Part shown: positions 1 to 64,000 of the stretch, piece after piece | How the letters are laid out: each line of letters begins with the position of its first letter | How positions within the stretch are numbered: position 1 is the first letter of the stretch | Assembly (NCBI GenBank): GCA_963813135.1 | Contig: CAWEXY010000021.1 | Span: 64,001-128,000, forward strand | From: an uncultured Verrucomicrobiae bacterium | GTDB taxonomy: Bacteria; Chlamydiota; Chlamydiia; Chlamydiales; Rhabdochlamydiaceae | DNA length: 64,000 bases | Reading direction: 5' to 3' | The notes under the pieces: generated by a model | Told to the model about the DNA's origin: nothing | The model's input: the letters and a program-made list of their open reading frames with translations, nothing else | The model's database searches: none | Position numbers and translations under genes: made by a program

Positions 1-3
1 GGA

Positions 4-933
4 GTGAAGAACATCTCTGTCCCCGGCATCAACGCCCCCTATAATCCCTCGATTATAAAATACAAAGATCATTACGCGATGGTATTCCGCTACGATGTTT
101 TGGATAAAAAATGTAAGCAACCCTTTTATACTTATGTAGGCTGCACCGAACTAGATAAAAATTTTTACAACATAAGCAAACAGCCTAAAAAGATCGATAC
201 CGGCAGCAAATTTTCAGAAGATGCCCGCATCATCCAGTTAAAAGATGACTATTATCTCATCTTTAATGATCTTTCGCCTGCGCCCAACAATTACTACTGC
301 CGCACCATGCGGATGGCCCAAGTTGATTTAAGCACAGGCCAAACGAAAAATGCATCTAACTACGACCTTCACTTTAAACCCATAGAAAAGAATTGGGCCC
401 CTTTTGTCTACAACGACTCCATCCATTTTGAGTATTCCCTAAACCCCCATAAAATATTAGAAGTCCCAGATCCTAAGAAAAGCGATCTTGCCCATTTGAC
501 CTTTCCCAACAACCCCTATTTCCAGCATTTCTCCTGGCCGAGCACTTGGGGCGAGATGCGTGGAGGGTCCCCCGCCCAGCTCATAGATGGACAATATGTA
601 GGGTTTTTCCACAGCTTCTTTCGAGATAAAGATAATTTTGCTTGGTATGTCATGGGCGCCTACACCTTTGAGCCCACACCCCCCTTCCGCATCACCGCAG
701 TATCCAGCCATCCCATCTTGTTTCAGGGAATCTACGAAACTTCAAGGCGCAACACAGGCAATCCGCGCCACCATGTGATCTACCCCGGCAGTTTCGTAGT
801 CGAAGAAACAGCCGACCGCAAACTGATCCACCTCGCCTGCGGGGAAAATGACAGCACAATAAAAATCGTCACCCTCGATAAAGAAAAATTGCTCAACAGC
901 CTAAAGCCCGTTGCTCCCAAAGGGAAGTCTTAA
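4..933 (+). CDS. Five-bladed beta-propeller glycosidase/glycosyltransferase-like protein (GH130/PH1107-like); probably 5'-truncated by the window edge
   Basis: Motifs YNPSI, EDARI, EKNWAPF, RGGSP, GFFHS and GENDS; directly abuts a glycosyltransferase gene. Confidence 0.6.
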   Translation: MKNISVPGINAPYNPSIIKYKDHYAMVFRYDVLDKKCKQPFYTYVGCTELDKNFYNISKQPKKIDTGSKFSEDARIIQLKDDYYLIFNDLSPAPNNYYCRTMRMAQVDLSTGQTKNASNYDLHFKPIEKNWAPFVYNDSIHFEYSLNPHKILEVPDPKKSDLAHLTFPNNPYFQHFSWPSTWGEMRGGSPAQLIDGQYVGFFHSFFRDKDNFAWYVMGAYTFEPTPPFRITAVSSHPILFQGIYETSRRNTGNPRHHVIYPGSFVVEETADRKLIHLACGENDSTIKIVTLDKEKLLNSLKPVAPKGKS

Positions 934-2184
934 ATGCCCCGAGCGCGCTTGAGCATCATCGCCTCCCTCATTTGCTGCTTCGTATTCCTATCCTCGTTTT
1001 TCTTGGACAAACAGCCCGACCTGACCATCTTCGGCTTCTGCAACATGGCCGATGGCGTCGGCAGGCAATCCCCGGAACTCATCGAAGCATTTAAAGAAGA
1101 ACTCTCCATCAATTTTATTCCCACTCGTCAGAGCAAGCTCACCGACGTTCCCAAAAGCATCAAAAAAATCCTCAAAGGCAAAAATCAGGACCTGGGAAAA
1201 GTCATCCTCTTTGAAGATCTTATTTGGTGGCCCGGCGAAGAGAAATTTCGCAAGCTGGATTTGCCCGAGGCTAAAAAAAGCATCAAGATTGCTTACTCGA
1301 TGTTCGAGTCCACCCAAATCCCGCCCGAATGGGTCATCATCCTCAACAACTATTTTGACGCCGTTGCAGTTCCCGACCGATTTCTGATCGATGTTTATGA
1401 GAAAAGCGGCGTTAAGATCCCCATATTCGAACTTCCCCTCGCCCTCAACCTTGACAGATACCTCGCAAAACCCCTCAAAACCCATCGCCGCTCGCCCCTC
1501 GTCTTCGCCAACTTTAGCGCCAGCAGCGATCGAAAAAACCAGCTCCTTCTCATCCGCGCCTTTGCTAAAGCTTTTGGCGACCGCGCCGACGTCCTCCTCC
1601 GCATCAATAGCCGGTCCGGAGAACCCCATGTACGCGAAGCCATCACCAAAGAAATCGCCGAGCTCAACGCCACGAACATCGTCTTCACCCAGTTTAACTT
1701 ATCTCAAGAAGAGTATCTTAACCTCTTCGACCAGGTCGATTGCTACGTCAGCCTTTCCAAGGGAGAAGGATTTTCCATCCAACCCCGAGAGGCCATGGCG
1801 CTCGGCATCCCCGTTATCGCCACCGATAACACCGGACAAAGCACCATCTGTCAAAGCGGCCTTGTCAAGTCCGTCGACTCTCCTCATCAACAACCCGCCC
1901 TCTATCCTTGGGGCGATTACTATGGCTATTCCTTTAACTGCTCCCTAACCGATGCCGCCGATGCCCTGCGTGACATGTACGACCATTATGACGACTACCT
2001 AAACAAGGCCCCCATGTCCCGGACCTGGGCGAAGCAATATCAATACGAAGCCCTCAAGCCCCTCTACCGTTCTCTTCTCCATCCCCAAAAAGTCCTCCTC
2101 GGGCCCGTGAACCAGCTCACGCCCGACGGCTTGATAACCACCTCACCCGAACTCGCCGCAAAGTACCAAAGTCTGTTTCCTTAA
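934..2184 (+). CDS. Glycosyltransferase family 4 (GT-B) with N-terminal membrane anchor
   Basis: RKN motif; SKGEGFSIQPREAMALGIPVIAT (ExxxxxxxE) signature; hydrophobic N-terminus. Confidence 0.85.
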   Translation: MPRARLSIIASLICCFVFLSSFFLDKQPDLTIFGFCNMADGVGRQSPELIEAFKEELSINFIPTRQSKLTDVPKSIKKILKGKNQDLGKVILFEDLIWWPGEEKFRKLDLPEAKKSIKIAYSMFESTQIPPEWVIILNNYFDAVAVPDRFLIDVYEKSGVKIPIFELPLALNLDRYLAKPLKTHRRSPLVFANFSASSDRKNQLLLIRAFAKAFGDRADVLLRINSRSGEPHVREAITKEIAELNATNIVFTQFNLSQEEYLNLFDQVDCYVSLSKGEGFSIQPREAMALGIPVIATDNTGQSTICQSGLVKSVDSPHQQPALYPWGDYYGYSFNCSLTDAADALRDMYDHYDDYLNKAPMSRTWAKQYQYEALKPLYRSLLHPQKVLLGPVNQLTPDGLITTSPELAAKYQSLFP

Positions 2185-2226
2185 CATTTGTTATTATTTC
2201 TAGCGATCCCTTACAATCGCTTCCAT

Positions 2227-5124
2227 ATGACGCAGAGGTTGCAAGGATCGACACTTTCCCAGCACCACAAAGCCGCTGCCGCAGAAGCTGACAGCGAGCT
2301 TACCCGCTGGTTTGAGCGTTTTCCGCAAGGCCGCGATTCTCGCCTGTTAGAAAATTTCCCCATTCTCTTCCTTTTCGCCAGCACGGAATTTCTCGACCAT
2401 CGGGAACCTCACCATCTTTTCCGGCTCATTCTTTCTCTTCACGTCATTGAACAAAAGTTAGGCCGATGCCTGACCCAATCTCCTGAGAGCCGGCACATAG
2501 AATTTAAAATCTTCCCCGCAACTCTTTTTTATCCCTTTTCTTCCAAAAAAGTCCTCGGCTGCACCGTAGGAGCTTATCTTCCCGATCCCAATGACCGCTT
2601 CGATGAACAATCCCTTTTTGCCGCGATACAGAAAATCATCGGACCCGTCCACTTTATCTCAGAAAGCATCTACCGCCATCCTGTCAAAAATAAAAACTTT
2701 CATCTCCTTTATCTCGAATTGGAAAAAAGAGACGCCCCTTTCACCCTCTATCATCGAAAATCTCTCCAAGCAAACCTCAAACAACAGCTGCTGCACACCA
2801 TCCCCAAACTTTTTCCCGCCGTCTTCATGCGCCGCAACCAAGAAGAAGTATTTAAGAACATCCTGCTCCTAAGCCAGCAAATAAACTCTGCTCACGATTT
2901 GCCCCAGGTCATGATTTCATTGGAAGAACAAACTTCTGAAGAGATTATTTTTTTGATTACCCTTGTCACAGTAGAAAAACCTCTTTTCTTTGACCCCAAT
3001 CTCATCATTGAGCGCCAACAAGTCGTGCGAAACTTACCCTCCGGCGAAAGCCTAAGGGCTTACCTTCTGCGTCTATCCCTTCCGCGCGAACCCTCTCTTT
3101 TTCGATCCAATGGATCATTGAATTTCTATTCAGCTCGAGAAAAAGCCTCCAAAAAACTCCAATCCTTCCTTGGAGATTTTCGCGATTGCAACGGAGGCCT
3201 CCTCATCAAGCAAAGCGAACACTTGCAAAACCTTAGAGAGGCTTTTCCCTCTGTAGACGCCGAGCTAATAGAGACATTTTTTTATTCCTTATCTCCCTTA
3301 GAAAAGCAAGCGACCATTCCAACTCCCGCCCTATCGCAATTTTTTGCCTTCTTCCTAGAAGGAACACAGCTCCCCCCCTCCGAAACTTATCAAATCCGCT
3401 CCTCTGAGTCCCATGAGCTTTTCTTTGCCTCCATCCAAAGCATATTTTCTATGAACAAAGATATGCTCTCCCTCCCTTCTCATCCTTCTCTAATCGATAA
3501 AGAAGTCATCTCAAGCTGCACAACTGTTGGAGGCATGACATATGTCAGTTACATGATCCTCAGGCCCCAGCCCCACGATTGTACTAATCTCCTTGATCTC
3601 ATCCGCGAAACAGCCCAGTCATGGCACCACCAGCTTGCCAGCCAGAAAATCGTTCGTGTCGCCCTCGAAGACAAAATTTCCTCCCTTGACCCGCGCATAG
3701 GGGGAGACAACGCCTCTCCACCCATCCTCAAAATGCTCTTTGAAGGACTAATGAGGCTCGATCGAGAAGGAAAGATCCAACCCGCCATCGCACGTGATGT
3801 TTCAATTTCAAACGATGCAAAAAAATATACCTTCCATCTTCGTCCCTCGGTTTGGAACGATAAAACATCCCTCACCGCACATGATTTCGAATACTCCTGG
3901 AAAACACTCCTCTCTCCTCACTCTCAGACAGCTTTTGATTATTTCTTTCATCCCATTCTTTTTGCTAAAGAAGTAAAAAACGGAGTCCTCTCTCTAGATC
4001 AACTAGGCGTTCGCGCCCTTGATGACCTTACTCTCGAAGTCAAACTTGTCTTTCCCACACCCTATTTCCTCCAACTCACTGCCCACCCCCTCTACTCCCC
4101 TATCCATCGCCAAATAGATCAGCGATCCCCCGAATGGCCAAGTCAATCGGGTAAAGCGTACCCCTGCAACGGCCCTTATGAGCTCAAATTAAATCATCCT
4201 AACACCGGCTACCAACTCATAAAAAATCCCCTCTACTGGGATAGTGAAAATACACAAATCGACAAATTTGTTTTAACACATGTTCCATCTTCTCAAATGA
4301 CAAAGCTCTTCCAAAAAGGCGAGATCGATCTCATTAGCACCCCCTTAACATCGTACCATACTTTCCATTCTATAGAAAAAGATGCGAACAGTGTCTTAAT
4401 GTCTCAAAATATAGTTTGTTGGTGCGCCATCAATACCCAACAACCCTTTTTTTCTTCTCTTTCCACTAGACTAGCTTTAATGCGGGCTATTGATAAATCT
4501 GCTTTGGCAAATTCTCTTCCATTCCAGGCAATTCCTGCCCACTCGCCCATAGAATTTTCCCATAGCTCCATCAAGGAAGAAGTTAAAACACAATTTCAAC
4601 AAATGTCGAATTTATCGCTACCCCATCAGTTAGAACTAATCTATGACTCACAATCAGAGAAAGTCGTTTACTCTTTACAAAAAATGTGGAGAGATTCCTT
4701 GGGAATCGAATGTGATCTTAAACCTTTATCATGGGCTACTTTCTTTCATCATGTAACGGAAGGAAAATTTCAGTTAGCAGTCATTTCATGGACTTCATGG
4801 ATTGATGATCCTATTTACACCCTCAACGCTTTCCGGCACGCCCATGATAAAATTAATTTTTCCAATTGGGAAGATCCCTCTTTTCAAGCCTTGCTTGACC
4901 TAGCAGACCAAGAAATCAACCCCCATATGCGCAATCAATATCTTGCCAAGGCTGAGCTTATTTTGGCTCAAGAAATACCTGTGATTCCTCTCTACTATTA
5001 CAATAGCCAATCTTTCATGAGAAATGGCATCAAGATAGAATATCATCCGTCTCATGGTTTTTTTAATTTTATGAGAACGATCCAAACAAAAAGAGGTGCT
5101 TATGAGTTTCGTAACCAAAAATGA
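2227..5124 (+). CDS. Fusion of an ~470-aa unknown N-terminal region and an OppA-type (SBP family 5) peptide-binding domain; no signal peptide
   Basis: C-terminal half has SLDPR, LFEGLMR, YTFHLR..WND..LTAHDFEYSW, NGPY and AE.IL.QEIPVIPLYY; no lipobox or hydrophobic leader; ATG 2227 chosen over TTG 2188. Confidence 0.85.
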   Translation: MTQRLQGSTLSQHHKAAAAEADSELTRWFERFPQGRDSRLLENFPILFLFASTEFLDHREPHHLFRLILSLHVIEQKLGRCLTQSPESRHIEFKIFPATLFYPFSSKKVLGCTVGAYLPDPNDRFDEQSLFAAIQKIIGPVHFISESIYRHPVKNKNFHLLYLELEKRDAPFTLYHRKSLQANLKQQLLHTIPKLFPAVFMRRNQEEVFKNILLLSQQINSAHDLPQVMISLEEQTSEEIIFLITLVTVEKPLFFDPNLIIERQQVVRNLPSGESLRAYLLRLSLPREPSLFRSNGSLNFYSAREKASKKLQSFLGDFRDCNGGLLIKQSEHLQNLREAFPSVDAELIETFFYSLSPLEKQATIPTPALSQFFAFFLEGTQLPPSETYQIRSSESHELFFASIQSIFSMNKDMLSLPSHPSLIDKEVISSCTTVGGMTYVSYMILRPQPHDCTNLLDLIRETAQSWHHQLASQKIVRVALEDKISSLDPRIGGDNASPPILKMLFEGLMRLDREGKIQPAIARDVSISNDAKKYTFHLRPSVWNDKTSLTAHDFEYSWKTLLSPHSQTAFDYFFHPILFAKEVKNGVLSLDQLGVRALDDLTLEVKLVFPTPYFLQLTAHPLYSPIHRQIDQRSPEWPSQSGKAYPCNGPYELKLNHPNTGYQLIKNPLYWDSENTQIDKFVLTHVPSSQMTKLFQKGEIDLISTPLTSYHTFHSIEKDANSVLMSQNIVCWCAINTQQPFFSSLSTRLALMRAIDKSALANSLPFQAIPAHSPIEFSHSSIKEEVKTQFQQMSNLSLPHQLELIYDSQSEKVVYSLQKMWRDSLGIECDLKPLSWATFFHHVTEGKFQLAVISWTSWIDDPIYTLNAFRHAHDKINFSNWEDPSFQALLDLADQEINPHMRNQYLAKAELILAQEIPVIPLYYYNSQSFMRNGIKIEYHPSHGFFNFMRTIQTKRGAYEFRNQK

Positions 5125-5461
5125 AATTCAGTATTTTCCTATTATCGAACAAATAGAGTCCCATATTGCTTGGCATGGGAATATTACCGGCTTAGAAACA
5201 GAAGACCTGCTTCAAGGAAAGAATCCCTTTACCTTTGTAATACGCAAAGGGGAAAAGCTTATGAATTATTATGTTTCCTTTGTTCAAAAAAATGGATCTT
5301 TTAAACATCAGCCCCTCCTCATACGAGTAACCGCTGAAGGATGGTTCTATCGCAATACGTTGAATAGCCTACCCTCCTATCGTCCATTTGTGGATTTTCT
5401 CCATCGTATCATCCATTGCGACGAAGGAGAGTGCCAGCCATTACCCTGCGCACACAAATAA
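5102..5461 (+). CDS. Stand-alone SH2-like domain protein
   Basis: AWHGNIT..ETEDLL.GK.PFTFVIRKGE...YYVSFV...GSFKH follows the SH2 consensus WYHG.I.R.EAE.LL....GTFLVR.S....Y.LSV....VKH; GAGG RBS; overlaps the upstream gene. Confidence 0.75.
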   Translation: MSFVTKNEIQYFPIIEQIESHIAWHGNITGLETEDLLQGKNPFTFVIRKGEKLMNYYVSFVQKNGSFKHQPLLIRVTAEGWFYRNTLNSLPSYRPFVDFLHRIIHCDEGECQPLPCAHK

Positions 5462-6802
5462 ATGTCTCCAACATCTCATTCGTGGAGGAGTTATCTCCTC
5501 CTTTATCTTCCTATAGCCGGAACATCGTTCCTTTCGGCGCTTTTTCCTTTTTTGGAAAAGATCCTCCTCGGACGTTTTTCTACGCAATCCCTCGAAGCTA
5601 TCGTGGGTGCAACCACTGTTTTACTTATTTTTCAATTCTCCTGCATTAGCATCGCCGCCCTAACGCAAGTCGATATCGCCCGCTATGCCGGAGCCGGCCA
5701 AACCCAGCGCATAGGCCCCTGCATTTGGCAAATGATCTGGTTTTCCCTCCTTTCCATGATCATCACCGTTCCCGTAAGCCTCCTCTATGGCCATTATTAC
5801 TTCGCAAATACATCCCTCCGCGATCTTGCCCTGCCCTACCTCCACCTCATGATCGCTACGAATTTTCTTCTTCCTTTGGGCGCTGCCCTTTCCGCGCTTT
5901 TTCTTGGAACCCGCCGCGGCAAAGAACTCTTCAAAATCAACCTCCTCGTTCAAACCATCGGATTCTTCCTATCTCTCGTTCTCATCTTCGGACTTCCCCC
6001 ACTCATCCCACCCCTCGGCCTTATCGGAGCTGGCATCGCCTTCATCGCAACCCAGGTCCTTATCTGCCTTATCCTCCTATATAAATTTTTCAGCCTCCCA
6101 CCCACTTTTGCTACAACTGCATGGAAATTCCATCCCTCCCTTTTCTGGAGCTATATCCGCCCCGGCCTTGTCCGTTCCTTTATGCGCAGCTCTGTCGCAA
6201 CCGCATGGTCTCTCATATTCCTTGTTATCCTCCGAAAAGGCGAAGATTTTCTCCTTATCTTCACCGTCGGAGGCACCCTGTGGCCTATATTCAGCATCGT
6301 CGCCAATGGTATGCAGCAACTCTTAATCACCGAAGTTTCTCATACTGCTAACAGTCCTTATTCACTATCCAACACCTTGCGCCAAGGCCTCATTCTCAGC
6401 GCTCTCATCATTGTAGCTTCGGCTATTCCCTTTCTGCTATTTCCTAAGCAACTCTTCTATTTCTGCATTTCAACTCCCCTTGACTTTCCCCAAACTATTG
6501 GACTCGGGCTCTGGCTTTGCCTTTCCTTTAACATTTTCTTCGGTGTCGCAAATGCATATATTCTTGCTTTCAAAGACATTTTTCAGCTCCTTGTCTTAGG
6601 GAGCATCACATGGATACTTGATCTCGCATTACCTTACCTAATTTTCACCTACCTTCCCATCGCTGCTCCCCAACTTTGGCTTGTGCTCGCCTTTAGTATT
6701 TTTCTCACCGCCGCTATCAACAGCCTTCGCGCCCGTTTTCTCATACGCAAAGTCCTATCCCCAAAATCTCCATTAGATTCCATACCGATAATCCTTGATT
6801 GA
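5462..6802 (+). CDS. MATE family efflux transporter (paralog 1)
   Basis: About 12 hydrophobic segments; IARYAGAG motif; EKILLGRFS. Confidence 0.85.
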   Translation: MSPTSHSWRSYLLLYLPIAGTSFLSALFPFLEKILLGRFSTQSLEAIVGATTVLLIFQFSCISIAALTQVDIARYAGAGQTQRIGPCIWQMIWFSLLSMIITVPVSLLYGHYYFANTSLRDLALPYLHLMIATNFLLPLGAALSALFLGTRRGKELFKINLLVQTIGFFLSLVLIFGLPPLIPPLGLIGAGIAFIATQVLICLILLYKFFSLPPTFATTAWKFHPSLFWSYIRPGLVRSFMRSSVATAWSLIFLVILRKGEDFLLIFTVGGTLWPIFSIVANGMQQLLITEVSHTANSPYSLSNTLRQGLILSALIIVASAIPFLLFPKQLFYFCISTPLDFPQTIGLGLWLCLSFNIFFGVANAYILAFKDIFQLLVLGSITWILDLALPYLIFTYLPIAAPQLWLVLAFSIFLTAAINSLRARFLIRKVLSPKSPLDSIPIILD

Positions 6803-6839
6803 CCTTCCAACAATCTCGTACAATCCCCTTCTCAAATAA

Positions 6840-8225
6840 ATGAAAACGAGCAATTCCCTCTCTTTAGATCCTAAAATAGGAAGCATCAAACACCTCTTAT
6901 TTCTGTATTTTCCCTTAGTCGGCGTCGCCCTTCTCTCGACACTTTTTCCCTTTTTAGAAAAAATCCTTCTCGGCCGCTTTTCATTAGAGGCCATGGAAGC
7001 CGTCATCGCAGCCTCCACCGTATGCAATGTCGTAAAAATCCCCTGTATTACCGCTGCATTTATCGCTCAAGTTCATATCAGCCGCTTCGCGGGCGCCAAT
7101 ACCCCAGAACATATGGGCCCCTGCATTTGGCAGATGATCTGGTTTTCTTTCCTCTCCATGATCATCACCGTTCCAATAACCCTCATTTATGGGCATTACT
7201 ATTTTGCAGGAACCACCATTCGCGACCTTGCCCTTCCCTATCTTTACATCATGACAGCCGGCAATTTCCTCTTCCCCTTAGGCGCTGCTCTTTCCTGCTT
7301 CTATCTCGGAAATAGAAGAGGAAAAGAACTCCTTAAAATCACCTTCCTCGTCCAGTCCCTAGGCCTTTGCCTCGCCTGCGTTCTTATCTTTGGAATATCC
7401 ATTATCCCACCCCTCGGCCTCATAGGCGCTGCGCTCGCTTTCATCTCTACCCAGCTTCTGTTCTGCCTCATACTCTTCCGCAACTTTTCCAAATCCTCCC
7501 CCATCTATGCGCCCTCTTCCTGGAAGCTCCGTCCTTCTCTCCTATGGGAGTACCTGCGCACAGGGATAATCCGCGCCTTTTCCACCACGTCCACTCTATT
7601 TGCTTGGTCCGTGATATCGTTTTTTGTTATTCACAAAGGAGATGACTTTCTCCTTATCCTAACTCTGGGAGGCGCCCTTTGGGAAATCTTCTCCGTCCTG
7701 ACAGAAGGCCTGCTGCAATTGCTCACAACAGAAGCCTCCCAAATTATTGGAGGCCAGCAAAGATCCCTCATTGAGAAACCCTTTCGCATAGGACTCCTCT
7801 TCAGCCTGGGAATCTCAGTAGCTCAGGCCATCCCCCTGCTCCTATTTCCTCAACAGCTCTTCCACATCTGCTTTTCAACGCTCACGCTTTCCTCCACTTC
7901 GCTCAGCATCCTAGCCCTAGGTCTTTGGACATGTTTCACCCTGGATGCGCTCAACGTTGTCGGAGTTGGGTACATCCTTTCATTCAAAGACACATTTCAG
8001 TTCATCCTGCGAGGAATCCTCTGCTGGATTTTTGAAGTCGGCTGTACATATCTTATTCTCCATAACTTTTCCATCGAGGCTCCGCAGCTTTGGCTTGCCA
8101 TCAGCGCTGGCCACCTACTCGTGGCCATGGTGGCCCTCCTCCGCGGCCGCTTCCTTGCAAAGCGGTATGCCTCTTCCATAGACTTTCAAGATCAGCGTTC
8201 ATTGGAAGCTGAAATCCAACACTGA
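6840..8225 (+). CDS. MATE family efflux transporter (paralog 2)
   Basis: Tandem paralog of 5462-6802; shared LFPFLEKILLGRFS and GPCIWQMIWFS.LSMIITVP. Confidence 0.85.
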   Translation: MKTSNSLSLDPKIGSIKHLLFLYFPLVGVALLSTLFPFLEKILLGRFSLEAMEAVIAASTVCNVVKIPCITAAFIAQVHISRFAGANTPEHMGPCIWQMIWFSFLSMIITVPITLIYGHYYFAGTTIRDLALPYLYIMTAGNFLFPLGAALSCFYLGNRRGKELLKITFLVQSLGLCLACVLIFGISIIPPLGLIGAALAFISTQLLFCLILFRNFSKSSPIYAPSSWKLRPSLLWEYLRTGIIRAFSTTSTLFAWSVISFFVIHKGDDFLLILTLGGALWEIFSVLTEGLLQLLTTEASQIIGGQQRSLIEKPFRIGLLFSLGISVAQAIPLLLFPQQLFHICFSTLTLSSTSLSILALGLWTCFTLDALNVVGVGYILSFKDTFQFILRGILCWIFEVGCTYLILHNFSIEAPQLWLAISAGHLLVAMVALLRGRFLAKRYASSIDFQDQRSLEAEIQH

Positions 8226-8312
8226 TAAAAAAGTAGACCGCAGAAATCGTGTTAAAAGGAAATTGTCAAAACCGCATGCAAATTCTTGCCGCGGGTGTTT
8301 TCTCTTATGCCC

Positions 8313-9518
8313 TTACCAGATGGTAATTCCCCCGCGCACTGTGACAGCCGCGTCCAAGGATTCGCCGGGAAGGAACCCTTTTGTTTTCCCCCCAACTTGG
8401 AGAAAAAGCGAACCCGAAGAACTGAATTGCCTTCTCAACATAATCGAAGCTGCAACTCCGACTTTTGGATCATAGGGTGAGGATGGAAAAGCCTCTTGCA
8501 GCTCCCATTTCTCTCTAAGGCTTTTGTAGGAATACTTTTTATCTTTGAACGCTGTATGCGGTTGATACCAACCATCGAAGCGAACGCCCACTGCTGTTTT
8601 TTCGTCATGCCAAAGCAAAGAGGGATGCTCGAGGCCAATGCCTGGGTAGACGTGTCCCGAATGACGGCCATATCGCAAATAAGCATAGATAGGCTCATTC
8701 CCTTTCAGGAGATAATTTTCCAAATAGTATTCCGGACCAAAAGGAGTAAGGCCAAGACGCAGACCTGGAAGGTATCCATATTCCCCTACGGGAATCATAG
8801 GAACTGGCCTCTGATTGCCTCGGACAATGTAATCTCCCCAGCTATACATGGCAAGATACGTGAAGGGGTCTAAGAGATTGATCCAAGCCTGCCGCTTGAG
8901 GGATTTGATAGACAGATGATCATCTGAATAGACCTCGTTAAGCAGATCGACATAATGCTTAACATCTCCTACATCATACACAGAATCTCTCGTATGATGG
9001 GTATACCACGTCAAATCATGCTGCGAAGATAGGTAAAGGACCGTTGATCGTGGATCGAGGTTTTCATTTTTAAGCCAACTGAGTTTAAGGCGATTTGCGA
9101 GAACAGCGGTTCCTTCCATTCCTGCGGAATCAATTGCCAAACTTTGAAACGGGGTCCATTTGGGAGAACGCTGAAACATCGTATATCCCCCGCCATTGGC
9201 ATAGGGGAAAGGAACTCCAACGCCATACTTCAAAACATGTCCATGCAGGCTTCGAACACGATAACCATGCCCAAAAACTTCATGCTGCGCTGTAGACGCA
9301 TATCTGCCAAGCGGATCCCAGAAACCAATTTGTGTGAACAGGCGCTCATACCAAGGCGGCGATGCGCTACGAGCATCTAGTGCCCACTCGGCAACATGAA
9401 ATCCTTCGATGATATCTTCACCTCCCGCATAAGGCGAAAAATGGGGATCCATGATGAAGTTAAAATGATCCTCAGCGAAAAGAGCACCGCAGCACAGAAA
9501 TAAGCAAATGGTTTTCAT
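8313..9518 (-). CDS. Exported protein of unknown function with HEVFGHG motif; paralog of 17177-18400
   Basis: Signal-like MKTICLFLCCGALFA (start moved to ATG 9518); C-terminal beta-strand pattern ending in W. Confidence 0.7.
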   Translation of the reverse strand: MKTICLFLCCGALFAEDHFNFIMDPHFSPYAGGEDIIEGFHVAEWALDARSASPPWYERLFTQIGFWDPLGRYASTAQHEVFGHGYRVRSLHGHVLKYGVGVPFPYANGGGYTMFQRSPKWTPFQSLAIDSAGMEGTAVLANRLKLSWLKNENLDPRSTVLYLSSQHDLTWYTHHTRDSVYDVGDVKHYVDLLNEVYSDDHLSIKSLKRQAWINLLDPFTYLAMYSWGDYIVRGNQRPVPMIPVGEYGYLPGLRLGLTPFGPEYYLENYLLKGNEPIYAYLRYGRHSGHVYPGIGLEHPSLLWHDEKTAVGVRFDGWYQPHTAFKDKKYSYKSLREKWELQEAFPSSPYDPKVGVAASIMLRRQFSSSGSLFLQVGGKTKGFLPGESLDAAVTVRGGITIW

Positions 9519-10000
9519 GGTTATTCTCCGAAAGAAAAACCATGATCGCAAAACAACAAGCAACTATCAATGTAAAACAATGTGTATAAAATCAATTATA
9601 TTATTAATTCCTAATACGCAAATCACCTAGCATAAGCCAAGAAGGCGGAATCATGTGTTCGAGTGATTCATATTACTTTTCAATTTAAGTTTTATATGAA
9701 CATTTGTTTTAAATGCACTGATTTATGGAAAACAGGTCACATATCCGTTCTGCCAACTCCAAATCCACAATTTTCGAACTAATAGAATATAATTTAAAAA
9801 ATTACTAAAAAATTACACAAAACATAAAAAACCAAAAACTTACTGAAAAAATCAAAATAAACACATTTAAAATAAATTAATTTTTTGTCATCAAGCCACA
9901 CTTAAGCCTGTTAAAATATCTTGAAAATTGTTAACATCGTCGATGACAAAAGAAAAAATTAGCCAGTTTACTGAGTTCAGTTAAGGAGTAGGAGCGAAAA

Positions 10001-10477
10001 ATGAGCTATAAAAAAGACGGAAAATGTCATTGTGACGCTACATTGCTCACTGTTATCATAGGTTCATTTCGGAAGCATTTAGGAGAAATCATTAAACTTA
10101 AACAACAATTAGAGGATCGCCATGTAGCGGTGCTTTCTCCTATAGATGAAGATGTGGTTAACCCGAATGATGAATTTATCATTTTTAATTCTGACCCTGT
10201 CTCAGATCCAAAGCTTTTACAAGATTCTGTTTTCGCCAAAATTAAACGCTCTACTTTCGTCATAGTAGCTAACATAGATGGTTACCTGGGACGAGCAGCT
10301 ATCCTCGAAATCGGCTATGCTTTAGCTCTTGGAATAAGCATCTATACCTTAGAGCCTGTTGAAGACCCTCATCTTGTACCATATTGTAGGCTTCTAAGCA
10401 GTATCTTTCCTGATATAGAGATTGATACTACTTCAGACCAAGATTTGCAATTTGCTATAAGCGAAATGACCAATTGA
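10001..10477 (+). CDS. Nucleoside 2-deoxyribosyltransferase-like (NDT/TIR-like flavodoxin fold) protein
   Basis: IIGSF, VLSP, KIKRS.FV.VAN.DGYLG.AA.LEIGYALALG; AGGAG RBS. Confidence 0.6.
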   Translation: MSYKKDGKCHCDATLLTVIIGSFRKHLGEIIKLKQQLEDRHVAVLSPIDEDVVNPNDEFIIFNSDPVSDPKLLQDSVFAKIKRSTFVIVANIDGYLGRAAILEIGYALALGISIYTLEPVEDPHLVPYCRLLSSIFPDIEIDTTSDQDLQFAISEMTN

Positions 10478-10490
10478 GACAAGGATAACC

Positions 10491-11165
10491 ATGGAAACAA
10501 GCCAACAATATAATAGTTTTGCAGAAAAATATTCTGAAATTTTTATTAAGCATAATGAAGAGAGCATTAAGGCTTATTTTCGGTGCTTGGAAATGGATCT
10601 GTCTATGAAAAATGTCTTAGATCTCGGATGCGGAGACGGGTATGATCTATCGATAATAAAGAATAAGGGAGCGCTTATTTATGGCGTGGATAGTTCCAAA
10701 GAAATGGTGCAGCTTGCTCGACGAAGGAATCCGGAAGGTAAAATAGAAATAGGCTCCTTTGAAAAAACACCTTTTGAAAACAGCAAGTTTGATCTTGTAA
10801 TTAGTAAGTGGGCGTTACAGACGGCTTCGCTAATCGATCCAATTTACCTAGAAATGGCCCGCATCTTAAAACCCGAAGGAAAGCTGATTTTTTTAGTCTG
10901 TCATCCAATTCGACAGTTTATTGAAAAAAAGAAAAAGGGGAAAAATTACTTCGAAAAGGAAATAGTTAAATCTGTTTTCTTTGATGGCCAAATCACAGCC
11001 TTTGAGCCCTCACATACATTAGGCGAGTATCTAAGTCCTACATTTTTTAACTATTTTACGTTAGAAGCTTTTGAGGAAGGGCTGGACGCTGCAGCTGAAA
11101 AAATTGAGGGTGATGTTTATCCTAGTTATTTTATTATAAAAGCTAGCCGCAAAAAGGCTTTCTAG
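10491..11165 (+). CDS. Class I SAM-dependent methyltransferase
   Basis: VLDLGCGDG, GVDSS, PF....FDLVIS, EMARILKPEG. Confidence 0.9.
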   Translation: METSQQYNSFAEKYSEIFIKHNEESIKAYFRCLEMDLSMKNVLDLGCGDGYDLSIIKNKGALIYGVDSSKEMVQLARRRNPEGKIEIGSFEKTPFENSKFDLVISKWALQTASLIDPIYLEMARILKPEGKLIFLVCHPIRQFIEKKKKGKNYFEKEIVKSVFFDGQITAFEPSHTLGEYLSPTFFNYFTLEAFEEGLDAAAEKIEGDVYPSYFIIKASRKKAF

Positions 11166-12439
11166 GCTTCTTGCATTAAATGCAACCTTCTTTCTTTAAT
11201 AAAAAGAAAGGTTATCAATGAAATTACAGCAGAACTTGCAATAAGCAAAACAAAAGTAGCGATATCACCTATATGGTTAGTAAGAAACAGAGCAAGTAAT
11301 GGAGTGAACCCACCAATTACACTATCACATAGATTGAAACTCATTCCAAGACCAGTATAACGTGTTGAGGTTGGGAACAGCTCTGCAAGCAGGCAAGGCA
11401 ACAATGCAAACTGAATGTTTAATAAAAGCATGAGTATTAACTCAAATATAGTAGTAAACAAGACTGACGACTGAGATGCGGCAAAATAAAAAGGAAATGA
11501 ACAGGCCATCATGCCAACAGCGCTTCCAATTAGTAGCTTCTTGACTTTGTACTTATCACCTAATCTCCCTAGTAATGGTAAGGTTATTGTTGACAACGCC
11601 ATTGCGGAAGTAGCTATTAACAAATTTTCTGACAAACTAATTTTAAGAACCTTATTAAAATAGATACCTAAAAAAACAGAAAACATATAAAAACCAACTA
11701 CATCGAGAAATGAGGCAAAAAAGCCAAAAGAGATCTCCTTTTTATGCCTCAATATAGATTCAATAATTGGCTTATGCAAAACTCTTCTTTTTTCTTCTAA
11801 ACGTTTAAACGCCGGGGTTTCTTTAAGCTTATGCCGAATAAAATAACCAAACAAACCGAGTAGACCTCCAATAATAAAAGAAAGTCGCCACCCCCAGCTT
11901 AGCAGAGCCTCGTGAGGTATATATTTTTCAAAAAAATAACACTCAAGCATGCTAATAATCACACCAATCTGTGGGCCAAAAAACGAAAAGCTACACACGT
12001 ATGATCGCCTTCCGGGAGGCGCACATTCCGCTAAGTAGCACATCGCACCTGGTAACTCCCCTCCCGCAGGAAGCCCTTGCAGAAATCGTAATATACAGAG
12101 GATGATAGGAGCTGCTATCCCCATTTCGTAAGATGGAACCATTCCCATAGCAAAGCTAGGTAAGATCATTAGAGTGATAGACCTAATGAAAGATGTTTTT
12201 CTTCCATATTTATCACCGATATGACCAAATATAAGACCACCTATCGGACGTGCAAGAAATCCAACAAAAAACACAAAAAGAGTTTTCATTAAAGAGACTG
12301 TTTCTGAGTCAGAACTAAAGAAAAGCTTAGAAATTAATGGTGCCCAATACACATACAAAAAAAGTTCATACCACTCTATAACTCCACCAATTGTGGTAGC
12401 CATTATAACAAATGCCTGATCTCTCTTGGAGTGTGTCAA
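11162..12439 (-). CDS. MFS metabolite:H+ symporter (ProP/MHS family)
   Basis: EWYE, ARPIGGLIFGHIGDKYGRK, RFLQG...GGE, ETPAF, AELFPT..RY. Confidence 0.9.
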   Translation of the reverse strand: MTHSKRDQAFVIMATTIGGVIEWYELFLYVYWAPLISKLFFSSDSETVSLMKTLFVFFVGFLARPIGGLIFGHIGDKYGRKTSFIRSITLMILPSFAMGMVPSYEMGIAAPIILCILRFLQGLPAGGELPGAMCYLAECAPPGRRSYVCSFSFFGPQIGVIISMLECYFFEKYIPHEALLSWGWRLSFIIGGLLGLFGYFIRHKLKETPAFKRLEEKRRVLHKPIIESILRHKKEISFGFFASFLDVVGFYMFSVFLGIYFNKVLKISLSENLLIATSAMALSTITLPLLGRLGDKYKVKKLLIGSAVGMMACSFPFYFAASQSSVLFTTIFELILMLLLNIQFALLPCLLAELFPTSTRYTGLGMSFNLCDSVIGGFTPLLALFLTNHIGDIATFVLLIASSAVISLITFLFIKERRLHLMQEA

Positions 12440-12487
12440 TTAACCCCGCTTTTCATTTGCTGGACGCCTGAGTATTACTAATATTTG

Positions 12488-12507
12488 GTCAACAATATAT
12501 TGTCGAC
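12488..12507. promoter_or_regulatory. Near-perfect 20-bp palindrome, candidate operator upstream of the MFS gene
   Basis: GTCAACAATATATTGTCGAC (one mismatched pair), about 50-70 bp upstream of the start at 12439. Confidence 0.4.
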
Positions 12508-12610
12508 GTTTTTTAGAAATTGAAGCGCAGCATGCAATGTCAGCCTCAGACGACAACTGTTTTTCGCATTATGAATGGACTGAAATAGGAGCTAGCTCAA
12601 TTGGAATAAA

Positions 12611-13420
12611 TCAGAATCGGAATATGAATTCCAACCGCGAACCTACGTTAAAGAAAGACCCTTTTATATCCAGACGTTGGTAATAGGGTTGGAATTGAAC
12701 ATCCCAATTGCCCGTATCGCCTACATGCCAAGTCATAGGCATTCCTATTTCATAGCCCCAAAAATTGTCGAGATGCCACGATTTGTTGTGCTTAGCATCA
12801 ATCCTCTGATAGGTCTTTGCATGAAATGCATAATTGACCTTCGCATTCAAGCCCAAGTCAAAACCGCTTGTGATTTGCTGGTTTGCACGAAGTCCCACAG
12901 TCGTATAATACCAGTTGGTATGTAAATCGACTTTCGCGCAGGGTTGCAAATAAGAAAAGCCGATTCCAGCAAAAGGTGTTAAAGAGAACGTGCTGCAGTT
13001 AAAAGCATAGCCTAATCGACTTTCTCCGTTTCCATAGATACCCGTTGCATCTCTCCCACGAAGCTTCGTTCTTTTTTTAGGTATTTTGTGCTTGGGCCTT
13101 TCCGGCATTGGGGCATACCACTTTTCACTAAATCTTGAAGGCCCTATGGCATAGACACCATCAATACCGAAGTAGACAGAATCAGGAGTGAAATACTCAT
13201 AGCCGATCTGAGGCCCCGCTAAGAGACTCTTGTATGTCTGTTTATGAGATGCATCCTTGATGTAAAATCGTTGCAACAAAATATCAGCTCCCGCACGAAA
13301 ATGGTGAGGACTTTCCATCGGGCTGGTTTCTGATGTTTCGCTATCTGCAAATGCTGCGGATACAAGAACCGTTGATAGAATTGCTAAACGTTTCACAAGC
13401 TTCTCCTTTTTTATAGACAT
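12611..13420 (-). CDS. Outer membrane beta-barrel protein
   Basis: Signal peptide ending SAAFA; alternating aromatic beta-strands; C-terminal LEFIFRF. Confidence 0.7.
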   Translation of the reverse strand: MSIKKEKLVKRLAILSTVLVSAAFADSETSETSPMESPHHFRAGADILLQRFYIKDASHKQTYKSLLAGPQIGYEYFTPDSVYFGIDGVYAIGPSRFSEKWYAPMPERPKHKIPKKRTKLRGRDATGIYGNGESRLGYAFNCSTFSLTPFAGIGFSYLQPCAKVDLHTNWYYTTVGLRANQQITSGFDLGLNAKVNYAFHAKTYQRIDAKHNKSWHLDNFWGYEIGMPMTWHVGDTGNWDVQFQPYYQRLDIKGSFFNVGSRLEFIFRF

Positions 13421-13643
13421 GAAGGCAGAAGCTTACATCAACCCAATCAATTAATCATCTTAACAAATAAATTGATATAAAATAATAAATGATTTTAATA
13501 AAACCTCGAAAGGATAACATTCCTTTAATAATTTCTTCTTCGATGCTCACCATTATTTCCTGTAAACAAAGCCTTCAGGAGGAATATGGGCCACATGAGA
13601 AAAATCGGGCACAGGGTTACCAAAATTTACTCATCAAGAAAAT

Positions 13644-13835
13644 CTAAACAGCTACAAATTGTTTGCTCGAAACACCGTATTTTTCTTGCGCCATCTCAAA
13701 AGCTTCAGCCAAAGAATCGAGCAAATAATCAGCAGACGATTTTGATAAAGTCGGATTTTTGTAAATGATCAGATAAAAACCCACCAAATCTTCCTTTATA
13801 ACTAACTTAATTGAACTGCTTTCAAAAATATACAC
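13644..13835 (-). CDS. Small hypothetical protein, possible orphan immunity protein
   Basis: 63-aa protein-like ORF downstream of, and co-oriented with, the toxin/immunity pair. Confidence 0.4.
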   Translation of the reverse strand: MYIFESSSIKLVIKEDLVGFYLIIYKNPTLSKSSADYLLDSLAEAFEMAQEKYGVSSKQFVAV

Positions 13836-14005
13836 TTTAATACTTGTTAATCTTAACGATTTTCGGCCCTTTATTTTTGACTATGTCAAAACCTAGCTCA
13901 AGAGAAACTGATTTTTCGCATTAAGAATAGACCGAAAATGAAGGCTAGCTCATTGACGCAAGCCTCTATTTGTAAAAGGACTGATCTATAGTGAGCAGGT
14001 CACTC

Positions 14006-14245
14006 TTATTCGTCTTTGATAATAAGTTTCTGCACACGAGGACTAAAGTTTTTGACATTTTCTTCATTATAAATACATAACGTGATTTCTTTTTTATAAT
14101 CTTCGCTGGAAAGATGATGATGATCTGCTGATGGATTTTCAATAAGCTGCTTAGCGTAACCAATCAACTGCTTCAATTCTTCTTTTGTAAAGAAGAGCGT
14201 TACCATATCTAGTTTACCGCCTGATTCATCGTTTAATATACGCAT
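14006..14245 (-). CDS. Putative immunity protein
   Basis: Small ORF immediately after the toxin-like C-terminus (alternative TTG start at 14260 overlaps the toxin stop). Confidence 0.55.
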   Translation of the reverse strand: MRILNDESGGKLDMVTLFFTKEELKQLIGYAKQLIENPSADHHHLSSEDYKKEITLCIYNEENVKNFSPRVQKLIIKDE

Positions 14246-14256
14246 AAAATTAACTC

Positions 14257-15822
14257 TCAATTGTGTGGTACATCAAAGGGATATATTTGACCAGATCCTA
14301 TCCAGTCGCCATTAACATATTTCTCAACGTGCATATGAGGATTATTATGTGGATCTGGCCTGTTAAAATCAAATCTAACTCTTCTATTACCATCCTTAGA
14401 TAAAAAAACAGGATCTCCAGCATTATTTTTGATTAGCTGAGAACCTTCTCCCAGATAGGAATTAATCGCCTTCTCGGCCTCCAACAATTTTGTGCTATTG
14501 GCCCGCAATGCTGGGTTTTGCACAAGCAATTCGGATAAAGCAGTTTGGCCAACTTTGCCAACCTCTATGGCGGTAGCTCCAGCCTGCTCAGTACGCCAGA
14601 AACTCGTCACTCGACCCCAAAGTGTCAATTGCTGGACTGGTGCTTGTTGAGGAAGAATAGGAAGCTCGAGTTTGGTTAATTGAATTGGAGGATGCTCTCT
14701 ACGAGCTTGCTCAGCTTCCGGTGTATATTCTGGAGCTTTGTTCGTTGAGTAAATTGCATCGACTTTTTTATGCCCCGCTTGAGAATCCTCTTCCCACTTT
14801 TGGCCCGCCGCTTCAGATTTTTTGGCTAAATCATCGCTGACTACTGCTCCGATGGTTTCGCCTGTTTTGTAAAATGAGGAAACATACTTGCTTAGGCCAT
14901 CCCAAAAATCATGGACTGTTCGCGAAAAAAAATGAGTAAGAAATCCCTTTGTTTCTGGTGGAGGATCATTGGTCTTTGCATTCTCTTCTTGTTTCTCTAG
15001 AGGTAAGGAGGGGCGTTCATCGCCTAAATCCAACAAAGATGGATGGCTCAACTTATCAATTATCGGCTGGTTTGAGGATGTGCCCCCTGCAAAGCTGGTA
15101 GGGAGAACGGGCTGCGAAGGCATAAAATGTCCAGTATTTTCGGGAGAAAAATTATATTTCTGGTGATGAGGAAAGGGCGAAGGCTCCTGATTTTGAGGAA
15201 ATAAATTTTGGTGAGGTTGCGACAGATTGCTAAAGGAAGGAGTCGAGGGTGCAGGCTGCACATAATGGGTTTTGGGAGGAGACGATGGAGCGAAATAGGG
15301 GTGGGGATTGGGATTCGAACCTTGAAGCTGCTGCGCAAAGCTAGGGGTAGGTGCTCCGCCTCCAACTATCGGGATATGCACTTCATTGCCACCACCTCCA
15401 ATTCCGCTGTGGGTATTGTTTTTGAACCATTTTCTAGTTTTATGGTAAATTCGTTTAACTCCTTTTTTTGTTTTTTTCCACAAACTCTTTTCTACAACAA
15501 CTATTTTGGAATAAGTACCGGATATCGGATCATAATGACGCGAAATATCGATCGACTCATCGACATCATCGTCATCTGCAAATAGGTCTTCAAGATCGTT
15601 AAGAATTTCAGCTTTGAGTAAAGTGGCGTGTTCGGGATTTGACCGATCAATTGCTTGGAAAGCGAAGGCTGCCTCTTGTATGAGGCGTATTCGAAAATCA
15701 TCGTAAACTTGGCTGATGTTTCTTCCGCGCCACTCCACTCCTAACTTATCAAGTTCGATGAGGTCTTCTGCTGTAAAACCTAAATCATAATAAACATCTG
15801 ATCCAATGCTCTCTGTAGACAT
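14257..15822 (-). CDS. Putative polymorphic toxin with P/S/Q-rich linker and C-terminal nuclease-like domain
   Basis: C-terminal ~75 aa LSKDGNRRVRFDF..PDPHNNPHMHVE...GDW resembles RHS/CDI-type toxin tips; GGAGG RBS. Confidence 0.6.
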   Translation of the reverse strand: MSTESIGSDVYYDLGFTAEDLIELDKLGVEWRGRNISQVYDDFRIRLIQEAAFAFQAIDRSNPEHATLLKAEILNDLEDLFADDDDVDESIDISRHYDPISGTYSKIVVVEKSLWKKTKKGVKRIYHKTRKWFKNNTHSGIGGGGNEVHIPIVGGGAPTPSFAQQLQGSNPNPHPYFAPSSPPKTHYVQPAPSTPSFSNLSQPHQNLFPQNQEPSPFPHHQKYNFSPENTGHFMPSQPVLPTSFAGGTSSNQPIIDKLSHPSLLDLGDERPSLPLEKQEENAKTNDPPPETKGFLTHFFSRTVHDFWDGLSKYVSSFYKTGETIGAVVSDDLAKKSEAAGQKWEEDSQAGHKKVDAIYSTNKAPEYTPEAEQARREHPPIQLTKLELPILPQQAPVQQLTLWGRVTSFWRTEQAGATAIEVGKVGQTALSELLVQNPALRANSTKLLEAEKAINSYLGEGSQLIKNNAGDPVFLSKDGNRRVRFDFNRPDPHNNPHMHVEKYVNGDWIGSGQIYPFDVPHN

Positions 15823-15835
15823 ACTACCTCCAAAT

Positions 15836-17158
15836 TTATAAACTTCCTAAACTATCTTCTAATTGGGTTTTCATCAAAAAGCTTTCAAATAGCTGCATTC
15901 CTTGTTGAAATTTATCCAACGTAATGGCTCTAAGGAAATCCTCGATAAGGATTCGATCGAAAGCAGACCCGCCCTGTAAAAAGTAGGTTCTATAAGTTGT
16001 TATAAGGCTTTCATAAAGAAACTCAGGAGGCTGCTGGGCCAGGCTTTCGTTAATTTCTGCTTTCAATTGATCCAGTTGCTGTTGGGTTATCGCAGAAAAG
16101 TCAAGCTTCTTAAAAATGCTTTTCAGCTCGTTTAGCGACTTTTCATAATTGGTATCGGGAAGGGTGAAAGTTAAGCGCAATATCGAAGGAAAAGATATCG
16201 TTTCGATGGAGGGATCGCTCAAAGATGTTTCCTGGGTTGCCTGTTGAAGGGACTTTAGAAAATATCTAATTCCCATCGAAAATACGAACTGTTCTTCGGC
16301 TGTCATTTTGGGAAGAAAATACGAAAGAGAGAGCTGTGGCATCTTAAGAAGAGGACTTTGATACCCGAATATGAACACATCAGAAGTCTCAAGTTGGGGA
16401 ATAAAATCGACACAAGATCCTAAAGGGATGTCTACAAATAGCTTTTGTATGAGCTGTTGCGTTTCCTCCAAATCAACGTTACCTATAACCACAACGGCCG
16501 CGCGCTGCGGTTGATACCACGTGCGATGAAAATCCATTATTTGATCAACGGTTGCCCCGGAAATGTCTTGAACATCGCCAATGAGATGTTTGTCTTGGTA
16601 AGGAGAGTATTCGCTTGAAAGCCGCTCACGCTCAAATTTTTGTGAGGGATCCTCTTCATAGATCTCTTCGAAGATCTCTTTTTTCTCTGCTTGGAGAGTA
16701 TCCGGCATGATCTTGATGCTTTGAGGAATGTCAGAGAGCATAAGAAGGCCCGCAGCTAAATCAGGCGGGGGTATTTCGAAATGAAATTGCGTGTATTCGT
16801 AGGAAGAAAAAGCACTGTGATTAGCAGTTGGCCTCCATATAAGACAGTATTCGTTTTGTACTTCTACACCCTTGAATTTGAGACTGCGGCCAACTAAATG
16901 CTCCGTTAAGTGCGCAAATCCTTTTTCACCATCCCGTTCATAAGCTGAGCCTGCTCTAACGATGTAATCGATCGTGATGTATCTATGAAGAGAGGGGACG
17001 CGATGGATATAGTAAGTCAGGCCGTTCGGTAAATTCCCTACAAAAACAGACTGTTCTTCTGCATAAAGAGTAGCAAAGAGAAAGAAGAATATTCGCGCTA
17101 ACCTTAAGTTGACCATGGTCGACCTCAATTTGTCTGTCGACTGTACTTCTTCAAGCAA
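15836..17158 (-). CDS. M16 family (insulinase/PqqL-like) zinc peptidase
   Basis: LPNGL, RAGS.YE..GEKG.AHLTEH (HxxEH), FH..WYQP.RAAVVVIG. Confidence 0.85.
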   Translation of the reverse strand: MLEEVQSTDKLRSTMVNLRLARIFFFLFATLYAEEQSVFVGNLPNGLTYYIHRVPSLHRYITIDYIVRAGSAYERDGEKGFAHLTEHLVGRSLKFKGVEVQNEYCLIWRPTANHSAFSSYEYTQFHFEIPPPDLAAGLLMLSDIPQSIKIMPDTLQAEKKEIFEEIYEEDPSQKFERERLSSEYSPYQDKHLIGDVQDISGATVDQIMDFHRTWYQPQRAAVVVIGNVDLEETQQLIQKLFVDIPLGSCVDFIPQLETSDVFIFGYQSPLLKMPQLSLSYFLPKMTAEEQFVFSMGIRYFLKSLQQATQETSLSDPSIETISFPSILRLTFTLPDTNYEKSLNELKSIFKKLDFSAITQQQLDQLKAEINESLAQQPPEFLYESLITTYRTYFLQGGSAFDRILIEDFLRAITLDKFQQGMQLFESFLMKTQLEDSLGSL

Positions 17159-17176
17159 AATATTTGCTACAATTTT

Positions 17177-18400
17177 TTATCGGAAGGACAAGCCTATGCG
17201 CACAATGGCTGCTGGCTGTAAAGGCTCTCCAGGTAGAAATCCGATAGTTTTGCCGCCTAATTGAAAATACGCGGCTGTATGCGGCGACATCTTAATTTGT
17301 CCAATCAGAGAAAGCGCCATTCCGACATGGGTTTTATGTGGTTGGTGATCGAAATGATGTTCGGTCTCGAGTTTTTTGACTGAATAATGAAGATCTCGGA
17401 AGGCAGCATGGGGCTGATACCAAAGATCAAGACGAAGGCCCCAAGGAAGAGCTTGGATATTCCAAAGATAGGCGTGTTCTACCCCCGCACCGATAAAATT
17501 TTGATGCGAGTAATTTCCTGCCCGGAAATAAAAATAGATGGGCTTGCGATCTTTCACAAGGTAGTTATCGAGATAATATTCTGGACCAAAGGGAGTGAGC
17601 CCGAGTCTAACGCTGGGCAAGTATTTATAAGATCTGATGGGAATCATGGGAATGTGTGTGTGTTTCCCGCATACTACAAAGCGCCACCACGCATAAACAG
17701 AATAGTAGGTTAACGGGTCAAGAAGGCTAAATAGAGCTCGCTGACGGAGGGTTTTTACTTTGATGTGGCTTTTGTTGTATGTCTTATTGAGCAGATGGAC
17801 ATAGTGAGATACATCGCCGCCATCTTCGTTTTCCGATAACATGCTATAGACGGTCAAATCTTGCTGGGCATCGAAATAAAGCATGCTTTCTCGTGCGTCT
17901 ATATATCCCCTCTGAAACCATTTGAGAGCTAGCCTATTGGCGAGGATGGCTGTGGCCTCTACTCCGCCGCTTACCATACTTAGTTCTTCAAATACGGTTG
18001 TTTGACTTTCTCTTTCGCTGAAATGGGTTACGCCTCCTCCATCGCCATATGGAGATGGCAGATCAATCTTATAGCCGTGAACTTTTGCGCCATATGAATG
18101 CAGGCTTCTTATGCGAAACCCATGCCCGAAGACTTCATGCTGTGTCGTGACCCCTACAGCATCAATGGGATCCCAGAAAAGAAACAACTCTGCAAACCGG
18201 CCCAGCCCCGACCAGAAGTTTTGTTTCGTATCTTTGTGAAACTTAATGACGTCGTCTTGAAGATATTCCAGGCCGCGCTGAGCTGATATAATATTTTCAG
18301 CCCCTATGTAAGGAGAGAAGTATCTATCAACGATGGCCTCGTATTGAACATCTCCCAATAGAGAGCCTGTATAGAACAGAACGGGGATCCAACGCTTCAT
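17177..18400 (-). CDS. Exported protein with HEVFGHG motif; paralog of 8313-9518
   Basis: Shares FSPY.G.E, FWDP, QHEVFGHG.R.RSL, RLGLTPFGPEYYL.NYL and QxGGKT.GFLPGE. Confidence 0.7.
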   Translation of the reverse strand: MKRWIPVLFYTGSLLGDVQYEAIVDRYFSPYIGAENIISAQRGLEYLQDDVIKFHKDTKQNFWSGLGRFAELFLFWDPIDAVGVTTQHEVFGHGFRIRSLHSYGAKVHGYKIDLPSPYGDGGGVTHFSERESQTTVFEELSMVSGGVEATAILANRLALKWFQRGYIDARESMLYFDAQQDLTVYSMLSENEDGGDVSHYVHLLNKTYNKSHIKVKTLRQRALFSLLDPLTYYSVYAWWRFVVCGKHTHIPMIPIRSYKYLPSVRLGLTPFGPEYYLDNYLVKDRKPIYFYFRAGNYSHQNFIGAGVEHAYLWNIQALPWGLRLDLWYQPHAAFRDLHYSVKKLETEHHFDHQPHKTHVGMALSLIGQIKMSPHTAAYFQLGGKTIGFLPGEPLQPAAIVRIGLSFR

Positions 18401-18582
18401 AAGATTTTCTTCTTGTGTTTCAAGAAGAATTCACGCGCAGAGATAAAATTGCAAGACTTATATTAAAGCTGGAAAATTCAAACTCGAAAGGATCGTAAGA
18501 GATTTACTTCCAAAAATCTCTCGCGTTTCATAAGATGCTTCTTTAACAGTCTTCGCAGCCAAAGTTCAGAGAGGAGGGATCT

Positions 18583-18831
18583 ATGGATATTGATGGAGTT
18601 TCTTTTGACGAGGTTCTAAGCTCATTGTCGGATGTGTCTAGCCGATATGGTGAAAAAGAAGTAGATTGGCGTGGAAGACGCATTCAATCCCATTTACCTA
18701 TAAACGCCTGCTCCTTTAATAACGGAAAAGGAAGGGAATTCCAGTTCCAAGACTACTCCAACTCATTCCAACCTTCTCAGCCATCATCTAGTCCTCTTGA
18801 TTTACCTCCCCCTCCGTCTTCAACAAGGTAG
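18583..18831 (+). pseudogene. 5' fragment of a hypothetical gene truncated by IS256
   Basis: GGAGG RBS and ATG; the stop codon lies inside the IS left end (18827). Confidence 0.6.
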
Positions 18832-20248
18832 TGTAACATTCAGTCTGTAAATTCAACTTCTCTATGCAAATGAGGAGTTGAAGAAAAAAGTTTGAGATCA
18901 CATTCTCTTAAGTTCGCAACAAAGGAGAAGTATGATCTCAAACAGCACGTTTGCCCCAGTTATTAACGCACTTATCGAGGAGCTTGCTCATCAAGGATTA
19001 GATGGACTAAGCGAACTCTTAAGCCGGCTCTTTAATGAGCTTATGAAGGCCGAAAGAGAACACGCTATCCAGGCAGCCTCTTATGAGCGCACCGAGGCAA
19101 GAAAAGGATATGCTAACGGATTTAAGGATAAAACTGTACAGAGCCGATTTGGAAAGCTGCAGCTGAGCGTCCCCAAAACGAGAGGAATCGCCTTCTACCC
19201 GCAATGTCTGGAGAAGGGAGAGCGCTCTGAAAGGGCACTCAAGCTGGCGATCGCAGAAATGTACGTACAAGGCGTATCGACTCGGCGAGTAGGAGCGATA
19301 GCGGAAGAACTTTGTGGCTTTGACCTCAGCTCGACCCAAGTCTCTAGAGTGGCGACGCTCTTAGACGAAGAGCTCGAGAAGTTCCGCCAGAGACCCCTAG
19401 ATGCCATAGTTTATCTTTATTTAGATGCTCACTATGAAAAGGTGCGTCACAATGGGCAGGTGAGAAGTCTGGCTGTGTTGAAGGCAGTGGGAGTGAACAA
19501 GCAAGGGCAGCGAGAGGTTCTAGGAGTATCATGCAGCCTATCTGAAGCAGAAGTACACTGGAGGACGTTCTTGGAAAGCCTTCTGAAGAGAGTGCTAAAA
19601 GGAGTAGAGTTGATCATCAGCGATGATCACTCCGGGCTGAAAGCTGCGCTACGAGCAACGCTTCCATCAGTCCCATGGCAGCGATGCCTGTTCCATCTGG
19701 CTCAAAATGCTCAAAGCTATGCGCCCAATCAGAGTATGCGAGAAGAGATCGGGCAAACTGTGAGAGATATTTATCAGGCACTGGATAGGCCGGAAGCCCA
19801 AAGGCGGGTCAAAGAAGCTGTTGGAAGGTATAGTCAAAAAGCGCCGAGGTTCTGTGAATGGCTAGAGGAGAATGCAGCAGAGGCGATGGCTTACTATAGC
19901 TTCCCTCGGGAGCACTGGAAAAAGATAAGAACGGTCAATGTCGTCGAAAGGTTAAATGAGGAGATCCGAAGGCGAACACGCGTGGCCCGCCTGTTCCCGA
20001 ATGAGGCCTCTTGTGAAAGACTCGTAACAGCCGTGGTATGTGAAATACACGAAGAGTGGGTCAGTGGAAAGAGGTATGTGACGTTCGAATAAAGCTTAAA
20101 AAGTAGGCTTATAAAAACAATAAGCGCCGGGACAGGCCGAGCAGCCCGCCAGGCAGCTCGGCGCAGGCCTGCCAGGCACGCAAAAAAGTGAAAAACTAGA
20201 GCTTGGGAGAAAAAATCTCAAATTTTACAGAAAAGATGTTGCTTAATC
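18827..20248 (+). mobile_element. IS256 family insertion sequence
   Basis: Imperfect terminal IRs GGTAGTGTAACATTCAGTCTGTAAATT and AATTTTACAGAAAAGATGTTGCTTAATC flank the transposase; no flanking direct repeat seen. Confidence 0.9.
18932..20092 (+). CDS. IS256 (Mutator-like) transposase
   Basis: EMYVQGVSTR, YLDA, IISDDHSGL, WQRCLFH, ERLNEEIRRR, FPNEAS. Confidence 0.97.
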   Translation: MISNSTFAPVINALIEELAHQGLDGLSELLSRLFNELMKAEREHAIQAASYERTEARKGYANGFKDKTVQSRFGKLQLSVPKTRGIAFYPQCLEKGERSERALKLAIAEMYVQGVSTRRVGAIAEELCGFDLSSTQVSRVATLLDEELEKFRQRPLDAIVYLYLDAHYEKVRHNGQVRSLAVLKAVGVNKQGQREVLGVSCSLSEAEVHWRTFLESLLKRVLKGVELIISDDHSGLKAALRATLPSVPWQRCLFHLAQNAQSYAPNQSMREEIGQTVRDIYQALDRPEAQRRVKEAVGRYSQKAPRFCEWLEENAAEAMAYYSFPREHWKKIRTVNVVERLNEEIRRRTRVARLFPNEASCERLVTAVVCEIHEEWVSGKRYVTFE

Positions 20249-20370
20249 GTGCTGTTTGAGATCATACTTCTCCTTTGTTGCGAACTTAAGAGAATGTGAT
20301 CTCAAACTTTTTTCTTCAACTCCTCATTTGCATAGAGAGGTTAAATTTACAGACTGAATGTTACACTACC
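20249..20370 (-). mobile_element. Inverted 122-bp left end of a second copy of the same IS256
   Basis: Reverse complement of 18827-18948 with 2 mismatches, including the IRL, RBS and first transposase codons. Confidence 0.92.
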
Positions 20371-40249: not shown

Positions 40250-43200
40250 ACATCTCTGAACCATTTATCCGCCGCCCGGTGATGACGACGCTCGTGATGT
40301 GCGCAATCCTCCTGCTCGGGTTTTTGGCGTTCAAACAGCTCCCTGTCACTGATCTTCCCAACGTCGAGTACCCGCTCATCAACGTCCAAGCGATGTATAC
40401 AGGAGCGAGCCCCGAGGTAATGGCCTCTCAGGTTGCAGCCCCTATCGAGAAAGAACTCCTCCGCATCAACGGCGTCAAAAATATTTACTCACAAAGCAGC
40501 CGCGGCATGTCGTGGATGACGGTAGTCTTTACCCTTGACCGCGATATCAACGAGGCCGTGCAGGACGTGCAAGTGGCGCTCAAGCGCGCCGATAACGACT
40601 TACCCCCTGACATGGAGCAACGGCCGCTCTACTTCAAGGCCAACGCGCACGGCGAGAGCATCATTTACCTCATCCTCTCCTCGGAGACGGCATCCCTTGC
40701 CGAACTCTACGATGTGGCCCATCAGCGAATCGAGCAGCGGCTCGCGCGCATCGATGGCGTCGGCAAAGTCGAAGTGCACGGATCTCCCTATGCCGTGCGG
40801 ATCCACCTCAACCCCGAACTCATGGCCGCCCGAGGCCTGACGTTCCAAGAGGTGCAGACCGCCATCACTCAGGCCACCGGCAATGCGCCGCTGGGCAGCC
40901 TCGACACCGAAGGAAGAAAGTTCACGCTCGAAGTTCCCAGCCGCCTCGGCTCTGCGGCCGATTTTCAGAACTTGGCCCTCACCCCCCAAGTGCGATTAAA
41001 AGAGATCGCCGACGTGCGCGATGGCCTGGAAAACGAAGATATTTTCCACTTCCTCACGCCCGAAAAAAGCTCCCCCACCGTCATCCTCGGGATCCAAAAA
41101 CAAAACACCGCCAACGCCGTGCGCATCTCGGAAGAGCTGCAAAAAATGCTGCCCGAGATCCAATCGGAACTCCCCTCCTCCATGCAGCTACTCCATTGGT
41201 TTGACAAGACCAACTGGATCAAAGAGGCGATCGAAGACGTCGAGTGGTCGCTCATCTTCTCCTTTGTGCTCGTCGTCGGCGTGATCTATTTTACCCTCCG
41301 CCGCGTGCGGGAGACGATGATCGCCGCAACAGCCCTTCCCCTTTCGGTGATCGGCACATTCATCGTGATGCACATGCTCAACTTCAACTTGGATATTCTC
41401 TCGCTGCTCGCGCTCACCCTCTCGATGGGATTTGTGATCGACGATGCGATCGTCGTTCTAGAGAATATCGTGCGGCACCAAGAAAAAGGCCTCCCCCGCC
41501 TCCAAGCCGCCCTGACCGGCTCCAAGCAGATCAGCTTCACCGTCCTCTCCATGACGCTCTCCCTCGTCGCCGTCTTCATTCCCCTCCTCTTCATGCAAGA
41601 TGTCACCGGCAGGCTCTTCCGCGAATTTAGCGTCACGCTCGCCGTTGCCATTCTAGTCTCGGGGTTTGTCTCTCTTTTCTTAACGCCGATGCTCTGCAGC
41701 AAATTTTCTTCTCCGCAGTCGCACGCGCCCAGAAGCCCCAGCTTTTTGCTGAAGATGTACAAACCCGCCCTCGATTGGTGTTTAAGCCACAAAAAAACAA
41801 CCCTGAGCATGGGCGTCCTCACCGTAGGCCTCACCGTTTTTCTTTTCCGATTTCTCCCCATCACCCTTTTCCCCGAAGAAGATCGCGGAACGATTTGGAG
41901 CTTTACCCAAATGCCCAGCGGCATGTCCAAATCTTATTCCGAAGCCTACCAAGAAAAGCTCAACGCGATCGTCCAAAAACATCCCGCCGTGAAGAGCTTC
42001 ATCGCCCTCAACTTTAAAGATTTTCAGATCTATTTTATTCAACTCTTAGACGCCCAGCATCGTGCTCCCCAAGCTACCGTCGTTACCGAACTGCAAAGCC
42101 AGCTCAATGCCGTTCCTGGCACCTCGGCCTTTATGCGCGGCATGCAGCTCATCTCCGGCGGCGGGGGGGGTTCACCCAAAACAACTATTCATTTGTCCTC
42201 AAAGGCCCCGACCTCGAAGAGGTGCGCAAAAGCGGCGAAGCGCTCAAGAAAAAACTTGGTCTTAATCCGATGTTCGTCAACCCCGACCTCAGCGTCAAAG
42301 CCGACGATCCCAAACTCGATGTGATGGTCTTTGAAGACGAGGCCCAAAAGCTCGGCCTCACCCGCCAAATGGTCCAAACCCTCCTCCAAAGCGCTTATAG
42401 CGGCGGCAGCGTCGGTAAAATCGACAAAGGCGCCGAGCAATACAAAGTATTCGTCGAGCTCGCCCCTGAGTTCCAAAAAAGCGCCTCGGCGCTCGCCAAA
42501 CTCTACCTCAAAACACCCGAAGGGACCTCCGTTCCCCTCAAAGCCGTCGCCCATTGGAAAGAAGGCGTCGGCCTGCAGACCATCGACCATGTCGATGCGC
42601 TCCCTTCCGCAACGCTCTTCTTCGACATCGCCAAAGATGTTAAATCCCAAGTCGCCTTCGAAGAGCTGAAAAAAGTCGCCCAAGAAACGCTCCCCTCATC
42701 GGTGACAGGCAAGTTCGAAGGCATGGCCGATGTCATGGAAAGCACCTCCAAAGATGCGATATGGCTCCTCCTGCTTGCCATCGTCGCGATGTACGTCGTG
42801 CTCGGCATCCTCTATGAGAGTTTTATCCATCCGCTCACGATCCTCTCGGCGCTCCCCTTTGCGTGCCTTGGCGGCGTGCTCACGCTCCTCATCTTCCGCG
42901 AGCCCCTCTCGCTCTACAGTATGGTGGGATTTCTGCTCCTCATCGGGATCGTCAAGAAAAACGGCATCATGATGATCGACTACGCCCTAGAAGTGCAACG
43001 CAATGAAAACAAATCGCCATTCGAGGCGATCAAAGAAGCTTGTGTGGTCCGGTTCCGTCCCATCATGATGACGACGGTGGCGGCTGTGATGGGCGCGCTC
43101 CCGATCGCTATCGGCATTGGTGCGGGTGCCGAAACCCGCCGAGGCCTGGGCCTCGTGATCGCAGGCGGACTGCTCTTCTCTCAATTCCTGACACTCTTTC

Positions 43201-43253
43201 TGACACCCATTCTTTATCTCTACCTCGAAAAATTGCGGAGAAAGCAAACTTGA
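40246..43253 (+). CDS. RND permease (MdtB/MdtC-like), split by a 1-nt frameshift in a G8 run at 42163-42170
   Basis: FIRRPVMTTL, GFVIDDAIVVLENI, GIVKKNGIMMID, RFRPIMMTT; one extra G joins 40246-42324 to 42222-43253 (GGGGGFTQNNYSFVLKGPDLEEV). Confidence 0.92.
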
Positions 43254-43278
43254 GCTATCCTATTCAAAAATATTTGGA

Positions 43279-44205
43279 GTGCGCATGACCGCAGCTTTTG
43301 TTAGTCAGAACATAGCAAGTGATGCTTTTCTCTCGATACAGCATAGCGGGGCTACTGACTCGATAAATCGTATAGCTTTAGCACATAGAGCACTGGACAA
43401 CCCCGTCTTAAAAGACGATGTTGCCCGCGTCGATTGGATTGTACGTTCTATTTTAACAACAGCAACCTGGAGCCCTTCAGCCCGAGAGCGCTTATCCTCC
43501 GGAAAAGAATATACTGAGATAACAGCACTGATCTCTGATATTCAAAAATACCAAGAGCAAATCAATATCCATGCTTTCGCCCAATTAGAAGTTGTACCAA
43601 AGGAGCTAAAAGAAAAGATCGAAGAAAATCTAAAAAATGATACCGTTCTCACCCAATGGCCCGAAGAAATTCCTCCTTTGCAAAACGCAACCTTAGATTT
43701 TTCTTCTCATCCTAAAATTACCGATATTCCCCAAATAGTTAGCGGCTTGGGGATCAACTGCTCTCTGAACATGCATAACATTCCCTTGTATAGCCTGCGA
43801 AATAGCAACATCGGAAAATTACAACTCGTAGAGTCTATCAACTTATCAAACACCCGCCTTTTAAAGGGTCATATTGGAATTTATTGGCCCAGATCAGTAC
43901 GCAAGCTGGACCTCAGCTTTAATCCCCAATTAACACTCGCGTGTGTATCTGATGTGCAGTTCATATACAACCTGGAGAATTTGAACATTTTCAAGACAGC
44001 AATCGAACCTACCTTCTCCTGGCAGGCCTGTCAAACACCTTTAACGGTTGAGTATAGTGGCTTTTTCGGGTTTAAAATCACAGGCTACCTCCCTAGGAAA
44101 GGAGGGACTGAAACTCCTAAATCTTGGTTAATGACTGCGGCAAGCATCATCGCGGTGATGTCTGCCGGCCTCTTCTTGTTGATCATGCGCCGCCGGCATG
44201 CCTAA
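43279..44205 (+). CDS. Leucine-rich repeat protein with C-terminal TM anchor
   Basis: LxxINLSNT, LDLSFNPQL, LENLNI; hydrophobic tail followed by RRRH. Confidence 0.7.
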   Translation: MRMTAAFVSQNIASDAFLSIQHSGATDSINRIALAHRALDNPVLKDDVARVDWIVRSILTTATWSPSARERLSSGKEYTEITALISDIQKYQEQINIHAFAQLEVVPKELKEKIEENLKNDTVLTQWPEEIPPLQNATLDFSSHPKITDIPQIVSGLGINCSLNMHNIPLYSLRNSNIGKLQLVESINLSNTRLLKGHIGIYWPRSVRKLDLSFNPQLTLACVSDVQFIYNLENLNIFKTAIEPTFSWQACQTPLTVEYSGFFGFKITGYLPRKGGTETPKSWLMTAASIIAVMSAGLFLLIMRRRHA

Positions 44206-44928
44206 TCAAAAATCGCTCCCCCGCAAGAAACCCAGTGACCTGCTCCCCAAACATTAGCCTATGCTAGGACACTTGAGTTACTAATCGACAAAAATTTAAT
44301 GACATATTAGTATATTTTGTATTAGGAGGCTCAAATGTCAACACAAGTAGTAGATTTTTTAGACAGAGCGATTAAAGCTTCAGCAATTCATGCTGTTATT
44401 GCAAAAGTAACAAATACCAATGCCCCGATGGCCGTTGCACTCACAGCAACAACTGAAGAGGCTTTAAAGCCTCTTATTGATTATCTATACAAAGCGATTA
44501 TTGGAGAGAAGATGCCGAGTGTTTATGATAATAATGGAAGCAAAATTACAGTTAGACAACTTATTACTTATTGTGTACTAACCGGGGCTTCAGGATACGT
44601 CAGTGCTAAAGTAGCCGAAAAATTAGGGTACCGCGTGAACATCGCTCCTTACCTCCTTGTAGCTCAGTCAGCTGGATCAATTTATATTTGTACTAAATGG
44701 GCGTTATCTTCAGTTCCTTTAATGCAAAGTAGAATTGTACGATTATTGCAAGGCTGAGATTTTTTCAGGAGGGATGTTTAATTTCCTCTAGAAAAGGAGG
44801 GACTGAAACTCCTAAATCTTGGTTAATGACTGCGGCAAGCATCATCGCGGTGATGTCTGCCGGCCTCTCCTTGTTGTTCATGCGCCGCCGGCATGCCTAA
44901 TCAAAAATCGCTCCCCCGCAAGAAACCC
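44093..44928 (+). repeat. 141-bp direct repeat (44093-44233 and 44788-44928) of the LRR gene 3' end, flanking 44335-44757
   Basis: Direct alignment with about 3 mismatches; offset 695 bp. Confidence 0.95.
44335..44757 (+). CDS. Hypothetical hydrophobic protein
   Basis: AGGAGG RBS; 140-aa ORF. Confidence 0.7.
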   Translation: MSTQVVDFLDRAIKASAIHAVIAKVTNTNAPMAVALTATTEEALKPLIDYLYKAIIGEKMPSVYDNNGSKITVRQLITYCVLTGASGYVSAKVAEKLGYRVNIAPYLLVAQSAGSIYICTKWALSSVPLMQSRIVRLLQG

Positions 44929-44990
44929 TTGGATAGAAATCGCATTCGGATTACACTCCTCTACCATTATTAAGAACCTTAGGAGGTTAT

Positions 44991-46304
44991 ATGGCAAACG
45001 CTGTAGGTACATATTCGGTTCCAGAAAAATTTTCTATTCAAGGTCTAACTGAAAGCCAGGCAACAACATTTATAAGTGGATTAGCGAGAAATGATGTTCT
45101 CTATGCACTCCATAAAAGAGCTACTCAACTATCTAGTTCACTCGACACGCCTATCAAGATTGTAACGTGGATCGCTTATACTGTTTTCCAAAATGCAAGT
45201 TCATGGAGTAATACAGCTAAGGAAATCGCAAATACTGGTCTTTCTAGCAATGACCTTACAAAAAAACTAAATACTTTCCAAAATGGCACTAACTTACACA
45301 TCTGCGCACAATCACTACCTGAGGACATCAAAGGCCCAATATCCCGTACCCTACAAGACATCGATAAGGGTGCGACAGAAGTAAGAGACTCCGTGCTTGA
45401 GAAAGGAGTGGTTGCAAAGCCCCAAAATCTTGACCTTTCCAACAAACCAACTTTTACAGATCTTCCCTCAGAGTTTAGTATGATGGATATTTCAGCAATT
45501 TCCTTAGAAAACAATGCTTTATTCAGAATTTGTGAAACTGTTGCTGGTCTAACTCAGCTCAAATCTTTAAATGTCCGTAATACTTCATTATCTGAAATCC
45601 CAACCCTTAAAAGCAAAAACATACAAATATTAAATCTAAGCCAAAACCCTAATTTAACTAACATCGACACTATAAAATCTCTAAAAAAATTAAAGCAGTT
45701 AGACATCTCAGAAACTGGCCTAACAAAACTGCCCGATTGGCTATGGACAGTTCAAAAACCTCTAACCGTGACTATTTCTGAAGATATGGAAATGCTCATC
45801 CCTCAAGGTCAACCAGTACCGAAGGGCCTCTCTATTAATATTGCTGGTAAGGATACAGACACCCAGCCTGCTGCACCAAGAGCACCCGTAAAATCTTCGG
45901 AATCCTCCGCGCAGCCACCTTCTCCCTTAAGAGCTCGCGATGAGTCTTCTGCTTCGTCAGGCCCTACCGGCTCTTTAAAACCTCCAGCCCTGCCGCCATC
46001 ATTCACAGTACCAGATACAACAGAGTCCGTAAAGCCAGGGGATGAGTCCGAACGAAAGCCTGCCACTCCAGCAATCCCGAAAAAATCTGAAACCTCCAAA
46101 CCTGAATTCCTAAATACTCCTCCCCCGGGACCTGAAACGCCAGGCAAAGCCCCAGAGCAAAAAAAAGACCATGAGAAGAAGCCCGAAAGCTCAGTAGTAA
46201 AAACACCCTTTTGGCGATCGTTGGCTAAATGGACAGGGATTTTTGCGGGCTGCGCAGCATTTGTGGCTCTGATTGGCTGGGGTTGGAAAAAGCTTCGAGC
46301 TTAA
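44991..46304 (+). CDS. LRR protein with Pro/Ser/Glu/Lys-rich stalk and C-terminal TM anchor
   Basis: LKSLNVRNTSLSEIP, LNLSQNPNL, LKQLDISETGLTKLP; AGGAGG RBS; related to 43279-44205. Confidence 0.8.
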   Translation: MANAVGTYSVPEKFSIQGLTESQATTFISGLARNDVLYALHKRATQLSSSLDTPIKIVTWIAYTVFQNASSWSNTAKEIANTGLSSNDLTKKLNTFQNGTNLHICAQSLPEDIKGPISRTLQDIDKGATEVRDSVLEKGVVAKPQNLDLSNKPTFTDLPSEFSMMDISAISLENNALFRICETVAGLTQLKSLNVRNTSLSEIPTLKSKNIQILNLSQNPNLTNIDTIKSLKKLKQLDISETGLTKLPDWLWTVQKPLTVTISEDMEMLIPQGQPVPKGLSINIAGKDTDTQPAAPRAPVKSSESSAQPPSPLRARDESSASSGPTGSLKPPALPPSFTVPDTTESVKPGDESERKPATPAIPKKSETSKPEFLNTPPPGPETPGKAPEQKKDHEKKPESSVVKTPFWRSLAKWTGIFAGCAAFVALIGWGWKKLRA

Positions 46305-46330
46305 GAGCCGGGCTGAGTCTGAGGTGCGGG

Positions 46331-46363
46331 AAGAGCAATGACCCCATGGGGGGGCTGCTCTTT
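46331..46363. terminator. Bidirectional hairpin between convergent genes
   Basis: AAGAGCA..CCCC ATG GGGG..TGCTCTT. Confidence 0.55.
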
Positions 46364-46371
46364 TCGCTTCC

Positions 46372-47415
46372 TTAAGGTTTTTTGCCTCTCTGGAGCAAAA
46401 AGTTTATCTCCATTCGTTCGAGTCTCTCTTCAATAATTGGGTAGCGAACATTGCTAATTGGAGACATCTTCCAGCGGCGTTTCAAAAATGCTTCATTATA
46501 ATCTTTCGGAGCATCCCAGATACGATGAGTTACCACTTTGAAATCAAAATGCTCACCTACGTGCTGTAAATTAGCGCTAGCTGCGATGTTATCCGCTAGG
46601 AAACCCAAAAGAAAAAAGAGCTTGTCCACCAAGATGTCATTTTTCATGGCATCTTTTGCAATCATGAACAGGCGGTATCTCTTGTAGAGCATATTTGCAA
46701 CTCTAGCCTTTTCTTTCGCATAAGAAGTCCTGCTTTTGCCCTTGGCAGCTCGACTGAGTGCATCAATCGTATTAAGAGTCGGCAAGACATGGGTAAGCGA
46801 ATCATGGAGGAATTCCTTGCCTGAAGAAAGCAGCGCGTCATGCGCCATGTAAGACTCAACATATTCCAAGTCACTAGCTATTCCTTCGCTTGAAATGATG
46901 TCGATAGGCGGTAATTCAGGTCGTGTTTCTTGCAATTTTTTCCAATTCGCCAACAAAGCTTTCTTGTCAGGTATATAGAAATACATCATCCCATTTTTAC
47001 TCTTAAAACTGTATCCAAGAGGTATTTGAATAGGATAATGAGCCTCTTCATCTACCCCCTCAAATGGCTCAACAGCTGGGTAGATCTGATCTAATTTATC
47101 ATGCAAGGTATACAGTTCGGCTTCGGTTTTGGGTTCAGGCATTGCAAAAGTATAGATGTAACCGCCTAATTTATTGGGTTTTCTCCTGACACAGTTCCAT
47201 AGTTCTGCGGATCTCTGACGAATGTCTTCAGACTCGGTTTTCATATCCGCTGTTAGATCGGACATCGAGTAAGAACGTTTAATGCTAAGGCAAGAGACCG
47301 CCTTTTTACAAAGGATTTCTTCCGCCTCTTTCGACACCTTTTTCTTAATCTTATTATCAGAACGCTTATATTCGCGAGTTCTAATAACGCCTTTTTGACT
47401 TAATGCATTAATCAC
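46372..47415 (-). CDS. Hypothetical effector-like protein X1 (paralog of 47703-48782)
   Basis: Shared W.CV.RKPN.LGGYIY, LP..DI.SS.GIA.D.E.VE.Y..HDALLSSGKEF.HDS..HVLP. Confidence 0.75.
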   Translation of the reverse strand: MINALSQKGVIRTREYKRSDNKIKKKVSKEAEEILCKKAVSCLSIKRSYSMSDLTADMKTESEDIRQRSAELWNCVRRKPNKLGGYIYTFAMPEPKTEAELYTLHDKLDQIYPAVEPFEGVDEEAHYPIQIPLGYSFKSKNGMMYFYIPDKKALLANWKKLQETRPELPPIDIISSEGIASDLEYVESYMAHDALLSSGKEFLHDSLTHVLPTLNTIDALSRAAKGKSRTSYAKEKARVANMLYKRYRLFMIAKDAMKNDILVDKLFFLLGFLADNIAASANLQHVGEHFDFKVVTHRIWDAPKDYNEAFLKRRWKMSPISNVRYPIIEERLERMEINFLLQRGKKP

Positions 47416-47440
47416 ATAAACCTCTATACTTTATTAAACT

Positions 47441-47469
47441 ATTATATAATAATTATTACTAAATGTAAA
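47441..47469 (-). promoter_or_regulatory. sigma66/sigma70-type promoter, also present at 48802-48830 and 49487-49515
   Basis: TTTACA-17 bp-TATAAT upstream of all three X-family starts. Confidence 0.6.
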
Positions 47470-47525
47470 TAAAACTTTTAGTAATACTAATTGCTTAAGT
47501 TTCTATGAATTAGGGACTTATGTGA

Positions 47526-47600
47526 TTAGCTTGATGTAAGTAATTGAGAAAGAGCTCGTTTGGTAACCTTCCTTGGCATAGGCACTGAATATGCGGAGCG
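47526..47600 (-). pseudogene. hemD 3'-end remnant (with a 1-nt deletion)
   Basis: PHIQCLCQG-VTKRALSQLLTSS* compared with HemD PVHLKCTCQGHVTEEALKSNY*. Confidence 0.65.
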
Positions 47601-47607
47601 GCTCTGA

Positions 47608-47706
47608 CTCGGGATTGCGGGTAGACCGTTATTTTCTCAATTCTTGACGCTCTACCTCATGCCGATTCTATATCTTTATCTAGAAAAGGCAAGGAAGAGA
47701 AGTTAA
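47608..47706 (+). pseudogene. RND permease 3'-end remnant
   Basis: LGIAGRPLFSQFLTLYLMPILYLYLEKARKRS* compared with RND LVIAGGLLFSQFLTLFLTPILYLYLEKLRRKQT*. Confidence 0.85.
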
Positions 47707-48782
47707 CTCTTTTTTCGCTCGGCATCAAAATCAGCTTCAATCTGCTTTATTTTTCTCCATACGCTAAAGAAGAATTCTTCTTCGCAGAGCCATTGTTTCC
47801 CAAATCGTCGCTTTATAAAACTCCTCTCCATATCATCACTCGGATTATCCCACAATTGTGAGACTGAATACTCTCCTCCGAGTTGTAACATTGCTTCGCT
47901 CAAAAAACTAGTATCTTCAAGAGCCGATACGACGTCTGTTTGATACCCTAAAAGAAGAAAGAGTTTAGGCAAAAGGTCTTTGCTTATATTGCTTTTCCCT
48001 TCTTCTATTTGTTTTTTTGCAATCATGAGCGTCCGATATATCTTAGCGAGTGCTTTTACTAATCTTGCCCGCTCTTTTTTGTAACTTGGATCTTTTGGAT
48101 GATTAAAAGATCCGCTTCGTAAATACCCTATTTGGGTAAGCAAAGGAAGTACATGAAAAATCGAATCGTGAATAAATTCTTTCCCAGAAGAAAGTAGCGC
48201 ATCATGACTAAAGTAAGCCTCCACAAACTCTATATCGTCTGCGATTCCATCGCTTGAAACGATATCCAAAGAAGGCAACTCGGGACAATCTTCTTGGCTC
48301 TTCTTCCAATTAGCTATCAAAGCCTCCCTGTCCGGAAGATTTAAATTCGTAACATTGCCATCTCTATTCCATGAATATCCAAGAGCTTTGTGCATGGAAG
48401 ATAAAGAAACGGACCCATATACATCGTTTATTTCACTCGCTGGATACATCTCCCTAAGCTTCTTGTCCTGCGCAGAACGATCAAGGTAACTGCCAGAACT
48501 TTCCATATTAAAAGAATAAATGTATCCACCCAATTGGTTAGGTTTGCGTGATACACAGGTCCATATGCTTCCTGTTCGCGCGGCTATTTCTTCTTTTTCA
48601 GTTTTTTCATCCCGTCGAATTTGAGAAACTGATTTCCGCCTTGTGATGCGCTCAGGCCTTTTCATTAAATCTTCAGCTTCTTTGGCTTTGACCTGCTTTA
48701 CCTTCTCCACCGTGGGTGAAGTGGGCGCGGCTAATTTACTATGATTTGCATCAATCTGTGTTTTACCATTTACTCTTTCCAT
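47703..48782 (-). CDS. Hypothetical effector-like protein X2
   Basis: Paralog of X1; AGGAGA RBS before ATG 48782. Confidence 0.75.
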   Translation of the reverse strand: MERVNGKTQIDANHSKLAAPTSPTVEKVKQVKAKEAEDLMKRPERITRRKSVSQIRRDEKTEKEEIAARTGSIWTCVSRKPNQLGGYIYSFNMESSGSYLDRSAQDKKLREMYPASEINDVYGSVSLSSMHKALGYSWNRDGNVTNLNLPDREALIANWKKSQEDCPELPSLDIVSSDGIADDIEFVEAYFSHDALLSSGKEFIHDSIFHVLPLLTQIGYLRSGSFNHPKDPSYKKERARLVKALAKIYRTLMIAKKQIEEGKSNISKDLLPKLFLLLGYQTDVVSALEDTSFLSEAMLQLGGEYSVSQLWDNPSDDMERSFIKRRFGKQWLCEEEFFFSVWRKIKQIEADFDAERKKS

Positions 48783-48879
48783 ATTAATCTCCTGTCCTAC
48801 CATTATATAGTAATTATTTTATAATGTAAATAAAAAAATTTAATTTGTTTTTGTTATTAAATAGATAATTATTAGGAGC

Positions 48880-49461
48880 TTATGGAAGATACTGCTGCAG
48901 AACTGCCTGTGTTACAGGCCCTTGGCATATCATTTTAAGGTGTGTTGGGGGTGTACCAAAGAATGCGAAAAATGCCTTCACCGTCGAAGGGCTTGTAAAG
49001 ATGATCTCCGCAAACTGATCGAGGGAAGGCAGCGGAAAGGGTATCTGCGGCACCGGATCATAGAGGTCCCAGACTTTATAATGCACATTGCGCCTTTGCA
49101 AATAATCATCTGGCTCAACAGCTGGGTAGATCTGATCTAATTTATCATGCAAGGTATTGAGTTCGGCTTCTGTTTTGGGTTCAGGCCTTGCAAAAGTATA
49201 GATGTAACCGCCTAATTTATTGGGTTTTCTTCTCACACAGTTCCATAGTTCTGCGGATCTCTGACGAATGTCTTCCGACTCGGTTTTCATATCCGCTGTT
49301 AGATCAGACATCGAGTAAGAACTTTTGATGCTAAGGCAAGAGACTGCCTTTTTACAAAGGACTTCTTCGGCCTCTTTCGACACCTTTTTCTTAATCTTAT
49401 TATCAGAACGCTTATATTCGTGAGTTCTAATAACGCCTTTTTGAATTAATGCATTAATCAC
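48880..49461 (-). CDS. Chimeric ORF: X1 N-terminus fused in frame to an alternative HemD C-terminus
   Basis: 49111-49626 duplicates 47065-47579; 48910-49110 aligns with hemD 50462-50662; junction YPAVEP|DDYLQR. Confidence 0.8.
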   Translation of the reverse strand: MINALIQKGVIRTHEYKRSDNKIKKKVSKEAEEVLCKKAVSCLSIKSSYSMSDLTADMKTESEDIRQRSAELWNCVRRKPNKLGGYIYTFARPEPKTEAELNTLHDKLDQIYPAVEPDDYLQRRNVHYKVWDLYDPVPQIPFPLPSLDQFAEIIFTSPSTVKAFFAFFGTPPTHLKMICQGPVTQAVLQQYLP

Positions 49462-49571
49462 ATAAACCTCTATATTTTATTAAATTATTATATAATAATT
49501 ATTACAAAATGTAAATAAATTTTTTAGTAATAAAAATAGCGTAAATTTCTATGAATTAGCGACTTATGTGA

Positions 49572-49649
49572 TTAGCTTGATGTAAGTAATTGAGAAAGAG
49601 CTCGTTTCGTAACCTCTCCTTGGCATTTGCAATGAATAAAAGAAGGGGG
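49572..49649 (-). pseudogene. hemD 3'-end remnant
   Basis: PPSFIHCKCQGEVTKRALSQLLTSS*. Confidence 0.7.
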
Positions 49650-49866
49650 AGGTCTTGAGGCAGCCTCATCAGTTACATGCAGCTTTCTATATAGAGTTTT
49701 GGCTGCCTCAAAATCTCATTGTCAACCCTGCCTCTTAATAATGTGTTAAATTAAGGGTGACTACTCAGTAGAAACCATCCGAAAAGAAAAAGGGATGGAG
49801 TCTTTTAAGTTGCTTTTTTTAACCTAGTTACAATAAAATGTAGGCTTTCAAAGTAAAAGGTATATC

Positions 49867-50412
49867 ATGTGTGTTAAATTGGACAACTCTCCCAGGCATT
49901 CTCCTTCTTTTGAAAAAAGAATTCACAGTGAACAAAATGTCCCATCTAAATCTACCTCGACCTCCGTGGTTTATGATCGCTTACTTATTTTAACTCTCCA
50001 AGGAATGCCAGAAACAAAAGCCATTCTGGAACATTTAGATAACTATTCCTTGACCTACAACGCAGACAATCAAATCTCTATCGATTCTTCAAATTTAAAA
50101 ACCGTTATAAATAACAATATTGAATATCCCAAATCTGCTTCAACTGAACAAAAGGTGTCCTTTTTATTTGACCACTACGTTAAAAAATACATCTCAGAAT
50201 TTAGACAGACGAATGAATTTTCAACTTCTTATCTTCAATTACTAACAGAACCTATTAATGCATCGCCTGAATCGATTTCATGGCATATTGATATGCTCAT
50301 CAAAGACGAAATAAGATGGAGTTTGTCGGCTTATCTAAAAACAACTTTAGCAACCGCAATGGAGATAGAAATTGAGGAAGTCGCGTTGCCTTATATCTCA
50401 GCTTTAATATAG
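49867..50412 (+). CDS. Hypothetical protein
   Basis: 181-aa AT-rich ORF convergent with hemD. Confidence 0.6.
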   Translation: MCVKLDNSPRHSPSFEKRIHSEQNVPSKSTSTSVVYDRLLILTLQGMPETKAILEHLDNYSLTYNADNQISIDSSNLKTVINNNIEYPKSASTEQKVSFLFDHYVKKYISEFRQTNEFSTSYLQLLTEPINASPESISWHIDMLIKDEIRWSLSAYLKTTLATAMEIEIEEVALPYISALI

Positions 50413-50434
50413 CCGAGTTATATGAGTATTAAAT

Positions 50435-51022
50435 CTAATAATTTGATTTTAGCGCTTCTTCGGTAACATGCCCTTGGCATGTGCATTTTAAATGGACAGG
50501 CGGTTTTCCGAAGAATTTGAAAAACGCCTTCACCGTTGAGGGGCTTGTAAAGATAATCTCCTCAAATTGATCGAGGGGAGGCAGCGGAAACGGTATCTGC
50601 GGCACTGGATCGTAGAGGTCCCAGACTTTGTACCGCACGTTACATCTTTGCAAAAAATCATCGAGAAGATGGCGCGCTTTTGAAGAGCGAGGAAGCAGCA
50701 TATTTGCATTTGCAAGGTCGAGTTCTTGAAGAAGCTCTATGATTCCTTCTTGGGATTCATTTTGGGCAATGTGGGAGGGAGGAAGGCGTGAAGCCGTGGC
50801 TTGGCCGACAGCGATTAAGATTTTCGAGGAAAGATCAGAAAAGTGGGCTAGAAAAATCTCCACAGCGTTCTTGCTCGTGAAAATGATATGCGTGAACGTG
50901 GGAAAGATTTCATGAGCATTGTCGGGTAAGGGCCTTGGCTCAATGCGAATGATCGGATAATGGACATACTCAGCGGATGGACATTCTGTGCCAAGATAGA
51001 GCTTCATCGGGTATCGATGCAT
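50435..51022 (-). CDS. hemD: Uroporphyrinogen-III synthase
   Basis: IIFTSKNAV, AVG..TA, ESQEGI, IIFTSPSTV; follows hemC. Confidence 0.9.
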   Translation of the reverse strand: MHRYPMKLYLGTECPSAEYVHYPIIRIEPRPLPDNAHEIFPTFTHIIFTSKNAVEIFLAHFSDLSSKILIAVGQATASRLPPSHIAQNESQEGIIELLQELDLANANMLLPRSSKARHLLDDFLQRCNVRYKVWDLYDPVPQIPFPLPPLDQFEEIIFTSPSTVKAFFKFFGKPPVHLKCTCQGHVTEEALKSNY

Positions 51023-51675
51023 TTAAATATGTGATGCATTTCTTTGTCATCCTCACTTGCAATGATAGCAAGCTGACCTTGATGTGCGGCATTCGCTCCT
51101 TCTAATTTCATGCGGCGGCGGTGCGTAAGGCCGAGGCGGATGAGCGCGGCTTCGGCAATGACGAGCCCATCGAGCTTTCCTTCATCGACGAGAGCTATGC
51201 GCTGATCGATGTTGCCCCGCACATCGGCGCAGCGAAGATCGGACCTCCACGCACGGAGATTTTCTTCGCGGCGCTCCGAGGATGTCCCGATGAGGGCGCC
51301 ATTAGGCAGCGGCTCGACGTTGTACAGAAGAGAATCGGAAGGATCGACGCCTTGAGTAAGAGCAACGACAGCGAGTCCGGCTCGCAAAGGCTCAGGCAAG
51401 TCCTTGGCAGAATGAATCGAGATGCGAAAGAGCCCTTGCAATTGGAGTTCGTCGATTTCGCGGGTGAAAAAATCAGTTTTTTCGAGAGCGCGGAGTGATG
51501 TTTTTAAATCTTTATCGCCGGTCGTTGCAATCCAGTAAGGTTCGAACTCGATGTGCGGGTGGAACTGCGCGATCTCGCGATGGACTTCCCAGACCTGGGC
51601 TTGCGCGAGGCGGGAGGCGCGGGATCCGATTTTAAGAGGAGATGAGAGCATGAACGGCTTCCTCGACAAGTTCAA
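51004..51675 (-). CDS. hemC: Hydroxymethylbilane synthase (short chlamydial type)
   Basis: IGSRASRLAQAQ, TTGD, FTREID, HSAKDLP, GTSS.RR, RGNIDQR. Confidence 0.93.
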   Translation of the reverse strand: MNLSRKPFMLSSPLKIGSRASRLAQAQVWEVHREIAQFHPHIEFEPYWIATTGDKDLKTSLRALEKTDFFTREIDELQLQGLFRISIHSAKDLPEPLRAGLAVVALTQGVDPSDSLLYNVEPLPNGALIGTSSERREENLRAWRSDLRCADVRGNIDQRIALVDEGKLDGLVIAEAALIRLGLTHRRRMKLEGANAAHQGQLAIIASEDDKEMHHIFKCIDTR

Positions 51676-52996
51676 TGCCGATGAGTTCGATTTTGGGATT
51701 TGCAGAGAAACCTTTGAGGCATCGTTTGGGAAGGATAGCGGTCTTAAATCCCATGTTGATCGCTTCTTTGATGCGGCTTTCCACGCGCGGCACGCTGCGG
51801 ACTTCGCCGCCGAGGCCGACTTCGCCGATCACGACGGTGTCGGGATCGATGGGGCGACTACAGAAGGAAGAGGCGATCGCGAGGAGGATGCCGAGATCAA
51901 TGGCCGGCTCGACGATTTTCATGCCTCCGGCCACAGAGACGAAGACATCGGTGTGGTGCAGCGCGTACCCCATGCGCTTTTCTAGGACGGCGAGGAGAAG
52001 GGCGAGGCGGTTTTGATCGAGGCCCGTCGACTTGCGCGAAGAGGTGGCAAAAGAGGAGGCGGCAGCGAGCGCTTGCACTTCGATGAGAATGGAGCGTGTT
52101 CCTTCGATCGTGGGGATGATGACCGATCCGGGGATCTCTTTCTTGCGCTCTTGCAAAAAGGCCTCGGAGGGATTTTCGACTTCTTTGAGGCCTCCTTGGT
52201 CCATCTGGAAGAGGGCGATGTCGTCGGTGGGGCCGAACCGGTTTTTTACCGCGCGGAGCAAGCGATATCCATGCTGCCGGTCTCCTTCGAAGTCGAGCAC
52301 GGTATCAACGATGTGTTCGAGGACTTTGGGTCCCGCGATCTCGCCCGATTTTGTGACATGGCCGATGAGGAAGGTCGAGATGCCGAGACCTTTGGAGAGG
52401 TGCATGAACTCTGTGGCCAGTTCGCGCACTTGCGATACCGAACCCGGAGCAGAGGGAAGCTCGGCCTTATACATGATCTGGATCGAGTCGATGATGAGGA
52501 TGTCGGGCTTGAGGCGGTCGATCTGCGCTTTGATATGAGAAAAGTTCGTTTCGCTAAAAAGGAGGAGATTTTCGGCGGTGACATTGAGCCGCTGAGCGCG
52601 CAGCGATGTTTGCTCCACAGATTCTTCGCCGCAGACATAGAGGACGATGAGCCCTTGGGCCGCAAGCGCTTGAGAGATCTGGAGCATGAGGGTCGATTTT
52701 CCAATGCCGGGGTCTCCGCCGAGAAGGGTGAGGCTGCCGGCAACGAGTCCCCCGCCGAGAAGACGATCCACTTCGGGCATGCGCGTCATGATGCGGCGAA
52801 AGGCGTCGGAAGTGACTTCCTTTACGCGCATCGGCCGCGCGGGCTCGCGCACAGCGCCTTCAAAGCGTTTCTCCGTGGAGACTTCGATCTCTTCGACAAA
52901 CGTATTCCACTTTTGGCACATCGAGCAGCTGCCCGTCCACTTCGCTTGCCTATGGCCGCACTCTTGACAGCTCCAGCTTGTTTTCGTTTTAGCCAC
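51632..52996 (-). CDS. radA: DNA repair protein RadA/Sms
   Basis: CQECG..C..C zinc finger, GGDPGIGKSTL, KNRFG, GEVGLGGEVR. Confidence 0.98.
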   Translation of the reverse strand: MAKTKTSWSCQECGHRQAKWTGSCSMCQKWNTFVEEIEVSTEKRFEGAVREPARPMRVKEVTSDAFRRIMTRMPEVDRLLGGGLVAGSLTLLGGDPGIGKSTLMLQISQALAAQGLIVLYVCGEESVEQTSLRAQRLNVTAENLLLFSETNFSHIKAQIDRLKPDILIIDSIQIMYKAELPSAPGSVSQVRELATEFMHLSKGLGISTFLIGHVTKSGEIAGPKVLEHIVDTVLDFEGDRQHGYRLLRAVKNRFGPTDDIALFQMDQGGLKEVENPSEAFLQERKKEIPGSVIIPTIEGTRSILIEVQALAAASSFATSSRKSTGLDQNRLALLLAVLEKRMGYALHHTDVFVSVAGGMKIVEPAIDLGILLAIASSFCSRPIDPDTVVIGEVGLGGEVRSVPRVESRIKEAINMGFKTAILPKRCLKGFSANPKIELIGIELVEEAVHALISS

Positions 52997-53690
52997 GTTC
53001 CAACCTTTTCATTGCATCTTGGGCTGCGGCTTGCTCGGCCTGCTTCTTTGTCGAACCAGAACCTGCACCGAGCTCATTGCCATCGATCGTCGCCGATACG
53101 TAGAAAATTTTATTATGATCGGGACCCTCTTCTTTGAGGACGATATAGTGCGGAGGCTTCTGAAATTTTCTTTGAGAATAATCTTGCAGTTCCGCCTTCC
53201 AATTGCGGGAAGGGGCCTTGAGCATGCTTTTCACATCTTTCTCAAAGTGCTTCCAGAAAAATTTCGTCACGGTATCCAGGTCGCTATCGAGATAGACAGC
53301 GCCAATGAGCGCTTCAAAAAGGTCGGCCAAGATCGTCTCCCGTCCTTTTCCGGCATTCATCTGCTCTCCTTTCCCCAGAAGCACGTGCGGTTCCAATCCT
53401 AATTTTTGAAGATAGCGGACGCAGGATGATGCCTCGACCAAGTGAGCGCGCAAATGAGAGAGTTCGCCCTCGGCCTCGGTAGGAAGATGCTTATAGAGAT
53501 AATCGGAGATCATAAGGCCCAAGACCGAATCCCCCAAAAACTCGAGACGTTCATTGTGGCCGGAGACGAGCTCGCGATTTTCGTTGTAAAACGAACGATG
53601 GATAAAGGCGAGGACAAGTAAATTCTTATCCTTGAATGAATAGTCGATTTTTTCTTCGACACCGGCCATGTCGTCCCATAATTTCTGCAT
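52989..53690 (-). CDS. rnc: Ribonuclease III
   Basis: HNERLEFLGDSVL, ADLFEALIGA, dsRBD with KKQAEQAAA. Confidence 0.98.
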   Translation of the reverse strand: MQKLWDDMAGVEEKIDYSFKDKNLLVLAFIHRSFYNENRELVSGHNERLEFLGDSVLGLMISDYLYKHLPTEAEGELSHLRAHLVEASSCVRYLQKLGLEPHVLLGKGEQMNAGKGRETILADLFEALIGAVYLDSDLDTVTKFFWKHFEKDVKSMLKAPSRNWKAELQDYSQRKFQKPPHYIVLKEEGPDHNKIFYVSATIDGNELGAGSGSTKKQAEQAAAQDAMKRLERG

Positions 53691-53707
53691 AGGACGATAT
53701 TACACTA

Positions 53708-53873
53708 ACCTCGGTTTAATGTAAGGCATCTGGGAGGAGGCCATAGATTTTTGATGAGTTTTTGAAGTTCCCGAGGAAGGCCCTATGCGAAGCTGCATAG
53801 GACCGACGAGGGAAATACAAAAGATCGCAAAAAGATGGACCTGTTCATAGATGGATTACATTAAACTGGGGTT
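53708..53873. repeat. ~166-bp imperfect palindromic element
   Basis: Nested stems GTTTAATGTAA/TTACATTAAAC, CATCT/AGATG, TTCCC/GGGAA, CCTATGC/GCATAGG; core shared with 57823-57982. Confidence 0.75.
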
Positions 53874-53877
53874 ATAT

Positions 53878-53905
53878 TTGACCTTTGAGGCAATAGTGGT
53901 ATAAT
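53878..53905 (+). promoter_or_regulatory. sigma66/sigma70-type promoter with extended -10
   Basis: TTGACC-16 bp-TATAAT with TG extension, upstream of 53938. Confidence 0.6.
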
Positions 53906-53937
53906 GTTGGGTTAAAATAGCAACCGACTGTGAAATT

Positions 53938-54585
53938 GTGCAATTTGCGCTGACAAAAGACCACCAATTCTTCTTCACGAAGCATAAGTACATCGAATTT
54001 GAGGAGCTTTATTCTCCTGAAGTTTGCGCTTCTGCCAAAGAACTTCTTGACCGCATCGTGGAAAAACGGCTTAAAAAAATGATTGGGTCGCGAACGCCCG
54101 AAGAGATTTTTTCCGTCGGCCGCGATATGTGGCGGGATTACCCTAATTTGTCCCTGAGCCGACCAGCGGCTCAGCTGGCAGCGGAACTTTTCCATGCCAA
54201 GCAGCTGCGCATCGCCTATGATCAATACATCCGCACCATTCAGCCTATGAGCGCGCCGCTCAAAGAAGCCGCGACCCTGCAGCAGATCAGCTCTTTTCAG
54301 CCGATCGTCGGAGGCATCCTCGTCCGCCTCACGGCCGACCCCAAGGCCCCTCCTATGACGCCGCAGAGTGTCGGCAGCGGCATGTTCCTGGCCCCTGACT
54401 TAAGCCTGCCCTGGCCTGCCCTTTTCCAAAATCCCGACCAAGCATTTCTTCTCATCGTCTATGTGCCGCTCCGCAGCCGCTATGTGCTAGAGCCCCACGA
54501 CCCTCATACGCATGCTCTCAAAAAGCTCGGATATGGATTTGGCGATGCCATCCAAGACGCGACCCATCCCCTTCTCGTTCGTTGA
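53938..54585 (+). CDS. Conserved chlamydial protein, CT296/DcrA-like
   Basis: Divergent from rnc-radA-hemC as in Chlamydia; H..FF....YIEFE.L, GRD.WR, LRIAYDQ. Confidence 0.65.
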   Translation: MQFALTKDHQFFFTKHKYIEFEELYSPEVCASAKELLDRIVEKRLKKMIGSRTPEEIFSVGRDMWRDYPNLSLSRPAAQLAAELFHAKQLRIAYDQYIRTIQPMSAPLKEAATLQQISSFQPIVGGILVRLTADPKAPPMTPQSVGSGMFLAPDLSLPWPALFQNPDQAFLLIVYVPLRSRYVLEPHDPHTHALKKLGYGFGDAIQDATHPLLVR

Positions 54586-54720
54586 ACCTCCTTCGCCTAA
54601 AGGCGAAGGATTCCTGTTTCGACGCTCCCTCCAATGAGGGCAGCTCCACAGGCTTTTAAAACCGACATTCCGGTGGTTATGACTTGCGATGTCGTTGATC
54701 TTGCATTTTCCGTACCCCGT
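54582..54720 (-). mobile_element. Orphan IS200/IS605 (TnpB) right end / omegaRNA scaffold remnant
   Basis: Minus strand: ACCACCGGAATGTCGGT..AAGCCTGTGGAG..GTCGAAACAGGAATCCTTCGCCTTTAGGCGAAGGAGGTTCAA; no tnpB ORF. Confidence 0.7.
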
Positions 54721-55098
54721 TACTCTTTTAATGTCCTAGTGAGTAATCCTTTAGGTCAAATCGAGAGAAATGAATCTTGGTACAAAGAATGCGTAGCTCT
54801 AAAAACGAAATATAAAAAAGACGATGCTAACGCCGCTTCTGCTATCTGCAAACTGTTGGTGGCCCTCGATGATAACACCTATGGTGCAACGCAGGTGAAT
54901 ATCATATGCAAAGTGGCTAAACACAGACTAGAATTAATAGAGAAGTTCAAAGAAGAATATCTAAGAACCAACTTGCAAGAATTAAAAGGGATCATGGGAA
55001 AATACATATCCCAGCTCAACCCTTGCGAGATGGAGAATTCAAAAAAGCGAAAAAACACAGCAAACGATAACGGACCCAACAAAACACAGAAAAACTAA
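54634..55098 (+). CDS. Hypothetical protein; start uncertain because it lies within the IS remnant
   Basis: 154-aa ORF with a basic C-terminal tail. Confidence 0.45.
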   Translation: MRAAPQAFKTDIPVVMTCDVVDLAFSVPRYSFNVLVSNPLGQIERNESWYKECVALKTKYKKDDANAASAICKLLVALDDNTYGATQVNIICKVAKHRLELIEKFKEEYLRTNLQELKGIMGKYISQLNPCEMENSKKRKNTANDNGPNKTQKN

Positions 55099-55108
55099 GG
55101 ACCATCCG

Positions 55109-55822
55109 CTAATCGTCGCCCAGCCCTACGTCGGAACAACAAACGCTGCAAATTTGCGCGCAAGAAACAGGATCATTGCACAAGCACGTTGCCGGAGGAA
55201 GGGAGGGAGGATAAGGGGGCATTTCGCATGTGAGGTCTCCGAAGATCAATTGCTGAAAATAGACTGGCGCATAGGGCGCCGGACCCGGCGCGATGGGATA
55301 TGTCAGCACAAAAACCAAATCAAAACGGCAATCGGGGTACTTTTTTTGCGGGTCAGGGCAAGGGGGCGGAGGGGGGGCATTGCATGTGAACGGAACTCGA
55401 TATCCCAGCGCAGCGATTAAATCGTGAATGGAACTATGGTTCCAGCAAATCAGTATATTTTTCCCGTCATATTTTTCGTTGTTTAAGACGAGATCGGCCA
55501 TTTCGGTCACCTGGTAGCCGTTGTAGGGAATATGGATCGGCATGCTAAGGCACTGGGAGCGGCATCAACGTTTCAATCGTGCGGGGGAAACGGCGGTCGG
55601 AATCAGCACAGTCCGAGAGGCAAAAATCGCCGCAATCGGACCATTTTGCAGAAGGTAATCGGTTTGAGTTAAATAATACGCGAGAGCCGCAGCCCGTCCC
55701 ATCCCCTCCTCCGATATGCCGCGCGTCACAGGATCTTTCTCCGCATGGCGGATAACAATGATTTGAGCCGGCATCGCCGTCAAGGAAGCTGCACAACAAA
55801 GAATCAACCAAATCTTTTTCAT
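55109..55822 (-). CDS. Exported histidine phosphatase family protein with Cys/Pro-rich tail (frameshifted near 55.6 kb)
   Basis: Signal peptide, IIVIRHAEK, R.IET, ILICWNH. Confidence 0.7.
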
Positions 55823-55832
55823 TTATCTCCTT

Positions 55833-56830
55833 CTAAAAGTCATATCGCACGGAAAACGCCGCGCCGTTCAAAATCAAATTGCGGTCATGGCTCACGAGAT
55901 CGAACTCATCAGCCTTAAGCTCCAATTGATCAAAGAAAATGTGATATTCCCATCCCAACTTGAAAGTAAGGGCGAACCGCTGATTTGTGATGAATGTTTT
56001 CCATAAAACTCCTGCCCCTGCATCGAACATCCATCGGAATCCTTGTGGTCTCCTATGATGGTCATAACGGACGCTTTCCAAATAAGTTTCCCGCTGATGG
56101 AGGTCGAAAAAACCGTATTCTAGACTGCCGCTGACATTGCCATACAGCCTCCACCCTTTTCCCAGATTGACCTGCGGCTCTAGTCCTATTTGAGGGCCTA
56201 TTCCAAAAAAGTTGTTTTCCATATCCATATGATCGCCGCCGCAGTCGCTATCCAACCCGGGCAAATCGAGCCCATTTCGCAAAAATGCCGCCCTTGTACG
56301 TAATATCGACATCTTGATTGATCCATGCCAGGCGGAGGCCCGCAAAAGGCCTCAGAAAAAAAACCTTTCTTAAAACAAAGGCGCGTCCAAAGTCGATATC
56401 GAGCAGATTGAGGTGGAGCTTCCAATCCATTTTTGACTTAGCGACCCAATCAACAGGCAGAATATCATCGGCCAGAGACCAGACAGGGAACATGCCAAAA
56501 CCTAGATCGCCATTGTTGCTTCGTTTTTGATACAGAAGCATTAAAATAAGGGTCCAATTAACCGCCACATCCCATGTGCGCTTGTTAAAGATATATCCAA
56601 AACCGAGCCGATAGCCAAAGTCCCATTGGAAATTCGGGTTCACCATCGGCTCCTGCGTCACATCAGCTGTTGTATAGAGGTCCGTCTCTTTATTCGTCAT
56701 GGCGATTCTTCTTTCAGACGGGATGAAATAGAGCCAATCTGGCTGTAACCCAGAGATTATTTCCGTTTCTTAACTGAGGATAAAAAGAATCCAGAACTTG
56801 AGGCGGCGGCGCTTGCGTGTCGGACATCAT
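55833..56830 (-). CDS. MOMP-like (Lpg1974-type) porin, multiply frameshifted
   Basis: FQWDFGYRLGFGY, LRPFAGLR.AWINQ, FFGIGPQIG, GWEYHIFFDQ, C-terminal RYDF across three frames. Confidence 0.75.
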
Positions 56831-56929
56831 ATAAAGCCCATATTTTGTAATGCCCCCAATTTTGTAAACACAAATATAGGACGATAAATTAAGCTGTCTA
56901 ACGAGGAAAACACCAAAAAAGGAGTTTTT

Positions 56930-57749
56930 ATGGCAGCCGCGCCTCTTCAAACTCGATCATGCTTCACCGTCTTTTATAAGATTCCTACCGACGATCAATA
57001 CACTGCTCTCTATCAGTCGAAATTAGACCCATCCGAAATGCGCACAATAGAATTGTGCTTAAATGATCTCCGGGGGAAAAGATCAAAATAAATTTACATT
57101 TCTCCAGAACACTTTGAGAGACATTGCCCTATTTACAAATAGGTTTACGTACCTCCAAAAAGAATGTGAAAATGTACAAAAAGATATCTTAAGCGTATCT
57201 GAAACTGTCAAGATATTCGACTCGAGAATCGGCACAAAAGAACGATCTGCTTTAGAAAGAAGATTTATTGATGCTTTTAACAAACCTCCAGAAGGATCGA
57301 AACCAATCGTTCCTGATGTTCTTGTGATGAACAGTGAGGTTCGTATTCTAGAACAACAGAAAAAATCACGAAATAATAATTCGTTAAAACAACAGCCAAA
57401 ATCGATAGATGAACAACAGGAGCTCAGGACGTATTTTAGTTCAGACAAATCAAAACTCGAGGTAATAAATCGACTTTTCGCAGTCGTCCAGCAAAACCAG
57501 GCCGCACTCATTACAATTGAAAAACTTTATAAAGATTACAAAAAAACACAGACCGCTTTGCAAAAAGAAGTCAAATCTTACACTTCACCTTCAGAAGCAG
57601 AAGATCGAATTTTTTCAGTAACCTCTGCTAAAATTCAAATTAAAGAAGATTCTCCCCCAGAGATGAGCCCCGTTCCTGGTAAACTAAAACGAAACGTGTA
57701 CGTAACTACGACTACTTCACTGCAAAATAAAAAACAAAAAACAGAATGA
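56930..57749 (+). CDS. Hypothetical coiled-coil protein (5' part frameshifted)
   Basis: GGAG RBS and ATG at 56930; long frame 57063-57749. Confidence 0.5.
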
Positions 57750-57822
57750 AGACAGGCTAACCAAATTTTTTAAATTTATCACTTTCAATAAATATTTCCA
57801 TTCCCTTATGATGTCTCACCTA

Positions 57823-57982
57823 AGAGACTAGTCTTAAAACCTGAGGGTTTTAGAGATTTGAGAGGATTTTTTCGGAGATTTCGCGGGGCGGAGCCCATAG
57901 CAGCCGACGAAGGCCCTGTGTGTAGCTGCATAGGGTTGAGGAGGACGTGAAAGATCGAAGCCGTAGGTTTAAGACAGTCTCT
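57823..57982. repeat. ~160-bp palindromic element upstream of bioF
   Basis: Termini AGAGACT(A)GTCTTAAA / TTTAAGACAGTCTCT; core CCGACGAAGGCCCTGTG..GCTGCATAGG..GAGGAGG. Confidence 0.75.
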
Positions 57983-57994
57983 AAAGGTGAGAGC

Positions 57995-58881
57995 ATGGAA
58001 CTGGGCGTACCCCTTGATGGCCCCTACCTCCAATATCGCGGCAAAAAAGTCCTCGATTTTGCGTCGCACGATTTCTTGGGGCTCGCTCAGCATCCCGAAG
58101 TCAAAAAAAGCGCCATCCGCTATACCCTTAATTCGGCACGGGACTTCCCGTCCACCCCCTCTTTCTAGAGTCCCAGGCTCAGCTCGAACAAAAACTCGCC
58201 ACCTTTCTGGGCATGCCCCATGCCGCTTTTATTCTTCCAGTGAATGGCTCGCACCATGATTCCTGAAAAAACAATCTGGATCGATGCGCTTGAAAAAAAT
58301 ATCGCTCCGAAGAAAGGCTCTTGCTCTATCGATGAATCTGCCACGTTTGGTATAACCGGGAAAGAGGCCTGGCTCGCGCCGCCAAACAAAAAGGCTATGA
58401 TCATATTTTTGCATCGCTGACCAAGGGCGGAGGATGCAGCGCCGCGTTCGTAGCCTCTCAGAACGCTCTGACTAAAACACCCATCGCGGGCCTCTATGCT
58501 CGGCGCGCTGGACGCGATCCTGAATCATGCTCCCTGAAATGGACCAAGAACGCGCGCTTGTCCAAAAACACACTTCTCGGTCCGCGCAAGGAGCTAGAGG
58601 CGCAAGGCCTGAAGCCCGCCACCTCGATCCTTCCTGTCATGACGCTCAAGTTCAAGAATCCCGAAGACGCCAGCACTTTGTGGAAAATGTTCATCGACGC
58701 CGACATCTTGCTCGGACGTCCGTCCGAAAAAGAATTGTCGCTCACCATCACAGCGCTGCACACGCCCGACGATCTCGATCAGCTCGGGACCACGCTGCAA
58801 AGAGATTTTCGACGGGATGATTTAGCCGCTGTGATGCAGTCGCTGACCCCGACGCCACAAAGAAAATTCCCCGCAATCTGA
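57995..58881 (+). CDS. bioF: 8-amino-7-oxononanoate synthase-like class II PLP enzyme, multiply frameshifted
   Basis: GKKVLDFASHDFLGLAQHPEVK, IDES..FG..G, ILPV, ITALHTPDDLD; exact end uncertain. Confidence 0.65.
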
Positions 58882-60011
58882 ACGTCGCGGATACTCCGCT
58901 GCTATCTTTTTTTCCAGCGCGCCATCCGTTGAACGTGGCCCACCGTCATTTGAGGAAAGGCATTGACAGATATGTGTAACGAGAGTCGCTGCCGGTTTTT
59001 CTCTCTGGCTCCTAGTGATCGCGAAGCCCGCCATGCACATCCTTACAGTTCCTCGAACAAACGCCGTAAGACGCATTCTTCTTCGTGGCGGTTATGCTGA
59101 GGAAATGCCATCGAGTCGAAGATCATTCCTAGGAGCGGTGTTTTTCCAGCGATGAGACGATATACCCAAACCCTCTTTCGGCGCTACCTGACGCGTATAA
59201 CCGGAAGTGGACGAGCGTGATGCTTTTCATTTCGATCTCGAGGAGCTCAGGAAAAAAGTTTTCCGAGCACATGGCACGGCAATGCGCTGATCACATAATC
59301 GGATGAGATCTAATCCTTGATCAGTCTGCACAATGACTTTATCCGCTTGGAAAGCGACGCTCTGCACCTCTGTCCCTAAACGAAGCGAGGGGCGCAAACG
59401 ATCCTCCAAATGCATCGACGAGCGACTGCACGCCTCGTTGGAGCGCTACGAACGGCGGCCCTAAAAATTTCCGGCTGCTTCCACATCCCTTTCGTGAGCG
59501 ATCCATGCTCTTCTTCCCATTTTTTCATCGAAGGAAAACAAGCCCGGATCGAAAGATTGTGCATATCCCCGGCGTGGATGCCCAGCGTCATCGGATCGAA
59601 CATGTGCCAAGCAACGCCTTTCCGAATCGCCGACAGGCAAAATCATAATCGTCTCATCGTCATAGGAAGGAGGCGCCTTCCACTCCGATAACAGCTCTTT
59701 CGACAAGAGCCAGCGTCCATGCCGGCATGCGGCGCAGCTGGCCATCCTTCCAGAAATACCGGCGCAAGTTTTTCCGTTGCAGAAAATCACCTCGTCCATC
59801 AGCCCTAAATCTTCGATGAGATCGAGCAGCGCGGGGCATTTAGAGGTTTTGAACTTGTCGAGGCCCCCTCTCAAAAAAATCCTGTCGACGTATCGGTGGA
59901 AAGCCATCCCCCGACACGATGGGATTTTTCAAAGATAGTAACCTCAGCATGACGAAAAAAATATCCTGCGGCGAGCCCCGAAATCCCTCCCCCTAAAATC
60001 GCAACTTTCAT
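58800..60011 (-). CDS. hemY: Second HemY-type protoporphyrinogen oxidase, multiply frameshifted
   Basis: MKVAILGGGISGL, FDPMTLGIHAGD..LSIRACFP.MKKWE.EHGSL, GVGVSDCI; 3' boundary approximate. Confidence 0.75.
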
Positions 60012-60044
60012 AAGATTTCAAGTATTAACCGCCGCGATGAAATC

Positions 60045-60809
60045 GTGCAATTCTTAAAAGAGCTTCGAGAAACCATCATTTCGACTTTCGAGTCTTTGGA
60101 ACCTTATGCCAGGTTCGAACGCAAGCCTTGGCCCTACAAGGAGGAAGGCGGCGGCGAGATGGCCGTTTTACGCGGCGAAGTCTTTGAAAAAGCCGCCGTC
60201 AACTGGTCGGCATTTCCGGCAAAGTTTTCCCCATGCAAGACGGCGCAGGGCCTTTCTTCGCCACCGGCGTCAGCCTCATCACCCATATGCAAAATCCCCA
60301 TGCGCCCACCGTCCATATGAACTTTCGATATCTCGAGACAGAAAAGGAGCATTGGTTCGGCGGCGGCTACGATCGACGCCCATGGGATTTCCCTACGAAG
60401 AAGACACGCGCCATTTTCACAGCATCGCGGAAAAAACGCTGAGGCCCTTTGGGCAGCATCTCTATCCTCAGTTTTCTGCGGAGGCGAAAAAGTACTTCTA
60501 CATCCCCCACTGGAAAAAGAGCGCGGCGTCGGCGGCATTTTCTTTGACCATTTCAATACCGGCGATTTTGAAAAAGACTGCGCGATGTGGAAGGCCCTGG
60601 GCAGCAGTTTTCTAGAGACGATCATGCCCCTCTATCAACGGCGGATTTCACAACCCTTCACGCGGGAAGACAAAGAAAAGCAGCTCGAGCTGCGCGCCCA
60701 CTACGCCGAGTTCAATCTCGTGTACGACCGCGGAACGAAATTTGGGTTCATGTCAGGGGGCAATCCCGAAGCGATTCTTTGCTCGATGCCGCCGCTTGCC
60801 AAGTGGTAA
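60045..60809 (+). CDS. hemF: Oxygen-dependent coproporphyrinogen III oxidase, multiply frameshifted
   Basis: VFEKAAVNWS, FFATGVSLITH..NPHAPTVHMNFRY, WFGGG, YAEFNLVYDRGTKFG, SMPPLAKW. Confidence 0.92.
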
Positions 60810-60876
60810 AGTTCTTGCGAAATATCTAATACTGCAGCGATAATCTCAGAGAAAATTTCTGCCCAGGAGCGTTTCT

Positions 60877-64000: not shown

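What the first reader, a model, noticed from the sequence alone, without database searches (positions are those of the whole stretch)
2227..8225. Operon of a cytoplasmic OppA fusion, a stand-alone SH2 domain and two MATE exporters
Seen: overlapping or abutting genes (5124/5102, 5461/5462, then a 37-bp gap) with no oppBCDF. The OppA domain lacks an export signal and carries an ~470-aa unknown N-terminus. Established: SH2 domains read phosphotyrosine and in bacteria are known mainly from Legionella effectors; SgrR is a precedent for a cytoplasmic SBP-5 sensor; MATEs export small molecules. Inference: a peptide/phospho-ligand sensing or modification-and-export module in which SH2 has a bacterial role rather than acting as a host effector. 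I am not aware of a description.
Basis: partly seen in the sequence, partly recalled or inferred. Interest (0 to 1): 0.8.

Follow-up and report, generated by a model that had tools for sequence, protein, structure and literature searches.

The report
Chlamydial sensor, SH2 and exporter cassette
Environmental chlamydiae carry a conserved gene cassette that joins a signal-less peptide-receptor fusion, a small SH2-fold protein of the kind that reads phosphotyrosine in animals, and a MATE-type exporter, which hints that an SH2 domain works inside a bacterium rather than in its host.

Summary
Window 2227-8225 (+) encodes four tightly packed genes. The first is a 965-aa protein with no hydrophobic leader: an ACT-like array of about 470 aa joined to an OppA-type SBP_bac_5 domain. 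The second is a 119-aa protein that passes Pfam SH2 and folds as SH2 (VIA Z 10.5). The last two are MATE-family paralogs, 50% identical. No permease genes lie on this contig.

The cassette is conserved across many chlamydial families and occurs in up to four copies per genome. SH2-like genes lie next to a fusion gene in 30 of 34 SH2-centred loci. Of 53 fusion genes with full flanks, 29 have both SH2 and MATE. No other gene family recurs nearby. The three genes co-diverge (distance r 0.82-0.94). The phosphotyrosine-pocket Arg is kept in 49 of 57 SH2 proteins.

The N-terminal part is not fold-less. It resembles the regulatory array of large glutamate dehydrogenases, and its stand-alone twin follows a truncated aspartokinase.

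Function is inferred only. My best model (about 0.4) is a cytoplasmic ligand sensor that, with the SH2 protein as adaptor, controls MATE export. A host-directed effector role remains a rival. I found no description in print.

The parts
2227..5124 (+). Fusion protein (FUS), 965 aa, with no leader. It consists of an ACT-like array joined to an OppA-type SBP_bac_5 domain.
   Evidence: ORF; Pfam; NCBIfam OppA-type models far below their cut-offs; no hydrophobic segment; 14 homologues aligned.
2227..3642 (+). N-terminal part of FUS (aa 1-472): a helical head plus four beta-alpha (ACT-like) modules. The conserved motif R319-D320-x-N322-G323-G324 lies here.
   Evidence: AF2 pLDDT 85.2, pTM 0.45. Foldseek best match is 7jsr, the large GDH regulatory region, E 3.7e-6. 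VIA Z 7.1 to 7a1d and Z 6.5 to an aspartokinase ACT domain. ESM Atlas leads to GDH_2nd/GDH_ACT, 0.76-0.83. The profile is found in 265 of 301 genomes of the phylum.
3643..5124 (+). C-terminal OppA/MppA/DppE-type solute-binding domain of FUS, without its own export signal.
   Evidence: Best PDB match is B. subtilis OppA 8are, E 1.6e-67; MppA 3o9p, E 1.7e-47. The Asp of the OppA 'GDF' stretch aligns with Trp858. That column is W or L in 14 of 14 homologues.
5102..5461 (+). Stand-alone SH2-fold protein, 119 aa.
   Evidence: Pfam SH2 24.4 bits. AF2 pLDDT 83.8, pTM 0.75. Foldseek gave 257 PDB hits at E<=1e-3, and all listed top hits are SH2 domains. VIA Z 10.5, with 386 chains at Z>=8. The family profile against PDB matched 76 sequences at E<=0.01, with the FLVR stretch aligned. 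R48 and H69 are conserved in 49 and 54 of 57 proteins.
5462..6802 (+). MATE-family transporter 1, 446 aa. It is the more divergent tandem paralog.
   Evidence: Pfam MatE 29.5 bits. TIGR00797 scores 66.3 bits, below its cut-off of 147. Multi-TM, pI 9.6. 50% identical to MATE2 and 48% to the single MATE of the same-genus orthologue.
6840..8225 (+). MATE-family transporter 2, 461 aa. It is the orthologue of the single MATE in related cassettes.
   Evidence: Pfam MatE 35.8 bits. TIGR00797 74.1 bits. 69% identical to the MATE of the same-genus cassette. Nearest solved structure is Aq128, 6fv6, E 3.4e-6.

Best explanation
This is one copy of a conserved chlamydial cassette with three parts: a cytoplasmic two-part receptor (FUS), a stand-alone SH2-fold protein, and a MATE-family exporter (duplicated here).

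Working model: FUS stays in the bacterial cytoplasm and senses a small ligand. Its ACT-like array probably senses an amino-acid-type ligand. Its OppA-type domain probably binds a peptide-type ligand that lacks a free N-terminal amine. The SH2 protein acts as a dedicated adaptor that reads a phosphorylated site, most likely on FUS or on the transporter. The output is control of, or substrate delivery to, the MATE exporter. The cell would thereby dispose of or release a peptide- or amino-acid-derived compound.

Shown: the gene anatomy, the folds, the absence of an export signal, the conservation and co-divergence of the three genes, and the retention of the SH2 phosphate-pocket residues.

Inferred: cytoplasmic location, ligand classes, any contact between the proteins, phospho-dependence, and the direction and substrate of transport.
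For: Anatomy and tight coupling.

SH2 fold and motif: Pfam above cut-off; AF2 pLDDT 83.8; Foldseek with 257 hits at E<=1e-3; VIA Z 10.5; the family profile hits eukaryotic SH2 chains with FLVR aligned; Arg betaB5 in 49 of 57 proteins and His betaD4 in 54 of 57.

No leader or TM segment in FUS or SH2. No permease genes nearby.

Linkage:
- SH2-centred loci have FUS adjacent in 14 of 14 and in 16 of 20 outside the home family.
- MATE is adjacent in 12 of 14 and 15 of 20 of those loci.
- FUS-centred: of 53 FUS genes with at least 2.5 kb on both flanks, 29 have SH2+MATE, 7 SH2 only, 6 MATE only and 11 neither.
- Among 78 loci only FUS (75 loci), SH2 (46) and MATE (43) recur; the next family is in 9 or fewer.
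- Linkage survives changes of gene order and strand.
- Paralogous cassettes co-diverge: FUS-SH2 r 0.82 (n 55; maximum of 500 permutations 0.12), FUS-MATE r 0.94 (n 42).

The sensor reading of the N-part rests on ACT-like folds. It also rests on its stand-alone twin, which overlaps by 4 nt a 266-aa AA_kinase gene on which Pfam found no ACT domain.

The genome encodes 11 Hanks-type kinases. Six of them score higher on PK_Tyr_Ser-Thr than on Pkinase, so a source of phospho-sites exists.
Against: There is no direct evidence for binding, phosphorylation or transport.

The cassette is modular:
- 11 of 53 FUS genes have neither partner, 6 have MATE without SH2, and 7 have SH2 without MATE. Neither partner is therefore obligatory for FUS.
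- Four of 20 SH2-like genes outside the home family lie away from FUS.

Eight of 57 SH2 proteins lack the pocket Arg (Ser 6, His 1, Tyr 1), so phosphate reading cannot be universal.

Clustering of neighbours found no recurrent kinase or phosphatase family in the neighbourhood, and no LMW-PTP was found in this 82%-complete genome.

Tandem multiplication of SH2 genes (two or three copies in L024/L080, L031, L056) is a pattern also common among host-interaction genes.

Co-divergence of adjacent genes follows from co-inheritance and does not prove contact.

The ACT-like assignment is moderate (VIA Z about 7; Atlas scores under 0.9).
Confidence: 0.4

Rival explanations
1. Host-directed effectors. 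The SH2 protein, possibly with FUS, is delivered by the chlamydial type III system. It binds tyrosine-phosphorylated host (amoeba or animal) proteins, as Legionella SH2 effectors do. The MATE gene is then a bystander or serves an unrelated need.
For: Bacterial SH2 domains characterised so far are Legionella proteins, and 8 of 10 tested were translocated (PMC6208348; abstract and passages seen). The pocket Arg and His are kept, and the closest sequence and fold matches are eukaryotic SH2 domains. SH2 genes are multiplied in tandem in some loci. The genome carries other eukaryote-like genes, namely TKL-like kinases and a PARP-TPR protein. Chlamydial effectors have no classical signal peptide, so the lack of a leader is also compatible with this reading.
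Against: The SH2 gene is wedged, often with overlapping stop and start codons, between a conserved receptor gene and a polytopic transporter gene. It co-diverges with both over many families. That pattern is unusual for effectors. FUS has a housekeeping-type twin partnered with aspartokinase. The SH2 proteins are single-domain and about 120 aa, with no effector-type second domain.
Confidence: 0.2
2. Phospho-independent subunit. The SH2-fold protein is simply a structural or regulatory subunit of FUS that has kept the fold but does not read phosphotyrosine. The cassette still works as a sensor plus exporter.
For: Eight of 57 family members lack the pocket Arg yet stay in intact cassettes. Family-specific invariant residues (W24, N85, H105) lie outside the stretch that aligned to the canonical FLVRES motif. 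Clustering of neighbours found no recurrent kinase or phosphatase family.
Against: Arg is kept in 49 of 57 proteins and His in 54 of 57, and the whole '[FY]-T-Y-L-L-R-x-G-E' stretch mimics FLVRES. This argues for selection on the phosphate pocket in most members.
Confidence: 0.17
3. Murein-peptide branch. The OppA/MppA-type domain binds N-blocked, diaminopimelate-containing cell-wall peptides, the ACT-like array senses products of the aspartate pathway, and the MATE releases such compounds.
For: MppA is among the best PDB matches (E 1.7e-47). The residue aligned with the OppA 'GDF' Asp is Trp or Leu in 14 of 14 homologues. From my recollection that Asp holds the peptide's free amine, so the replacement would fit an N-blocked ligand. 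The twin of the array partners aspartokinase, the entry enzyme of the diaminopimelate/lysine pathway.
Against: B. subtilis OppA matches better than MppA. No cell-wall gene recurs near the cassette. The role of the Asp is recalled, not tested. There is no evidence on transport substrate.
Confidence: 0.1
4. There is no functional link. The genes are neighbours by descent only.
For: The cassette is modular: FUS occurs alone in 11 of 53 cases.
Against: Adjacency persists across many families, in several paralogous copies per genome, and through inversions of gene order. No other gene family is retained nearby.
Confidence: 0.03

Closest known systems
Legionella SH2-domain effectors (LeSH, RavO and others; Kaneko et al. 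2018, PMC6208348)
   Same: Both are bacterial proteins with a true SH2 fold and a conserved phosphotyrosine-pocket Arg.
   Different: As I recall, the Legionella proteins are mostly multi-domain. They are translocated by a secretion system (8 of 10 tested; passage seen). The chlamydial proteins are about 120-aa single domains locked into a receptor-exporter cassette. No Legionella chain appeared among the listed sequence or fold matches, and the best matches were eukaryotic p85, PLC-gamma, Grb7/10, SYK and SOCS. The paper's text does not mention chlamydiae.
Periplasmic OppA / MppA / DppE peptide receptors of ABC importers (PDB 8are, 1b05, 3o9p, 8ay0)
   Same: The C-terminal 490 aa of FUS is a full-length SBP_bac_5 domain (E 1.6e-67 to 8are).
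   Different: FUS has no export signal. A 470-aa cytoplasmic-type array sits where the leader would be. No linked permease or ATPase genes were found. Trp or Leu stands at the position aligned with the OppA 'GDF' Asp. The linked transporter is a MATE-family member, and MATE transporters are known as exporters.
SgrR-type cytoplasmic SBP_bac_5 regulators (recalled)
   Same: Both place a leaderless family-5 solute-binding domain in a cytoplasmic sensor role.
   Different: SgrR carries an N-terminal DNA-binding domain. On FUS, Pfam and NCBIfam matched only SBP-type families and no DNA-binding family, and its N-terminal part folds as ACT-like modules.
N-terminal regulatory array of large (180 kDa) glutamate dehydrogenases (PDB 7jsr/7a1d); ACT regulatory domains of aspartokinases
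   Same: This is the best fold match of the FUS N-part (Foldseek E 3.7e-6, VIA Z 7.1; aspartokinase ACT Z 6.5). ESM Atlas leads point to the GDH_2nd and GDH_ACT families. A stand-alone twin follows a truncated aspartokinase.
   Different: There is no sequence-level family match. The scores are moderate. The array is fused to a binding protein rather than to an enzyme.
ACT-like C-terminal domains that gate transporters from the cytoplasmic side (MetNI trans-inhibition; recalled)
   Same: The concept is shared: a cytoplasmic ferredoxin-like sensor domain tunes a transporter according to ligand level.
   Different: In MetNI the sensor is part of the importer's ATPase. Here it would be a separate protein, with an SH2 partner, acting on a MATE exporter. 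None of this is demonstrated.

Membership tests
SH2 domain (Pfam PF00017) | Sequence match above the curated threshold | tested here: met
   24.4 bits against a cut-off of 21, E 3.1e-5. The family profile hits 76 PDB SH2 sequences at E<=0.01, best 1.2e-6. Paralogs in the same genome score lower: 16.7 bits, and no Pfam hit at E<=0.01 for the third copy.
SH2 domain (Pfam PF00017) | alpha-beta-alpha SH2 fold | tested here: met
   AF2 pLDDT 83.8, pTM 0.75. Foldseek gave 257 hits at E<=1e-3, and the top hits are all SH2 domains. VIA Z 10.5, rmsd 2.9 over 98 residues.
SH2 domain (Pfam PF00017) | Phosphotyrosine-pocket Arg of the FLVRES motif and the neighbouring His (residue labels recalled) | tested here: met
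   R48 in 'FTFVIRKGE' aligns with the FLVRES Arg of p85. Arg is present in 49 of 57 family members and His69 in 54 of 57; 8 members lack the Arg.
SH2 domain (Pfam PF00017) | Binds phosphotyrosine ligands | not testable with these tools
   Needs binding assays.
Legionella-type translocated SH2 effectors | Delivery into host cells by a secretion system | not testable with these tools
   No classical signal, and type III signals cannot be scored here.
OppA-type periplasmic peptide receptor of an ABC importer | SBP_bac_5 domain | tested here: met
   E 1.8e-52; 8are E 1.6e-67.
OppA-type periplasmic peptide receptor of an ABC importer | Export signal or lipobox | tested here: not met
   No hydrophobic segment anywhere in the 965 aa. 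The domain is preceded by a 470-aa soluble array.
OppA-type periplasmic peptide receptor of an ABC importer | Genetic linkage to oppBCDF permease and ATPase genes | tested here: not met
   None within window 1-12.4 kb. BPD_transp_1 genes lie only on contigs C9 and C7. None recurs in 78 related loci.
OppA-type periplasmic peptide receptor of an ABC importer | Asp that anchors the peptide's free N-terminal amine (role recalled) | tested here: not met
   The Asp of 'GDF' in 8are aligns with W858. The column is W or L in 14 of 14 homologues.
MATE family (Pfam PF01554 / TIGR00797) | Family match above threshold | tested here: inconclusive
   Pfam MatE scores 29.5 and 35.8 bits, above its cut-off of 24.9. 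TIGR00797 scores 66 and 74 bits, below its cut-off of 147.4. The nearest solved chain is Aq128, E 3.4e-6.
MATE family (Pfam PF01554 / TIGR00797) | Polytopic membrane protein of about 12 helices | tested here: inconclusive
   A crude hydropathy scan gives 10 peaks (MATE2) and 16 partly overlapping peaks (MATE1). No topology predictor was run.
SgrR-like cytoplasmic SBP_bac_5 transcription regulators | N-terminal DNA-binding domain | tested here: not met
   Pfam matched only SBP_bac_5 at E<=0.01, and NCBIfam matched only SBP-type models. The N-part models as ACT-like modules.
ACT-domain regulatory arrays (large GDH N-terminal region; aspartokinase ACT) | Tandem beta-alpha-beta-beta-alpha-beta modules with fold similarity to known arrays | tested here: inconclusive
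   Foldseek E 3.7e-6, but TM 0.20 over the whole model. VIA Z 7.1 and 6.5, which is within the range the tool calls common. Atlas scores 0.76-0.83 are leads only.

The most novel reading that the evidence does not exclude
An endogenous bacterial phosphotyrosine-reader pathway. In environmental chlamydiae a stand-alone SH2 protein would read tyrosine phosphorylation written by the bacterium's own Hanks-type (TKL-like or dual-specificity) kinases on the FUS receptor or the MATE transporter. This would couple cytoplasmic ligand sensing to export. SH2-based signalling would then operate inside a bacterial cell. It would be an old, vertically maintained trait of a whole phylum branch rather than a recent host-mimicking effector.
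Probability: 0.2. Interest if true: 0.9.

Novelty: new variant of a known kind. Interest (0 to 1): 0.72.

Why it matters
SH2 domains are the textbook readers of phosphotyrosine in animals and amoebae. In bacteria they are documented only as Legionella proteins aimed at the host.

This work defines a second, large bacterial SH2 family. A profile search gave 247 representatives at E<=1e-10, although part of those are false repeat-protein hits. Databases name the members 'hypothetical protein'. The family is held for a long evolutionary time in a fixed cassette with a leaderless OppA-type receptor and a MATE exporter.

If the SH2 protein acts inside the bacterium, it would be the first case of an SH2 reader in prokaryotic physiology. 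It would also open a testable route to what obligate intracellular chlamydiae sense and export.

If instead it is an effector, it extends SH2 mimicry to a second phylum of intracellular bacteria.

Either way the cassette gives a functional handle on a fusion protein family found in 265 of 301 genomes sampled from the phylum. That family is missing from all 30 sampled genomes of family f20, which I take to be the pathogenic Chlamydiaceae from genome size alone.

Tried and rejected
Complex prediction of FUS (aa 86-965) with the SH2 protein, using my own alignments, returned 'no answer' (score 0.00 in two runs, controls not run). It counts neither for nor against binding.

The word-index homologue search with the SH2 protein found only the protein itself (1 of 1 candidates). 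Profile and genome searches were needed instead.

The search for related loci with the N-part alignment failed for lack of a conserved stretch. The full-length alignment worked.

Sequencing-run search: no RNA holder is listed, and the five DNA holders have small shares of 0.05-0.12.

The promoter and terminator scan gave counts close to shuffled sequence (16 against 12.5 and 12 against 10.2), so it gives no operon boundary evidence.

The long proteins (1,000-6,700 aa) at the top of the SH2 profile search are probably false hits. The two I scanned (P0002, P0014) are MBG_2 repeat proteins.

The 488-aa protein next to the solitary SH2 genes of genus g58 is unrelated to the FUS N-part (hhalign probability 0.07).

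I looked for a linked kinase or phosphatase. No fourth gene family recurs near the cassette. The two TKL-like kinase genes on contig C11 lie about 28 kb or more from the fusion genes.

Literature searches for a chlamydial SH2 protein or this triad found no description. The library lacks most subscription journals, and no supplements were opened.

The region of the N-part holding the RDxNGG motif (aa 200-365) was barely covered by the fold searches.

Full report
**1. What is in the window**

Window 2227-8225 (+) holds four closely packed genes:

| Gene | Coordinates | Size | Junction with the previous gene |
|---|---|---|---|
| FUS | 2227-5124 | 965 aa | - |
| SH2-like gene | 5102-5461 | 119 aa | overlaps the end of FUS by 23 nt |
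| MATE1 | 5462-6802 | 446 aa | abuts the SH2 stop |
| MATE2 | 6840-8225 | 461 aa | 37-nt gap |

The ATG starts at 2227 and 5102 coincide with the N-termini of the same-genus orthologues in the alignments.

Pfam gives SBP_bac_5 on the C-terminal half of FUS (E 1.8e-52), SH2 on the small protein (24.4 bits, cut-off 21) and MatE on both transporters (29.5 and 35.8 bits, cut-off 24.9). NCBIfam places FUS nearest OppA-type models but far below their cut-offs. It places the transporters at 66-74 bits on TIGR00797, whose cut-off is 147.

FUS and the SH2 protein contain no hydrophobic segment. The MATE proteins are polytopic and basic. MATE1 and MATE2 are 50% identical. MATE2 is the orthologue of the single MATE in the sister genome: 69% identity, against 48% for MATE1.

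The flanking genes do not recur in related loci. Upstream lie a GH130-like ORF and a GT4 glycosyltransferase. Downstream, on the other strand, lies a 416-aa unknown ORF.

The genome's ABC permease genes lie on other contigs. Of its seven SBP_bac_5 genes, four are of ordinary size (539-557-aa frames) and three are FUS-type.

**2. The small protein is a real SH2 domain**

- An AF2 model built from a 17-sequence family alignment has pLDDT 83.8 and pTM 0.75.
- Foldseek against the PDB gives 257 matches at E<=1e-3. The top matches are all eukaryotic SH2 domains: PLC-gamma, p85, Src, Grb7 and SOCS.
- VIA re-alignment gives Z up to 10.5 (rmsd 2.9 over 98 residues), with 386 chains at Z>=8.
- The family profile finds 76 PDB SH2 sequences at E<=0.01. 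The best is the p85-alpha C-SH2 at 1.2e-6. The chlamydial '[FY]-T-Y-L-L-R-x-G-E' stretch aligns to FLVRES.
- Among 57 non-identical family members the pocket Arg is kept in 49 (Ser 6, His 1, Tyr 1) and the following His in 54.
- The family has its own invariant residues: W24, N85 and mostly H105.

**3. The N-terminal part of FUS**

No Pfam family matches it. The AF2 model (pLDDT 85.2, pTM 0.45) shows a helical head followed by four beta-alpha modules.

The best Foldseek match is the N-terminal regulatory region of the 180-kDa glutamate dehydrogenase of Mycobacterium smegmatis (7jsr, E 3.7e-6). VIA gives Z 7.1 to the same protein, and Z 6.5 to an aspartokinase ACT domain among other ferredoxin-like domains. 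ESM Atlas leads for aa 195-372 point to the GDH_2nd, GDH_ACT and GDH_HM families at 0.76-0.83. These scores are moderate, so I call the part 'ACT-like' with reserve.

In this genome a stand-alone 553-aa copy of the module is 25% identical to the FUS N-part (E 2e-38). It overlaps by 4 nt a 266-aa AA_kinase gene on which Pfam found no ACT domain. This agrees with earlier notes of this scan (e1-2690359, e1-2299832, e1-2690358), which I checked only for this genome.

**4. The OppA-type domain**

It is a complete family-5 binding domain. The best match is B. subtilis OppA 8are at E 1.6e-67, and MppA matches at 1.7e-47.

In that alignment the Asp of the OppA 'GDF' stretch faces Trp858 of FUS. The column is Trp or Leu in all 14 aligned homologues. 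From memory, that Asp holds the free amino terminus of bound peptides. If so, FUS is unlikely to bind ordinary free peptides in the canonical way.

**5. Who has it**

Record titles of related loci name Chlamydiae MAGs: Rhabdochlamydiaceae, Parachlamydiales, Parachlamydiaceae, Protochlamydia, Simkania and Waddliaceae. A few carry other labels (Verrucomicrobia, Chlamydia trachomatis), which I take to be mislabels.

The N-part profile is found in 265 of 301 sampled genomes of the phylum and in 156 of 165 genera. It was not found in any of 30 genomes of family f20. Most of those are about 1.1-Mb genomes of one genus, which I take to be Chlamydiaceae from size alone.

The SH2 profile is found in 74 of 300 genomes and 40 of 165 genera, spread over at least ten families. 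Some of the weaker hits are partial matches to other proteins.

A search of 1.84 billion representatives gives 748 hits at E<=1e-3 and 247 at E<=1e-10. Most of the best 150 are 88-192-aa single-domain proteins. The long ones appear to be false hits: the two I scanned are MBG_2 repeat proteins. Where sources name the small proteins, the name is 'hypothetical protein'. The ESM Atlas holds two Chlamydiota clusters of them, with Pfam SH2 on only 29% of members.

**6. The triad is conserved**

SH2-centred view:
- All 14 loci fetched around SH2 matches in the home family have a FUS gene adjacent, and 12 have a MATE gene.
- Of 20 loci from other families, 16 have FUS and 15 have MATE adjacent.
- The exceptions are L111, L124/L127 and L128. 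L111 has SH2 plus MATE behind uvrC. In L124 and L127, from one genus, SH2 lies behind an unrelated 488-aa protein. L128 holds a 401-aa protein with a C-terminal SH2.

FUS-centred view (78 loci, the best tblastn relatives and therefore biased to close kin):
- There are 75 full-length FUS genes.
- Of the 53 with at least 2.5 kb on both sides, 29 have SH2 and MATE, 7 SH2 only, 6 MATE only and 11 neither.
- Among FUS shorter than 1,100 aa, the class of the window's gene, 25 of 35 have both.

The two views draw on overlapping genomes and are not independent.

Clustering all neighbouring ORFs shows that only FUS (75 loci), SH2 (46) and MATE (43) recur. The next family is in 9 or fewer loci.

Gene order and strand vary between loci: divergent, convergent, or MATE placed between FUS and SH2. 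Two or three SH2 genes can stand in tandem.

Genomes carry up to four cassettes. This genome has three FUS-SH2 pairs:
- the window's cassette;
- one on C11 with a MATE, in which FUS and MATE each read as two frames;
- one on C11 without a MATE.

The split frames may be assembly indels, because recA is also split in this MAG.

Across 55 non-redundant cassettes, pairwise distances of FUS and SH2 correlate at r 0.82 (maximum of 500 permutations 0.12). FUS and MATE correlate at r 0.94 (n 42) and SH2 and MATE at r 0.81. The cassette is therefore inherited and duplicated as a unit.

**7. How it most likely works**

The facts that constrain a model are these:
- FUS is a soluble, leaderless protein with two ligand-sensor-type parts.
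- A small SH2 reader mostly keeps its phosphate pocket.
- A MATE-family transporter is linked, and the family is known for export.
- The three are tightly coupled and co-diverge.
- No enzyme gene is linked.

The simplest reading is a cytoplasmic sensor that controls or feeds an exporter, with the SH2 protein as a dedicated adaptor. I give this about 0.4.

The genome has candidate writers of phospho-sites. It encodes eleven Hanks-type kinases, and six of them score better as PK_Tyr_Ser-Thr than as Pkinase. None is linked to the cassette. No low-molecular-weight tyrosine phosphatase was found in this 82%-complete genome.

Rival readings:
- Host-directed SH2 effector, 0.2. It is supported by the Legionella precedent, by tandem SH2 multiplication and by the eukaryote-like gene content.
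- Phospho-independent subunit, about 0.17. Eight of 57 members lack the Arg.
- Murein-peptide branch, 0.1.
- No functional link, 0.03.

The modularity of the cassette shows that FUS is the hub and that neither partner is obligatory: FUS occurs alone, with MATE only, or with SH2 only.

**8. Comparison with what is known, and novelty**

The parts belong to known superfamilies. The membership tests give these results:
- The small protein is an SH2 domain.
- FUS fails the tests of a periplasmic OppA (no export signal, no linked permease genes, no anchoring Asp).
- FUS fails the SgrR-type test because it shows no DNA-binding domain.
- The transporters are divergent MATE members.

Seven full-text searches (plus a passage search in PMC6208348) found no description of a chlamydial SH2 protein or of this cassette. 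The library is incomplete, and I opened no supplements.

Earlier notes of this scan had already flagged the FUS family and its aspartokinase-linked twin. The new points here are:
- the SH2 family itself;
- its near-exclusive linkage to FUS;
- the MATE link;
- the co-divergence of the three genes;
- the conservation of the phosphate pocket.

I rate it a new variant of known kinds: bacterial SH2 proteins and sensor-linked exporters. If the endogenous phosphotyrosine-reader reading is right, it would be categorically new.

Noticed in passing
G000 contigs C11, C15, C19, C23, C6 (places listed): This 1.8-Mb chlamydial MAG encodes 11 Hanks-type kinases above the Pfam cut-off. Six of them (599-929-aa frames) score higher on PK_Tyr_Ser-Thr (195-211 bits) than on Pkinase. 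This looks like an expansion of TKL-like kinases.
   Followed up: partly
L107:6043-7704(-) and L107:7701-8501(-) (G000 contig C30): A stand-alone 553-aa copy of the FUS N-terminal module overlaps by 4 nt a 266-aa AA_kinase gene on which Pfam found no ACT domain. It is 25% identical to the FUS N-part (E 2e-38).
   Followed up: partly
L108:7528-11021(-) and L108:11936-13543(+) (G000 contig C11): This is the genome's third FUS-SH2 pair (1014 aa plus 153 aa, 13-nt overlap), with no MATE gene. A conventional-size OppA gene (535 aa) lies divergently upstream, and a 279-aa unknown ORF lies between them.
   Followed up: partly
L108:14274-17579(+): A 1101-aa protein with a PARP catalytic domain (28 bits, cut-off 26.7) and TPR repeats. 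It is a eukaryote-like, effector-type architecture.
   Followed up: no
L108:5464-6517(-); L016:6856-8222(-) and L016:8621-11537(-): recA reads as two overlapping frames. In the second cassette, FUS and MATE are each split into two frames. These are either indel errors of the MAG or real pseudogenes.
   Followed up: no
window 8313-9563(-): A 416-aa ORF whose second Met is followed by a hydrophobic, leader-like stretch. It has no family match except a sub-threshold Tox-REase-5 hit (21.1 bits, cut-off 25). It is not conserved next to the cassette.
   Followed up: no
window 4-2184(+): A 309-aa ORF with a weak match to beta-1,4-mannobiose phosphorylase (E 5.7e-4) abuts a GT4 glycosyltransferase that has an N-terminal hydrophobic segment. 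The pair lies directly upstream of FUS but is not conserved there in relatives.
   Followed up: partly
L124:6002-6373(-), L127:6031-6408(+): In one genus with 1.2-Mb genomes, an SH2-like gene sits not beside FUS but behind a 488-497-aa protein with no Pfam match, next to a MiaB-like radical-SAM gene.
   Followed up: partly
L128:5171-6376(+); proteins P0118, P0127: Larger proteins carry the same kind of SH2 domain. One is a 401-aa chlamydial protein with a C-terminal SH2 (29.8 bits). The others are a 903-aa SH2 plus U-box protein and a 718-aa SH2 protein, both of unknown origin.
   Followed up: no
L024/L080, L031, L056; G147:C58: Two or three SH2-like genes stand in tandem behind a single FUS gene.
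   Followed up: no
proteins P0002, P0014 and other 1,000-6,700-aa hits: The chlamydial SH2 profile gives high summed scores on MBG_2 (YGX-type) repeat proteins through many short matches. This is a trap for automated annotation.
   Followed up: yes
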